Shown here: positions 1-41,879 of the stretch, one piece after another | Layout of the letters: every line of letters starts with the position of its first letter | Position numbering within the stretch: the first letter of the stretch is position 1 | From: an uncultured virus (IMG/VR IMGVR_UViG_3300029953_000002) | Taxonomy: Duplodnaviria > Heunggongvirae > Uroviricota > Caudoviricetes | Length of the DNA stretch: 41,879 bases | IMG/VR virus record: IMGVR_UViG_3300029953_000002 | Strand: one strand, 5' to 3' | Notes under the pieces: generated by a model | Told to the model about the DNA's origin: nothing | Databases searched by the model: none | The model's input: the letters and a program-made list of their open reading frames with translations, nothing else | Made by a program: the position numbers and the translations under genes

Positions 1-1138
1 ATCTAGCTAAAGATGTTTTATAGATTGGTTGACGTACTTGTGAGAAACTACTAGTCTTTACAATTCGATCGTTATTATAAAATTCCAAACATTTTTTATC
101 CCACGGCACACCAATATATTCTAATAAACGACGTGCTTCTTTTTCTGTATCAATCACTATGTTTTCGTAACTTACTTCATGTACAGTACCGGGTGGTAAT
201 ATAGATTCCCAATGTTTCATGTGTTTACGATAACGAACATAGAAACGACCTAACTCACCTTGATCGTAAGAAAAAGGTACATTGCGATCTTTAAACAATC
301 TCGTATAGCAAGAGAAGCATGAATCCATTGGATCTCTTGTAGCGTGAATAAATTTCGCATTTGGAAACATCAAATACATAATGCCTAAATAGAAACTATT
401 AGCTGGCATTTTATCGACAAGGTATTTTGTATTTGGAGCTACTTCCCACGCTTCGTTAATATAGTTTTCACCGATTAATCTAAATGTCTCTGGAGTGAAA
501 TCTAATACACTTTGTGGAAAGTATTTTGCAAATGATTTTTCTGGTAATTGATCAATTATTGTTTTACTCACAAGCGCTAATTCACCTGCTCCATGAATGC
601 TTGGAACAGTATCTAAAATTTGTTCAATTAACGTAGTACCTGAACGTGGCATTCCCATAATAAAAATTGGTACTCGCTCTTCATTACTTATTGGTCTACT
701 ACGTTTACTCATCCATTCTTTAGTGAATCCTTTTATTGTTCTTTTCAACAATAAATCTTCTGAGAAATCACTCCAGTTAACTTTTGTACGCGTTATGTTA
801 TTGCCGTTTGTATACGCTTCAAATGCGCCTGTGTAATTACCTGTGTCTTCTCGCATCTTACCAAGTGTAAACCAAAATTTTTCATGCAGTGGTGCTGGTA
901 AACCGGATATCTTTGATACTCGATCTTCCAACATCTGTACATGCGGATCATCTTTTTTATAAGAACGAAGTAATGAGATGCCGTAGTGCGCTTGAACGAA
1001 ACCAGGTTCTCTAGCTACGACATCGCTGTATGCAGAAATAGCCTCATCTAATTTTCCTTGATCTAATAACATATTACCGTAGTTAAATAGATCGTCAAGT
1101 GTTTCCCCAACAAACGATGGGCACGCAACATCACTCAT
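1..1138 (-). CDS. TPR-repeat sulfotransferase family protein (runs off the window start)
   Basis: Not in the ORF track; manual translation from ATG 1138 (AAGGA upstream): MSDVACPSF...LLDQGKLDEAISAYSDVVAREPGFVQAHYG (TPR) ... PIFIMGMPRSGTTLIEQIL (5'-PSB loop) ... VDKMPAN ... FPNAKFIHATRDPMDSCFSCY (3'-PB) ... YENIV ... SQVRQPIYKTS. Confidence 0.9.
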   Translation of the reverse strand, partial: MSDVACPSFVGETLDDLFNYGNMLLDQGKLDEAISAYSDVVAREPGFVQAHYGISLLRSYKKDDPHVQMLEDRVSKISGLPAPLHEKFWFTLGKMREDTGNYTGAFEAYTNGNNITRTKVNWSDFSEDLLLKRTIKGFTKEWMSKRSRPISNEERVPIFIMGMPRSGTTLIEQILDTVPSIHGAGELALVSKTIIDQLPEKSFAKYFPQSVLDFTPETFRLIGENYINEAWEVAPNTKYLVDKMPANSFYLGIMYLMFPNAKFIHATRDPMDSCFSCYTRLFKDRNVPFSYDQGELGRFYVRYRKHMKHWESILPPGTVHEVSYENIVIDTEKEARRLLEYIGVPWDKKCLEFYNNDRIVKTSSFSQVRQPIYKTSLAR

Positions 1139-1208
1139 TTAATTTCCTTAAAAAAAAAAATAACTGTTAGCTTACGAAAAAAAAATGTAAGCTAACATAA
1201 AACTATTA

Positions 1209-1883
1209 TTAACTAGCGGCAACAGGAGCCTGCGGTGTAAAAGTACTCTGCATATTTAATTCTGGAACACCAATCAATTTGCCATCCTGATCAAGATGAT
1301 GCACGATAGCACCAGTATGGTGAATTACAACAATGGCTTTTGGACCAAAACCTGGGCCAAACATAACTGGTTGTTTTAGAGTGCCGTTTGAGTCCATTCC
1401 AGCAAACACATTCAGTGGTAACGTACCCGCAGCCCAACCACTTAACACATTAAGTGTGTCGATTGCATTAGCTGTAATAAAATAACGAAGATCTTTTTTG
1501 ACTTCGTTTTTATTTTTATTATCAGTAGGTGGATTTAAAATATCTTTTAGTTTATTCTCATCATCTTGAATAACGATCGACATTTCCGTAAAAGGAATGA
1601 CGTTATGTCGAGCAGCGACTGGTGTTGGAGCCGGAGCAATGGCTGATACAATTTGAGATGGGACTGGCGTGTCTAGAACTGCCACAGGAGCTTCTACAAT
1701 AGGAGTCACTGGTGTTGTATCAACTGTATCTTGCGTGGCTGTAGACACGTTTCCTTCATTAGTATCAACAACTGTTCCTACTGCCGGGTCGGTTGTATTT
1801 GTTGTAGACACTTCAGGCAGAACTGGGTTATCTGCTGCTGTAGTAGTTTGACCAGACGGGAAAACTGTATTAGTAATAGACAT
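1209..1883 (-). CDS. Hypothetical protein with Thr/Pro/Val/Ala-rich low-complexity N-terminus
   Basis: 224-aa ORF, AAGGA RBS, hairpin downstream at ~1164-1196. Confidence 0.8.
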   Translation of the reverse strand: MSITNTVFPSGQTTTAADNPVLPEVSTTNTTDPAVGTVVDTNEGNVSTATQDTVDTTPVTPIVEAPVAVLDTPVPSQIVSAIAPAPTPVAARHNVIPFTEMSIVIQDDENKLKDILNPPTDNKNKNEVKKDLRYFITANAIDTLNVLSGWAAGTLPLNVFAGMDSNGTLKQPVMFGPGFGPKAIVVIHHTGAIVHHLDQDGKLIGVPELNMQSTFTPQAPVAAS

Positions 1884-1905
1884 TTCTTTTTCCTTTATAT
1901 TGAAT

Positions 1906-1963
1906 AATTTACACGGTTAAATTTTAGTGAGTTACTTCATAAACAAAGTTAACCGTGTAAATT
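1906..1963. repeat. 15-bp perfect inverted repeat with 28-nt spacer
   Basis: AATTTACACGGTTAA (1906-1920) / TTAACCGTGTAAATT (1949-1963). Confidence 0.8.
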
Positions 1964-2164
1964 TTATTTCATTTCGATAATTTCTAACACAGTAGTGATT
2001 GCTTTCCAGCGATGATTGGCAAAGTTCCAAATAGCTGAACCTTTTTTTAAATCTTTATTTTCGACATCGGATTTAGCTGTCTTAACGAAAGCACGGATAG
2101 CTTGTTCGACGGCGATTACTTCATCATTACTTAATTTTTTACCATTAACAACTATTGTCGTCAT
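1964..2164 (-). CDS. Hypothetical protein
   Basis: 66-aa ORF, GAGGA RBS, in operon. Confidence 0.7.
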   Translation of the reverse strand: MTTIVVNGKKLSNDEVIAVEQAIRAFVKTAKSDVENKDLKKGSAIWNFANHRWKAITTVLEIIEMK

Positions 2165-2177
2165 TCGCTGTTTCCTC

Positions 2178-2528
2178 TTATTTTGTTTCTGATTTCAGAG
2201 CAGGATTATTTACAAACTCATAAAAACAATTACGAAGGCCGTTTGTTATTAGTTTAATACTACTAATTTTATCTTCGGCTTCTTCTGTTATATCTCGTAT
2301 TTGTTTATTAGAAATCTCTTCTACTTCAATAATGAATTTTTCTGCTCTATCAGAAGAACATGGTAAATCTAACTGATCGTTATAAATAGCTTCGATTCTT
2401 ATTAGATTACCAACTAAATAAATACAAGTTACAGCAGGACGAAGCTTGTCTTCATGCTCAAAAGGTTTACCATTTGCATATACAACAGTGCCGTTTGGAC
2501 AAATAAAAAAGCCTTTTGGAAAATTCAT
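2178..2528 (-). CDS. Hypothetical protein
   Basis: 116-aa ORF with ATGA overlap to the upstream gene. Confidence 0.7.
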   Translation of the reverse strand: MNFPKGFFICPNGTVVYANGKPFEHEDKLRPAVTCIYLVGNLIRIEAIYNDQLDLPCSSDRAEKFIIEVEEISNKQIRDITEEAEDKISSIKLITNGLRNCFYEFVNNPALKSETK

Positions 2529-2857
2529 TGTTTTTTATCCCCAGAATAAACAGAACCATTAATTACCCACTGGGTCCGTTTTACTGGAAGCGGGATATGA
2601 AGAAGATGATTTATATACACACGCCCTCGTTCTGTTATTTCATATCTTGGTCTGTCTTGACCTATCGCGGCTTGAGAATAATCTTTAGGTTGTAGTAAGT
2701 TTGCTTTATGAACAAACTTACTTATAATGGATTCTTCTTGGCTGTCATTAAATAACGCGGGTGGGTAATCTGTTGTATCGTTATAATAACGCAACAGAAT
2801 AGTAATCTCGATTGAATTCAATATTCCATCTAGTGGTTTATCTGAACTAGTAGGCAT
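2525..2857 (-). CDS. Hypothetical protein, possible winged-helix domain
   Basis: 110 aa, AAGGA RBS; YEITERGRVY resembles the wHTH wing motif Y-x-[IL]-T-x-x-G. Confidence 0.65.
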   Translation of the reverse strand: MPTSSDKPLDGILNSIEITILLRYYNDTTDYPPALFNDSQEESIISKFVHKANLLQPKDYSQAAIGQDRPRYEITERGRVYINHLLHIPLPVKRTQWVINGSVYSGDKKQ

Positions 2858-2928
2858 AATTTTCCTTTGTTATTTAGAGGGCATTTCCCGTTCATGAATG
2901 GAGAGAATTTTCATTCTCTCCACTATCA

Positions 2929-4473
2929 TTATAAAACATTACTTATAAATACACTTTTATACGTCAATGCTCTATCTTCCAATAATACGCGTTTACGTTC
3001 ATGATACTCTATATGTTTAGCTATGTCTTCACAAACAAAATAAGCAAATGTTGGAGTTCGACCATCTTTCAATTCTCTTAAACGACCAAACCCTTGTATA
3101 TTAGCTTGACTACTAGTTACAGCTGTTGTCAATATAACAGTTGTCAATTGATCTATATCGACAGCAGTCCCAGCAGATTCTAATGTGGTGACTGAAATAT
3201 CTGCCTGAAGAAGGTTTTCAAATACGTCTTCTTCTACATATCGTCTAATGTCTAAATGTTTATATTTATCCTTAAGAAAATTAGTTAATAAGGTACACAT
3301 GTCTATAGATTTACAGTAGACGATAGCCTTATCGCCTTTCTTATAATTCTGTTTATACGTGCCTTCTAATGTTTGATATACTAATTCAAAATAATGTTTT
3401 GTTAAATCAAAATTCTTTAGAATACTTTGCTCAAACTGATGATGGGTATAGCTATGTGAATTGTATTCCTTTGTTCTTATTTTATCCGGATTCTTCACTT
3501 TGTAAATAACTGCCATACTAGCAATATATTTTTTATATGCCGGGCCTCTACAACGATACGCTGCGGGATAAGCAATTTCGTACATGTTATTCAAAAACGC
3601 ATCGTCTGACACTAGCGTGGCTGATAACGATATAGAATGCGGCACATTGGTATAAAGGTCTATCTTAAAATTCAAATGAAAATCTTGATGTACTTCGTCA
3701 ATTAAACGAATACCTACACCTAAGTGCTGGCAATAATTTTCAGGGAGACAAGCATACCCCATATCGAGAGTTTCTTCTCTGAATTTTTCATACAACTTAA
3801 TCCAATTCTGAAACGTCTTATTACTAATGATAATAACCTTTGTTTCAAGTTCACCAGTTTCAGCTTCTAATAATAATTCTTGTAGTTGATCTGAACCTCT
3901 AATTACTAATATATCTTCAAATGCGATATCGTAGGTTCTTCGCATATCTAGAACCCATTTTTCAATATACATTGGCTTTACTATAATGCAAGTACGTTCG
4001 CCAAGTATTTGCATCGCTCTCATTGAACAGAACGATTTACCTAATCCTGTAGCTAAATTTACAAATTTTAAAACAGGAGGATTATGGCTTACCAAATATT
4101 CAATTACTGGGATTTGATAATCCCTATCTTTCCATTCAGACTTAACATCAAACGTCACTTTTATAGGAACAGGTACAGGCTTTTGTACCTCTGCAACTAA
4201 ATCCCCAGTAAGATAATGATATTCTAAATGGCGTTTAAATTCTTCTAGTTGATTAATGTGAAAACGAAATTCACATCTATCCGCTGTAGACGCGGCAAAC
4301 ACTTTTAACGCGACACGTGAAAATGGACTGTTGTATGATGTTTTAACAATCCCGTATAAAACATATTTTCTTGCAAACGTTTCTATTGCTGCTCTAGCAC
4401 GAGGGGTAATGTTAGTCACGACAAAATTATGACTAGACATTACAATTGTTAATTCAGCCATACTGTAATCCAT
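2929..4473 (-). CDS. Superfamily 2 DExH helicase (phiKZ gp75-like)
   Basis: Q-motif RDYQ, Walker A ATGLGKS, DEVH, motif III SAT, motif VI QGFGRLR; syntenic after nvRNAP genes. Confidence 0.92.
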   Translation of the reverse strand: MDYSMAELTIVMSSHNFVVTNITPRARAAIETFARKYVLYGIVKTSYNSPFSRVALKVFAASTADRCEFRFHINQLEEFKRHLEYHYLTGDLVAEVQKPVPVPIKVTFDVKSEWKDRDYQIPVIEYLVSHNPPVLKFVNLATGLGKSFCSMRAMQILGERTCIIVKPMYIEKWVLDMRRTYDIAFEDILVIRGSDQLQELLLEAETGELETKVIIISNKTFQNWIKLYEKFREETLDMGYACLPENYCQHLGVGIRLIDEVHQDFHLNFKIDLYTNVPHSISLSATLVSDDAFLNNMYEIAYPAAYRCRGPAYKKYIASMAVIYKVKNPDKIRTKEYNSHSYTHHQFEQSILKNFDLTKHYFELVYQTLEGTYKQNYKKGDKAIVYCKSIDMCTLLTNFLKDKYKHLDIRRYVEEDVFENLLQADISVTTLESAGTAVDIDQLTTVILTTAVTSSQANIQGFGRLRELKDGRTPTFAYFVCEDIAKHIEYHERKRVLLEDRALTYKSVFISNVL

Positions 4474-4525
4474 TTAATTAAGATGGTCAGGTAGGCCAAT
4501 CCTACCTGACCATTATCGTTACTTA

Positions 4526-6550
4526 CTAGCTTATGTCTCCTAATACTTCATATGGTAATAACAATGCGTCAAAAATGTGATTTGGTCTATTTGTATTAAT
4601 AAAACTCATCGGTTTAATAAGCACGTCCCGATGTCCTTCATAGGCCATTGCTGTTGATAGACTGCGCTGTTGCATCGACATCTTAGTTACTCCAAGCGCT
4701 GATCTTGTCCAAGGCTTTGGTAAACTATAATCATTATTATCAGCAGAAACAATCATAATCCCGTACAACACTACTTCAAGTACTGCTAGATTAACTACCA
4801 GTTTTTCATTAACTAAATCGTACAATTCTTGAAGTACATATGCCGGTGATACATTCTTATCTCGTTCCTGCATTTTATCAACAGAAGATTCCAACATAGC
4901 AGCTATGGCGCCACTATGGTCAGACATGTTGATATGTTTTAATGGCAGTGTTAAAAACGGTTTAGTCCAATCCCAATTTGACATATCAAAATAGTAATCA
5001 CCACCAGCATCGATTGTCCATCGGTTTTCTCGTATTAGTTTAAGCATATCTAAAGTCATGCTAGCTAAACGTCTACCTACTGAAACGTCAATTCCAATTG
5101 GATCGGCATCATCTATTTTAATACTAATTTTAGATAACTCAGATACTCGACCGATGTTCAAGTCATCAATATTTTTTATTTCTATTACATCTGTTAAGTT
5201 CTTGGCGTCGTCTTCTAAGATTATGAATTGTACTTTCTTTCCTTTTAGATTATCCGCTAGCCAATATGAATTTTCATCAGAAGGATCAATTCTTAAATAT
5301 TTACGATGTTCACTTTCTAGAATAATCCCTTCTACAGCAGAGCTACCGTCAAGATGCTTTAACGATAGTACGTTCTGCGATGATTTTGAAGCAAGGGCAG
5401 TGCAACATACTTGACCTATGTTAGTGTCTTTCGGAACAGATAACGACAGTTGACCAAAACAAACACTGCAAATACCATACGGATCAGGATGTCTACAATG
5501 TATAACTGATCGAAGTTTTAATGTTCTCCCAATTAATTCATGACTGTCTGCATGAATGGTCTTTAATACACCGTCGTCATCCATGTAGTTTTTTCCAATC
5601 AGCTGCTTCAAATCTCCTTGGCGAACAGAGCCTTTTCTATTTTCTGTTTTTCTTACATTCCAATATACATATTCAGTTGACCCGCAATCACCAGTGTGTA
5701 AATTACAAACGATCTGCGACATCAGTTGCAGACGTCTAGAAAAGTACTCGGCTTGTTGTAATGGAGTTTTACTAAATGACAGACTCTTTGCAGCTGACCG
5801 AGATTCAATTAAAGAATCATGCAACAAACGTATTCCTTGTGCAAATCCACGAACAATTGGGTGCCTAAATACATTTGAATCAACATCGGTCAAAACACCT
5901 CTAGCACTAACGCATTGTTGCACTTGTCCCATGCTTACTAAATTAGACCTAGATGCTTTTGATATAGCGTTATTAGGTAATTCTTTACCGCTCATCAAAA
6001 CACTCTTTACAATTTTGTGCGTGTCTTCTATATCCTTCTGTCCTGGATTTGGGAGTTCTTGAAGTCTGGTATTAGCTTCGCGGATTGTTGGGTTATTTAA
6101 TACCTCGATGAAGTCTGTTATATCTAGCGATACGACATATTCTTCTAAACGATAGGATAAATCGTTATACATCGCATTCGTATAACGATAAATGCGTTCG
6201 CATAACTTATCCCTAAAATCATACTCAAATTCAATATTTGATTTATCCTCAGGATGTGTTTCGAAATGGTTATCATACACGGACCACATTGCATTGCCGA
6301 GTAACTCTAAATGAGTATCAGAACCAAGGCGCTTACTATCACCCAATATATTGGTAAGATGGTGTTTTGGCAATAAAGGCGTATCTTGAAATTCTCGATG
6401 AAAATCCCATGAATATGAACTATAGAGCGTTGCCCTATCATTCGTGCTAACGATTTCTCCGTTATCGAATACAAGATCAAAAGACCCTGTTAATATATCC
6501 CATAACTCTTTAGTTGTATATTTAAGTAACGTTCTTGCTAATATTTTCAT
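4526..6550 (-). CDS. Non-virion RNA polymerase beta' C-terminal subunit (phiKZ gp74-like)
   Basis: Bridge-helix-like ESRSAAKSL...AEYFSRRLQL, DCGS, ICSVCFG Zn site, trigger-loop-like NIGQ...SQNVLSLKH. Confidence 0.9.
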   Translation of the reverse strand: MKILARTLLKYTTKELWDILTGSFDLVFDNGEIVSTNDRATLYSSYSWDFHREFQDTPLLPKHHLTNILGDSKRLGSDTHLELLGNAMWSVYDNHFETHPEDKSNIEFEYDFRDKLCERIYRYTNAMYNDLSYRLEEYVVSLDITDFIEVLNNPTIREANTRLQELPNPGQKDIEDTHKIVKSVLMSGKELPNNAISKASRSNLVSMGQVQQCVSARGVLTDVDSNVFRHPIVRGFAQGIRLLHDSLIESRSAAKSLSFSKTPLQQAEYFSRRLQLMSQIVCNLHTGDCGSTEYVYWNVRKTENRKGSVRQGDLKQLIGKNYMDDDGVLKTIHADSHELIGRTLKLRSVIHCRHPDPYGICSVCFGQLSLSVPKDTNIGQVCCTALASKSSQNVLSLKHLDGSSAVEGIILESEHRKYLRIDPSDENSYWLADNLKGKKVQFIILEDDAKNLTDVIEIKNIDDLNIGRVSELSKISIKIDDADPIGIDVSVGRRLASMTLDMLKLIRENRWTIDAGGDYYFDMSNWDWTKPFLTLPLKHINMSDHSGAIAAMLESSVDKMQERDKNVSPAYVLQELYDLVNEKLVVNLAVLEVVLYGIMIVSADNNDYSLPKPWTRSALGVTKMSMQQRSLSTAMAYEGHRDVLIKPMSFINTNRPNHIFDALLLPYEVLGDIS

Positions 6551-6580
6551 TAGTATTCCTTTTTAGTATACGTAAATTAC

Positions 6581-8755
6581 TTATTTATACACAACTGTCT
6601 GATCACTTTCCCAGTTAGGTTTATAGTCTCTGTATATAAAAGACAATCCGCTACATTCTGAAATATGTTTAACGAGACTTAACGGTCTCGCTCCTCCTAA
6701 TGGTAAAATCTTTCTATCCACTGCCGATTGAATTGCTGTGGGTTTATCAGCGCCTAGAATACTATACAAAATTTGTTTATGTGCAGCTGGGTTATTATTA
6801 CGATCGAGAATATCAGCAGTTACTTTTGCACCAGCGTATGCTGCATAGATACGAACCTCAGACTCTCCAAGAGCACGAATTGCTTGTTGTCGAGATGGGT
6901 GTGAATGTTTATCAGTATTAGTAACTTGAGACAATACTCCAAAATGTTGTAGTTTGCCGCTGGACACAGCTGTCCAGTCGTCGCCTGTTTTCTCTAACAA
7001 AATCATATACACACCGCCAATGCGTACATTATTTTTAGTAATAACGCGTTTACCAGAGTTACCAATGTAACTAACAGGGCCGTACACTGGTTTATAAAAC
7101 ATTTCTAATTGTTTAATTATTTCTTCTGATTCTGGTTCGTTTTCAGGAGGCATATATAGATAAATGCCATCTTTAATAACTGATGCTAGATGATCAATAC
7201 GACGGCCTTTATACTCACCATCTGTAAACCAGACGTGCATCTTTGGAGAAACAATATTATAATAACCTAACAAATATTTCCAAGCGCGATCTATGGAATC
7301 TGGTTGGGTTAGTTCAAGTGTGCTTAGAACTGTTTTAATCTCATGCTCGGAATAACTATCCATTGTTGTCTTGTGTTTAGCGGTTGTAGCACCAAAGAAC
7401 CAAGGATGAATATCATTCTTTATTTTAATAACAACATCACGACTAGCCGCATTAATGTATTGTTCGTATAATCGACCAATATTCATTCGTGAAATAGTAG
7501 AATTAGGGTCCATCACGATATCTGCCCGATTACCGTTTTCATCCACAGGCATTTCATCCGGTTCAGCGACGTGTACGATAACTCCCTTACCACCGTGACA
7601 ATCTGACAATTTAAATCCTGTAATAGGTTCAATGTCATACTCGATTGTAAACTCCACACGCCAGTCATCTAATTGTGCTTGGCGATACAGTTTAATAATC
7701 CGGTGTTGGTCGCTATCTACAACAGATAGTGCTTCAACTACCATTCTGTGAAATTCAGGAGTAATTCTTAAGTTCTCACGACGATCGCTTTTCAGGCGAT
7801 TATATTCTTCTAGAATTTCCTTATAAAACTCACGTCTAGCTAAGTCGTATTTTTCTACTTGTGTTTCCATTCCAGCAACCGCGTCAGGTGCGCTATTTTG
7901 ACTATCGTGTTGTACGCGAATATCAACAATTCTTCCACCAGCACCAGCTGCGTATGTGATTTTATCAAATACAAAATCTGGCTCCATAAGAGCACTAACA
8001 CTTTGTTCAACTACAGCTAATCCTTTATCGTAGCTTCGAAGACACATCAGAATACCGTCATATCGAACGCGATCCCCTATATCAGGGAATGGCTTGAAGT
8101 TATTTTCATCACCATATAAATTCAAAGCAAAACGTTTACTGCCCCATTCAACTGTACGTTGCTCATAAGTCTTAAAAGCAAATCTTCTTAATACATCTCT
8201 ACTAATAATTACACCGTCTTCAGAAACCGCTGGATGCGTCATGAAAGCCATATTGCACTGAACACCGTACTTATAACCACCGTTTGGTGTAATTGACGGT
8301 GAGTCTAAAAACACGGTTCCTTCTGCTATAGCAGCACCTGGTCGAATATTTCTAATTCCATCTTGTTCTTTATATTCAAAACCAAAGTATTGGTGATAAG
8401 AACAATACTTAACCAAATTAAATATTCCTACTTCTTTAGTAATTGCGTTTTCATAAATTACTAAAGTTTGAGGATTCATCTTAATTGAATCAGCACCTAT
8501 CTTGGGACGATAGCGTGGAATGATCTTGATGATTTCTCCATCGCACGGCATTCTCACTTTGAATGTATATTTACCAAACTCACGCTCAACACCAGTTTGA
8601 CAACGACGCTCTGTAGCGCCATTGACAACAAGTGTCTGCGAAATATGACTCGAGAACATTTGCTCTCGACTACTAGAGTTGTGTTGCCTCCATGGGTTTA
8701 ACCCATTAACTCCCTGAAACTCACGAAAAAGCTGATTAGAAACCTTAGTGCTCAT
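6581..8755 (-). CDS. Non-virion RNA polymerase beta C-terminal subunit (phiKZ gp71-73-like), uninterrupted
   Basis: SSSREQM, SEDG, GFKLSDCHGGKGV, ADIVMDPNSTISRMNIG, RALGESE; start moved to ATG 8755 behind AAGGA. Confidence 0.92.
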   Translation of the reverse strand: MSTKVSNQLFREFQGVNGLNPWRQHNSSSREQMFSSHISQTLVVNGATERRCQTGVEREFGKYTFKVRMPCDGEIIKIIPRYRPKIGADSIKMNPQTLVIYENAITKEVGIFNLVKYCSYHQYFGFEYKEQDGIRNIRPGAAIAEGTVFLDSPSITPNGGYKYGVQCNMAFMTHPAVSEDGVIISRDVLRRFAFKTYEQRTVEWGSKRFALNLYGDENNFKPFPDIGDRVRYDGILMCLRSYDKGLAVVEQSVSALMEPDFVFDKITYAAGAGGRIVDIRVQHDSQNSAPDAVAGMETQVEKYDLARREFYKEILEEYNRLKSDRRENLRITPEFHRMVVEALSVVDSDQHRIIKLYRQAQLDDWRVEFTIEYDIEPITGFKLSDCHGGKGVIVHVAEPDEMPVDENGNRADIVMDPNSTISRMNIGRLYEQYINAASRDVVIKIKNDIHPWFFGATTAKHKTTMDSYSEHEIKTVLSTLELTQPDSIDRAWKYLLGYYNIVSPKMHVWFTDGEYKGRRIDHLASVIKDGIYLYMPPENEPESEEIIKQLEMFYKPVYGPVSYIGNSGKRVITKNNVRIGGVYMILLEKTGDDWTAVSSGKLQHFGVLSQVTNTDKHSHPSRQQAIRALGESEVRIYAAYAGAKVTADILDRNNNPAAHKQILYSILGADKPTAIQSAVDRKILPLGGARPLSLVKHISECSGLSFIYRDYKPNWESDQTVVYK

Positions 8756-8857
8756 AACGTTTTCCTTTATGTACAACATTGTGTTATAACAACTAAATAT
8801 AAATTTGGAAAAATAATAATCTTTATTGTTATTTTTATGATGTCATTACCACACACT

Positions 8858-8881
8858 ACACTTTAGTGATATATCACTAAA
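8858..8881 (-). promoter_or_regulatory. Early-promoter-like motif within a 20-bp perfect palindrome
   Basis: TTTAGTGATATATCACTAAA (8862-8881); variant of the CATATAT-N7-GTGAG family. Confidence 0.65.
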
Positions 8882-8906
8882 AACCTTTACATTAAGAGGA
8901 ACTCTT

Positions 8907-9245
8907 ATGAATGTCGATAGTTTAATGTTTAATCCTGGTAGTGATATTTACTACGATGCGGGGTTTAGAGTTGTTCTAGAAGATCACATGACGTTATTGA
9001 GAAATGATTCAACGACGCAAATCATTGACGTTGCTCCGATGGACGCGTATGTGTACGAGGCTGATCTATTTGGTCTTCTTTCTAAATATGGTGTTGCGCC
9101 ATATTTACACTGGTTAACAATGCGAATGAACGATATGACTTCTCCGTCTGAGAATGATTTGAAATTAACACAGCTATTAATTCCTTACCAAGGAAATATC
9201 GACAAGATACGACAGTCGTATACTAGTGTTAACAGAATTACATAA
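8907..9245 (+). CDS. Small conserved protein, LysM/baseplate-wedge-like
   Basis: GAGGA RBS; pattern DLFGLLSKYG...HWLTMRMND...LLIP resembles LysM-like/T4 gp53-like wedge domains. Confidence 0.6.
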   Translation: MNVDSLMFNPGSDIYYDAGFRVVLEDHMTLLRNDSTTQIIDVAPMDAYVYEADLFGLLSKYGVAPYLHWLTMRMNDMTSPSENDLKLTQLLIPYQGNIDKIRQSYTSVNRIT

Positions 9246-9441
9246 TGTTTAATTCTTTTGTATTTTTATGAAATGTTTCACATGGTAATCCAGCATCTCT
9301 ACATGCGTGGCAGCAAAACCAATACTCATGACCGTTTTCTGAATCTTCATCGCCGGTAAACACGTACTCACTATGACCTATTGTCCCGTGACAATACATG
9401 CAGTATAGTTCTAAATGACCAAATGTCATAAAAGCTTCCAC
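9238..9441 (-). CDS. Small putative Zn-finger protein
   Basis: CMYC...CCHAC...C in 67 aa. Confidence 0.55.
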   Translation of the reverse strand: MEAFMTFGHLELYCMYCHGTIGHSEYVFTGDEDSENGHEYWFCCHACRDAGLPCETFHKNTKELNIM

Positions 9442-9451
9442 ATAGAGAAAA

Positions 9452-9495
9452 AAATAGCATCTAATCTTTTTAAGGATTAGATGCTATTTATGCCG
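9452..9495. terminator. Intrinsic terminator-like hairpin followed by TTTATGCCG
   Basis: AAATAGCATCTAATC / GATTAGATGCTATTT. Confidence 0.75.
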
Positions 9496-9501
9496 TATTA
9501 T

Positions 9502-10767
9502 TTAAATCGCACCAAACCCACCATTGCGATTGCCATAATTATTATTACCATAACTAGGAGTGTTATAGCTTCGTCCTATTCCTCCTAATCCTGCTGGTCT
9601 ATCCATACCACTACGTGATTGACCTTGCTGATACTGTTGTACGTTATTAGGAGCGCCAATAACAGAACGCAAACTAGGAACAGAACGAATCAGTGAGTTA
9701 AAATCCAAACCACCATTCTCAGTAACTACTGGCGCAGGCTGATACGATTGTGCTGGTTGGCCATATGTGTTTTGTGGTTGTTGTGGTGGAACTTGCCACG
9801 GTTGAAGATTAGTAACTGGAGCGCTTGCAAATGAAGCTGATGTCGCTGCTGCGGCAGGCGTGGTTCCTACGTCAGTATGTAGAGACTTACCTTCGTTACC
9901 AGCTTGCATTGGAACTAAGCGAATCTCTGATTTCATTACTTCGATATTATCGAATGTTTCTTCCCATTCAGATTCAAACAGAAGTTCATCTGCCTCATCT
10001 TCCATTGTGTTTCTAAACAATTCAATGATAGTGTTCAGATTAGAAGCTACGACACCTACTGTCTTCATCAAAGCATCAAGATAAGGTGCAAGTTGAGATT
10101 CAGTACCAATGTTATATGTTTCAGGCTTATCAATACCTGGAAAAATATAATCCATCAAGCTTATTAAAGATTTAATATCTTTTACACGCAGCTTTACACC
10201 ATAACACTCATGCTCTGATTTTGTCAAGGCTTCGTATAGTGGAAAATGTACAATACCACATCGTGAGTAAGTAGTTCCTCTTACCTTACCACCACGTTTT
10301 AGGAATATGGATACAAAATTCTTTTGAGAATTACCTTCGCCAAACTGTTCACATACTTTTGCGAAATCGTCAACCGTCTTCTTATCGACATTTTTAACAT
10401 GACTCAGAAAATCGGATTGTTCAGGCGTTAACGACGCATGCTCGTCTATGTGTGAAGCAATTTTTAACAAATGTAATGTTAGAACGTGCAACACGTAATT
10501 AATACGCACAACTAATGATGCTCGAAACTTTTCCAAGACATCAGATTCGCCTTTCAAAAGACTTTCCGATAACGGATGGAATATCACGATATTCGACTTA
10601 TTAGAATTAGCCAAATGTTCTTGAGTAGGAAGAACTAGTCGTTTTCCTTTTACAAGCAATGGTGTTTTTAATTCACCAATTACTTGATTCACATAACCGT
10701 CGTCAGTAGCCACTAAGTCAGCTGTTTTAAGTATGGATTTATACAAATCCAATAATTTCATTGCCAT
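9502..10767 (-). CDS. Conserved chimallivirus core protein (phiKZ gp70-like) with Q/P/G/N-rich disordered C-terminus
   Basis: 421 aa; lies between the gp69-like gene and the nvRNAP beta gene. Confidence 0.7.
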   Translation of the reverse strand: MAMKLLDLYKSILKTADLVATDDGYVNQVIGELKTPLLVKGKRLVLPTQEHLANSNKSNIVIFHPLSESLLKGESDVLEKFRASLVVRINYVLHVLTLHLLKIASHIDEHASLTPEQSDFLSHVKNVDKKTVDDFAKVCEQFGEGNSQKNFVSIFLKRGGKVRGTTYSRCGIVHFPLYEALTKSEHECYGVKLRVKDIKSLISLMDYIFPGIDKPETYNIGTESQLAPYLDALMKTVGVVASNLNTIIELFRNTMEDEADELLFESEWEETFDNIEVMKSEIRLVPMQAGNEGKSLHTDVGTTPAAAATSASFASAPVTNLQPWQVPPQQPQNTYGQPAQSYQPAPVVTENGGLDFNSLIRSVPSLRSVIGAPNNVQQYQQGQSRSGMDRPAGLGGIGRSYNTPSYGNNNYGNRNGGFGAI

Positions 10768-10783
10768 TGCTTTTTTCCTTTAT

Positions 10784-12256
10784 TTAAATAACACCGAAAC
10801 CACCGGAACTTAACGGTGTTTGTATATTCCCATTAGTTTTACCAACGAAATCACAAGGAGATGGTCTAAGCTGACCCATCAGATCACTGAAATCGTTTGC
10901 TACTGACATAGCTAGTCTACCATTTGTTGTTACTACCGGAACAGTCAATGCATCGCAAAACGATGGCGTGACGTAATCTACTTCTGGTTTACCGTCCAAA
11001 GATATTTTTATCCATGTTTCTCCAAGTAGATCAATTTGCATCGAGATTTCGAACGACATAGCACCCGAATACGATAGATCTTGCAACACTTGGAATTCCA
11101 TGTTTCGTATGAAATTCTGCAAACCTAAACTATGATCAAATGTATCAGAAAACCCACGTACATCAAAAACGACTGTACTGATTACACCGTCTCTAGATTG
11201 ATTAGTAGTTTTAAACACAACCCAAGTAAGCCCTTGCTCCATAAGCAAACCTGGAATTGCTTGACTTAAAATAGTCGCGGCATGCGTAACGCCATCAGAA
11301 CCACCCCAATCAGCAGTTAGTCCTGCTTGATGCACAGTTGCTTTCTCTGTAGCGGACATTAAAACAACGACTGCTAAATTATCAACATTAGGGTCAAGTA
11401 ACATTAATTCATTATAAGAGAAAGAGTCACCAATGGGTCTTCCTGTGACATTACTAATTGCAGATAACAAGGGGTCTTTAGAAGCAATATTTTCTGCTGA
11501 ATAATCTCTAGCGGCTTCTAGAATATCACCACGAGAAGAACCAATACTTGTATCAGCTTCGGAGCTTTTCCAACTCTGCAAGATATTAGCCATATAGCTT
11601 GCCGGTACACCATTTGCTCGCCTTGATTTCATGGCTAGATTATTAGCTATGGTTCTTTCGTCATACATAGTACAATCAGGCGGCAGCATATCACGCGTCA
11701 TTACTGAATAAATATCTTCAGGTCGCATCCGGTGATTTGATACCTGTTGACCAACACCGGACCAGCTATTATCGGTAATCACGTGAGAATTATCATTGAT
11801 AGTCACGTGAGTTTGATTACCGAGAGGCGTCCTTTCGATTGTTCGTCTTTCCGTTATAATAGAGTTAACGGTAAAAATCATTCTCGGATCAACGCTACCA
11901 GACAACGCAACACCATCGTAGTCGGTATAACCCATCACGTTTTCAATTATCTCACTACCGATACCTGGAAATACAGATCTTACTTCCATACAGAAACGCA
12001 TTCGTTTCTGTCCCCAGCCATTCGGAATGTCGATCGTTCCTTCTGGAGTAGGAGACGGACTAACAAAATGACTAGCAATACCAGCGACTGTTGTTGGTCC
12101 AATTTTATTTGTATTAAATAATCGTTCTTGAATAATGTTCAATGTAGAGCGATCAAGATTTGTATTGTAAGGTCGTCGAAACTGTTGGTTATACGTGCCG
12201 GTTTCATGAATTATCAAACGTGTAATTGCAATTCCTGGTCTCTGATTAAAAGACAT
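10784..12256 (-). CDS. picA: Phage-nucleus protein import factor PicA/Imp1 (phiKZ gp69-like)
   Basis: 490 aa immediately downstream of the gp68-like subunit; size and synteny match. Confidence 0.7.
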   Translation of the reverse strand: MSFNQRPGIAITRLIIHETGTYNQQFRRPYNTNLDRSTLNIIQERLFNTNKIGPTTVAGIASHFVSPSPTPEGTIDIPNGWGQKRMRFCMEVRSVFPGIGSEIIENVMGYTDYDGVALSGSVDPRMIFTVNSIITERRTIERTPLGNQTHVTINDNSHVITDNSWSGVGQQVSNHRMRPEDIYSVMTRDMLPPDCTMYDERTIANNLAMKSRRANGVPASYMANILQSWKSSEADTSIGSSRGDILEAARDYSAENIASKDPLLSAISNVTGRPIGDSFSYNELMLLDPNVDNLAVVVLMSATEKATVHQAGLTADWGGSDGVTHAATILSQAIPGLLMEQGLTWVVFKTTNQSRDGVISTVVFDVRGFSDTFDHSLGLQNFIRNMEFQVLQDLSYSGAMSFEISMQIDLLGETWIKISLDGKPEVDYVTPSFCDALTVPVVTTNGRLAMSVANDFSDLMGQLRPSPCDFVGKTNGNIQTPLSSGGFGVI

Positions 12257-13912
12257 TTAAAAACTCCTTTGTGCAAGAGAAATAGCAAGATCAGCTAACT
12301 TTATTTTAATATCATGCGATACTACTGTTCTTCTATTATTTTTATTTCCATACAACTGTGCTATCCAACTATCGGGTATTGTTAGTCTCCAATTACGTTC
12401 TACAAATAAATTCGACACGAGATCAATACTCTCAGCAGCTGGATTAGTGCGTTTAGCAGTTTTCTGCTTACCAGATGATCGTTTTGAATATGGATATAAC
12501 GCATCGAGTATTTCTAATTGTTCCTTTTTGATTCTTGCGCGTGAATCAAAATCAACACGAAGTGCATCGTTATTTGTTTCTTCTGCTGCGCTGACTAAAC
12601 CAGCTAATTCAAAATATCCTTTGTGCCATAAAGCAGCTTGTGCTACTGCCATTACACCCAATAACAATATCTTACTAATGTGTTGTAAACCCTTATGAGG
12701 AATAACTCTAGCGGTTACCCATTGTGTTAGTAGAATCTGCGGGTCGTATATTTGTTGTGTTTCAAGTGCTTTTATGGATAAAAAAGATTGCTCCAATAAT
12801 TCAATTTTAATATCTGGACATAGTTTGAAAGCAAGGGACATTATGTCTTGAGCATAATACGCGATAGTGATAATATCGCCTTCCGATATCTCTTGTTTTA
12901 TTTTGTAACCTTCGAGTTTCGATAAATTGTTTTCGCCTTCTTGGCTTTGTCCTTCTACAATTTTATCTTTCACTAAACCTATAAAACTATTGTCATGACC
13001 TTTTGATCTCTGTCCAATGTATTTGTAGATAAATGTAGCTAAATTAGAATTTTGATCTAATCCCCTAACATCGCCTATACTTAAACGTCGCACCAACACC
13101 ATTGACAACATCCACGTTGGATAATCTTCAGTGCTTAGTCCATCTAGTATCGGTGATGATTTTGATTTCTCTGATGGAATAGTAGCTACTACATACCGTC
13201 GTAACTTTTCCATTTCACTTGAATTTATTAACAACGTTTTTGTTAATAACCTACAAGCATAATACTCTTTAAATACTGTTCCAATTTCTTTCTTTGTTCG
13301 CTGAATGAATTCACCCCAAATAGGTATCATCGGGCGCAATAAGATTGACAGTGCCACCAATCCTTTATAATCTTTTTGATCATAAGTCCGATCACGTGTT
13401 CGTGAGTTATCAGCTGCTTCTACAAACTCAACCTCAATATTCTGAGGTATTTGTATATAGCTATAAAACTCACACCAATGTTTTACTTTTTCTAAATCAT
13501 GAAAACTAAACAATTGTTCAATCAACACATACAACTTTTTTGTTAGTTCGTTTGTGTCCCATTCCGAATCAAATGTTTCTTTTATATTCAAATAACATTT
13601 AAATATATTAGTTTGTTCTACCTGAGGTAACTGTGACCAATATTGATTAATCTCTTCAAAGATATCAAAATCACCACTGAATGATACCTTATCAAATAAA
13701 GCAATATTCCATTCAATAACTAAATCTAAGTTTTTTCCAAGATGGTCTTTATTGTCAACTCGAATTATCTTGACTATGTCGTCAATATCTAAATACGATT
13801 TACCAGCTAGTTCTTCTAATTGACTTGCGTTTACTATTAGTCCGCTTTTATGGACAACCATTGCGGTTGTTGGGACACCTTGCGCTGTTGTTCTAATTGT
13901 TATAAGTTTCAT
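12257..13912 (-). CDS. nvRNAP promoter-specificity (sigma-like) subunit (phiKZ gp68-like)
   Basis: 551 aa, helical; T-Y-x3-DY-x-x-L and PIWGEFI segments; synteny; early motif upstream. Confidence 0.75.
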   Translation of the reverse strand: MKLITIRTTAQGVPTTAMVVHKSGLIVNASQLEELAGKSYLDIDDIVKIIRVDNKDHLGKNLDLVIEWNIALFDKVSFSGDFDIFEEINQYWSQLPQVEQTNIFKCYLNIKETFDSEWDTNELTKKLYVLIEQLFSFHDLEKVKHWCEFYSYIQIPQNIEVEFVEAADNSRTRDRTYDQKDYKGLVALSILLRPMIPIWGEFIQRTKKEIGTVFKEYYACRLLTKTLLINSSEMEKLRRYVVATIPSEKSKSSPILDGLSTEDYPTWMLSMVLVRRLSIGDVRGLDQNSNLATFIYKYIGQRSKGHDNSFIGLVKDKIVEGQSQEGENNLSKLEGYKIKQEISEGDIITIAYYAQDIMSLAFKLCPDIKIELLEQSFLSIKALETQQIYDPQILLTQWVTARVIPHKGLQHISKILLLGVMAVAQAALWHKGYFELAGLVSAAEETNNDALRVDFDSRARIKKEQLEILDALYPYSKRSSGKQKTAKRTNPAAESIDLVSNLFVERNWRLTIPDSWIAQLYGNKNNRRTVVSHDIKIKLADLAISLAQRSF

Positions 13913-13944
13913 ATGTTTTTCCTTTATTTACACAACACATACTA

Positions 13945-13967
13945 CTCACTTTAGTGATATATGACTA
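13945..13967 (-). promoter_or_regulatory. Early-promoter-like motif
   Basis: Minus strand TAGTCATATATCACTAAAGTGAG, nearly identical to the chmA copy. Confidence 0.75.
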
Positions 13968-14000
13968 TATTTGTTTGTATTGCCATCACCTTAAAAACTA

Positions 14001-14047
14001 CGGTAGAAAGTAACCTAAGCCTTCCGAGCCAGGGTTACTTTCTACCG
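14001..14047. terminator. 15-bp stem hairpin (terminator or processing site)
   Basis: CGGTAGAAAGTAACC / GGTTACTTTCTACCG. Confidence 0.65.
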
Positions 14048-14078
14048 CTACAATATGAACTTATTTCACTACAATTAA

Positions 14079-14792
14079 TTAGAACGGGAGATCAGTATCG
14101 CCGCCGATGTCGTCCTGGGAATTATTGCCTCCGCCGCTAGAACGACCGCCGTTATAATTATTAGGGCGACCACCACCATTGTCTTTCGGCTTTGGCGCTT
14201 CGTAGTTGTCTGCGAGCATTGTCGGCATCAACTCAGTTAAGATGTCCGCGTACGCAGCAGCGCACCATTCAGAAACCTTTGCAATCGGGAACTCAGAACC
14301 ATCCCCATGCACATAGCGATGAAAGCGGCTCTGTGGCAGGAAAGGAAATTTAATACGAGGGCGTCCTTTAGTTGTAGATGCTACTGAAATCCATAGCAAA
14401 CCATTATCGTCTTTTCCAACATAAATTTCACTTACAACAACAGGCTGTTCACTACGTTTCCCACCTGGGAAAATAAAGTTCTTACATTCCAATCTAAACT
14501 TACGTTCGTCAACTGGTGCTGTTACAGGAACCTTAATCATTTCACGAATACCGTGAATAAGCATGAAGAAATTTGGCACGTCTACATTACCAGAAATTTT
14601 TCCGTATCCGTTACTTTCACCAGTGTCTTTAGGATCTCCTGTATATACGGTAATACGAGGGTTATTAGCGTACAATCCCCAAACCAAATTAGACCACTTT
14701 GAGTCGTCACCAGGACACTTCACTGACAGACTAAGTTTATTGTTATCTAAAGCATTTTTCACACGCGGTGGAGCTTGATAATTACCAGCCAT
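14079..14792 (-). CDS. Conserved core protein (phiKZ gp67-like position) with an SSB-type acidic tail
   Basis: G/N-rich linker ending DDIGGDTDLPF, like bacterial SSB DDDIPF. Confidence 0.7.
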   Translation of the reverse strand: MAGNYQAPPRVKNALDNNKLSLSVKCPGDDSKWSNLVWGLYANNPRITVYTGDPKDTGESNGYGKISGNVDVPNFFMLIHGIREMIKVPVTAPVDERKFRLECKNFIFPGGKRSEQPVVVSEIYVGKDDNGLLWISVASTTKGRPRIKFPFLPQSRFHRYVHGDGSEFPIAKVSEWCAAAYADILTELMPTMLADNYEAPKPKDNGGGRPNNYNGGRSSGGGNNSQDDIGGDTDLPF

Positions 14793-14872
14793 GATTAACT
14801 TCCTTTTATTAAATGTTGTATTCTGACGCTCAAATTATGAGTCATGTCAGTAATAAATTACTGTATATTATA

Positions 14873-15718
14873 TTAACCATTCCTAATTAATACTTCTTGA
14901 AGAATAGCACGTGTGTACGGATCTTTAATAGCGCTTATACTCATAGACAGCTTGTCGTATGTTGATACCGCGCTCCATTTATAATGGGTAGCTATATCTA
15001 TAATCTCTCGACGAACCTTAATTGGCATTGGTTGAAACTGCTCATTATCGCCAAATACCTGAATAAGATCCTCTCGAAATGGAATCATAGATAAGTTTGA
15101 TCCTTGATAATATTTCGTATACCAAAGTGCTCTGTCTTTGAGTTTACCAGTATGAGATTCAATCAGTACTAATTTATTAAATTCTCTATAAGACAATAAA
15201 TCATAAGCGTAGTGTGTTAAAATTAAAGCTTTTGTTTTAACAGGTGACTTTATCTTTAAAGTAAATTTAACGATTTCACTAGGATGCTCAGTTAACAATA
15301 TATTCATTGTTAAATTATGAAAAGCTGTATACTCTTTTTGTTTTGGAGTATTGTCTACTCTTAACTGAGCGTGTTTATATAAGTGTGTCATGTTAGCATA
15401 GTCGCTATAATAGAACACTACTTTAGTTTTACCTTTTGTTACGTCATTTACGATAGATGTAATCACATCCATTTCTACCGCTATTTCAGCAGCTACTTGA
15501 TTTGGAAGTACAAGACCTGCATCTTCTTTATTTAAACTCCCCATAAGGTTTCTAAATAAAGTACGCGTGTTGACATAAAGTTCTTGGTAATCTTTTATAG
15601 GCGGATATTCCGTAGGATAATCTTCATGTATGCCGCACAAAGCCTCTTTAGCCAACGATGTAGCAATGCTTAAATTATACTGGCCTACCGCCCTATTAGA
15701 AATGGCATCTGTATTCAT
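14873..15718 (-). CDS. Conserved core protein (phiKZ gp66-like)
   Basis: 281 aa, ATGA-coupled to the SbcD-like gene. Confidence 0.7.
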   Translation of the reverse strand: MNTDAISNRAVGQYNLSIATSLAKEALCGIHEDYPTEYPPIKDYQELYVNTRTLFRNLMGSLNKEDAGLVLPNQVAAEIAVEMDVITSIVNDVTKGKTKVVFYYSDYANMTHLYKHAQLRVDNTPKQKEYTAFHNLTMNILLTEHPSEIVKFTLKIKSPVKTKALILTHYAYDLLSYREFNKLVLIESHTGKLKDRALWYTKYYQGSNLSMIPFREDLIQVFGDNEQFQPMPIKVRREIIDIATHYKWSAVSTYDKLSMSISAIKDPYTRAILQEVLIRNG

Positions 15719-16824
15719 TCTACCTCCACCATGATACTATTCGCAGCATCTAACATTAAATCAGATGCGCCATTATTCACCATACGTTCAATTAATAATC
15801 CTTTAAGATTATCTTTCGTTAACGTAATCGGCACAAATAATTCTTCTTTATCTACAATTGATTTTTCTTCTTCTATAGTTTTTGATGGTAATTTTGACCA
15901 ACTATAAAAAGGAAACTGTCTAATTAGCATTTCCATATTTTCAAATATGGGGTTATCACTATCTGCCTCAACACGCACAAATGAGTTAGCTGGTAAGTCC
16001 TTTACTTTTTCTTCAATAAGTGCTAGAGTGTCTGGTAGTGTTAAACCAAAACAATGAACAGTAATGAATTTCTTTGCTCCTTTATTTTCAACAAATGTAA
16101 TTTGATATTTTCCATTATCTCGTACTGTTGCACGAATATGTCCTTTTGGTTCTTCTTCACCATGTGCTAATCTATCAAAAGAACCTTGTGCAATAATGCG
16201 ATCAAACTGTGTATAGGTGTGTATGTGTCCAATTAATATTAAATTCTTAACTAGGGATAAATACGCACTGGCGTTATGAACTGGTGATTTAACGTACGAG
16301 GGTAACTGATGATCGAACGTACCATGCATTATCGCGTAATCTACTTTAGTAAGCCCTTTTGCTTTTAACAGTTCATGGACTTGGCTTAGTGTTTTATCAG
16401 TTGTTGTCTCCCATTCATCAGGTACATAGAGCACGGTTATCCCGTAGCGCTCTATGTACTCGATGGATAGTTCTTTAACGTATTTTAGTTCAGCGCCAAT
16501 GCCTGCTAAGGTGTTCGTGTTTGGAAATATCTCTGATTGTTTCCAATCATGCGAAGGTGTCCCTTCCAATACACGAACTAGAATATCGTGCTTCTTGCAT
16601 AGTCGCAGAAAATGCGCTACCCAGAATTTAATATCCCATACTTCTTCATCTGATAAATTCATTAAATCGTGAAATACATCACCAGCTAAAAAAATAATAT
16701 CTAATTCAGCTGTTTCAGCATTATCAGGAAAAGCTTTTTTAAGATTTTCAATAATCTCAGCTGTAGGATTCTTCCTATGGCCAAGATGCAAATCAGAAAT
16801 CACTGCTATTTTAAGTTCCTTCAT
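15715..16824 (-). CDS. SbcD/Mre11-like metallophosphoesterase nuclease (phiKZ gp65-like)
   Basis: ISDLHLG, AGDVF, GTPSHD, MHG, GHIH motifs. Confidence 0.9.
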   Translation of the reverse strand: MKELKIAVISDLHLGHRKNPTAEIIENLKKAFPDNAETAELDIIFLAGDVFHDLMNLSDEEVWDIKFWVAHFLRLCKKHDILVRVLEGTPSHDWKQSEIFPNTNTLAGIGAELKYVKELSIEYIERYGITVLYVPDEWETTTDKTLSQVHELLKAKGLTKVDYAIMHGTFDHQLPSYVKSPVHNASAYLSLVKNLILIGHIHTYTQFDRIIAQGSFDRLAHGEEEPKGHIRATVRDNGKYQITFVENKGAKKFITVHCFGLTLPDTLALIEEKVKDLPANSFVRVEADSDNPIFENMEMLIRQFPFYSWSKLPSKTIEEEKSIVDKEELFVPITLTKDNLKGLLIERMVNNGASDLMLDAANSIMVEVE

Positions 16825-16898
16825 TTAAATATCTCCAAGAAGGATATTTGTTTAACGCATGGTCGCTCATAACGTTGCGTGAAGTGTTAAAATAATTC

Positions 16899-17483
16899 TT
16901 ATTCTGATATAAATTCAAAATCGTCCGTATCATCGACTTCGTCTGTGGTGTTGTTAATTATTTTCTTTTGATCGGCAGTAAGCTCTACAATAGGCAGTCT
17001 GCCGTATCTTGTAAAAATACTGTTCCATATAGCCAGATCTTTTAAAACATTACCCGGAACTTTCATGATAAGCGCACGCTTGGTCAATTCCGTTGTAAGA
17101 TAACGAAGTCCTTGTCTCGGACTTTGATTTGCTATCTGTCCGGCAGTAGTAACTACAGATGAAATAGGAACCTTATAATCGCTCGGTTTCACTGGATTTA
17201 CTGCTTCTCTATTTAATAGAGGAGGAACTGTAAACAAAATATTATCATTTCTATCAACAACATGAACAGACTTGTACGGACTCCCAGCGTAGTTTAACCA
17301 TGTTTCCATATTCACGTTGTAGTGTAATTGCTCATCTCCAGCAAACACTGGTAAGAAAACACCAACAAACACACGCTCTGGTAAACGTTTAATATCTTCT
17401 TCTGCTATTTGAATTAATCGTTTTGTAACAATGTTACTATCGCCAGTTTGTTTTTGTTCTGCAAATTTATCAATGTTAATCAT
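16899..17483 (-). CDS. Conserved hypothetical core protein
   Basis: 194-aa ORF in the core block, acidic C-terminus. Confidence 0.7.
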   Translation of the reverse strand: MINIDKFAEQKQTGDSNIVTKRLIQIAEEDIKRLPERVFVGVFLPVFAGDEQLHYNVNMETWLNYAGSPYKSVHVVDRNDNILFTVPPLLNREAVNPVKPSDYKVPISSVVTTAGQIANQSPRQGLRYLTTELTKRALIMKVPGNVLKDLAIWNSIFTRYGRLPIVELTADQKKIINNTTDEVDDTDDFEFISE

Positions 17484-17493
17484 GATTTACTTT

Positions 17494-17961
17494 CTAAGTA
17501 GCAGACCCAGTATTATTCAATTTAACAATGGTCTCCACTATTGAATTTTGAATATTTAATAGTCTGCCAATAGAATAAGTAGTGCCGTTTTCTGTAACAT
17601 CACACTGAATGCCAACCGAAACCTTATCTGTCAAATTCGTAGCATTATCATCTGTTGTGATAACAATGTTGACAACTTGATAATAACGTCCAAGATACGT
17701 GTCAAGAGTTCGTCGTAATTGGTTACTAAAATTAGTGATATCGTTACCGTATTGTTCAATTAACCATTGTATATTTGAAATTCTACCAGCGTACAAATAT
17801 GATTGAATATAGTCTGCTTCAAAAAAATGGCTAATCAAAAAATCCGCTTTTTCAGCAGTGGCGAATACCCAACCAGCAGGAGATAAAGTTGGGACCGGTA
17901 CAGTGGCTGTGCTGAACGTAGTAATTACATCTGATGCAGTGACTAGTGTTGTAGATGTCAT
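17494..17961 (-). CDS. Conserved hypothetical core protein (possibly virion/baseplate-associated)
   Basis: 155-aa ORF in the core block. Confidence 0.65.
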   Translation of the reverse strand: MTSTTLVTASDVITTFSTATVPVPTLSPAGWVFATAEKADFLISHFFEADYIQSYLYAGRISNIQWLIEQYGNDITNFSNQLRRTLDTYLGRYYQVVNIVITTDDNATNLTDKVSVGIQCDVTENGTTYSIGRLLNIQNSIVETIVKLNNTGSAT

Positions 17962-18059
17962 TTTCTAATTCTCTATAATCGGGTAACACATTATGTATCG
18001 GGTATGGAAAAAAAAACAGACCTAATCCAAAATACGGACTAAGTCTGTTAGTGTTATAT

Positions 18060-18692
18060 TTACATCATCCCACCAAAGCCTGATGTTGGGTCTTCTTTTC
18101 CAGCATCAATGATGGCTTTTACATTAGCCCATGTTATCAAGATATCAGATTGTTCATCTATATCTAACTCACGATCACCTTCCTTTAAGTCGTCGATGAA
18201 CTGTGTATGAGACCACCCAGCTTCACTATCCCCATCTACTGGCAGATCTGTTACAATTCCATCCATTACGCGACGATAGTCGTAATGCTCGTCACCTGTT
18301 GCTTCTGGCTGCACGTCTACATATGTTTCAGAATACCCATCAATACGTTGTTGATGATACAATGTTCTGACAGTAGGCTCAGCCATTATCCATCGTTGCA
18401 TTTGTAGTTGTGCTATTTGAAACTCAGTCACTTCGCATAGTGGTTTAATTACATCCTTTTGGAATAAATTACTTACTTTCTTGTATGCTACACGTGATAA
18501 ACGCATTGCCTCACTACCGTTGAACTTTTCAATAAGTTCAGAACTATCTTGTAGAAATGTTCTCCCAGCGTCGGTAAGAGTATTACTAAAATTATTTAAT
18601 TGATTTTTAATAAAGTCTACTGTACTAGGATGTTTAGGCGAGTACAATAGAGCATTAAATTCTTGCGCACCGCCTATTAATACTTGCGCCAT
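18060..18692 (-). CDS. Conserved core protein (phiKZ gp59/Imp3-like by position)
   Basis: Directly downstream of nvRNAP exon 3; start at ATG 18692 behind AAGGAG. Confidence 0.65.
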   Translation of the reverse strand: MAQVLIGGAQEFNALLYSPKHPSTVDFIKNQLNNFSNTLTDAGRTFLQDSSELIEKFNGSEAMRLSRVAYKKVSNLFQKDVIKPLCEVTEFQIAQLQMQRWIMAEPTVRTLYHQQRIDGYSETYVDVQPEATGDEHYDYRRVMDGIVTDLPVDGDSEAGWSHTQFIDDLKEGDRELDIDEQSDILITWANVKAIIDAGKEDPTSGFGGMM

Positions 18693-18709
18693 TGATTCTC
18701 CTTTTTTCA

Positions 18710-18937
18710 TTACTGCACAAAAAGTAATTCTGACATTCGTTGAAACTTAACCGGATCAACAACACTGTCGTCGCTATGAATATACGAAGCCAATGTGCTG
18801 ACAACTGGTTTCGGCATCGATAAATTTCGCGATACCATACGTGGGTTATTCAAATCAAAAGTTGATTTATGCGGAGCTAGATTCTTTAATTGTTCCGTTA
18901 TACATGTATCGATTGATAATGTTGCGTTTAACTGATC
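18710..18937 (-). CDS. nvRNAP beta' catalytic subunit, exon 3
   Basis: Open frame DQLNATLSIDTCITEQLKNLAPHKSTFDLNNPRMVSRNLSMPKPVVSTLASYIHSDDSVVDPVKFQRMSELLFVQ*; supplies the last Asp of NADFDGD. Confidence 0.9.
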   Translation of the reverse strand, partial: DQLNATLSIDTCITEQLKNLAPHKSTFDLNNPRMVSRNLSMPKPVVSTLASYIHSDDSVVDPVKFQRMSELLFVQ

Positions 18938-19232
18938 CTTTTGTCCATCTAATTCGTTAGATTAGATCGGTATGCTGAATACCTGCTTTATGTTTCCATA
19001 AAGAACTGACTATATCTTCTATTCGTAATGAATAGCCTTCCGTTTCGGAATCACTTGATTCCTACTCGCTTACGCGATAGTCGATGAACCTTCTCCTGTA
19101 CGGAGCTTGGCTGCTGATTGCCCAATCTCTATTCTTTTAAAACCTTGGCTTTGTCTTTCGACTCGCAGTGGTGAATAAAGCTCTCAGGGGTTTCCAGACA
19201 GTTAAAAAGGTTTTTAGACAGCAATTTTGTTT
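18938..19232 (-). mobile_element. Group I intron 2 (295 nt, no homing endonuclease ORF)
   Basis: Exon ends in U, intron ends in G; P1 GACGGU/GCUGUC with U.G pair; core AAUCAGCAGCCAAGC, AAGGUUCAUCGACUAU, GAAGAUAUAGUC (P7). Confidence 0.92.
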
Positions 19233-19252
19233 ACCGTCAAAATCTGCATTAA
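19233..19252 (-). CDS. nvRNAP beta' catalytic subunit, 20-nt micro-exon 2
   Basis: TT AAT GCA GAT TTT GAC GGT = (F)NADFDG. Confidence 0.92.
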
Positions 19253-19679
19253 CTTATTGTCCAATTAGTTCGTTACACTAACCCGGTATGTTGTACCTGC
19301 TATATATCTCTATATAGAACAGACTATATCTTCATCCTCAGCTTTATCTGTTTGGATGTCCACTGCTTCGGAGCCACTAGCTCCTACTCCCATTACAGGA
19401 TAGTCGTTGAACCTTCATCATTCTTAAATGGTTACCAATTTACATGGTAACGATTAGGCTCTTTCATTTAAGTTAAGATGCTTGGCTGCTGATTGTCTCT
19501 ACCAGATTATTTTCAAACATTGACGTATGTGTTTTCACACTCCGCTTTAGTTAATCTGTCTAACAAGAGTTTCCAGCAATTCAATGGATTTACATTTATC
19601 ATTACTGATAAACTGGCCTGTATAAATATTATTTATAGTAATAGTATATTATTTTACTATAGAATTACTTATGTTCCTA
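19253..19679 (-). mobile_element. Group I intron 1 (427 nt, no homing endonuclease ORF)
   Basis: Exon ends GGCU, intron ends ...AAUAAG; core GAAUUGCUGGAAA, AAUCAGCAGCCAAGC, AAGGUUCAACGACUAU, GAAGAUAUAGUC. Confidence 0.9.
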
Positions 19680-20904
19680 AGCCTACTACTGACAAAATTG
19701 AAAGTGATACAGTGGGGATGTTCGGATCAGTTTTTATTTTCGTAACAAACATTGCTTGTGCTGACCCGCGTTCCAAACTCGGATTTCTTTGAAATATCAC
19801 AGGTATGCCCTTGTATGGACATTCATTAATTAACAACTGAAACAGTTCATCTAACAGTGGATGATACTTTTGTGAATGTTCGTTTAGAAATGCTTTTGCA
19901 CCATTGGGAGTAAATCCTCTACGCAATAGTTTATTCGTTAAATGAATACCTAATACGGATACTCCAATACCCCACGGGACATGCAATTCATCATAATCGT
20001 GATTCGCTGTAAGCGATGAAATCACTGCTCTGAAACTAAAATGTGATCTAGTTCCAAATACATGTTTTCTAAATATTCCTTCTTTTTTAGCTAATGTAAA
20101 ACGATATAAATCGTCATAAAAATCAGACAGTTGATAAATTGCTTTAATCGTCCTATTTTGTTTTGTTCTAACGGAATGATTTGCCAATAAATTATCAATG
20201 CTACACATGGTGCGGATCGCGTCCACTGCTCCTGTTACAATTGGATCAACATATGTTCCTACGGTTGTTTCCTCAATAACCAATAGGGAACGATTAGGCA
20301 ATGGCAGATAGTCAGAGAACACACAAGATCTTTGCTCTCTCAACAATTGTTCTAAAGGTTCTTCTACGCCTTTCTTTGCTCTGAATCCTTTTACATTAAA
20401 TAACGATGCGATAATACTATCAAAGTTATCAACAAAATTATTATAACCTCGTTGGATTCCTAGCTCTTGTACAGTTTCCATAATTGCCGGAACTTTGACA
20501 GCTGGGTGATATGTACTGTCAGCTATCCATCGAATAATGTCGTATCCAGATTTTGAAAACTTTTCGGATAACATTGTTAACACAATTGGATTGATAAGTT
20601 TACTCACTCCTTCTGGCGCTCTAATCCAAACTAACGGCTCAAGATCTTGTTCTAAAGGTGCCTTTACGAATGTTCCGCATTGTTTACACTTCACACCAAC
20701 GTTATGTTCTCCCTTTATTTCCTGGCATTCGCAAGTAGGCAAATTACTAAGAAGATCGGTATTGTATTTGGTGTAAATCATCGCATTAAAAGCTTCTTTA
20801 TCTATTTCAGAACCTTCTGATACGTTGTTAATAATGATTGGTTCTTTAGTGCTATATTTTGAAAACAGTTCATCAAAGTTTACGAGTTCCAGTGAAATTC
20901 CTAT
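19680..20904 (-). CDS. nvRNAP beta' catalytic subunit (phiKZ gp55/56.1-like), exon 1
   Basis: Zn ribbon CEC...CKQC, KKEGIFRKHVFGTRSHFSFRAVIS, QRNPSL; frame open upstream to ATA 20904 behind AGGAG; spliced CDS 1225+20+228 = 1473 nt (490 aa). Confidence 0.9.
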
Positions 20905-20935
20905 GATGTTCTCCTGTGGATTTTAAATCAGAGGC

Positions 20936-20968
20936 AAAAAAGAGTGAGATTTTACTCTCACTCTTTTT
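20936..20968 (-). terminator. Terminator-like hairpin after chimallin
   Basis: AAAAAGAGTGAGA / TCTCACTCTTTTT. Confidence 0.7.
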
Positions 20969-20996
20969 GTTACTTACACTATGCCGCTATACTACT

Positions 20997-22859
20997 TTAC
21001 TGCCAGCGGCTGAAACCACGATTTGCACCAGACGGTGTCGCGTTTTGATTATAACCACTGCGGAAGATACCGCTCGATTCAGGGGTCAACAAAGTATGAC
21101 CCGAGAACTGTGAGCGAGCACGTTCGTAATTACCAAGATCCTGATACGAGTATACAGGCTTCAGAACCAAACCAGCTTCTTGGCAACCCTTAACTAGTGC
21201 GTTAATGAAACCGACTTCAAACGTGACGCGGCGAGCGTAGCCTGTGAATACCGCGTTATTGCAAATTGATTGGATGATACGTTTCCGTTCATACAAGCGT
21301 TTCGGCAGAGGGATATGTGTGCTTGCAAAAGAATCAGACCACAACTTAATTGCACCTGGGTCTTGTGCGCCGACACAATTCAACACTGCCAAATAATCAA
21401 TATCGCGAATGTCTGCACGTTCACCACGAGAGTTCGTGTAATGACCCAGATGGATACGATTGTATTCATCAGTTGCGACACGGCCCTTTGGATCAAAATA
21501 CTTTACAAAGTTACCATTCGTAAGCTCGTTAGCGGCTTTAAGAATAGCGATATTTGCTTGGGTATTCCCAGCGGCAGCTGCCGAGAATACTTCATTGAAC
21601 CAGGTCTGAGCACCGCATTCCGGCACATCCAAGGACACCACAAGACCAGGACGAATTGTTGCCTTAACCAACTGCCCGAGATTTTCTGGTTTAAACTTAT
21701 CGGCATGTGTGTCAATGCGTTGACCAACGCCACTTGGATCATTGCTAAAGTTAACTTCGATGCCAATAGCACCGATATCACGGAAGTCTACGTCGCCAGA
21801 AGGAAAATCCCTTGGACGGAAACCTTGAACCCAAGCGTTGTTTTCGCCGAGGCCAACGACTGGAACTAGCGCCAATAATTGCGCTGGAATAGTAAGCAGT
21901 TCGGTTGATTCCATCGTTGTTGCAACAAACCGAGCAGCGTAACGCTGAAAAGATTGTTGTGTTGGATCTGGAATACCGTACAAGTTTTGTGGCGCAACGA
22001 TAGGGTCCCAGAAGATATCCAGGAAACCACCAATTCGCGCGATAGGTGCTTCACGTCCAGCATCTTGCTGTTGTGTTTGTTGCGACTGCACTGGTGCAGC
22101 GGTAAAATCCAATACGATATCACTGCGCAATGGCGCACCGACCGCATCTTGTTGTTGTGGCATTGCAAACTGTGTTCGCACTGACAAAGTGGAATCATTC
22201 TTAGCGTTTGCAATATTGATATCTTCAAAGTTCTTGCTATTAATTTCAAGCTCAGAAGTACATGCAAAAATAGCATTTGCAATCAATACGTGCAATGCCG
22301 ATTTGTCTTCAACGTTAAAGTCCTTAGGAACAACACAAGCACCTGCGTTACGTGGTGTGTCTTGCGGAAACAACCGCTGAACGTAACCAAGCACAACACC
22401 CTTCAAAGTATCGTTGCAGGAATCACCAGCAGTATAGAGAATCTCAACGGATTGACCGTTAATCATTTCTGGCTTAGGTGTGCGAATATCCGCAGACGCT
22501 TCGAGCAACAACGAGTGATACGCAACACCCAACAATGGGTTCTGCTTATCACGAACAGCGAGAATCAAAATAGAAATCGACAAGTTTGGTGTTTGTTCTT
22601 TTTCAATTGGAACCAAATTGATTTCAAAACTCTTATCGGCTTTTTCTGTGATCATCTCAGTCATTGCTTTGGTGATCTTGTTCAATGCTTCCGATGCCTG
22701 TGTGCGACTGAATGCAGGCCGTGACAACTTGCGCAGATTGGTGAAGCTGTACCCAGTGCTATCGGCTTTGGTTTGATGATCACGATTAGGTGCAAAACTA
22801 CCAGTAGGGTTGTTTTGAACTTCTGCACCATTGCCAGTACTTTCGTCTTTAATAGCCAT
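20997..22859 (-). CDS. chmA: Chimallin, major phage nuclear shell protein (phiKZ gp54-like)
   Basis: 620 aa directly upstream of the gp55-like RNAP gene; flexible N- and C-terminal tails; relatively GC-rich coding sequence; own early motif and terminator. Confidence 0.85.
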   Translation of the reverse strand: MAIKDESTGNGAEVQNNPTGSFAPNRDHQTKADSTGYSFTNLRKLSRPAFSRTQASEALNKITKAMTEMITEKADKSFEINLVPIEKEQTPNLSISILILAVRDKQNPLLGVAYHSLLLEASADIRTPKPEMINGQSVEILYTAGDSCNDTLKGVVLGYVQRLFPQDTPRNAGACVVPKDFNVEDKSALHVLIANAIFACTSELEINSKNFEDINIANAKNDSTLSVRTQFAMPQQQDAVGAPLRSDIVLDFTAAPVQSQQTQQQDAGREAPIARIGGFLDIFWDPIVAPQNLYGIPDPTQQSFQRYAARFVATTMESTELLTIPAQLLALVPVVGLGENNAWVQGFRPRDFPSGDVDFRDIGAIGIEVNFSNDPSGVGQRIDTHADKFKPENLGQLVKATIRPGLVVSLDVPECGAQTWFNEVFSAAAAGNTQANIAILKAANELTNGNFVKYFDPKGRVATDEYNRIHLGHYTNSRGERADIRDIDYLAVLNCVGAQDPGAIKLWSDSFASTHIPLPKRLYERKRIIQSICNNAVFTGYARRVTFEVGFINALVKGCQEAGLVLKPVYSYQDLGNYERARSQFSGHTLLTPESSGIFRSGYNQNATPSGANRGFSRWQ

Positions 22860-22933
22860 GTTATCTATTCCTTTGTTTATAAAGATTATTTCATTGTAGT
22901 TTGCGCAAACACAATGGTCATTAAACCTATGTG

Positions 22934-22956
22934 CTCACTTTAGTGATATATGACTG
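22934..22956 (-). promoter_or_regulatory. Early-promoter-like motif upstream of chmA
   Basis: Minus strand CAGTCATATATCACTAAAGTGAG. Confidence 0.75.
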
Positions 22957-23089
22957 TATTTGTTTCGAATAAAGCCATATTTGTGCTATGCAATTATAGC
23001 CCCACTAGCCAGCGGTATTAACGCTGGCGTATGGATTATGGATTTGATTTTAGTCATTTCCTATACAATAGGACCAAGTTAGTATTTTT

Positions 23090-23263
23090 TTACTTAAATG
23101 ATACTTTATAAGTTTGTTGTATTTTCTTCCGTTTATTCTGGTTCCTCCAGTTTGTTTTTGCTTCATCTTTAGATTCACCAAGCGCGTAGAACTCACCTTC
23201 AGTATAGCGCCATCCATCTTTTGTTAATACGAAATATCCATCACTATTATATTCATTGTTCAT
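23090..23263 (-). CDS. Small hypothetical protein (57 aa, below track cutoff)
   Basis: MNNEYNSDGYFVLTKDGWRYTEGEFYALGESK...; ATGA overlap with the upstream stop. Confidence 0.6.
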   Translation of the reverse strand: MNNEYNSDGYFVLTKDGWRYTEGEFYALGESKDEAKTNWRNQNKRKKIQQTYKVSFK

Positions 23264-23967
23264 TTTTTATTACTGAGCCGCTCTGCCATTGTTTTCCTAA
23301 CGCCATGCCACTCGTATTGAATTGTTCTATCTATGGCTAGTTTTTCATTACCTTCTATAATCTGGTTTTCATTTGTGTAACGAGCACCTGCTTGTTTAAG
23401 TAGTTCGTCTAACATTGCTTCGTTATGCGATTCAATAAAGAAGTTGCTGTGATAGAAAATACTACCAATTAAATGCGCTATTTGCTCAAGCCTATAAACA
23501 CGATTAGCTTCTTTCCATCTTTCTGCACAATCGCAATCGCACGGTGTAGATGCATCTTTAACAGCTTCGCCATGCCAAACACAATCTGCACTATGTTCCA
23601 CATCAACATCACAAATAGAAGTTGCAGCAATAGACGTTAAAGAATGCGTTACTTTAGCAGTTGTTTCAGTTATAGCCTTATTAACCTCAGCTGCTACGAT
23701 GTCTCGTATTTTCTCAGCGAACTTCACACTAAGATCATTTATAATTGGTGTCCCGTCTAAAAGTTTCCACCACATCGGATGACTGCGTTTATATTCTTCG
23801 AATATTTCATCAGCTTTTTGCATTGCTTGTACGAAATCCATTACTTCTCCTTTTTGTAGTGCTTTCTTTTTACACTTTAATAACAAACTAATTAAATCAC
23901 TATTATCTAATTTATCATGATCAATGAAACCAATCCATCGCAGAAAACAAAATAGGTAATATCTCAT
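23260..23967 (-). CDS. Hypothetical protein (possible internal start at 23841)
   Basis: 235-aa ORF; AAGGAG RBS in front of MDFVQ; HSADC...CDCDC metal-binding-like segment. Confidence 0.65.
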   Translation of the reverse strand: MRYYLFCFLRWIGFIDHDKLDNSDLISLLLKCKKKALQKGEVMDFVQAMQKADEIFEEYKRSHPMWWKLLDGTPIINDLSVKFAEKIRDIVAAEVNKAITETTAKVTHSLTSIAATSICDVDVEHSADCVWHGEAVKDASTPCDCDCAERWKEANRVYRLEQIAHLIGSIFYHSNFFIESHNEAMLDELLKQAGARYTNENQIIEGNEKLAIDRTIQYEWHGVRKTMAERLSNKK

Positions 23968-24305
23968 TAATTTATTCCTAAGCCAACTATAATATCATGT
24001 TTGCTCTTAAACCAGTGTCTACCATTAGAAATAATTACATCTCCAACTTTCCAATCGGTAATCACTATTTCTGTTTTTGTCTTTTTATCAAACGATTTAA
24101 TTGGTGTGCTACCAGGATAATCAATTACTAGATAGTATCCAATTGGTTGAGGATCATCGTACAGCTTAGGTATATCCGCTTCAGCGTCCCAACGACCACA
24201 TGACGTTAACATACCTAAATCAATAATCTCTTGCACCTCTGGTGAGTAATTAGGTGGTAAATCTGGCGGGGTAAATCCACTACCGTCGTTCCAATCATTA
24301 ACCAT
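23967..24305 (-). CDS. Small protein with tail-fibre-type GxW[ND]A...W.VGD module
   Basis: CGRWDAEADIPKL...GYYLVI...DWKVGDVIISNGRHW. Confidence 0.65.
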   Translation of the reverse strand: MVNDWNDGSGFTPPDLPPNYSPEVQEIIDLGMLTSCGRWDAEADIPKLYDDPQPIGYYLVIDYPGSTPIKSFDKKTKTEIVITDWKVGDVIISNGRHWFKSKHDIIVGLGIN

Positions 24306-24576
24306 TATTTTCCTCTTTTATATAATGTTTTTCTAACTGTTTAACAACCATCTTGTAAGTTAAACCGCACCATTCATTACCGTCAAAGAAAACAACATCG
24401 CCTGTTTTCCATAAAGTAATACCGTCAAGATTTGTTTTACCATCGTAGCTTATTTTATACCAGTTTCCAATTTCACCAATTCCCGACATGAGATTGGGAC
24501 AATTTGCAGACGCGTTCCATGTGCCGCAATAAGACGGAACTACACCCGTAGCTTCCATGATGGTGGATACAATCAT
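24298..24576 (-). CDS. Small protein with tail-fibre-type GTWNAS module
   Basis: YCGTWNASANCPNLMSGIGEIGNWYKISYDGKTNLDGITLWKTGDVVFFDGNEW. Confidence 0.7.
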   Translation of the reverse strand: MIVSTIMEATGVVPSYCGTWNASANCPNLMSGIGEIGNWYKISYDGKTNLDGITLWKTGDVVFFDGNEWCGLTYKMVVKQLEKHYIKEENNG

Positions 24577-24625
24577 TCCGATACCCTCATTTTATAGTTG
24601 AGATAATAATTTACTGGATGCTTAC

Positions 24626-25717
24626 ATGCAAAACATATTCAATCTAGTACAAAATGTAGAACAAGCCATAATTAAGTTTCCTGAATGGAACTATATCCGA
24701 AGTGGATTAAGAAGAAATCTAAATAACATTATTAGTTTCTATAGGACACACTCGATGGCTGTTGATTCATCACATTTTTTAATCCGTATTCTTGAATCTA
24801 TCACTGTGCCACAATCAATGAATTTAGAAAGGTATTACGCGAATGTAGACGCGGGGTCATTAAATGTGTCAATGGCGTTAAAATTAACCAGTCCTGTTTT
24901 CAGAGGGCAGATATTTAATGGGATATTTTACGGTCCCGGTAACACAGAAATATTAATTGGACATGATGAAAGTTTTGATCCATTTGCAGCGCATGACGAT
25001 TGGGAAAACTTAGCACCTGTTAAAGTACTAAGACATCCAATATCACATTTAGGAATGAATATTCCTGATGGCAAGAGTAATGATACTGAAACTGGAATAG
25101 CTGTAATTGCAATTAATATACCGATGTTAGCTGTTCAGTATAGGGCGTTTCGTTTAAATGAAATAGAAGTTTGTGCTGAGACTGGAGATTCAGAGAAGAG
25201 CATCATGGAATTTATTAGGATGTATGTGTTGCCTAACATGATGACGTCACATTTAGATAATGTGATATTCAATCGCATTGATAAAATGCAAAGAGGAATT
25301 CCTTTTGGGAGCACGAAGAAACATCATTCGTTTTATTTGATGGATTGGACATGGCGTGTAGATTATGTACATAGTCGTTTACTTTTACAACTGAATGAAA
25401 TGCAGAGAGATTTTACTGGCATATTAAGATCTATTCAGTTAGTAACAGAACAATCTGTTGAAGATTTAATGTATTTTCCAGACTTATCTCCTACACGACA
25501 AATTCTTTGGGCGTTGGTTACTGCTAGAGTGAATGTTCTTTCATTTTTATATTCAGTAACAAAACACATGCAAGGTGATCGAAACGGTACAGAAACAAAT
25601 CGTATATTACGCGTATTAAATTCCTATGGTGTAGATAGCGCGTTACGACAAGCTTTGCCTACTGAAGCATATTTTGATGTAGCAAGTGAAATTGAATTTA
25701 TTGCAAGAGTAGCATAA
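24626..25717 (+). CDS. Conserved core protein (phiKZ gp52-like)
   Basis: 363 aa on the opposite strand between DNA polymerase and chimallin, as in phiKZ-like phages. Confidence 0.7.
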   Translation: MQNIFNLVQNVEQAIIKFPEWNYIRSGLRRNLNNIISFYRTHSMAVDSSHFLIRILESITVPQSMNLERYYANVDAGSLNVSMALKLTSPVFRGQIFNGIFYGPGNTEILIGHDESFDPFAAHDDWENLAPVKVLRHPISHLGMNIPDGKSNDTETGIAVIAINIPMLAVQYRAFRLNEIEVCAETGDSEKSIMEFIRMYVLPNMMTSHLDNVIFNRIDKMQRGIPFGSTKKHHSFYLMDWTWRVDYVHSRLLLQLNEMQRDFTGILRSIQLVTEQSVEDLMYFPDLSPTRQILWALVTARVNVLSFLYSVTKHMQGDRNGTETNRILRVLNSYGVDSALRQALPTEAYFDVASEIEFIARVA

Positions 25718-25754
25718 TAAATCCCATACCAAAAAAGGTATGGGATTTATGCCG
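25717..25754. terminator. Bidirectional terminator-like hairpin followed by TTTATGCCG
   Basis: ATAAATCCCATACC / GGTATGGGATTTAT between convergent genes. Confidence 0.8.
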
Positions 25755-25766
25755 GTAATTCTCGTA

Positions 25767-27914
25767 TCAGTAGAAATCACTTACTAATTTTGTTATCTTT
25801 TTATCAGTCATGTAAATGCCAAGACTCTCTAGGATAATGTAAAGAACTTTAGTGCTATCTGAAACAATTTTACGCACACCCACTACATCGAAAATCTCTT
25901 TCGGTATACCACCAGATGCTAGTATACTTTCTGGAAGAATAAATGTTTTACCTAAAGTAAGTTTATCATTCTTTAACATCCATGCTTCCATTCGTGCCGC
26001 TAATTCACGATCTTCCATATTCAGAAGCCACTCGCGGGTATGTGTTGGACTATTCACCTCAGCAGATATTTTGATACCGATATAGGGTGGTTTATTAACC
26101 ATGCCGTACTTCGGGCCAAATACTTCTTGCCACATCGTGTACTGCATGTAGTTTGCTGTTAACTCACCCCGCTTATAAGACTCAGCTGGTTTAATCTGTG
26201 ATCGTTTAAAATACTCAAACTTACCTTGCGCGATTGAACTGATAATATTTCTTTCAATATCACCCACTTGTTTTAATATCTGATCCCAGCTTAATTTCTT
26301 TTCTTTCAATATTTCATTCATGACAAACAACATTAATTTCTTTGCTTCTGCCATAACAAGTTTAGGCGCATTAGATGCCTTAAGATGCACGCCTTTAATT
26401 TCTGATTTGTACTTACTATAAATGTTTCCTTCTTGCGCTCCAATTAACGCAAAGTAATGCTTTGCTACTTGAGTTGGGGTAAAAACATCGAATTTAAATT
26501 CATTCTTCATCGCAATTTGAAATAGACGTTTCTTTTCAATTCCAAAATTAGTTGACATGATAGCAAGAACATGCGTGATAGTTTGCGATGCTAAGAAAAT
26601 CAATGCCGCAGCTACTGCATTTGAAACAGGATCAAAGGCATAACTTCCGCTATACCAAAGCACCCAATCTTGTACTGTAAAGATTGTTGAGTCTGTATCT
26701 GAAGTAACAACACAACGACGAATACTTTCTGGGAAATAAGCAACCGATGCCGGTACGTTCTTAGTAACCCAAAACGCTTTTATTAAATTCTTATATTCAT
26801 CAATAACGTTTATGATGTTTTCTACTGTTGAGGCATAAATCCCATACGCGGGTGTACCTGAAACATCCTTAACGTTAATAACTTCTTTTGTTGATTCTTT
26901 CTTTAAATCATCAGCACAAATCATTGAAGCAAAATTACAAATATCGTCAGTTGCTTTCTTAATTGCTGAATCTGGATCAGGATGAACCACATTAACTCTT
27001 GTTGATAATTTTGTAATGAAAATTCTTACTGCGTCATTATTAAATTTCATTAAATGATAAAGATCGCCTGTGTAGACAAAAGCTGATCGTTCTATTGGCG
27101 ACAGTGTTCTTATTAAGTCATCAATTCTTTTTTGTTGTGAGCGAGTCTTCCAATATAAATCAGTGGAGTAACGAACTGTTTCAATTGTTTCTTCAATCGA
27201 CGGATGGCGTAGCCCGAACTCGCACATTGCTTTTTCTATAGCAGAATAATCGCTGTGGTTGATAATACTGATAATGTTATTTCGAGTAATGTCGGCTGAC
27301 CAATAGTGTCTGTTGCCAGATATAAATTTTTCATTGTTAGCATTACCGTATCCTGAAGTAGATCTACAATTAGAAGTCAGCGTCGAGTGTGCTGTCTTGT
27401 TATTTAGAACTGTAGAAGAAGATACGTGCGCGCCAGATAAAGAATTATTAGCAAGCTTTTTATTAATCTGTTCTTTTTCTTTTATATCTTCTAAAAATTT
27501 ATTACCGGCTAATTTAGCAGCAAATTTCTCTTTTTTAGCTTTTCCGCGTGCTGCTACGTTACCATCAATAAAATCTACTAATAATGATTTCTTAACTTCT
27601 GGAGATAAATAAGTAGTAAGAGTTGGTGCTATCAAGTCGTTTTCTTTAACGGCACTATTGATATACTCAGATAACTTACCTACTTTTCTTTCACGATCTC
27701 CATTACGACCACGTTCTAGATAATGTATTTTTGGATCTTTAAATTCGAACTCTCCATTAGGTTTTAAAGATGTTATCACAAACTTAACACAGTCGTCATA
27801 AGGCTTCCCGGTCATATGTGCTAAATAACTGGCTGAGTCATCAACGTAGTGTTTAAAAATATTAACATCACGAACGTATTCATTCGTGTCTAAAATAAAA
27901 GGGTTATCGGCCAT
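25767..27914 (-). CDS. Family-B DNA polymerase, polymerase-domain subunit (phiKZ gp50-like)
   Basis: Motif B KKLANNSLSG, motif C VTSDTDS, KHY and EIKGV. Confidence 0.88.
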   Translation of the reverse strand: MADNPFILDTNEYVRDVNIFKHYVDDSASYLAHMTGKPYDDCVKFVITSLKPNGEFEFKDPKIHYLERGRNGDRERKVGKLSEYINSAVKENDLIAPTLTTYLSPEVKKSLLVDFIDGNVAARGKAKKEKFAAKLAGNKFLEDIKEKEQINKKLANNSLSGAHVSSSTVLNNKTAHSTLTSNCRSTSGYGNANNEKFISGNRHYWSADITRNNIISIINHSDYSAIEKAMCEFGLRHPSIEETIETVRYSTDLYWKTRSQQKRIDDLIRTLSPIERSAFVYTGDLYHLMKFNNDAVRIFITKLSTRVNVVHPDPDSAIKKATDDICNFASMICADDLKKESTKEVINVKDVSGTPAYGIYASTVENIINVIDEYKNLIKAFWVTKNVPASVAYFPESIRRCVVTSDTDSTIFTVQDWVLWYSGSYAFDPVSNAVAAALIFLASQTITHVLAIMSTNFGIEKKRLFQIAMKNEFKFDVFTPTQVAKHYFALIGAQEGNIYSKYKSEIKGVHLKASNAPKLVMAEAKKLMLFVMNEILKEKKLSWDQILKQVGDIERNIISSIAQGKFEYFKRSQIKPAESYKRGELTANYMQYTMWQEVFGPKYGMVNKPPYIGIKISAEVNSPTHTREWLLNMEDRELAARMEAWMLKNDKLTLGKTFILPESILASGGIPKEIFDVVGVRKIVSDSTKVLYIILESLGIYMTDKKITKLVSDFY

Positions 27915-27994
27915 TGTTGTTTTTTCCTTTTTCCAGTAGCAAATTATAAGTCGTGTAGATATTTTTTAAAGTTTTTAATCTTTAAAAAAGAAGA

Positions 27995-28410
27995 CGGCAT
28001 AAAAAAAAGGGTTCCAGTTGTTTAGACCGGAACCCATAAAAAGAATTATCTAGCGAGGAGAGCACTAGATAACGTGCGGCGACGCACACAACAAGATAAC
28101 ATTAACTCAGACAACTTTGCCTTGTTCAGCATCTCTACCCGAAAAGGAATAACGAGGAAATGCACAGACTAAGCTACATTGCCCATTTCATTAAGTTATA
28201 TATAAGGAGTAAAAATATAACTTAATGAACCTAGGAGTTAATGCTCTCTTAGCACTATTTCATTTGATAAATTTCAAACAAAACTTCTTAACAGTGATCC
28301 AACGGAGGTAAAAACCACTATTAAGCAAACCGGGTGTGCCAAACCCTTTACTGTCAAACAATTAATGTTCCCAATAAAAAATAACTGAAAAACATTAGTT
28401 GCTCTACATA
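27995..28410 (-). ncRNA. Candidate structured ncRNA with anti-Shine-Dalgarno loops
   Basis: No ORF of 60 aa or more; serial hairpins with loops UUUUACCUCCGUUGG, UUUUACUCCUUAU, UUAUUCCUUUU, CUCUCCU; ends in a terminator with U-run and TTTATGCCG. Confidence 0.6.
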
Positions 28411-28420
28411 CAATACATTT

Positions 28421-28819
28421 TTAACTTATACTGAGTGTGAACGCGTTATAACCGTTCGCTACTAAACAAGAATTGATACGCGCTATGTCTGCTTGACTAA
28501 CATTTGTAATTGTAGCTACAATTGTATTTGTCTCAGTTAACACCACGGTAGAATCGTTAATCCACGGAATACCAAGAACAACTGAAACTCCTGCGGTTGT
28601 TGTTATTTTAATATAGTTATACTGCTTTGGATCGTTTGGTGTTCCTACCGGAAGTGATGGATAAACAGCCACATGTATCGCCTGAATAGGTCTATCTCTA
28701 TTAGCCATTTCATAGTTCATAACGGCATCAACAACAGCATCGACATAACCAGAACCCAACACAGGAACAGCGAATAGATTAAACGTGTACGCTTGACCTA
28801 TTTGAAAGTTTGTAGACAT
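28421..28819 (-). CDS. Conserved small protein (phiKZ gp49-like by position)
   Basis: 132-aa beta-rich ORF upstream of the DNA polymerase gene. Confidence 0.7.
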   Translation of the reverse strand: MSTNFQIGQAYTFNLFAVPVLGSGYVDAVVDAVMNYEMANRDRPIQAIHVAVYPSLPVGTPNDPKQYNYIKITTTAGVSVVLGIPWINDSTVVLTETNTIVATITNVSQADIARINSCLVANGYNAFTLSIS

Positions 28820-28834
28820 GATGATCCTAAATTA

Positions 28835-29224
28835 TTAATTGAAGAATTTTTTAAGAACAATATCGTTCCCTAACATACAATCATAAGTGTATGGAAATTC
28901 TAATTGCCCTATTCTATTTTTTTCGTATGCGCCTAAATTACGCACTGCGTTATATATACCCATAGCCAAAATGTGCGTAGCGTTTTTTACAAGACTAAAC
29001 AAAATAGGATCAGATATATAAGAGGTATTGCGCATACGATTAAGTTCAGGAAGTCTAGATAAATCATTAAAACAATTTTCTTCCCCATCTAATAAGATAA
29101 AAATTATTTGAGTAATAATCTCTACCACATCATCTCTTCCAAATACATTAGCTGTTTTATTACAAAATTCTTTTACCAATTCTCTACTGTTCAGTATAAT
29201 GAGAACGTCTTTATTAGTCTGCAT
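28835..29224 (-). CDS. Paralogue-array protein
   Basis: N-terminal LIILNSRELV, C-terminal FPYTYDCMLGNDIVLKK. Confidence 0.7.
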   Translation of the reverse strand: MQTNKDVLIILNSRELVKEFCNKTANVFGRDDVVEIITQIIFILLDGEENCFNDLSRLPELNRMRNTSYISDPILFSLVKNATHILAMGIYNAVRNLGAYEKNRIGQLEFPYTYDCMLGNDIVLKKFFN

Positions 29225-29244
29225 GTTACATCACTATCTAATAT

Positions 29245-29622
29245 TCAGCATTCAGGTAGTTCTAGTCGTGTCAGTAAAATGTCGTTTCCCAATAATTGAA
29301 CAAATTGATAAAACAGATAACCATTACGATAAGCATTAAGTCGTTTTAAGTCACTGTATATTTTTGACGCAAACTCAGACATTGCTTCGGCGGTGTCGTC
29401 GGCATCTTGTGCAAAAGCGGCACCAAGATGATACCTAGCAGCACACTGACAGCTAGCATCAATGTTTAAATTTGTATTGCTATTATCGTACGACATTGCT
29501 TCAAAAATTGTTTCCAATACATCTTCTTCAGTTACTTCGATTTCTATAAGTGCTTTTATTTTTGTACGTAAAAATTTCACTAGATTACGAGTATCTAGGA
29601 TAACATAGTCTGGTAATTTCAT
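29245..29622 (-). CDS. Paralogue-array protein
   Basis: Likely start MKLPDYVILDTRNLV; C-terminal AYRNGYLFYQFVQLLGNDILLTR. Confidence 0.7.
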   Translation of the reverse strand: MKLPDYVILDTRNLVKFLRTKIKALIEIEVTEEDVLETIFEAMSYDNSNTNLNIDASCQCAARYHLGAAFAQDADDTAEAMSEFASKIYSDLKRLNAYRNGYLFYQFVQLLGNDILLTRLELPEC

Positions 29623-29632
29623 TTCGTTTATT

Positions 29633-30016
29633 TTATTTATTTTTCTCGAATACGATAGTATTGGCATTTAACATTCTCCTTAGTGCGTATGGAAAGTAGT
29701 TGTCACTATAAGCATTAATAGCAATCAGTTTATTTTTTATTTGATTACCTAATTTATTTACAGCGTTTATTACTCTTTCTTCTGCACCGTTATCATTGTC
29801 ATAGTTTTCAGATAGACCTATACCTTTGCTCATAAGGAACGCGGTACAGGTCAATCGAACAGTTGAGGTTGGTAAGTAATTAATTGAATTTGTTATTTTT
29901 ACTAAAGCTTCATCAGCTTCGATGACAGGCATGTCTAGTTCACACACTATTGACCTAAAAGCGTTAAGCTCGCTCTTAAGTTCAATAATTAAATAATCCG
30001 GAAATTTATTATTCAC
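29633..30016 (-). CDS. Paralogue-array protein
   Basis: FPDYLIIELKSEL; C-terminal AYSDNYFPYALRRMLNANTIVFEK. Confidence 0.7.
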   Translation of the reverse strand: MNNKFPDYLIIELKSELNAFRSIVCELDMPVIEADEALVKITNSINYLPTSTVRLTCTAFLMSKGIGLSENYDNDNGAEERVINAVNKLGNQIKNKLIAINAYSDNYFPYALRRMLNANTIVFEKNK

Positions 30017-30431
30017 GATATATCTTTATAATTGCAATTAGATCACTACCAAACCATTTAGATTGTTCAATAGAAACATCATATATTTCTTTCATAAAAA
30101 TACCATACATCATTGAATTAACAGCTTCTTCAATTAAGTCTACCACAACTTCAATTAGTAAACTATTATCAGGATAACAAGAATAATCCGCTAAACGTGC
30201 TTCGTTAGAAAGAGAATATTGTTGTAGTATTGATTCTTTTAAAGGACTAAATGCTGGGTGTTTAATTCCTATTTTCTTATTTTGAAGATAATCTAGAAAC
30301 AAATACCCAGCACTCATAGTAACGGTGTTGCTAATTACTCCTTTTATTCCGTTCTCATAAAAAGAGAATACCGAATCAAACTGTTTAACTTGTCTTAGTA
30401 TCTCAGCGGTAGGTAATAGATATGCCGACAT
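30009..30431 (-). CDS. Paralogue-array protein (diverged)
   Basis: YLLPTAEIL; C-terminal KWFGSDLIAIIK. Confidence 0.65.
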   Translation of the reverse strand: MSAYLLPTAEILRQVKQFDSVFSFYENGIKGVISNTVTMSAGYLFLDYLQNKKIGIKHPAFSPLKESILQQYSLSNEARLADYSCYPDNSLLIEVVVDLIEEAVNSMMYGIFMKEIYDVSIEQSKWFGSDLIAIIKIYRE

Positions 30432-30447
30432 TAAATACCCTCACAAA

Positions 30448-30885
30448 TCAATCGTTGTAATCAACTGGGAACGTAATAACAACATCTCTAAGGTTACAAA
30501 AATCCATACTGTATCCTTCTAGATTATCAAATGTTAATTCTGGGATATGCGCTGCTATTGCATCTATTGTTAATTTAAATATATTCAGAGACAACTCTAC
30601 GGCTGTGTCTGAATCTAATCCTTGTTGAATAAGCAATTTCGTAGATGGTCGAAATCGTTTATTCGAATCTATCATTACTGCACTATTCACTATTTCATGC
30701 ACTAATAACGACATGTATTCACCAGCGTTATAATTAAGTGCGTTGTTACTTTGCAATAAAGACAATTGGCCGTTTGCTCTGCCGTTATTTGTGTTAGCTA
30801 TATATTGAGCATATTCTGAAATTGTTTGTTTAAGAACACCCACTGGTTCTGCAAGTGAGAGCAATACTTGTTTAGGCTTAATCAT
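30448..30885 (-). CDS. Paralogue-array protein (diverged)
   Basis: VLLSLAEPV; C-terminal FCNLRDVVITF. Confidence 0.65.
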   Translation of the reverse strand: MIKPKQVLLSLAEPVGVLKQTISEYAQYIANTNNGRANGQLSLLQSNNALNYNAGEYMSLLVHEIVNSAVMIDSNKRFRPSTKLLIQQGLDSDTAVELSLNIFKLTIDAIAAHIPELTFDNLEGYSMDFCNLRDVVITFPVDYND

Positions 30886-30898
30886 TCTCTATCATCTT

Positions 30899-31543
30899 TC
30901 ATGACCATTCGCCTTCTGTTATTCTGCGCTGCCAGTCCCATATTCTAAAATCACAACACTTTTCAATGTAGTAATCTCCTCTATTTACTTTTAGAAAATG
31001 CATCAACCATGTATCTTTGTCAATAAATTTAATAATATTTGTTCTTAAGTCAACTAAAGTAGATACGATGTTATTTACAATATCATTTAGAGTTTCATCG
31101 TTATGGTATTCTGGCTTAATAAACTCACGCCATATTTCTTCATAACTGGCTTGATCTCTGTGTAACCAAACATTTAACCATGCTGACTTATCATCTAAAG
31201 TCTTTTGAACGAAGGCTTTTATTATTTGCATACCTATTGTTGGCACTGTTGGTTCTTCTGATAACTGCTTTACGTTTTTACTTGTAACAACAATATCGCC
31301 AGATTGATTAAACACTTCACTTACAATATCACTTAAACTCATAATTGGTGTTTCGACTATTGTCCCATCTTCTTTCTTTTCTTTTTTATAATAGTAATTA
31401 CCAGGACGTAACACAGCGTCAGATTTACCACGTATATAAATACCTTTATCAAAAGGTATCAAGTATTCTTTAAATTTTTCTTCTATGTGTGAAGCTAATT
31501 CTTTTGGATTAAATATAAGTGTACTGGTTACTGGGATGTTCAT
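30899..31543 (-). CDS. Conserved hypothetical protein (array member with insertion)
   Basis: LIFNPKELA; C-terminal VNRGDYYIEKCCDFRI. Confidence 0.65.
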   Translation of the reverse strand: MNIPVTSTLIFNPKELASHIEEKFKEYLIPFDKGIYIRGKSDAVLRPGNYYYKKEKKEDGTIVETPIMSLSDIVSEVFNQSGDIVVTSKNVKQLSEEPTVPTIGMQIIKAFVQKTLDDKSAWLNVWLHRDQASYEEIWREFIKPEYHNDETLNDIVNNIVSTLVDLRTNIIKFIDKDTWLMHFLKVNRGDYYIEKCCDFRIWDWQRRITEGEWS

Positions 31544-31917
31544 AAATAAAATGAATAGTTAAATTGTTTCATCTCTGCGAAGTACTGAATATACAGGTCT
31601 CGCCCTCTCATTACTATTTCAATTTCATTGTGATCAGAATAAATTCGTGGTGCTTTTATATACCAACTAAATACTTTACTTAATCCAGTTGGCAAGCTAG
31701 TATCAAGATAATCTCTGACATTTATGTGTGGTCTACGATTATGAATGTGATTTATGTCAAACAAATTATAAGTCATCTCTATTTCTTCAGCAATTATCCA
31801 TTTGACGATATCTTCTTCATCTGCTGGATATGCTTCTAGTATAGGTTCAAAGTATGGTTTTATGTAATGAATAAACTCTTGGATGTCTTGTATCAAAATT
31901 GCCCTGCCAACAGTCAT
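31540..31917 (-). CDS. Paralogue-array protein (diverged)
   Basis: ILIQDIQEFI; C-terminal MRGRDLYIQY; GGGAG RBS. Confidence 0.65.
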   Translation of the reverse strand: MTVGRAILIQDIQEFIHYIKPYFEPILEAYPADEEDIVKWIIAEEIEMTYNLFDINHIHNRRPHINVRDYLDTSLPTGLSKVFSWYIKAPRIYSDHNEIEIVMRGRDLYIQYFAEMKQFNYSFYL

Positions 31918-32110
31918 TATAACTCCCTAGGGACTCTCAAATGATTAGCTTGTTATGTTTTTTTATACAATAATATTAAAACGGCATATAGCCTAAAGTT
32001 TCTTCACAACCCTTAATCCGCCGTTAGTAAACGCCCCGCAGCATTTGACTAGTTAATTGGAAAAAAGGTTGTGAAGAAACTACCATCTTAATTTGATGGT
32101 AGTGAACTAC

Positions 32111-33130
32111 TTACAGAACAAGTCCTGTATCGGTATCTGGCTGATCTACTTTTGTCAAGATGCTTTCACTTGCTAAACGTGCTTTTTGTCGCGCAGCCGC
32201 GTCTGCTAGAATTTTTGACAGGTGATTGTATTCACCTTTAATAATTCCATCACTAGTAACAAAGTGCATTGGAATACGGCCCTTCAGCGTGTCAGTACAG
32301 CTTTCTGGGATATAACCATTACATTGATAATCTGGAGTGATTGGGAACGGTGTTGTCATTCCTTCTACAGCCAAGGTAGCAACGCTGATAATGTTTCCAA
32401 TGTTGCTAGGGATATCATCGGTCTTTTCAATCAACGACAACGCGACGAGCTGTGGTGTCTTGAACGAAGTCACTTTGTTGAAATTCAACCAATGAGCTAG
32501 ATCTTTAGAATCCAACTCTAGATTTTCACGGGAGAACAAAACACATAAACCAGTGATAATTTCAATGATGCCGCGATCAGCAACAATGCGTGGATCTGGG
32601 TCATCGCGTGATGTTACGTTCTTATTTTGGACGTAATACATCACAACAGGCAATTTACGCAAGCCTGCAATTGACTCATACGACTTCAATGTCTTCAGTG
32701 TGTTTTCAGCAGCAAGAGCCGATTCAATTCCGCCAATAGCAATACAAACTGTTGGTGTATTTTGTTCTAACAATTCACTCATGATCAATGGCGCAATAAC
32801 AGAACCAGAGCCACCGCCTGTTGACGACAGAACAATAGTAAGATCAGCCGATGGAAACTTCTGAAGAATAGCGCGAATGTGACGGCTAATCTCAGCATGA
32901 TTTTCACGACGAACCTTTCCAGACCCATCAAGTCCTTCAAGTACATAGGAGTTATCAGAATTGATATGCTTATGTGAATTAGATTTACTTGCGTCAACAT
33001 AAACAACTTGCAGCATTGCAAAGCCATCTTCAACCTGACCTTTATGCTTTTCTAATTGATTACCAATATTCCAACCAGCACCACCACAGCAAATAACAAG
33101 TACTTCACCTTTTGGCGTCGACATTTCCAT
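32111..33130 (-). CDS. phuZ: Phage tubulin PhuZ
   Basis: CGGAGWNIG, GLDGSGKVR, tubulin signature STGGGSGS, LDSKD (T7 loop), acidic tail DTDTGLVL. Confidence 0.93.
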   Translation of the reverse strand: MEMSTPKGEVLVICCGGAGWNIGNQLEKHKGQVEDGFAMLQVVYVDASKSNSHKHINSDNSYVLEGLDGSGKVRRENHAEISRHIRAILQKFPSADLTIVLSSTGGGSGSVIAPLIMSELLEQNTPTVCIAIGGIESALAAENTLKTLKSYESIAGLRKLPVVMYYVQNKNVTSRDDPDPRIVADRGIIEIITGLCVLFSRENLELDSKDLAHWLNFNKVTSFKTPQLVALSLIEKTDDIPSNIGNIISVATLAVEGMTTPFPITPDYQCNGYIPESCTDTLKGRIPMHFVTSDGIIKGEYNHLSKILADAAARQKARLASESILTKVDQPDTDTGLVL

Positions 33131-33230
33131 TTTCCTTTTTTAATTAATAACAACACGTTGTGCTTTGCATAGAAGACAGCGATTTTGTAAAATTTGTATC
33201 TAATGAGATATTATGATGAATTGTATATAC

Positions 33231-33253
33231 CTCACTATAGTGATATATGGTTC
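33231..33253 (-). promoter_or_regulatory. Early-promoter-like motif upstream of phuZ
   Basis: Minus strand CCATATATCACTATAGTGAG. Confidence 0.7.
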
Positions 33254-33286
33254 AAAACGAATAGGTTAACAAATAAAGGAATTGTT

Positions 33287-34093
33287 ATGTTAAGTGCACT
33301 TAGCAAGGCAACGGATGAGTGTAAGTTTAGGATACCAAGAACTATCTTAGACGTCGTATTTATTCGACGTACTCAGAACTGGAAAGATTTACCTGTCAGT
33401 ATAGATGAAATGATTCTTAGAAACGTGATACGCCCACGTGTAATGATAGATTGTAATTTATTAGGCGGTACTGAAGCTTTTATTAACTTAGAAGGTGTTC
33501 AGTATACCCGTACAGATGATTATACTTCTGTATATAGAATACCAAAAACTTTAACTCAAGGACGTAGTATTATCGTAGTTAAGAATATAACATTTACTGA
33601 TCCTACAAAAATATCTAGCTACGGTATTGCTGCTGGAACACAGAACACTACCATGTTACAGACAGGTAGCGCTGTAATGGATGCTCATGGCAGTATACCA
33701 GTAACATCAACAGCTCGCGTGCAATTGATTGGTGAGAACGTTGTAATGGTAAGAGATACAGTTGTTTTGCCAGCTAATATTTATTTACGTTGCATATTGG
33801 AAAATGATGAAACTCTTTCTCATTTACAATTAGCTAGTTATAGGCATTTCTCAGAACTATGTGTCTTAGCTGTAAAAGCATACATTTATAATGAATACGT
33901 TATTGAAATGGATGTCGGCGAATTATTAGGTGGTATGCAATTAGGTCGATTTAAAGAGATTGTGGATACCTACGCTGAAGCAGATGAACTTTATCGTACC
34001 TACTTAGTTGAGAAGTGGCAGAAAGTAGCGGTAATGCAAGATACTGAACAATTCACTAGATTGCTCAGATTAATGATAGGTGGAAGCAGATAG
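33287..34093 (+). CDS. Conserved, probably virion structural protein
   Basis: Start corrected to ATG 33287 behind AAGGA; plus-strand gene divergent from phuZ. Confidence 0.65.
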   Translation: MLSALSKATDECKFRIPRTILDVVFIRRTQNWKDLPVSIDEMILRNVIRPRVMIDCNLLGGTEAFINLEGVQYTRTDDYTSVYRIPKTLTQGRSIIVVKNITFTDPTKISSYGIAAGTQNTTMLQTGSAVMDAHGSIPVTSTARVQLIGENVVMVRDTVVLPANIYLRCILENDETLSHLQLASYRHFSELCVLAVKAYIYNEYVIEMDVGELLGGMQLGRFKEIVDTYAEADELYRTYLVEKWQKVAVMQDTEQFTRLLRLMIGGSR

Positions 34094-34106
34094 TAAATGC
34101 TATATA

Positions 34107-34140
34107 CATAAAAGCCAGGACATCAACCCTGGCTTTTATG
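34107..34140 (+). terminator. Terminator-like hairpin
   Basis: CATAAAAGCCAGG / CCTGGCTTTTATG. Confidence 0.75.
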
Positions 34141-34207
34141 CTGCGCTAAAATAAAAAAAAAATAATAAGTTAATAAAGGAGGGGTAAACTTCCATCCCCT
34201 CCTCACT

Positions 34208-35173
34208 CTAGCTGTACTTCACCGGTAAATCGTTATACTGCTGAATCAGGCTATCGTCTATCCTCCCGATGTTTAAAGACTGACTAGAACAGTCAGTGCC
34301 GATCATCCATTTAAGCTGTTCTTCATTTAATGAAACACAACCATAAGGAAGATGTTTCGTTTCAAATAAAGCCGCACGCAGCTTGTATGGTCCACTCCAT
34401 CGTACTAATGGTTTCCCTATGTTGTCTGGGTACTCCTGCCAAACAGCAACTAAACCAATAATAGATTTAGTAATAATCATCCGGCGACCATACGGATCGT
34501 AACAATGCCTCTGCTCCCCTCTCTCCAGATAATTGTACGTCTCTCTATCTATTTGCAGGTTATCGAAGCTACCGTTCGGAGATTCCCATTCAGGATTATA
34601 TCTGAACATAATCGGTCCCATGAGTTCGAACTTCTTAATAAACAACTGCATCTCAGGGTAACGATTCAGTAAATTCATCGTTAATGAATCCGTGAGGTTA
34701 TCCTTAACAGTTTTCTGTTCAGTAGTCCTTGGGGTGTGTCGTGTTGATCGCATTACTTCAGGCATGTAATGTTGTTTTGTACTGCCGTCGCCAAAATTAT
34801 CAAAACTAACTGAATCCCCATTTGGTTGTAGGACAGTAACTGTCCGTGATACTTCGTTTGGCTCTGGTACAAATAACTTCATACCAGCAGGTAGTGATTC
34901 TTCTATTGGAGACTTAACAATAGGCGTAGGTTCAGCTTTCTTCTCTTCCTGTACTTCTTTCTTAACAGGTTGTGGTTTGGCTTCTTCCTTATTAATCATA
35001 CCGGCTTCGGTTAATACAAACTCCACGAAATGAACCAACCATTTTCTTGGATAGATGACAAAGACGACTTTTGTCTTTGGCTTAACGATCTTTGTTTGTT
35101 TGCTCTTTGATTCTTCTTTCTTTTTGAGTTCCCGCTTATAAGCAGAACTCCATACTTTTGAAAAACTGCTCAT
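34208..35173 (-). CDS. Hypothetical early-region protein
   Basis: 321 aa, AGGAG RBS, terminator at ~34176-34204. Confidence 0.75.
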   Translation of the reverse strand: MSSFSKVWSSAYKRELKKKEESKSKQTKIVKPKTKVVFVIYPRKWLVHFVEFVLTEAGMINKEEAKPQPVKKEVQEEKKAEPTPIVKSPIEESLPAGMKLFVPEPNEVSRTVTVLQPNGDSVSFDNFGDGSTKQHYMPEVMRSTRHTPRTTEQKTVKDNLTDSLTMNLLNRYPEMQLFIKKFELMGPIMFRYNPEWESPNGSFDNLQIDRETYNYLERGEQRHCYDPYGRRMIITKSIIGLVAVWQEYPDNIGKPLVRWSGPYKLRAALFETKHLPYGCVSLNEEQLKWMIGTDCSSQSLNIGRIDDSLIQQYNDLPVKYS

Positions 35174-35236
35174 AGCACACTCCTATCTATAAAAAAAATT
35201 GTTCGAAGAGAACTGTTAGATTCTCTTCGATTTTAT

Positions 35237-35401
35237 TTATGCCGCTGATGCAGCTTTTGATACGGCTTGTGCCGCGAGGTCGGCGGCGTTTGTTTCGGAT
35301 TCCTTAGTGTTCTTGTCCTTTTCTTCTTGGAGACGCATTTCCGTTACCACATACGCACATCCAAGAAACCCAACAAGAACGCCCATGATGAATTTGCCCA
35401 T
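35237..35401 (-). CDS. Small single-TM protein (54 aa, not in track)
   Basis: MGKFIMGVLVGFLGCAYVVTEMRLQEEKDK...; AGGAG RBS. Confidence 0.7.
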   Translation of the reverse strand: MGKFIMGVLVGFLGCAYVVTEMRLQEEKDKNTKESETNAADLAAQAVSKAASAA

Positions 35402-35402
35402 G

Positions 35403-35627
35403 TTATAATACTCCTAAGTTAATGTCTTTCGATTCGATTGTTTTTCCATTAGTCGATTTCTCAACTAATACTTTTACCATCTTTTCACGCTGTGCTATTT
35501 TATCAGCTTCGGCTTTAGCTAGTCCTGCTTTGACCAAGACTTCACCTTTTAGGTAAATCTTCTGTCCAATTTGTGCACCTATTTGTTGGACGATACCGCC
35601 TATAAATTTCTCAATTAAAACGTTCAC
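35403..35627 (-). CDS. Small hypothetical protein
   Basis: 74 aa, GTG start behind AGGAGAGG. Confidence 0.65.
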   Translation of the reverse strand: MNVLIEKFIGGIVQQIGAQIGQKIYLKGEVLVKAGLAKAEADKIAQREKMVKVLVEKSTNGKTIESKDINLGVL

Positions 35628-35719
35628 GTCCTCTCCTTTTTATTTAGATTAGCGATCACGCTGTATCGCTAATCTAAACGACCTGTGAGGGCACAGGTCG
35701 TCTTGCCGATGTTTGTGGG

Positions 35720-35890
35720 TTACGCTGCAGGTGCGTCTGTTGCTGGCGCTGGTGTAGCGACATCGCCTACTGTTGCGGTTGTGGTCTTGTTGCCAAAGCT
35801 GATGTGGTCTTTTGCGAAATAGGCAGCTACACCACCAACAACGATAACGCCAAGAGCGATGAGGCCATTCTTCAGATTGATGTTCAGCAT
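35720..35890 (-). CDS. Small single-TM protein
   Basis: MLNINLKNGLIALGVIVVGGVAAYF; start 35890 behind AAGGA, downstream of the early motif. Confidence 0.7.
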   Translation of the reverse strand: MLNINLKNGLIALGVIVVGGVAAYFAKDHISFGNKTTTATVGDVATPAPATDAPAA

Positions 35891-35949
35891 GATATTTTCC
35901 TTTTGGGTGAGTAATAAATTTAGATCAAGCAAGAGAATTCTTACTAAAT

Positions 35950-35986
35950 CTCACAACTGTTATATATGTCTGAAATATTCTAGGAT
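35950..35986 (-). promoter_or_regulatory. Early promoter repeat, copy 1
   Basis: Minus strand ATCCTAGAATATTTCAGACATATATAACAGTTGTGAG. Confidence 0.8.
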
Positions 35987-36057
35987 CAAGTTTTCAAACA
36001 CGCTCCTTACTTACTTTACTACATGTACTTCTACTACAGATTTTTTACAATTACGAA

Positions 36058-36348
36058 CTACGCTGGATTGAGGTTTTCGGTAAACGTAACATCACTTACC
36101 GAATGACTTTCTTTAATGATTGAGGCTACCTTGCTTTCAAACTCCTCCATGAGCCTTCTGGCTTCTTGTGTGTGAAACTTGGCCTCCTCCATTGTTGTTT
36201 CGTCGTCGCAGTTACGTTCACCGGACAACAGCTCTGCTACTTGTTTTGCGATCTTGCGATTGCGAAAAGCAGTTGCTACTATTCCAGTTACTGCCAAGGT
36301 TACTACGCTGCCAATTGCTACGAGGATTTTTGTTTTTGCGGATGTCAT
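36058..36348 (-). CDS. Small single-TM protein with coiled coil
   Basis: ILVAIGSVVTLAVTGIVATAF followed by RNRK. Confidence 0.7.
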   Translation of the reverse strand: MTSAKTKILVAIGSVVTLAVTGIVATAFRNRKIAKQVAELLSGERNCDDETTMEEAKFHTQEARRLMEEFESKVASIIKESHSVSDVTFTENLNPA

Positions 36349-36417
36349 GGTAATTATCCTGAAATTGAAATAGTTTGAAATACGAGTTAAGTTATTTCTT
36401 AAAGAAGTATTGTGATT

Positions 36418-36708
36418 CTACTTCTCTGTGTAGTTCTTTTGTGATCTTGATGATTTTTTTTCATCGCCATTCAAATAAGCTTCTTGAAGACGATCTTGAA
36501 ACTTTTGAATATCGGCTTTGCTGAAAGCAAAACCAACTCCATTGTTTTCCTTCAAGATAATTTTCAGATGAACAATAGACCGCATTGCCGGTATCGTGCT
36601 ATCTAGCACTTTCTTTTGTTTTTCTTCTTTGTTCTTCGATGAAAAAAGCTTAGCGACGCCACCTCCTATTGCTAGTACGGCTAAGCCAATAACGGCTTTT
36701 ATGTTCAT
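36418..36708 (-). CDS. Small single-TM protein
   Basis: MNIKAVIGLAVLAIGGGVAKLF; start 36708 behind CAGGAG. Confidence 0.7.
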   Translation of the reverse strand: MNIKAVIGLAVLAIGGGVAKLFSSKNKEEKQKKVLDSTIPAMRSIVHLKIILKENNGVGFAFSKADIQKFQDRLQEAYLNGDEKKSSRSQKNYTEK

Positions 36709-36730
36709 GATGCACTCCTGATGTGTTAAG

Positions 36731-36931
36731 TTATAGATTGTGTTCTGCTTTATAACGACGAAGAGCATCTGGTTCCATATTACGTTCGTATTCTGCTTCT
36801 TGTTCCATTCTAGCGCAATAGCTATTTATCTTGGCTTTATGTTCAGACTCTTTTTTCATTTCAAAATACTTAAGAATAAGAACACCACCAGCAATACTAA
36901 CTACTGCTAATGTTACATGAACTCTCCACAT
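36731..36931 (-). CDS. Small single-TM protein
   Basis: MWRVHVTLAVVSIAGGVLILKYF; start 36931 behind CAGGAG. Confidence 0.7.
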   Translation of the reverse strand: MWRVHVTLAVVSIAGGVLILKYFEMKKESEHKAKINSYCARMEQEAEYERNMEPDALRRYKAEHNL

Positions 36932-37082
36932 GGCATTCTCCTGATTTAAATGTAAATAATAAAAAAGACCATTAACAATAAATAAAACCAACCTTATTGT
37001 TAATGGCTGGAAATCGTTTTATGCGTGAGGGCTTTCAAAAGGAGGTTATATGTCCTAATGGCCCTCGGTAAGCACGGATAGA

Positions 37083-37685
37083 TCAGGAAGTTAAGTTCCT
37101 GATTTCAGCAAGGGCCTTCCGGCCAATGTTTGCTATCCGCATCAGATCGTTGTCGCTCATCTTCGACAACATATCCACTGTTACCTTCCCGCCAAGTTCG
37201 TCGGTAAGATTATTCTTGACTCTTACTGATAACTTAGAGTCTTGAATCAGTGTTGTATTAGGCACCCGCGTTAAAACGGCAGCGCTCTCTGGTACTATAA
37301 ATCCACGATGTTGAAACACCGCTACTTTATGAGTACCGCCATCAGCCGTAGCTGCCTCAGAGCTTACGCGAAGCGTAAAGGCATACATCGGTATGATACC
37401 GACCTTGATTAACGCATCTTCCAGCGCTGACATCAGGTAAGGCGCACCTCCAATCATTGCGGAGGTAATGGGTGGTTCACCCAGTGCTCTTGCGTATTCT
37501 CTATGCGCGACAGCTATATCAGCAATGCTGGTCGCTGCCTCACGAATGAAAACTGATGTCGGCATACTGTCAAAGGTCAACAGCGCTATGAGTTGAAGCA
37601 GGAACCCACCAGTAACATCAACCAAACCAGCGAGCAGCTGGTCCTTTGTTGCTTTGTGTTGCGTTAAATTCAAGATTGCATTCAT
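37083..37685 (-). CDS. Csx20-like (putative ring nuclease) domain fused to an RNAP alpha-CTD-like domain
   Basis: N-terminal LNLTQHKATKDQ...AMIGGAPY...GIIPMYAFTLRVSSE...DG..K...FQHRGF; C-terminal IQDSKLSVRVKNNL...TVDML...NDLMRIANIGRKALAEI (alpha-CTD HhH pattern). Confidence 0.7.
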   Translation of the reverse strand: MNAILNLTQHKATKDQLLAGLVDVTGGFLLQLIALLTFDSMPTSVFIREAATSIADIAVAHREYARALGEPPITSAMIGGAPYLMSALEDALIKVGIIPMYAFTLRVSSEAATADGGTHKVAVFQHRGFIVPESAAVLTRVPNTTLIQDSKLSVRVKNNLTDELGGKVTVDMLSKMSDNDLMRIANIGRKALAEIRNLTS

Positions 37686-38097
37686 TTTGTTTCTCCAGTA
37701 TAAAAGGGTGTGGGTTTTTAAAGCTACTCGTGTGAGGGCAGTGGTATATCACTACGCATAGTGACCCGTTTCTCTGACCCTCAGGCTAATAGCCTAGTGG
37801 ATAATAATCCAGGATGTTCTTGAAATAAGTTTTGTTGCGTTTTACGAGGCCGCCGCCTAGATACACATTGGATTCCCTTCAAGAGCGTTAAGAAGTAAGC
37901 AAGCTCCCGATTGCTTACTTCTTAACTCATTATCAGTTAGTGCAAACCGTTAAGGCTTAGGCTGCTTTCGCTTTGCGTTTGCCGGTCCAAATCTATCTCG
38001 CCCCTGCATACGACAGTATTGTGCTTTCGCTGGCAATATCAAATCTATATACATTGGTGACAGTTTGTTATAGTGTCTTTCCATATAACTACTAAAT

Positions 38098-38134
38098 CTC
38101 ACCTCCAGTATATATGTCTGAAATATTATAGGAT
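38098..38134 (-). promoter_or_regulatory. Early promoter repeat, copy 2
   Basis: Minus strand ATCCTATAATATTTCAGACATATATACTGGAGGTGAG. Confidence 0.8.
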
Positions 38135-38168
38135 CAAGTTTTTCTCAGACATATACACTGGTTGTTTC

Positions 38169-38651
38169 TTAGTACCTATTCCAATTAGCGTCCCATTCGA
38201 TATCGCTTCGAAGGTGACGAAGTTTAGAATCCATCGACGACTTGATTTCTCGAGTAGCGTCTCTGACAGCGTTGTTCACTTCTGCCTTCATCGCATTGAT
38301 GATCTCAGCCTTCATTTCCTCGACTGCCGCACGTTCGTTGAAACGAGTAGCGTATTCTGGATCAGCCGCCATACGTGCAATATGTAAATCATGCTCTTGT
38401 TTACGCGCTTCCCTAGCTGCTTTGCAATCTTCTGCATTCTTACGATTACGCAAGATGATAATCTTTGCGGCATCAGATACAAACGCAATGTCCTTCAGAC
38501 CGATTTCAACAGTATATACTTCAGTATTTAGCGCATCTTCGGCAGCACGTATTTCCTCACCTCTCTTGCGTTCTTGTATTTTACTGTAGACACCAGCACT
38601 TACTAATGCTGTAAGTCCGGTTACCAGCAAACCAGCAATGATCTTGTTCAT
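38169..38651 (-). CDS. Single-TM coiled-coil protein
   Basis: MNKIIAGLLVTGLTALVSAGVY then a charged helical region; GGAG RBS. Confidence 0.75.
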   Translation of the reverse strand: MNKIIAGLLVTGLTALVSAGVYSKIQERKRGEEIRAAEDALNTEVYTVEIGLKDIAFVSDAAKIIILRNRKNAEDCKAAREARKQEHDLHIARMAADPEYATRFNERAAVEEMKAEIINAMKAEVNNAVRDATREIKSSMDSKLRHLRSDIEWDANWNRY

Positions 38652-38686
38652 TTTTTTATTCTCCAGTATTGAAATAGATTTAAATC

Positions 38687-38806
38687 TTACTGACGCCAGT
38701 ATGCAGCGTCACCTTGTTGTTTGTTTGCGATTGTCCTGTTTATATACTCGATTGCGTAATGCGCAGCAATCGCTGACACAACACAGATTACAATACTCTT
38801 AATCAT
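38687..38806 (-). CDS. 39-aa hydrophobic peptide (not in track)
   Basis: MIKSIVICVVSAIAAHYAIEYINR...; AAGGAG RBS. Confidence 0.6.
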   Translation of the reverse strand: MIKSIVICVVSAIAAHYAIEYINRTIANKQQGDAAYWRQ

Positions 38807-38821
38807 GACTGACTCCTTAGC

Positions 38822-38950
38822 TTAGAAACGATGACAGGATTCGTGGATTGTGAAAAGCAGATTACCGATGGATGAACCGATAATCATTCCACCGATAACA
38901 TTGAACATGAGTTCGTATTCAGTAATGACATTTTTCAATTTCGTAAACAT
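38822..38950 (-). CDS. 42-aa hydrophobic peptide (not in track)
   Basis: MFTKLKNVITEYELMFNVIGGMIIGSSIGNLLFTIH...; AAGGGG RBS right after the early motif. Confidence 0.55.
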   Translation of the reverse strand: MFTKLKNVITEYELMFNVIGGMIIGSSIGNLLFTIHESCHRF

Positions 38951-38985
38951 AATTTAACCCCTTAGGCAAGATACTTCTTTACTAT

Positions 38986-39022
38986 CTCGCCTAAGGTATA
39001 TATGTCTGAAATATTCTAGGAT
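38986..39022 (-). promoter_or_regulatory. Early promoter repeat, copy 3
   Basis: Minus strand ATCCTAGAATATTTCAGACATATATACCTTAGGCGAG. Confidence 0.8.
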
Positions 39023-39027
39023 ACTAA

Positions 39028-39210
39028 TCAGCTTCTAGCGGCAATGATTGCTTTTGTAACCTTCCATCCAATCGCGTATCCTACAACAGCAGATACAGAT
39101 AAAATACAAAGAAAGACTGGTATACTCATACCTTTCTTTTCTTCATATTCTTTTACTTCTGCGTCAGCTTGTTCCGGTGTTATGTGTACGTTTTTCATGA
39201 CATTCTCCAT
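39028..39210 (-). CDS. Small protein with C-terminal TM helix
   Basis: IPVFLCILSVSAVVGYAIGW. Confidence 0.65.
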   Translation of the reverse strand: MENVMKNVHITPEQADAEVKEYEEKKGMSIPVFLCILSVSAVVGYAIGWKVTKAIIAARS

Positions 39211-39332
39211 TGATTAAAAAAGTGTTTTGAGTAACGATATTTCTATCAAGACTCGCAACTACTACGTATGTTTGAAAAAATCTAGAATCTATTTAATTTA
39301 AAATCAATAACGAATAATGAATTCCACTCAAT

Positions 39333-39369
39333 CTCACCAAGATTATATATGTCTAAGATATTCTAGGAT
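39333..39369 (-). promoter_or_regulatory. Early promoter repeat, copy 4
   Basis: Minus strand ATCCTAGAATATCTTAGACATATATAATCTTGGTGAG. Confidence 0.78.
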
Positions 39370-39415
39370 AGTGTTTTTAACGGCATAAATGCCAAGCTAT
39401 TCACTTGGCTATTTT

Positions 39416-39740
39416 TATAATGTTGTCATTTTTACAACCTGCAATTAATATACTTAAGTATACTATTGGGGCTCCGCCCCCAAAATCCACTAAGGGAAGA
39501 CTGCCCAACAGGCTTACCGCTTATGATCATTTTATATAATTGCAGGTTTTAGTTTCTGCAAATAATAGATTATGACAGTAAAAAATTACTTTAATTGTAT
39601 TTTTGATAATTAATATTTCAATTATTGATTTTTATTTTAAGAAAGTAATTTTGATTATATTTATTATAATCAATACAAAAATCTATTGGAGCCTTTAAAG
39701 TTTACTCATTGGGCCGTGTTGTCAAAATGACAACATTATA
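39416..39740. repeat. Inverted-repeat-flanked AT-rich non-coding element
   Basis: 22/23-bp terminal inverted repeat TATAATGTTGTCATTTTnACAAC; nested 12-bp IR AACCTGCAATTA / TAATTGCAGGTT. Confidence 0.75.
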
Positions 39741-39803
39741 TTTAGTTATTAAATTAGCGTTATTATTGTGAACGTTCTTACATTTAATAAAAAGGAATTC
39801 GCT

Positions 39804-40433
39804 ATGAGTTTACTAAGATTGAGATTAGCCGTCGAGGCTTACGATGCCCCTCAAGACACAATCCCTAACGATGGTGTTAACCAAACAATCGTAATGAAAG
39901 GTCCTTTGTCTGATATATATACAAAGGCACTGAATATTGCCTATGCAAAAAAAGATAAACTTACTGGTGAAGTAGAACCAGTAGAAGAAACTAATATCGT
40001 ACAAGATACTAAGGTAGGTGGCGCAATGCCACCTGCTAATAATATTCTTCAAGATCCAGTAGCAATCGAAAATTTAGTTAGTGCGTTAGAAAGTCAAGCT
40101 ATTGATGCAGCATTAATGGAAAAACTTTCTCGTACTCTAAACGATGCATCAGACGATGCTCCACCTACAGATTCGTTTCAGACGGTCTATGGAGTGTCTA
40201 GAGACGATTTAAATGAAGAGGACCTAGTTTCTATAGCAAAAGACGTATCGACTCAACCTGAGTCCACTAGCGAATATATCGTCGTGATTGATCGTACAGG
40301 ATGTAGTAGCGATGACCCAGAACAAGTAATGAAATTATCTAGCGCAATTGAAAGTTTAATCGATGCGTTTGGTGGTAAGGTATTTAGTAGCTTAGAAGAT
40401 TACGTACATTACCAAGCTACGCTATTGGGTTAA
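39804..40433 (+). CDS. Putative virion head protein
   Basis: Start 39804 behind AAGGA; acidic; AVE/ALE/AIE sites fit the S/A/G-X-E prohead-protease motif of phiKZ-like phages. Confidence 0.6.
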   Translation: MSLLRLRLAVEAYDAPQDTIPNDGVNQTIVMKGPLSDIYTKALNIAYAKKDKLTGEVEPVEETNIVQDTKVGGAMPPANNILQDPVAIENLVSALESQAIDAALMEKLSRTLNDASDDAPPTDSFQTVYGVSRDDLNEEDLVSIAKDVSTQPESTSEYIVVIDRTGCSSDDPEQVMKLSSAIESLIDAFGGKVFSSLEDYVHYQATLLG

Positions 40434-40481
40434 TTTTCACTATATTAATCACGCGTACGTAAACTAACAGAGCGGTCGATA

Positions 40482-41729
40482 ATGGAAACTATAAAAAGCA
40501 TATTTGATGAGGAATGTGTTAAACTTGTCATCGATAAACATTTACTAAAAAAGATTAGTCAGTATCAACTTTTCTTTGTAAATAAAAATGAGGACCATAT
40601 TAAGTTTTTTGGTGGTAATTTACTAGGTGTGCAAGTAGTTAGGTTCATGCCGCAGGACTATGATCATTGGTTCGATGAAGTGCTTTGTATTGATTATGGT
40701 CCATTAGGTGAGCGTCTAGAAACCCTAGAAGAAATACAACCAGAATTTCGTAAAGTTACAAGTGATACTTTTAATCTATCTTGTATTTGGTTATGTCATG
40801 CTATTTTAAATAGTCATTACTTAACCCCTGAAGAAAAACAAACTGGTATGATTGATACTTTACTAGTTTTGCAATATAAATTCATTACAAGTTTACTGTA
40901 TCATTATTTCAAATACCCAGCAGATAGACAAGTAGCAGAGGCAGCATATGCTCAACTAAGCTATAAGTTTGCCATTAAGGTGTATGGTAGCTGGGCTGCT
41001 GTTTTAAGAAATAGAGCCGAATCAATTTGCTCACAGATAGATCCTATTACAAACAAGCCAAGTATTCACTACGACGCTATTATGCATATGGGAGTAGATA
41101 AAGACGTAACTTATGTTTTATCGGATTCACAGGGACGTATTCGTGATATTGTAAAGAACTACTATTTTATTTTTGATATGGTTAAAAATAGTAATGGTAG
41201 GATTATTAGCACTTCGTCAATAGTGGAATATGATGGTGAAGTATTCCTTCGTGATAAGACTAAGAACTTAACAGCATATGGTCGTTATCTTAACTCCATT
41301 ATTACAGATAAGAATTCTTTTATTCGTAATGAACTAGTAGTTATCATTGAAAAACTAATGCACACAATGTCTCCTAGGTTATTCATGGAAACACTTGTGT
41401 GGATGTCTACAAACTATAGACAAGATGGTGTTGGTGTTATTGAAGAAGTTTTAAATGAAACACTAATTCATAGTTTTGATTATCTTAATCAAGAACGTGG
41501 TGTTGTGAGAAACACGACCGACATTCCTGGATTATTAGATAAGTTACGTGGTGTTTACATGTCGTCTAGAAGCACTGATCCTATTTTAATTTCTTTACGT
41601 AGTAAAATGGAAACAGTAGTTAAATTAGCTACTGGTAATAAGACAGAGTCAATGATCGCTAGCGTGCGCACTGCTACGATGTTATACATAGTGCTCAGAG
41701 CCTTTACAATGAAGCATTATACTGGTTAG
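40482..41729 (+). CDS. Conserved, probably virion structural protein
   Basis: 415 aa; FFGGNLLGV segment; plus-strand cluster. Confidence 0.7.
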   Translation: METIKSIFDEECVKLVIDKHLLKKISQYQLFFVNKNEDHIKFFGGNLLGVQVVRFMPQDYDHWFDEVLCIDYGPLGERLETLEEIQPEFRKVTSDTFNLSCIWLCHAILNSHYLTPEEKQTGMIDTLLVLQYKFITSLLYHYFKYPADRQVAEAAYAQLSYKFAIKVYGSWAAVLRNRAESICSQIDPITNKPSIHYDAIMHMGVDKDVTYVLSDSQGRIRDIVKNYYFIFDMVKNSNGRIISTSSIVEYDGEVFLRDKTKNLTAYGRYLNSIITDKNSFIRNELVVIIEKLMHTMSPRLFMETLVWMSTNYRQDGVGVIEEVLNETLIHSFDYLNQERGVVRNTTDIPGLLDKLRGVYMSSRSTDPILISLRSKMETVVKLATGNKTESMIASVRTATMLYIVLRAFTMKHYTG

Positions 41730-41733
41730 TATA

Positions 41734-41773
41734 CGGCATAAATAGCATCGGTATAATCCGATGCCATTTATGC
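41734..41773. terminator. Bidirectional terminator-like hairpin with GGCATAAA/TTTATGC arms
   Basis: GCATAAATAGCATCGG / CCGATGCCATTTATGC between convergent genes. Confidence 0.75.
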
Positions 41774-41783
41774 TTCTATGCCG

Positions 41784-41879
41784 CTATTGCCTTCTAATAA
41801 TTTCAGCTTCTGATAAAGGTTCACTTGATATACAGCCAGCTGGATTGAAGTAAACATTATCAGGCTGGACACTATTATT
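41784..41879 (-). CDS. 3' end of a gene entering from beyond the window
   Basis: Open frame NNSVQPDNVYFNPAGCISSEPLSEAEIIRRQ* ending near the terminator. Confidence 0.5.
   Translation of the reverse strand, partial: NNSVQPDNVYFNPAGCISSEPLSEAEIIRRQ

Follow-up and report, generated by a model that had tools for sequence, protein, structure and literature searches.

How does a phage obtain a working RNA polymerase subunit from a gene that is interrupted twice within the codons of its catalytic loop? The window analysed here, a 41,879-nucleotide stretch of DNA from an uncultured virus, carries on its minus strand an nvRNAP beta'-N gene (phiKZ gp55-like) that lies in three exon pieces and adjoins a gene for chimallin, the phage nuclear shell protein. 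An initial annotation had proposed that the active site sits on a 20-nt micro-exon between two tandem group I introns, that this arrangement is unusual, and that splicing could gate production of the polymerase.

Exon 1 (20904-19680, minus strand) matched phrog_2987 with an E value of 6.5e-138, with residues 2-406 of the protein on profile positions 2-412 of 478. Its product is 61% identical to gp381 of Burkholderia phage FLC9, in an alignment that begins at the annotated GTG start of the FLC9 gene; translation of exon 1 probably begins with a non-canonical codon, the ATA at 20904, and the first ATG is at 20781. Exon 3 (18937-18710, minus strand) was identified from profile positions 422-477 and from the FLC9 alignment, and it ends in a TAA stop codon (18712-18710) that shares bases with the ATG of the following gene. 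Because phrog_2987 leaves a gap between profile positions 412 and 422, the absent stretch is what the micro-exon supplies. The micro-exon (19252-19233, minus strand) was recognized from the sequence, the joined frame and the gapless FLC9 alignment; it encodes (F)NADFDG, and its last base is a T (19233). With the exons joined at 19680/19252 and 19233/18937, the junctions that had been predicted, a single open frame of 490 codons runs from 20904 and aligns with the intronless FLC9 gp381 (495 aa) without gaps across both junctions. The profile match, the spliced-together NADFDGD motif and the chimallin neighbour place the gene in the chimallivirus nvRNAP beta'-N family (phiKZ gp55 family, phrog_2987). 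The chimallin gene (20997..22859, minus strand; PF25677, E 7.6e-41; phrog_4795, E 2.5e-90) lies directly upstream, in the same order as phiKZ gp54-gp55.

The location of the active site needed correction in one respect. Two of the three catalytic aspartates are encoded by the micro-exon, but the third is encoded by GAT, the first codon of exon 3. Loss of the 20-nt micro-exon from the joined mRNA would cause the frameshift that had been anticipated.

Both intervening segments are group I introns. Intron 1 (427 nt, 19679-19253, minus strand) matched Rfam RF00028 with 89.2 bits over 19634-19300, and intron 2 (295 nt, 19232-18938, minus strand) with 83.4 bits over 19242-18986 (gathering threshold, 50 bits). 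Each match is full length (model positions 1-253 of 253, no truncation), and neither intron contains a minus-strand open reading frame of at least 40 aa that could encode a homing endonuclease. The U(-1) and omega-G rules hold at all four boundaries, with the omega-G of intron 1 at 19253 and that of intron 2 at 18938, and a P1 helix was predicted for both introns by folding. Both Rfam alignments contain an insertion of 29-33 nt between P7 and P3'. Extra P7.1/P7.2 hairpins at this position are a mark of subgroup IA (T4 td and Twort-like phage introns), to which the two introns may belong on the basis of this insertion.

For intron 1, the minimum-free-energy fold of 19692-19590 predicts pairing of an internal guide, AGGCC (19615..19619, minus strand), with the bases GGCU|U (19683-19679). 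In this P1 the last base of exon 1, U 19680 at the splice site, would lie opposite G 19618 (position 75), and a P2 hairpin is predicted after the guide at 19613-19594. This P1 is short (four exon base pairs plus one), and its local fold is not distinct from shuffled sequences (z -1.40). Intron 2 has no P2; its guide, UUGCUGUC (19217..19224, minus strand), was placed by the Rfam alignment and the fold (z -2.24) and is predicted to pair with GACGGU|AA at 19238-19231, with GCUGUC opposite GACGGU. The micro-exon thus serves both introns: its 5' end is the 3' exon for intron 1, and GACGGU, at its other end, supplies the six exon bases for P1 of intron 2. This double role had been foreseen and agrees with the sequence and the folds, and the two roles use non-overlapping bases. 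Among relatives of intron 2 at the same site the guide tracks the exon: the partner of GACGGU is GCCGUC or GCUGUC, whereas that of GAUGGU, found in locus L034, is GCCAUC.

Spliced forms of the gene were present in environmental RNA. The material consisted of three metatranscriptome runs (X13, X14 and X15, of which X14 and X15 are from different studies) and one DNA run from another study (X5), all as assembled contigs and not reads. One X14 contig (record 11) has 216 letters on exon 1, to 19679, and 95 on exon 3, from 18937, with 19 letters between them. An X15 contig (record 16) has 71 and 438 letters on exon 1 and exon 3, respectively, again with 19 between. These intervening letters were matched to the micro-exon by length alone, the twentieth letter being a T that also fits 19679. 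The exon pieces of the RNA contigs show no letter differences from the window. X14 and X15 additionally yielded 456-nt contigs that are circular permutations of 19678-19253, that is, 426 nt once a 30-nt self-overlap is subtracted; the circle joint (19678/19253) uses the omega-G of intron 1. No circular or free intron 2 was seen among the RNA contigs. One X13 contig (record 3) crosses the boundary between exon 3 and intron 2, so the material also contains precursor that is not spliced, or DNA. The bridging contigs together with the intron 1 circle fit splicing of both introns in vivo, read from contigs in which the micro-exon was matched by the length of 19 letters. For the gp56 intron of phiKZ, an ONT-cappable-seq study reported no evidence of splicing (PMC10914365).

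Two other joints were rejected as products of this gene. The first, from 19287 to 19135 across 204 intervening letters, is also found in DNA, and the second, from 19417 to 19105, was seen in X15. Both joints look like they come from a mosaic relative of the introns at another locus.

Contigs of spliced appearance could also arise from an intronless strain present in the same samples, with the introns in the window being dead insertions in a pseudogene. Metagenomes mix strains, no RNA run has a DNA counterpart from its own samples, and the viral record to which the window belongs is about 43% complete, which leaves room for a second gene copy. However, the circle joint of intron 1 was found in two RNA runs and was absent from the DNA run, and its formation needs an active ribozyme. 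The six X5 DNA records all retain the introns and none has joined exons, the exon pieces in RNA are identical in letters to those of the window, and the two Rfam matches are full length and score highly. No second copy of the nvRNAP beta'-N gene was found in the 114-kb record, and the intact gp55 copy that could have overturned the initial annotation was accordingly not found there. We consider an intronless source extremely improbable.

The contigs also bear on whether the micro-exon is sometimes skipped, which would yield a second, frameshifted and truncated product beside the full-length one. There are precedents: introns 2 and 3 of Twort orf142 flank a 23-nt exon that is kept or skipped, a 34-nt exon is skipped in Coxiella 23S rRNA (both PMC10136302), and an internal exon is skipped in the SIOphi terminase gene (PMC11878797). 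The 3' ends of introns 1 and 2 are also similar. However, the 19 additional letters are present in both bridging contigs, and a joint of exon 1 straight to exon 3 was not listed among the RNA contigs, although contigs lose rare variants. The two introns are also only 61-63% identical and have unlike guides, and an engineering study reports that unlike guide sequences suppress exon skipping (PMC10136302). A second product by skipping is therefore improbable in our estimation.

We then asked how widespread interruptions of this gene are. A single-protein query of IMG/VR had returned 5 loci, and none of the three scanned with Rfam had an intron; it was replaced by a scan from alignment A1, which returned 80 loci. 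The nvRNAP beta'-N gene contains an intron in 19 of these 80 homologues, and the motif is uninterrupted in 56. Tandem introns at the catalytic motif occur in 7 of the 80 (L033, L034, L039, L055, L056, L079 and L093); their micro-exons measure 9-15 nt, and four introns, the highest stack seen, are present in two of these loci. The modelled joined frames of all seven restore NAD[FY]DGD. Two of the four modelled introns in L055 have no Rfam match at the gathering threshold, and in L079 the first intron ends in C, not G, in the only model that restores the frame. Together with the 23-nt exon described for Twort orf142 (PMC10136302), these tandem loci weaken the claim that the arrangement in the window is unusual.

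We counted at least 7 insertion sites no more than about 25 nt from the motif, drawn from the window, phiKZ, Serratia phage 2050HW, W10-2, fnug, Vibrio phage C-ZP2022 and the IMG/VR loci. W10-2 and fnug have endonuclease-bearing introns at NADFDGD|Q. The C-ZP2022 gene appears to be split at NAD|F, probably by an intron; the record contains Ns and gives no Rfam match. L040 is split at N|A, again without an Rfam match at gathering. The site of intron 1, at phase 1 of the codon before the Asn codon, was not seen in the other loci surveyed; L034 has an intron that is 1 nt off. Two further candidates for split genes, Erwinia phage Caitlin (L013) and Aeromonas phage D6 (L016), were rejected: in both, the tblastn match ended near the motif, and the gene proved to be uninterrupted with a divergent tail. 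From these sequence comparisons the DNA of the catalytic loop appears to be a landing hot spot for introns in this phage family, and no prior description of such a hot spot in nvRNAP genes was found in the open-access literature.

The same survey bears on the suggestion that splicing gates nvRNAP production, in which the introns would act as a checkpoint or timer and active polymerase would appear only once both ribozymes had folded and spliced. Either a skipped micro-exon or unspliced RNA would leave no catalytic subunit. In all three RNA runs the word depth of intron 1 contigs exceeds that of exon contigs, although contig depth cannot rank gene parts. In T4, intron splicing is reported to be dependent on translation as well as on the state of growth (Sandegren and Sjoberg 2007, as cited in PMC10914365). 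However, the arrangement is not conserved. In the eight loci nearest the query (L018-L025, 56-63% identity) this gene has no intron, and most other loci are uninterrupted at the motif. Both the number of introns (1-4) and their exact sites vary by lineage, which argues for selfish insertion and not for a selected regulator. The gating proposal found no support, and we regard it as very improbable.

A different function for the stacks would be protection. Stacked introns may have persisted by breaking the recognition sites of rival homing endonucleases in DNA that encodes an intact NADFDGD. Relatives have endonuclease-bearing introns at nearby sites (phiKZ gp56, W10-2 and fnug), several sites are occupied at once in the seven tandem loci, and the intron endonuclease of PhiPA3 cuts the RNA polymerase gene of co-infecting phiKZ, to the detriment of phiKZ, according to two reports (PMC11620839; PMC12908238). 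From known homing biology, it is plausible that the occupied sites of the window guard against competitor endonucleases, as had been suggested. However, immunity of intron-containing DNA comes as a generic by-product with any insertion, and most relatives are free of introns. Protection as the selected function is unlikely, though not negligibly so.

The remaining evidence concerns where the introns came from. Intron 1 is closer to a third intron of this phage, in its DNA polymerase gene (66-70% identity), than to intron 2. This third intron retains an HNH_3 (I-HmuI-like) open reading frame; the only other HNH_3 match in the 114-kb record is at C1:47809-47964, and no GIY-YIG or PF01844 match was found in that record. 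In an intron tree from a rough MAFFT alignment (no support values), grouping by genome was about as frequent as grouping by site. Megablast of the whole locus against a phage collection that does not include this phage recovered only a 74-128-nt piece of the core of intron 2, in Pseudomonas phages.

We consider it likely that two separate selfish group I introns, having lost their endonuclease genes, are stacked at a hot spot and that the micro-exon is kept, so that a normal subunit is made. The anatomy, the restored frame and the spliced environmental RNA are direct observations, and from them we infer the rest of the history. The host would be an uncultured nucleus-forming jumbo phage of peat and permafrost. 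Its polymerase gene may have been invaded repeatedly by mobile introns, most likely by means of HNH endonucleases like that of the DNA polymerase intron, and the invaders would afterwards have shed their endonuclease genes. Each intron is predicted to select its own 5' splice site by its own guide (GGCU with GGCC, GACGGU with GCUGUC). Removal of both introns with retention of the micro-exon would give an mRNA whose product is a normal subunit, its NADFDGD loop intact. Incidentally, the interrupted DNA should escape endonucleases that recognize the intact sequence. Ordinary accumulation of selfish introns, as found in several related phages, is the best reading of these data.

A bolder proposal is that the approximately 25 nt encoding the Mg-binding loop of the chimallivirus nvRNAP beta' subunit are a family-wide landing pad for stacked introns, and that the stacks blunt rival endonucleases during co-infection. 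We put it forward tentatively and doubt that it holds in full. In the smallest micro-exon seen (9 nt), 6 bases go into the P1 of the downstream intron, which would demand ordered or cooperative splicing. If the landing-pad proposal is true, an arms race is under way within active-site codons, and the loci represent a splicing regime so far unstudied for self-splicing ribozymes.

The locus is a clear, RNA-supported case in which two ribozymes assemble the active site of a phage RNA polymerase out of three pieces of exon. Transcription in nucleus-forming phages takes place within the protein shell, apart from ribosomes, so translation cannot aid splicing here. The wider survey outweighs this single case, with its apparent hot spot of at least 7 sites in the catalytic loop and micro-exons of 9-15 nt in several lineages. 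These loci offer natural test cases for two group I introns that share a tiny exon. They also carry a warning for annotation, as such genes look cut off just before NADFDGD, like the annotated phiKZ gp55.

Among known systems, phiKZ has an intron in the same setting. This intron (gp55/gp56/gp56.1, with gp56 an HNH protein; NC_004629, L001) breaks up the NADFDGD codons of the same gene, which again follows directly on chimallin, and its core resembles that of intron 2 (90.8% identity over 74 nt, 67% over the whole core). However, phiKZ has a single intron with an HNH open reading frame, inserted after the Asn codon (N|A), 5 nt downstream of the intron 1 site, whereas the introns of the window are without reading frames. 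The intron of Serratia phage vB_SmaM_2050HW (MF285618) occupies the exact site of intron 2 (NxDFDG|D), is of nearly the same length (296 versus 295 nt), contains no open reading frame and forms P1 on GACGGU; it differs in being alone, in its guide (GCCGUC versus GCUGUC) and in sequence, its identity with intron 2 being only about 62%. The 2050HW gene is annotated as two 'RpoBC' coding sequences. The gp210 intron of PhiPA3 (Birkholz et al. 2024, PMC11620839) is likewise of group I and interrupts an RNA polymerase gene of a jumbo phage, and it comes with a framework in which intron elements count in competition between phages. However, that gene encodes a virion polymerase and the intron has an active HNH endonuclease, which the introns in the window lack. 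The tandem IMG/VR alleles share the gene, the motif, stacks of 2-4 group I introns with micro-exons, and U|...G| at every boundary but one. They differ from the window in micro-exon length (9, 12 or 15 nt) and in sites (NA|D, NAD|F, G|D and D|Q), and they are known from DNA sequence.

Outside this gene, Twort orf142 (Landthaler and Shub 1999, as cited in PMC10136302) is likewise a phage protein gene in which two group I introns flank a very short exon (23 versus 20 nt) that must serve both ribozymes. The gene and the phage family are different, and the Twort introns are a highly similar pair that skips the exon, whereas the introns of the window are dissimilar in sequence and guide and only inclusion was seen in the contigs. 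The mitochondrial cox1 gene of placozoans (PMC5436844) offers a parallel, in that a micro-exon between two independent group I introns, shown by RNA-seq, saves a catalytically essential codon. It belongs to an organelle, its introns are of group IB and its exon is 1 nt long, and the 20 nt of the phage micro-exon are therefore far above the lower limit for an exon between group I introns.

The exon-1 ORF of the polymerase gene (minus strand, region 21200-18400) ends at a TAA three codons past ...SVVG. When exon 1 (20904-19680, last base T) was joined to the 20-nt micro-exon (19252-19233, last base T), which encodes (F)NADFDG, and to exon 3, which starts at 18937, a single open frame of 490 codons counted from 20904 was obtained. 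Exon 1 matches phrog_2987 ('RNA polymerase beta subunit') with an E value of 6.5e-138 over profile positions 2-412 of 478, and exon 3 matches positions 422-477 of the same profile. Among cultured phages, Burkholderia phage FLC9 is the closest relative (61% identity); its gp381 is an uninterrupted protein of 495 aa, and the joined product aligned to gp381 with no gap across either junction. The continuous 490-codon frame claimed in the initial annotation was thereby confirmed, and its boundaries at 19680/19252 and 19233/18937 were upheld, with U(-1) and a terminal G at both introns. The Mg-binding aspartates had also been assigned to the micro-exon; this holds for those of (F)NADFDG, but exon 3 supplies the third catalytic Asp with its first codon.

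A chimallin nuclear-shell gene (PF25677, E 7.6e-41; phrog_4795) lies directly upstream, an order shared with gp54-gp55 of phiKZ. The window belongs to a viral record of 114 kb with an estimated completeness of 43%, and a check for a second copy of the polymerase gene found none within that record. The DNA and RNA runs that contain the locus are labelled as peat or permafrost metagenomes. On the minus strand, no ATG, GTG or TTG occurs from an in-frame stop (TAA, 20925-20923) to the first ATG (20781), yet the 41 residues encoded upstream of this ATG can be aligned to the FLC9 gp381 N-terminus and, from profile position 2 on, to phrog_2987. The ATA at 20904, which aligns with the annotated GTG start of FLC9, has an AGGAG 6 nt upstream, and translation probably starts at this non-canonical ATA or at a nearby ATC or ATT. 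The stop codon (TAA, 18712-18710) shares a base with the ATG (18710-18708) of the following gene, which encodes a 216-aa protein of unknown function (phrog_3254); this TAATG overlap suggests translational coupling. In the gap between the chimallin and polymerase genes, an inverted repeat poor in GC, with a T run after it (~20968-20935, minus strand), was spotted by eye and looks like an intrinsic terminator.

Both intervening sequences contain the group I cores claimed for them. Intron 1 (19679-19253, 427 nt, minus strand, last base G) has an Rfam match at 19634-19300 with 89.2 bits, and intron 2 (19232-18938, 295 nt, minus strand, last base G) has one at 19242-18986 with 83.4 bits; both minus-strand matches are complete (model positions 1-253) and exceed the gathering score of 50. 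As the initial annotation had it, the introns are ORF-less, with no minus-strand ORF of at least 40 aa inside either. In the minimum-free-energy fold of intron 1, GGCU|U (19683-19679) pairs with AGGCC (19615-19619) to form P1, in which the splice-site U faces a G, followed by an AT-rich P1 extension and a P2 hairpin; the predicted fold as a whole was indistinguishable from those of shuffled sequences (z -1.40). For intron 2, which has no P2, the Rfam alignment and the fold (z -2.24) pair GACGGU|AA with UUGCUGUC, so that P1 occupies the last six bases of the micro-exon. The proposed dual use of the micro-exon agrees with these predicted pairings, and its two roles are disjoint, since its first bases serve as the 3' exon of intron 1 and its last six as P1 of intron 2. 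In the Rfam alignments both introns carry a 29-33-nt insertion between P7 and P3', which we take to be a hallmark of subgroup IA. The two introns share 61-63% identity and, judged from sequence, are not a recent duplication.

We looked for splicing in contigs, rather than reads, from three metatranscriptome runs of three studies (X13, X14 and X15) and from a single DNA run of a different study (X5), for which all six matching records were listed. Two RNA contigs bridge exons 1 and 3. In X14 record 11 (330 nt), letters 1-216 lie on 19894-19679 and letters 236-330 on 18937-18843; in X15 record 16 (662 nt), letters 1-71 lie on 19749-19679 and letters 91-528 on 18937-18500. Because the first T of the micro-exon is identical to the T at 19679, a spliced mRNA with the 20-nt exon predicts exactly 19 letters between the two pieces, and exactly 19 were present in both contigs, whereas an exon-skipped product would leave none. 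By length, these letters fit the micro-exon. In addition, a 456-nt contig from each of X14 and X15 joins 19678 to 19253. In the X15 contig the two pieces have 30 bases in common; if this is the assembler's word overlap, as we assumed, the molecule is a 426-nt circle, which implies that the omega-G of intron 1 is linked to the intron's second base, the first base being absent. Circularisation in which a few 5' bases are lost is known for group I introns. No circular form of intron 2 was seen in the RNA runs.

In the DNA run, contigs connect intron 2 to intron 1 by way of the micro-exon (19054-19539) and also cover the junction of exon 3 with intron 2, and none of its six records showed the exon-joined form or the intron 1 circle joint. 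X13 record 3 also crosses the exon 3/intron 2 boundary, indicating that precursor RNA or DNA was present in that run as well. Contigs in the RNA runs and in X5 join 19135-19175 to 19257-19287 with 204 other letters between, and, among the joints listed, one of 19417 to 19105 that encloses 12 other letters occurs in X15 only. These joints look like a mosaic relative of the introns at another locus or phage.

A scan of IMG/VR with an alignment as query (A1) retrieved 80 loci, which are contigs rather than independent lineages; 56 of them are uninterrupted through the motif. Among the 24 flagged as split, four were truncated contigs and one was uninterrupted with a divergent tail; 17 of the remaining 19 were run through Rfam, and 16 had matches (27 in total). 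We built exon models for seven tandem-intron loci, which differ in sequence. Every joined frame was open and restored NAD[FY]DGD, with splice sites deduced from sequence rules and frame restoration rather than RNA. Micro-exons of 9 nt were found in L033 and L056 (two introns each) and L093 (three introns), and of 12 nt in L039 and L079 (two introns each). L034 (4629-6149) has micro-exons of 12 and 9 nt and L055 (4683-6228) of 15 and 12 nt, each with four introns, two of which in L055 lack an Rfam match at gathering; in both loci the catalytic motif is spelled piecewise by the two micro-exons. The modelled boundaries were U|...G| with a single exception at a 3' end: the one model of L079 that restores the frame has the first of the tandem introns ending in C (5386), perhaps through an error in the sequence or a boundary that is shifted, or as a genuine departure from the rule.

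Together with cultured phages, at least seven insertion sites fall within ~25 nt of the motif. Intron 1 of the window interrupts the codon that precedes Asn, after its first base, and this site was not found in the surveyed relatives; in L034 an intron lies 1 nt away. The guide at the G|D site varies with the exon: GACGGU is paired with GCCGUC or GCUGUC and GAUGGU (L034) with GCCAUC. In a rough intron-core tree without support values, grouping by genome was about as frequent as by site. The initial annotation had suggested that splicing could gate nvRNAP production. Nothing in these data points to such a regulatory role for the twin introns: the eight homologues of highest similarity (L018-L025) lack introns in the polymerase gene, and intron number and placement differ between lineages.

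A tblastn search with FLC9 gp381 identified 310 phage records, in 253 of which a single piece spans at least 80% of the protein, and we inspected seven with a match ending near the motif. phiKZ has a single intron, with the HNH gene gp56, after the Asn codon, at a point 5 nt downstream of where intron 1 sits in the window. In the phiKZ locus (L001, from NC_004629; 667-3505), the annotated gp55 CDS overruns the 5' splice site by 18 nt (six codons) before its stop, and most of exon 2 is annotated as a small CDS, 'PHIKZ056.1'; once mature, the subunit should consist of gp55 plus the ADFDGD... exon. Serratia phage 2050HW has a 296-nt ORF-less intron at a site identical to that of intron 2. W10-2 and fnug share an ORF-bearing intron after NADFDGD, and fnug has a second at RN|PS. 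Vibrio phage C-ZP2022 appeared split at NAD|F, but had no Rfam match and its sequence contains Ns; the genes of Erwinia Caitlin and Aeromonas D6 were uninterrupted.

A third group I intron (90.1 bits) lies in the same record outside the window (G000:C1:31657-34964), within a DNA polymerase gene (phrog_3011), which it splits just before a DVSASYPNG motif. Its 5' part keeps a 445-aa HNH_3/I-HmuI-like endonuclease ORF, and it has one long module in common with intron 1 and another with intron 2. Intron 1 is nearer to this intron (66-70%) than to intron 2. A second HNH_3 match, also outside the window (G000:C1:47809-47964, minus strand), falls in an open frame of 351 aa, next to which no group I intron was detected, and may be a free-standing homing endonuclease.

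The data fit two ribozymes, each independent and active, left over from mobile introns in a hot spot, and the cost of splicing would be the host's only burden. The reasoning behind such a hot spot is textbook knowledge: introns with an endonuclease target the conserved codons of active sites, from which an imprecise loss would be lethal (PMC12908238). As a side effect, the interrupted DNA is likely immune to endonucleases that recognise the intact sequence, which could matter in co-infection (PMC11620839). The 20-nt spacing possibly arose by successive homing, by reverse splicing via a 4-6-nt match or by module exchange among introns already resident.

We found no description in the open-access literature of recurrent stacking at the NADFDGD motif or of phage genes with micro-exons down to 9 nt. 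For the gp56 intron of phiKZ, predicted in 2002, ONT-cappable-seq was reported to yield no evidence of splicing (PMC10914365). Jug phages are reported to carry heavy intron loads that were checked by metatranscriptomes (PMC12880540). The arrangement had been called unusual, a claim weakened by the seven IMG/VR loci with tandem introns at the same motif and by the published precedents. Tandem group I introns surround a 23-nt exon in Twort orf142, with exon skipping, and a 34-nt exon in the Coxiella 23S rRNA (both PMC10136302); cDNA reads revealed a short exon flanked by two introns in phiNIT1 (PMC11878797), and placozoan cox1 has a 1-nt exon between two IB introns (PMC5436844). Because short exons between tandem group I introns are already published, the window represents a further case of a known arrangement.

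Follow-up and report, generated by a model that had tools for sequence, protein, structure and literature searches.

A minus-strand RNA with conserved pyrimidine loops upstream of the DNA polymerase gene in FLC9-like chimalliviruses

To our knowledge, the control of translation in nucleus-forming jumbo phages, which part transcription from translation, is almost unknown, and we know of no function for any of the non-coding RNAs that phiKZ-type phages make. In phage T4, RegA represses the translation of early mRNAs, and RegB cleaves early ribosome-binding sites (RBSs) at GGAG. CsrB, RsmY and RsmZ are protein sponges that carry the GGA motif on the transcribed strand. C/U-rich seed loops aimed at the Shine-Dalgarno (SD) sequence have been described in RNAIII and the Rsa RNAs of S. 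aureus, with a UCCC motif (PMC2790875), in LhrC of Listeria (PMC4132741) and in 6C of M. tuberculosis (PMC6486639). ONT-cappable-seq of phiKZ and 201phi2-1 gave short '5′UTR-derived' and intergenic ncRNA candidates of <250 nt (PMC10914365, PMC11512511), among which the available text of both papers reports no anti-RBS loops. The initial annotation of the DNA studied here knew of no element like the one it proposed, and we found no description of one in the open-access literature.

The gap between the gp49-like and DNA polymerase genes

The window analysed here is the whole 41,879-nt stretch of DNA from an uncultured virus (IMG/VR record IMGVR_UViG_3300029953_000002). On its minus strand, a phiKZ gp49-like gene (phrog_3235, 132 aa; 28421–28819, stop codon 28423–28421) is followed by a DNA polymerase gene (phrog_2927, phiKZ gp50-like; 25767–27914). 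In BLASTP, the product of the former matched 201phi2-1 gp81 ('similar to phiKZ gp49') with an E value of 1e-15, and a gp49-like homologue stands ahead of the polymerase gene in 38 of 43 loci. The initial annotation gave about 410 ORF-free nt between the two genes; sizeable ORFs are indeed absent, the only four there encoding 32–39 aa, while the ORF-free gap measures 506 nt (27915–28420) and about 410 nt is the length of the RNA itself. A tRNA/tmRNA search returned nothing, and blastn found no match to the gap among 50,697 phage records. Rfam 15 produced chance-level matches only in the window, the best overlapping one being SraB (15.6 bits against a gathering score of 130), and zero matches in the relatives L007, L043 and L001.

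The gap encodes a stable, highly structured minus-strand non-coding RNA that belongs to an FLC9-like chimallivirus family. The minus strand of 27995–28420 had a minimum free energy (MFE) of -132.7 kcal/mol (z -7.2, with 0 of 100 shuffles as good), as compared with -91.1 kcal/mol (z -4.3) for the plus strand of the same region; for the probable short form of the RNA (28039–28407, 369 nt), the values were -112.7 and -73.0 kcal/mol for the minus and the opposite strand, respectively. All four hairpins with pyrimidine loops that the initial annotation had drawn on the minus strand were present in the MFE structure, with the coordinates and sequences it gave. Following a 5′ hairpin with the U-rich loop UAUUUUUU (28352–28408), a counterpart of which, with a similar loop, exists in the related lineage L032, hairpin 1 (28287–28325) displays the loop UUUUUACCUCCGUU with ACCUCC at 28309–28304. 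Hairpin 2 (28187–28229) has a perfect 15-bp stem and the loop UUUUACUCCUUAU (28214–28202), which exposes ACUCCUUA; hairpin 3 (28129–28163) has the loop UUAUUCCUUUU (28152–28142), which exposes UUCCUUUU; and hairpin 4 (28045–28073) has the loop CUCUCCU. A fifth CUCCU was found where it had been placed, at 28237–28233, on the edge of a long-range helix (28250–28235 with 28108–28093) and partly paired in the MFE structure. Loops 1 and 4 are the two most like the 16S tail.

Anti-SD 4-mers (CUCC, CCUC and UCCU) occur 12 times on the minus strand of the gap and once on the plus strand. Dinucleotide shuffles contained 3.3 ± 1.9 of them, and 12 was reached in 3 of 2000; over all 430-nt segments of both strands, the mean was 2.6 (sd 2.2) and the maximum 14. 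Eight of the 12 sit in hairpin loops of the MFE structure, which make up 13% of the bases. Two other CUCC-rich stretches on the plus strand, 34101–34605 and 35776–36305, were rejected as a second RNA of this kind, being antisense to minus-strand genes and small ORFs.

The minus strand of the gap carries two terminator-like sites (28073–28045 and 28035–28009), and the plus strand none. The first is hairpin 4 itself, followed by UCUUUUUAUG (28044–28035), and the short form probably ends here. The second (27993–28035) is the U-tailed terminator noticed at the outset, and it proved to be of the phiKZ type: a stem at 28035–28009 is followed by a U run and UUAUGCCGUC (28003–27993), and the unit at 28035–27995, GGGUUCCGG...CUGGAACCC, U run, UUAUGCCGU, has the tail YTTATKYYGT of the published phiKZ terminator motif (PMC10914365). 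The hairpin plus TTTATGCCG unit recurs elsewhere in the window, and its tail is conserved in the FLC9 group. As for the other end, phiKZ late promoters consist of TATG with the G as the transcription start (PMC4666361). The TATG to which the initial annotation pointed is present at 28407–28410 as a candidate late-type promoter core for nvRNAP, a motif match whose role as a promoter is less secure: TATG occurs within the first 60 nt of the gap in 16 of 35 distinct relatives and in 0 of 10 FLC9-group gaps. The likely start of the RNA is the G of TATG (28407), and it probably ends either after hairpin 4 (~28039) or at the phiKZ-type terminator (~28000); computation, together with one adaptor-like contig end, points to this strand and these ends.

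A discrete product of the gap is present in four environmental RNA libraries. Four metatranscriptome runs from three studies each contained one contig over the gap (28062–28355, 28064–28355, 28098–28334 and 28039–28397). The depths of these contigs were 15.6, 4.4, 50.4 and 105.3, against 2–5 for contigs of the flanking genes, so that in three of the four runs the gap contig was about 3–50 times deeper and in run X15 it was no deeper than the flanks; the source supplies contigs only, with no strand, and its notes warn against ranking by depth. The widest contig (28039–28397, run X17) has an adaptor-like loose end at 28039. In the four runs no contig covered 28412–28545 and none joined the gap to the polymerase gene, the latter a weak indication as contigs can break; nor does the absence of contigs from a region indicate silence.

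These contigs bear on the possibility that the RNA has little function of its own and is a long structured 3′ UTR or terminator array that stabilises the mRNA of the upstream operon, its loops being a by-product of composition. Such a reading would accord with the upstream genes (31917–28421), which lie on the same strand as the ncRNA, with the terminator-like character of hairpin 4 and the last hairpin, and with the TATG start, a motif match that the FLC9 group lacks. We regard it as very unlikely in view of the separation of the gap contigs from the upstream gene, at up to about 50 times the depth and with 28412–28545 uncovered, and of two results presented below: the loops and the 5′ domain are conserved while the rest diverges, and the matching of loops to RBSs is far above the genome background.

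A homologous RNA in FLC9-like chimalliviruses

A homologous RNA occupies the same site, the gap between the gp49-like and DNA polymerase genes, in FLC9-like chimalliviruses; in every lineage with this RNA, the polymerase gene is the next one downstream. RNAalifold, applied to a nine-sequence alignment of the FLC9 group, predicted 114 pairs, 30 of which showed compensatory changes. With small ORFs alone, a covarying structure and an RNA contig in four runs, the product has the features of a non-coding transcript. The paired cells in the covarying stems comprised 854 Watson-Crick, 148 G-U and 3 A-C combinations. Because G-U cells outnumber A-C cells by 148 to 3, the minus strand is the functional one, in agreement with the initial annotation, which had read the G-U wobbles in this way.

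The same count contradicts the fallback offered by the initial annotation, that the plus strand acts as a GGA-rich CsrA/RsmA-type sponge, and equally weighs against small plus-strand ORFs whose RBSs would be the complements of the loops. The loops do read AAGGAG, ACGGAGG, AAGGAA and GAGGAG on the plus strand, a 32-aa GTG ORF lies at 28074–28172, and the contigs do not give the strand. Nevertheless, the minus strand has the better fold by 40 kcal/mol and carries both terminators, and the spacings from SD to start on the plus strand would be 2–3, 13 or 16–17 nt; the structured, terminated strand shows UCC and not GGA. The loose end at 28039, which we take to be an adaptor, also fits a minus-strand RNA if the library was stranded. 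A functional plus strand is thus extremely improbable.

At the syntenic site, the family shares a conserved 5′ domain, in which UAAUGUUCUGAAGAGAAGG is joined by a small hairpin whose loop is GGCA. The window has it at 28323–28368, as UAAUUGUUUGACAGUAAAGG followed by a small GGGU/ACCC hairpin (28346–28332) with a UGGCA loop. A covariance model built from seven other lineages, with the window and L001 left out, matched the window only at 28323–28368 (25 bits, E 0.0034) and also found L001 (E 0.0008); its nine matches in 33 sources were all at the syntenic site, and it had no match in L036, L037 or L041. In the small helix, three of the four pairs showed compensatory change, and the covariation score was reached by 0 of 500 shuffles. 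Each of three whole genomes contains the FLC9-group version of the motif only once, which rules it out as a general promoter.

Conservation extends to the pyrimidine loops, the absence of which from relatives would have spoken against the initial annotation. By nhmmer, hairpin 1 is homologous to an L001 hairpin with the loop UUUUUACCUUCCUUUUUA (E 0.005), and L190 has the loop UUUUUACCUUUUUC. The L001 counterparts of loops 3 and 4 are GAUUCCUUUAA and, on an unrelated stem, CUCUCCA; loops 1, 3 and 4 all recur in L001 on unrelated stems. In the FLC9 group, the loops UUUCCUCCUUGUUU and CUCCGCAA are retained while their stems covary. Over 17 lineages, 79 of 181 CU-motif occurrences fell in hairpin loops, as compared with 23.2 expected (a 3.4 times enrichment), and anti-SD 4-mers in the sense and antisense strands numbered 7 and 0 in L001 and 17–31 and 3–6 in the FLC9 group. 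These results support the view that the pyrimidine loops are the conserved, selected part of the RNA.

A metagenome scan yielded no closer relative and only two copies of this phage itself, L163 and L164, which show 0 differences from it over 4745 nt. In a 14-mer scan of IMG/VR, at least 119 chance matches accompanied a single relevant one, L048, which is the L001 contig. A MAFFT alignment of the whole window RNA with that of L001 was discarded because it misaligned the homologous hairpin. In 201phi2-1, the gp81–gp83 gap (42454–42997) was rejected as a homologue, as it is not similar to the RNA and is probably protein-coding; none of sRNA001–006, six of the 11 sRNAs reported for this phage (PMC11512511), lies there. 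At the 35%-identity loci examined, the element is a single hairpin in the polymerase 5′ UTR that holds CCUCCUUAUAG, as opposed to the multi-loop RNA of the FLC9-like phages.

Complementarity of the loops to ribosome-binding sites

We compared the CU elements of the RNA with the 119 RBS windows of this phage, as delimited by a simple gene caller that favours starts behind an SD-like word, and with 119 coding windows as controls. Matches of at least 7 nt were found in 41 RBS windows and 7 controls, and matches of at least 8 nt in 18 and 2, respectively. The RBS consensus of the phage is AAAGGAA, and loop 3 is its best-matched loop, with at least 8 nt at 15 of 119 RBSs and 0 of 119 controls. Its best targets are the gene at 4526–6550 (10 nt), chmA (9 nt), the DNA polymerase gene (8 nt) and phuZ (8 nt). 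The 10-nt match to the RBS at 6554–6563 and the 9-nt match to chmA had both been given correctly in the initial annotation, which called the first of these genes beta prime; its name in PHROGs is 'RNA polymerase beta subunit'. Loop 2 matched 11 of 119 RBSs and 1 of 119 controls over at least 7 nt. No excess of extended matches was seen for loop 1 (3 of 119 RBSs and 5 of 119 controls at 7 nt or more) or loop 4 (1 and 0).

We then extended the comparison to 13 phages. At k = 7, the loops matched 16% of the RBSs of their own phage, as compared with 3.6% for random segments of the same genome and 4.3% for stem segments, and 0 of 300 random own-genome samples reached this rate. The loops matched the RBSs of their own phage better than those of the other phages, with permutation p values of 0.008, 0.0003 and <2e-5 for k = 6, 7 and 8, and 0 of 200 shuffled-loop sets attained the observed value; according to the controls, composition accounts for part of this own-phage signal. 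The excess was little or absent in three of the 13 phages (L030, L032 and L024). Loops paired with RBS words in relatives include UCCUUGUUU with AAACAAGGA and UCCUCGUUU with AAACGAGGA, and loops change in step with the RBS flanks, UUGUUU occurring with AAACAA and CGUUU with AAACG. Thus, across 13 phages, the loops match the RBS words of their own phage better than those of others, which is a new finding.

The whole window RNA, at k = 8, matched 30 of 119 RBSs, not above the 23.9 ± 5.5 of dinucleotide shuffles, and the G001 RNA taken whole matched the RBSs of this phage better than its own; such whole-RNA k-mer tests are swamped by an A/U-rich background, and loop-only tests were used instead. 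RNAduplex of the whole RNA with the polymerase UTR was discarded, as unbounded interior loops made the result uninformative, and so were duplex energies of loops against the 9-nt anti-SD motif, an unfair comparison that took the minimum over several longer loops. A trend by gene class (8 of 14 nucleic-acid or nucleus genes and 3 of 14 structural genes) was not significant (p 0.12).

The co-variation with RBS flanks also bears on whether the CU-rich loops serve an RNA-binding protein of phage or host as repeated docking points, with RBS complementarity being secondary; a ChmC-like factor associated with the nucleus and a host protein that binds pyrimidines are examples. Loops that a protein recognised should have little reason to follow the RBS flanks of each phage, and we find such a scaffold or sponge rather improbable, even though one motif recurs on varied stems, as it does in known protein sponges, the RNA is abundant, and the strictly conserved 5′ domain, unique per genome, resembles a specific handle.

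The location of the RNA raises the alternative of a cis-acting leader of the polymerase gene, whose output would be set by conditional termination: termination would give the short RNA as a by-product, or read-through would let loops or flanking segments sequester the polymerase RBS. The constant position directly upstream of this gene speaks for such a leader, as do the 17 '5′UTR-derived' short RNAs that phiKZ makes through conditional termination (PMC10914365). The polymerase 5′ UTR of the window (27915–27992), with the RBS AAAAAGGAAAAAA, is complementary over 8 nt to loop 3 and also to part of hairpin 1; the best matches between a loop and the own polymerase RBS are 10 nt in L025 and L018 and 8 nt in the window and L007. 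Over 21 lineages, however, this own-polymerase test was not significant (p 0.07 for length and 0.08 for energy), whereas the genome-wide RBS test was. The terminator of the FLC9 group is flanked by two arms with 14 bp of invariant complementarity, the right one abutting the polymerase SD; being invariant, this pairing has no covariation support, and in the window it is weak (12 nt with two mismatches). The 35%-identity group, in which the polymerase 5′ UTR is itself a hairpin, also speaks for a leader. On the other side, at least four loops exceed the need of one RBS, two terminators in succession argue for an RNA that ends, and the lack of a contig joining the gap to the polymerase gene, weak as it is, points the same way. 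Taken together, a cis-acting leader seems unlikely, if still worth considering.

A possible translational regulator and its known counterparts

To a trans-acting anti-RBS RNA, working like RNAIII or 6C, we give roughly even chances. Its loops would pair in trans with the RBSs of many phage mRNAs, the best-matched being those for an RNA polymerase subunit, chimallin, DNA polymerase and PhuZ, and loop 1 may perhaps pair with strong host SDs. Pairing would keep 30S subunits off, and translation would be lowered or timed; the RNA would then be the counterpart of a global translational repressor. What stands of the multivalent antisense RNA originally proposed is a minus-strand ncRNA with conserved loops and with complementarity chiefly to the RBSs of its own phage, co-varying in 13 phages; ribosome occlusion, a translational switch and host mRNAs as targets are predictions of that proposal, and loops 1 and 4 are without an excess of extended matches. 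Further points against the trans-acting reading are that hairpin 4 may be only a terminator and that a phage would be masking its own consensus RBS for no obvious reason. A bolder and more tentative idea is that of a private translation code, in which a phage-specific extended RBS word would be read by one abundant, co-evolving multi-loop RNA; this RNA would switch how a large share of the phage's own genes are translated, or what becomes of their transcripts in the cytoplasm once they have left the phage nucleus.

The locus thus offers a conserved, abundant RNA with a concrete, testable mode of action, as its loops track the RBSs of its own phage. Confirmation would make it the first case of an RNA that regulates translation globally in a lytic phage, and would mean that the RBS word of a virus and the RNA reading that word can evolve together. 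A cultured relative, phage FLC9, has the same RNA, so that the question is open to bench work.

Compared with the phiKZ and 201phi2-1 ncRNA candidates, the RNA is likewise a chimallivirus RNA that precedes a gene and is ended by a phage terminator of the same motif; it is longer (~370–410 nt versus <250 nt), and its candidate start is a TATG motif. T4 RegA and RegB resemble the RNA as proposed here in being phage-encoded factors that act on the RBSs of many of the phage's own mRNAs and change the translation programme, but they are proteins, whereas the proposed agent here is a base-pairing RNA. With CsrB, RsmY and RsmZ it shares a short motif repeated in many hairpin loops of one abundant RNA, except that its transcribed strand shows the complement of GGA. 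RNAIII, the Rsa RNAs, LhrC and 6C, as far as described in the sources cited above, are the closest in design: at least two pyrimidine motifs, here in four loops of the MFE structure, are displayed in hairpin loops of one RNA and are complementary to the SDs of many mRNAs. Unlike them, the RNA, which has no sequence or Rfam relation to them and for which action is predicted from complementarity, is encoded by a lytic nucleus-forming phage, is ~370–410 nt long with at least four such loops, and has loops that, beyond the SD core, also take in the RBS flanks of their own phage and differ from phage to phage along with them.

The phage and its polymerase-upstream gap

The source phage belongs to the chimalliviruses, jumbo phages of the phiKZ-like, nucleus-forming kind. 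Among its genes in the window are those for a family-B DNA polymerase (25767-27914, minus strand), chimallin (chmA, 20997-22859), PhuZ (phuZ, 32111-33130) and subunits of the non-virion RNA polymerase (4526-8779); nearly all named genes there are on the minus strand. The parent virus record has 114,092 bases, window included, and a 287,603-base metagenome contig carries an identical copy. The DNA polymerase has less than 60% identity to each of 304 matching phage records, and the closest cultured phage by this protein is Burkholderia phage FLC9 (59%). The gap upstream of it (27915-28420, 506 nt) contains no ORFs beyond four of 32-39 aa, and its upstream neighbour is a phrog_3235 gene (28421-28819) of 132 aa. 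The name 'gp49-like' given in the initial annotation is right, since this protein has a relative in 201phi2-1 gp81 (E 1e-15), whose own annotation notes its similarity to phiKZ gp49.

Other loci deserve mention. In the same virus record, beyond the window (L258:11654-14766), an HNH endonuclease gene separates the two pieces (382 aa and 83 aa) of a second DNA-polymerase-like gene, phrog_3011, which is probably interrupted by an intron or similar insertion with a homing endonuclease. Three small ORFs (54, 74 and about 56-70 aa), all on the minus strand and each preceded by an SD-like word, lie in the seeming gap at 35174-36057. A conserved word of ~24 nt, TATATGTCTGAAATATTCTAGGAT on the plus strand (ATCCTAGAATATTTCAGACATATA on the minus strand), has at least five copies among the small genes (35963-35990, 38111-38160, 38999-39025 and 39346-39372 among them), which are probably a set of early-type promoters. 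In 201phi2-1 (42454-42997; L200:933-1476), gp82 is annotated on the strand opposing that of its neighbours; since the neighbours' strand carries GGAG, an AUG and an open frame there, flanked by two terminators, this annotation may be on the wrong strand.

Structure and conservation of the gap RNA

The minus-strand RNA of 27995-28420 has an MFE of -132.7 kcal/mol (z -7.2), equalled by none of 100 shuffles, vs -91.1 (z -4.3) for the plus-strand RNA. All four pyrimidine-loop hairpins initially described on the minus strand are present in this fold: hairpins 1 (28325-28287), 2 (28229-28187), 3 (28163-28129) and 4 (28073-28045) carry the loops ACCUCC, UUUUACUCCUUAU, UUAUUCCUUUU and CUCUCCU, respectively, and the 15-bp stem of hairpin 2 is perfect. 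The minus-strand RNA contains 12 anti-Shine-Dalgarno (anti-SD) 4-mers and its plus-strand counterpart one; only 3/2000 dinucleotide shuffles reach 12. Hairpin loops account for 13% of the bases and hold eight of the 12. Elsewhere in the 41.9 kb, equally anti-SD-rich windows occur only antisense to minus-strand genes and small ORFs. The top CUCC-type 4-mer count, 14, is found at 34101-34605 on the plus strand, antisense to the coding gene 34208-35173, which is therefore rich in GGAG and AGGA words.

Of 43 loci, 38 have a homologue of the upstream gene ahead of the polymerase gene; the intervening gap measures 240-990 nt where polymerase identity is 46% or more, and only ~100 nt in more distant relatives (the 35% group). 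Anti-SD 4-mers strongly favour the sense strand in the nearest clade (7 vs 0 on the other strand in the relative L001; 17-31 vs 3-6 in the relatives near FLC9, the FLC9 group), an excess that fades with distance. The nine aligned FLC9-group gaps show 82% column identity, and RNAalifold returned 114 pairs, of which 30 show compensatory changes; the paired cells are 854 Watson-Crick, 148 G-U and 3 A-C. As a G-U pair on one strand is an A-C mismatch on the other, the structure belongs to the polymerase gene's strand, in keeping with the earlier remark that the wobbles favour the minus strand. The same counts exclude a plus-strand CsrA sponge, and a plus-strand function of any kind is extremely improbable.

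Loops UUUCCUCCUUGUUU and CUCCGCAA are retained in the FLC9 group and their stems covary. Using nhmmer, window hairpin 1 was aligned to L001 (loop UUUUUACCUUCCUUUUUA, E 0.005), in which loops 3 and 4 also have counterparts, GAUUCCUUUAA and CUCUCCA, respectively, carried by unrelated stems; the loops are thus kept in relatives, a point on which the initial annotation had made its proposal depend. Across 17 lineages, MFE hairpin loops hold 79 of the 181 motif occurrences (23.2 expected). Common to the lineages is a 5' domain made up of UAAUGUUCUGAAGAGAAGG and, after it, a small GGCA-loop hairpin, whose helix has compensatory changes in three of four pairs; 0/500 shuffles match its covariation score. 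It occurs once in each of three whole genomes and was therefore rejected as a promoter word. A covariance model from seven other lineages, searched against 33 sources with rough E-values, matched nine times, always at the syntenic site: at window 28323-28368 (25 bits, E 0.0034), in L001 and L002 (E 0.0008) and in the six FLC9-group loci that remained. The other 24 sources, L032, L019 and L035 included, gave no match up to an E of 1. Rfam yielded no matching family. The conserved 5' domain ties the lineages into one RNA family.

In 9/9 sequences of the FLC9-group alignment, UUGUAACGACCUGUA (columns 469-484; ~2380-2395 in L007), which precedes the terminator, is complementary to UGUAGGUCGACAA (columns 570-583; ~2465-2480), which directly adjoins the polymerase SD. 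As this pairing is invariant, it may reflect either RNA pairing or a DNA site. In the 35% group (L036, L037, L041, L192, L195 and L196), the 100 nt before the polymerase start contain a single 5' UTR hairpin, CACGU...ACGUG, which holds CCAUCCUUAUAG or CCCUCCUUAUAG and sits behind a strong terminator of the upstream gene. Two of these features speak for a cis-acting polymerase leader that would work by conditional termination, a reading we regard as possible but unlikely: the invariant 14-bp pairing around the FLC9-group terminator, which reaches up to the polymerase SD, and the presence of CCUCCUUAUAG in the 35%-group hairpin.

Presence in RNA libraries and transcript ends

The region 27600-28800 was partly present in seven metatranscriptome runs. 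Contigs over 26000-30000 were compared for four of these, from three studies. Apart from flanking-gene contigs (depths 2-5), each run had exactly one gap contig: 28062-28355 in X13 (depth 15.6), 28064-28355 in X15 (4.4, no greater than its flanks), 28098-28334 in X16 (50.4) and 28039-28397 in X17 (105.3), these depths being unsuited to ranking. The gap stretch is thus present and over-represented in RNA libraries, which is what contigs, as opposed to reads, can give, rather than strand, ends or level. The X17 contig has a loose end at 28039, directly past the hairpin 4 U run, which resembles an adaptor and which we take to be that of Illumina.

The minus strand of the gap has two terminator-like sites, the plus strand none: hairpin 4 with UCUUUUUAUG (28073-28035), and, at 28035-28001, GGGUUCCGG...CUGGAACCC plus a run of U. 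The latter corresponds to the U-tailed terminator already annotated and is followed by UUAUGCCGU, in agreement with the conserved tail ...YTTATKYYGT of 61 phiKZ terminators (PMC10914365). The same hairpin plus TTTATGCCG(T) unit is repeated behind window genes (plus strand, 9489, 25748 and 35238; minus strand, 41740, 39387 and 28001); as it fits the published phiKZ motif, that motif is conserved in this distant clade. On the 5' side of the RNA, the TATG at 28410-28407 agrees with the core of phiKZ late promoters, in which G is the start (PMC4666361). TATG occurs in the first 60 nt of 16/35 distinct relatives' gaps, often as (A/T)TATGTAG, but in 0/10 FLC9-group gaps, so the annotated late-promoter core stands as a motif and the promoter as a candidate. 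Contigs and terminators, taken together, suggest a short form of ~369 nt (28407-28039; MFE -112.7 vs -73.0 for the opposite strand) and a long form ending near 28000. It seems very unlikely that the stretch is a 3' UTR that itself does little.

Complementarity of the loops to ribosome-binding sites

Genes were called by a simple ORF rule preferring ATG starts behind an SD-like word, with -22 to -1 as the RBS window. The commonest RBS 7-mers, AAAGGAA (18/119 genes) and AAAAGGA (13), are the complement of loop 3. We compared five CU elements, the four loops among them, with 119 RBS windows (-22 to +3) and coding control windows. Matches of at least 7 nt to any element numbered 41 at RBSs vs 7 in controls, and those of at least 8 nt 18 vs 2; loop 3 accounted for 15 vs 0 at 8 nt or more. 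The most 16S-like loops, 1 and 4, had no excess at these windows (3 vs 5 and 1 vs 0, respectively, at 7 nt or more). The top loop 3 targets were the RNA polymerase subunit gene at 4526-6550 (10 nt) and chmA (9 nt), exactly as first reported, followed by the DNA polymerase gene and phuZ (8 nt each). Nucleic-acid/nucleus genes were matched in 8/14 cases vs 3/14 for structural genes, which is not significant (p 0.12), and whole-RNA complementarity tests were not significant for this phage and revealed no own-phage preference.

RBS flanks differ between phages, and the loops change along with them: G001 and G004 favour AAACAAGGA and have loops UUUCCUCCUUGUUU and UUUCCUUGUUUU, G011 favours AAACGAGGA (loop CUUUUCCUCGUUUUAG) and G005 favours UAAAGGAG (loop UACUCCUUUA). 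When MFE loops, extracted automatically, were set against RBS sets in a 13 x 13 matrix, own pairs exceeded permuted pairings (p 0.008, 0.0003 and <2e-5 for k=6, 7 and 8, respectively), and 0/200 internally shuffled loop sets reached the observed value. At k=7, loops matched 16% of own-phage RBSs vs 3.6% for random own-genome segments (0/300 samples reached 16%) and 4.3% for adjoining stem segments; composition accounts for part of the signal. The excess was small or absent for L030, L032 and L024 among the 13 phages, and loops tested against each phage's own polymerase RBS only (21 lineages) gave p 0.07.

These results strongly indicate a real, conserved and expressed minus-strand RNA whose selected parts are the loops complementary to RBSs. 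Of the multivalent antisense RNA initially proposed to occlude RBSs, the conserved minus-strand RNA and the RBS-complementary loops stand, whereas loops 1 and 4 lack the excess. On our analysis, the most economical mechanism, which we give an even chance, would be pairing of the loops in trans with RBS regions, mainly of the phage's own mRNAs; that the RNA serves as a protein sponge or scaffold is decidedly doubtful.

The open-access literature on phiKZ ncRNA/anti-Shine-Dalgarno, jumbo-phage small RNAs, phage sRNA RBS repression and Chimalliviridae non-coding RNA yielded no described RNA of this kind, in agreement with the initial annotation. By term search, a 2025 phage-sRNA review has no mention of jumbo phages, and a 2026 jumbo-phage review, in its passages on the subject, says no more than that phiKZ makes non-coding RNAs whose role is unknown. 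An RNA with anti-SD loops is already known as a kind; what is new is the carrier, the size, the multivalency and the co-variation with an RBS word specific to the phage. In its putative trans pairing with RBSs, the RNA resembles RNAIII, Rsa, LhrC and 6C-type RNAs, but here the aim would mainly be the phage's own mRNAs.

What the first reader, a model, noticed from the sequence alone, without database searches (positions are those of the whole stretch)
37083..37685. Early gene fusing a Csx20-like ring-nuclease domain to an RNAP alpha-CTD mimic
Seen: two-domain protein. The C-terminal ~55 aa follow the alpha-CTD pattern (LSVR..N.L....TV..L.....DL..I.NIGRKAL.EI). The N-terminal ~130 aa follow the pattern I recall for Csx20-type CARF-like proteins (N-terminal H-x-x-T-x-x-Q, P.YA.T.R...E....DG...K...F.H..F), a group reported to degrade cyclic oligoadenylates. 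Known: the phage nucleus blocks DNA-targeting CRISPR but not RNA-sensing type III systems. Inference: an anti-type III ring nuclease or cyclic-nucleotide sensor coupled to a decoy for host transcription activators or UP elements, linking immune signalling to transcription control.
Basis: inference. Interest (0 to 1): 0.72.

Follow-up and report, generated by a model that had tools for sequence, protein, structure and literature searches.

The report
Phage Csx20-like ring nuclease fused to alpha-CTD
A nucleus-forming jumbo phage from peat carries a gene joining a relative of the CRISPR signal-destroying enzyme Csx20 to a copy of the DNA-binding tail of the bacterial RNA polymerase alpha subunit, probably to blunt type III CRISPR alarm signalling.

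Summary
ORF 37083-37685 (-) encodes a 200-aa two-domain protein in a chimallivirus; the window also holds chimallin, PhuZ and split RNAP genes.

Residues 148-197 are a bona fide RNA_pol_A_CTD domain: Pfam 31.1 bits against a cut-off of 23.8, and the best fold match is a B. subtilis alpha-CTD (TM 0.77, rmsd 1.6 A).

Residues 1-132 belong to a large family, labelled PF27247 in the protein database. It is homologous to canonical Csx20 over the whole domain (hhalign 96.8%, E 2e-10). It falls below NCBI's Csx20 cut-off (22 against 70 bits) and is not next to type III loci. The phage copy keeps 39 of 41 strongly conserved family positions, including H10, R106, K120 and H126, which canonical Csx20 shares.

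Standalone relatives are common in phages: 156 IMG/VR hits, two of them in other chimallivirus-like contigs. The alpha-CTD fusion was seen only in this phage lineage. Independent peat assemblies confirm it.

The most likely function is a dimeric cOA ring nuclease, or a binder, that counters type III CRISPR, with two tethered AT-rich-DNA-binding modules. The "early gene" and "decoy" claims remain untested. This is a new variant of a known kind.

The parts
37083..37685 (-). Whole gene: 200 codons plus stop. Two-domain protein (Csx20-like domain, linker, alpha-CTD).
   Evidence: ORF listing. Database cluster P0001 carries PF03118 and PF27247. Spanned without indels by contigs of other runs.
37290..37685 (-). 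Residues 1-132: Csx20-like (CARF-like, Rossmann-type) domain. Motifs NLTQH-x-AT-x-x-Q, AMIGGAPYLM, YAFTLR, DG...K...F-x-H-x-GF.
37245..37289 (-). Residues 133-147: predicted flexible linker.
   Evidence: In the AF2 model pLDDT falls below 50 for residues 143-155 (block means 87, 44, 50). Homologues end at about residue 130.
37086..37244 (-). Residues 148-200: RNAP alpha-CTD-type helix-hairpin-helix domain. R155, N158, N186, G188 and E194 are invariant with four bacterial RpoA CTDs and the phage's second alpha-CTD; K190 is conserved with the RpoA CTDs.
   Evidence: Pfam PF03118 31.1 bits against cut-off 23.8. Alignment A3. Foldseek top hits are all RNAP alpha-CTDs, TM 0.77, rmsd 1.6 A.
37686..37701 (-). 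Translation-initiation region (ATACTGGAGAAACAAA before the ATG). It is shared with the neighbouring gene 38169-38651.
   Evidence: Direct repeat family D10, 37685-37701 and 38653-38669, 88% identity. Sequence.
37887..37926 (-). 16-bp hairpin in the structured 275-nt leader between the upstream small ORF and the gene. Tentative terminator, attenuator or processing signal.
   Evidence: RNA fold of 37686-37960 (-): MFE -76.9 kcal/mol, z -3.26, 0 of 200 shuffles fold as well. No T-run follows the stem, and the consensus terminator scan did not call it.
38109..38134 (-). Nearest upstream copy of a repeated AT-rich promoter-like motif (ATCCTAtAATATTTCAGACATATATA). Tentatively an early (virion-RNAP) promoter of the transcription unit.
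   Evidence: 4 copies in the window against 0 in 100 shuffles. 7 copies in the 114-kb record, all on the minus strand, 0 in the control. A review states that jumbo phages carry conserved AT-rich motifs upstream of early operons (PMC7598289, passages).

Best explanation
The gene encodes a phage counter-defence protein. Its N-terminal Csx20-like domain forms a homodimer with a CARF-like pocket lined by H10, T13, Q16, Y101, R106, K120 and H126. In the cytoplasm it binds, and most likely cleaves, cyclic oligoadenylates (cA4, perhaps cA3). The host's type III CRISPR Cas10 makes these signals when it senses exported phage mRNA. Removing them keeps CARF/SAVED effectors silent and prevents abortive infection.

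Each subunit carries an alpha-CTD-type helix-hairpin-helix domain on a flexible linker of about 15 residues. The dimer therefore displays two AT-rich-DNA-binding modules, the same layout as the alpha2 dimer of RNA polymerase. I think these modules most likely hold the enzyme on accessible (host) DNA and/or compete with host RNAP alpha at UP-like sites.

Shown here: the domain identities, the intactness of the family's conserved residues, the reality of the fusion, and its presence in RNA libraries. Inferred: cOA as ligand, cleavage, dimerisation, DNA binding, and the timing of expression.
For: Homology to Csx20:
- Whole-domain homology to canonical Csx20: hhalign 96.8%, E 2.2e-10.
- 42 of 42 family members hit CAS_Csx20.
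- Csx20 degrades cA4, and cA3 at high enzyme concentration, in vitro (10.1101/2024.09.24.614671, passages).

Conserved residues:
- 39 of 41 positions conserved at >=85% in 416 family domains are identical in the query. The other two are V->L21 and S->T104.
- H10, T13, Q16, G79, G80, Y101, R106, D115, G116, K120, F124 and H126 are also the majority residue in 8 canonical Csx20 proteins.

Dimer logic:
- 20 relatives are tandem duplications. In 16 of the 20, exactly one repeat keeps H10, while 372 of 377 single-domain members keep it.

Phage and anti-defence setting:
- 156 tblastn-confirmed relatives occur in IMG/VR.
- Of 50 such virus records checked, G410 has a strong chimallin hit. G406 has a weak chimallin-like hit plus a strong jumbo-phage RNAP beta hit.
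- A relative lies in Pasteurella phage Pm86. Passages of a 2026 preprint describe csx20 homologues in P. multocida acr-aca14 operons (10.64898/2026.07.27.740549).
- Type III is the CRISPR type that works against nucleus-forming phages (10.1101/2022.06.20.496707, abstract and passages).

Alpha-CTD:
- Pfam score above cut-off and fold match.
- R155, N158 and G188 are invariant with RpoA CTDs, and K190 is conserved. By my recollection these align with the E. coli DNA-contact residues R265, N268, G296 and K298.

Parallel architecture:
- P0269 is a Csx20-like domain followed by two C-terminal HTH domains.

Reality of the gene and possible expression:
- Contigs of 2 further DNA runs span the ORF.
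- A 903-nt contig of an RNA library covers 36779-37681 with 0 differences.
- 6 RNA runs hold 53-88% of the sampled words.

Composition:
- Gene GC is 47.8%, against 38.1 +/- 4.2% for 29 other ORFs. GC3 is 46.8% against 29.9 +/- 6.7%. This fits a horizontally acquired accessory gene.
Against: - The query scores only 22 bits against NCBI's Csx20 model (cut-off 70), and its relatives score 25-41 bits. One genome, G005, holds both a canonical Csx20 (138 bits) and a member of this family (34 bits), so the two are distinct paralogous families.
- The family is not CRISPR-linked. None of 150 neighbour proteins from 35 cellular loci hit Cas10, Csm or Cmr families.
- Only 8 of 34 family-bearing genomes have a Cas10 over cut-off anywhere, and none of the Saccharibacteria or Paceibacteria-type genomes does. 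In these genomes the gene often sits near a TrmB-type regulator (10 neighbour proteins in 9 loci), which suggests a role unrelated to type III.
- No catalytic residue of Csx20 has been mapped experimentally in the passages I read.
- Host and host defences are unknown. The closest cultured relative is Burkholderia phage FLC9, with 44% chimallin identity.
- A DNA-binding tail is hard to reconcile with a genome enclosed in a protein shell.
- RNA-library contigs do not prove transcription.
Confidence: 0.5

Rival explanations
1. cOA sensor-regulator, working like Csa3. The Csx20-like dimer is a ligand sensor, and any cleavage only resets it. cOA binding changes how the two alpha-CTD modules engage DNA or RNAP partners. 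The phage would thus read the host's type III or CBASS alarm and alter transcription. A pure sponge, binding without cleavage, is a sub-case.
For: - The architecture of a ligand-binding CARF-like domain plus a DNA-binding domain recurs in P0269 (Csx20-like plus 2 HTH).
- The flexible linker would allow ligand-dependent repositioning.
- The related Csx15 showed little or no ring-nuclease activity in the first study and was discussed there as a possible sponge (10.1101/2024.09.24.614671, passages).
Against: - More than 1,400 relatives are standalone proteins of 120-140 aa without any output domain, so the domain's core job does not need one.
- The two histidines shared with the active enzyme Csx20 are kept.
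- An alpha-CTD binds DNA with low sequence specificity (recalled), which makes it a poor basis for gene-specific regulation.
- The phage genome is shielded by the nuclear shell.
Confidence: 0.15
2. The family is not cOA-related. It would act on another nucleotide or RNA-end substrate, such as another cyclic nucleotide or 2',3'-cyclic phosphate ends, or have a housekeeping role. The phage protein would couple that activity to DNA or the transcription machinery.
For: - There is no type III neighbourhood in 35 cellular loci.
- Many members lie in small CPR genomes without a detectable Cas10, near TrmB regulators and ClpP.
- Single loci sit beside PNK3P/AAA_33 (L099) or an ATP-dependent ligase (L084).
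- The query is sub-threshold against the Csx20 model.
Against: - Residues shared with canonical Csx20 span the whole predicted pocket.
- The family is frequent in phages in variable, moron-like contexts. No neighbour cluster is shared by more than 4 of 80 loci.
- It occurs in an anti-CRISPR operon context. In L094 a Cas_Csy2-like 407-aa neighbour resembles that operon.
- Many CPR MAGs are incomplete, so absence of Cas10 is weak evidence.
Confidence: 0.2
3. The main function is interference with host transcription. The Csx20-like domain serves chiefly as a dimerisation scaffold that presents two alpha-CTDs. These mimic the RNAP alpha2 tail pair and titrate UP elements or alpha-CTD-binding activators.
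For: - The layout matches RpoA: dimerising N-domain, flexible linker, alpha-CTD.
- The same phage has a second alpha-CTD gene directly downstream of a copy of the promoter-like motif.
- Caulobacter jumbo phages also encode alpha-CTD proteins.
Against: - A mere scaffold would not keep 39 of 41 conserved family positions, including both histidines.
- The residue aligned with E. coli E261, the sigma contact (numbering recalled), is K151. The stretch aligned with the 287 determinant differs from the gammaproteobacterial RpoA.
- Chimalliviruses transcribe with their own RNAPs (PMC7598289, passages), so shutting off the host is useful but not required.
Confidence: 0.1

Closest known systems
Csx20, a CRISPR-associated cA4 ring nuclease (NCBIfam NF040559; Hoikkala et al., 10.1101/2024.09.24.614671 / PMC12409355)
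   Same: - Homologous over the whole ~125-aa domain (hhalign 96.8%).
- Shared H-x-x-T-x-x-Q, G-rich loop, YA-x-(T/S)-x-R, DG...K...F-x-H motifs.
- Same size as the standalone members.
- The paper reports Csx20 in 5 of 28,114 phage genomes (passages).
   Different: - Scores 22 bits against the 70-bit cut-off.
- Canonical invariant positions D69, F77, T98 and R125 are not matched.
- Canonical Csx20 sits next to Cas10. In 3 genomes (G016, G230, G377) the Cas10 hit lies 0.9-1.7 kb from it on the same contig. This family does not.
- The window protein has an extra alpha-CTD.
AcrIII-1 / Crn2 (DUF1874) viral ring nuclease
   Same: Same proposed job: a small dimeric phage protein that destroys cA4 to disarm type III CRISPR (described in passages of 10.1101/2024.09.24.614671).
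   Different: No Pfam hit to it was found here. AcrIII-1 has no DNA-binding appendage.
C-terminal domain of the bacterial RNA polymerase alpha subunit (Pfam PF03118; e.g. PDB 1z3e_B, 3k4g, 9zum)
   Same: - Pfam score above the gathering cut-off.
- Same helix-hairpin-helix fold in the model (TM 0.77).
- R, N, G, K and E positions conserved.
- Preceded by a flexible linker after a presumably dimerising domain, as in RpoA.
   Different: - No alpha-NTD, so it cannot assemble into RNAP.
- 26-30% identity to four RpoA CTDs.
- Two-residue insertion (LTDELGGKV).
- K instead of E at the position aligned with E261 and A instead of S at S299 (E. coli numbering recalled).
Csa3-type CARF-HTH regulators and Acr-Aca fusion proteins (e.g. 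AcrIIA1); both recalled, not retrieved here
   Same: The architecture pairs a cOA-binding or anti-CRISPR module with a DNA-binding module in one chain. A sibling with HTH domains exists (P0269).
   Different: The DNA-binding module here is an alpha-CTD HhH, not an HTH or wHTH. No sequence relation was found. Autoregulation would require entry into the phage nucleus.

Membership tests
Csx20 (NCBIfam NF040559, CRISPR-associated ring nuclease) | Score at or above the curated model cut-off (70 bits) | tested here: not met
   22 bits, E 1.6e-4, residues 91-129 only. Relatives score 25-41 bits over model positions 2-121, while canonical proteins score 124-165 bits.
Csx20 (NCBIfam NF040559, CRISPR-associated ring nuclease) | Homology across the whole domain with shared conserved residues | tested here: met
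   hhalign 96.8%, E 2.2e-10, 118 columns. H10, T13, Q16, G79, G80, Y101, R106, D115, G116, K120, F124 and H126 are shared. 42 of 42 members hit the model at E<=0.01.
Csx20 (NCBIfam NF040559, CRISPR-associated ring nuclease) | Gene located in or beside a type III CRISPR-Cas locus | tested here: not met
   The window is a phage. In 35 cellular loci of the family, 0 of 150 neighbour proteins hit Cas10, Csm or Cmr families. A Cas10 over cut-off is present in 8 of 34 family genomes. In G003, G004 and G005 it lies on a different contig from the family gene.
Csx20 (NCBIfam NF040559, CRISPR-associated ring nuclease) | Cleaves cA4 to linear products | not testable with these tools
   Needs purified protein and HPLC or LC-MS.
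PF27247 (label precomputed in the protein database; the model is not in the local Pfam copy and I do not know its name) | Carries the family label and aligns with its members | tested here: met
   The cluster of the window protein and all 120 listed hits carry PF27247.1. 1,596 representative clusters match at E<=0.001. 39 of 41 conserved positions are kept.
CARF/SAVED superfamily (fold level) | Rossmann-like CARF fold that forms a dimeric ligand pocket | tested here: inconclusive
RNA_pol_A_CTD (Pfam PF03118) | Score above the Pfam gathering cut-off | tested here: met
   31.1 bits against 23.8, E 1.9e-7, residues 147-197. The genome search gives 33.1 bits.
RNA_pol_A_CTD (Pfam PF03118) | Alpha-CTD helix-hairpin-helix fold | tested here: met
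   The model of residues 138-200 has pLDDT 85. Foldseek ranks 1-48 are all RNAP alpha chains, best TM 0.77, rmsd 1.6 A, prob 1.00, with E-values only 0.011 and up because the domain is short. Caveat: the 6-row alignment used for folding contained 4 RpoA CTDs.
RNA_pol_A_CTD (Pfam PF03118) | DNA-contact residues (E. coli R265, N268, G296, K298, S299; numbering recalled) | tested here: met
   R155, N158 and G188 are invariant and K190 is conserved in alignment A3. S299 is replaced by A191. Actual DNA binding was not tested.
Bacterial RpoA (RNAP alpha subunit) | Alpha N-terminal assembly domain preceding the CTD | tested here: not met
   Residues 1-132 are Csx20-like. The RpoA NCBIfam models match only residues 144-198, at 13-26 bits against cut-offs of 228-523.
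AcrIII-1/Crn2 (DUF1874) and Crn1/Crn3/Crn4 ring nucleases | Sequence membership | tested here: not met
   There are no Pfam, NCBIfam or PADLOC hits to these families at E<=10. A PDB profile search with A1 found nothing.

The most novel reading that the evidence does not exclude
The protein is a signal-gated mimic of the RNA polymerase alpha tail pair. A CARF-like dimer senses, and then clears, the host's cyclic-oligoadenylate alarm. In response it switches two tethered alpha-CTD modules on or off DNA or alpha-CTD-binding factors. Host immune signalling would thus be wired directly to transcription control by a nucleus-forming phage. The second alpha-CTD gene of the same phage would belong to the same takeover toolkit.
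Probability: 0.12. Interest if true: 0.85.

Novelty: new variant of a known kind. Interest (0 to 1): 0.6.

Why it matters
Type III CRISPR is the one CRISPR type known to defeat nucleus-forming jumbo phages, because it senses exported mRNA. I found no description of a counter-measure from these phages in the papers searched:
- 'Csx20', 18 papers
- 'ring nuclease' with 'jumbo phage' and 'type III', 21 papers
- 'alpha-CTD' with 'phage-encoded' and 'mimic', 2 papers
- 'PF27247', 0 papers

A Csx20-like gene occurs in this chimallivirus and, as a standalone form, in two other chimallivirus-like contigs. This gives a directly testable candidate anti-type III factor.

The work also marks out a very large, mostly phage- and MGE-borne sister family of Csx20 that current Csx20 models miss. 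It counts 1,596 clusters at 50% identity.

Finally, it presents an unusual fusion to an RNAP alpha-CTD. This may show how phages reuse this domain and whether ring nucleases are localised or regulated.

Tried and rejected
- Megablast of 36000-39000 against cultured phages gave no match.
- PHROGs gave only a 0.11 E-value hit for the protein.
- A word-based search with the alpha-CTD part alone (residues 138-200) found only the protein itself.
- Foldseek of the full model against the PDB gave nothing at E<=0.001. Crn1-type entries did not appear among the rows shown by VIA-align.
- A PDB sequence-profile search with A1 returned 0 hits.
- The ESM Atlas gave no usable feature hit. Its own model of the protein is poor (pLDDT 0.50) and the structural neighbours are meaningless.
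- Complex prediction for the N-domain homodimer: the job was lost.
- Rfam scan of 35000-40000 gave only sub-threshold chance-level hits. There are no tRNAs in the window.
- The sigma-70 promoter and intrinsic-terminator scan of 36700-38700 gave counts no higher than shuffles for promoters (3 against 4.0 +/- 2.3). The three terminator-like sites lie inside the finding's own ORF (two sites) and the downstream ORF 36731-36991 (one site).
- A possible degenerate copy of the promoter motif at 37802-37815 (3 mismatches of 14) is not above chance: 13 matches against 10.4 +/- 3.5 expected. A gapped pattern found nothing.
- The neighbour-gene clustering over 80 loci found no widely conserved partner gene (at most 4 loci per cluster).
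- The tree of 418 domains rooted on canonical Csx20 puts the query on a long branch with weak support (0.13-0.67). No donor can be named.
- The supplementary table of phage ring nucleases in PMC12409355 could not be read. I therefore cannot say whether the paper's five 'phage Csx20' belong to this sister family.
- RNA-library contigs cannot show transcript ends, strand or timing.
Full report
**What is there.** The window is part of a 114-kb IMG/VR virus record estimated at 43% complete. It encodes chimallin (20997-22859), PhuZ tubulin (32111-33130), several split multisubunit-RNAP beta subunits and a DNA polymerase. It is therefore a nucleus-forming jumbo phage (chimallivirus). The closest cultured relative by chimallin is Burkholderia phage FLC9, at only 44% identity. 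ORF 37083-37685 on the minus strand encodes 200 aa.

**C-terminal domain.**
- Pfam RNA_pol_A_CTD matches residues 147-197 at 31.1 bits (gathering cut-off 23.8, E 1.9e-7).
- Eight RpoA NCBIfam models match the same stretch at E<=0.01, and 10 of 11 PDB sequence hits are RNAP alpha chains.
- I aligned the domain with four bacterial RpoA CTDs and a second phage alpha-CTD. R155, N158, L160, L181, N186, G188 and E194 are invariant, and K190 is conserved with the RpoA CTDs. By my recollection of E. coli genetics, R155, N158, G188 and K190 align with the DNA-contact residues R265, N268, G296 and K298. S299 is A191, and the sigma-contact residue E261 is K151.
- A model of residues 138-200 (pLDDT 85) retrieves RNAP alpha CTDs in every listed row from rank 1 to rank 48. 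The best is 1z3e_B (TM 0.77, rmsd 1.6 A, probability 1.00), with E-values of only 0.011 and up because the domain is short. The small alignment used for folding contained RpoA sequences, which favours that fold.
- The full-length model, made without any RpoA sequence, also places helices there at pLDDT 71-85.

**N-terminal domain.**
- Direct scans are weak: NCBIfam CAS_Csx20 gives 22 bits (cut-off 70) over residues 91-129, and PADLOC Csx20 gives E 3.1e-5.
- The domain nevertheless belongs to a very large family. A word-based search finds 1,409 proteins at E<=0.001, all 120 listed carrying the precomputed label PF27247.1 and most of 120-140 aa. An exhaustive HMMER search finds 1,596 clusters at 50% identity.
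- All 42 aligned members hit CAS_Csx20 at E<=0.01, best 4.9e-18.
- I collected canonical Csx20 proteins from Campylobacterota genomes, where 52 of 401 genomes hold a match over the cut-off. I aligned 19 of them and compared the profiles. hhalign gives probability 96.8%, E 2.2e-10, 118 aligned columns.
- One genome, G005, holds both a canonical Csx20 (138 bits) and a member of this family (34 bits). The two are distinct paralogous families, not one.
- Across 416 family domains, 41 positions are conserved at >=85%, and the phage protein is identical at 39. The exceptions are V->L21 and S->T104. H10, T13, Q16, G79, G80, Y101, R106, D115, G116, K120, F124 and H126 are also the majority residues in canonical Csx20.
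- The AF2 model of residues 1-130 is very confident (pLDDT 95-98) and is an alpha/beta Rossmann-like domain.

**What is known about Csx20.** Passages of Hoikkala et al. (10.1101/2024.09.24.614671; published as PMC12409355) report four things:
- Purified Csx20 degrades cA4, and cA3 at higher enzyme concentration.
- It is the commonest ring nuclease in type III loci.
- Csx20 HMMs hit five of 28,114 phage genomes.

A 2026 preprint (10.64898/2026.07.27.740549, passages) notes csx20 homologues in P. multocida acr-aca14 operons and suggests they act in counter-defence. My tblastn finds a relative in Pasteurella phage Pm86 (41% over residues 61-130) and one in Rhodothermus phage RM378 (38.6% over residues 4-130).

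**Where the family lives.**
- In IMG/VR, 156 stretches are confirmed relatives. Their gene neighbourhoods vary, and no neighbour cluster is shared by more than 4 of 80 loci.
- I checked 50 of these virus records for chimallin. G410 has a strong hit (E 5.7e-70). G406 has a weak chimallin-like hit plus a strong jumbo-phage RNAP beta subunit (E 1.2e-141). Both encode standalone forms of 120 and 134 aa.
- In cellular genomes, the scan found 50 loci. I scanned 150 neighbour proteins from 35 of them and saw no Cas10, Csm or Cmr family. I saw instead phage or MGE genes (Mu Gam, ERF, HNH, SLT). In Saccharibacteria and Paceibacteria-type genomes I saw TrmB-type regulators (10 neighbour proteins in 9 loci) and ClpP.
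- A Cas10 over cut-off is present somewhere in 8 of 34 family-bearing genomes.
- By contrast, in 3 genomes (G016, G230, G377) a Cas10 hit lies 0.9-1.7 kb from the canonical Csx20 gene on the same contig.

**Architecture clues.**
- Twenty relatives are tandem duplications. In 16 of the 20, exactly one repeat keeps H10, whereas 372 of 377 single-domain proteins keep it. This argues that the working unit is a dimer and that H10 is functionally critical.
- One relative, P0269, carries two C-terminal HTH domains after the Csx20-like domain. This parallels the phage's alpha-CTD fusion.
- The alpha-CTD fusion itself was seen only in this phage lineage: the window, the 100%-identical fragment L002, and database cluster P0001.
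- It is real. Contigs of two other DNA runs span the ORF without indels. An RNA-library contig of 903 nt covers 36779-37681 with no difference. The phage occurs in peat and permafrost metagenomes under 20 study codes, including 6 RNA libraries.
- The gene is a compositional outlier: GC 47.8% against 38.1 +/- 4.2% for other ORFs, and GC3 46.8% against 29.9 +/- 6.7%. This fits acquisition by transfer.

**Expression context.**
- A promoter-like AT-rich motif of 24-26 nt occurs 4 times in the window (0 in shuffles) and 7 times in the 114-kb record, always on the minus strand.
- This fits the class of early-promoter motifs described for RNAP-encoding jumbo phages (PMC7598289, passages).
- The nearest copy (38109-38134) lies about 424 nt upstream of the ATG. 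A 44-50-codon ORF and a 16-bp hairpin within a structured leader (z -3.26) lie in between. 'Early' is therefore plausible but not shown.

**Interpretation.**
- The N-domain's intact family residues, its homology to an enzyme that cleaves cA4, the phage and anti-CRISPR-operon distribution of the family, and the specific vulnerability of nucleus-forming phages to type III CRISPR (10.1101/2022.06.20.496707, abstract and passages) together point one way. I think it most likely (about 0.5) that this is a dimeric cOA ring nuclease acting as an anti-type III factor.
- The alpha-CTD keeps the DNA-contact residues but not the sigma-contact residue. I therefore favour AT-rich DNA binding (tethering, or competition at UP-like sites) over activator mimicry.
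- Autoregulation of the Aca kind is less likely, because the phage genome sits inside the shell.
- The main doubt is that this sister family is not CRISPR-linked and is common in small genomes where no Cas10 was found, so its substrate may differ.
- The alternatives are a sensor or sponge (0.15), a non-cOA substrate (0.2), and a scaffold for an alpha-CTD decoy (0.1).

**Novelty.** Phage-borne Csx20 homologues are already in print. Three things were not found in the literature searches named above: the fusion to an RNAP alpha-CTD, the occurrence in chimalliviruses, and the delineation of a large non-CRISPR-linked sister family. The verdict is a new variant of a known kind, with interest 0.6.

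Noticed in passing
Outside the window: G000:C1:38135-38326 (-) = L082:1501-1692 (-); ORF L082:1654-1956 (-): The same phage has a second RNA_pol_A_CTD match (50.7 bits). It straddles an in-frame TAA. A 100-aa ORF ends in ...NPVFDMLI*, and the alpha-CTD continues in frame for 69 codons without a start codon. A copy of the promoter-like motif (3 mismatches) lies about 50 nt upstream of the ORF's ATG. This could be readthrough, a pseudogene or a sequencing error; which one is undecided. The closest phage-database relatives are two unannotated gut 'Bacteriophage sp.' records.
   Followed up: partly
window 35942-35994, 38090-38142, 38978-39030, 39244-39296, 39325-39377 (motif on the minus strand): A 53-nt repeat family has a 24-26-nt near-invariant AT-rich core. 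It is followed by a GGAG-type RBS in front of small minus-strand genes. There are 7 copies in the 114-kb record, all on one strand. It is probably the early (virion-RNAP) promoter of this phage. Metagenome contigs break at it.
   Followed up: partly
window 35720-35932, 36058-36348, 36418-36768, 36731-36991, 38169-38651, 39028-39210 (all minus strand): The gene is embedded in a run of small ORFs whose translations each show one hydrophobic, membrane-span-like stretch near the N-terminus followed by a charged region. None of those scanned has a PHROG hit. This was read from the translations only.
   Followed up: no
window 37686-37960 (-): The 275-nt leader upstream of the gene folds much better than shuffles (z -3.26). 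It contains a perfect 16-bp hairpin (37887-37926) and a second long-range stem just before the RBS. There is no Rfam match.
   Followed up: partly
L116:10554-12056 and L120:1964-3460 (Saccharibacteria-type genomes): Directly downstream of the Csx20-like gene lies a ~500-aa protein with a C-terminal Cas_csx3 (Crn3-type) domain. In L116 a MYG1-family exonuclease follows it. Two ring-nuclease-like domains thus sit side by side in genomes where no Cas10 was found.
   Followed up: no
L089, L100, L103, L108, L109, L112, L118, L119 (CPR-type genomes): A TrmB-family regulator of 243-278 aa recurs within three genes of the Csx20-like gene, sometimes with ClpP. This hints at a conserved chromosomal, non-CRISPR role of the family in these small genomes.
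   Followed up: no
Proteins P0002-P0006, P0121-P0128, P0262 and others: Tandem-duplicated (pseudo-dimeric) Csx20-like proteins. In 16 of 20, the histidine of the NLTQH motif survives in only one repeat, and the other repeat usually has F. P0262 adds a long pentapeptide-repeat domain.
   Followed up: partly
L094:10554-12124 and Pasteurella phage Pm86 (L176:854-2446): In both, the Csx20-like gene is followed by a ~110-aa ORF and a ~406-aa ORF. In L094 the latter hits Cas_Csy2 (E 4e-6). This resembles the AcrIF6 / Cas5-IF-homologue operon described in the 2026 Aca14 preprint.
   Followed up: no
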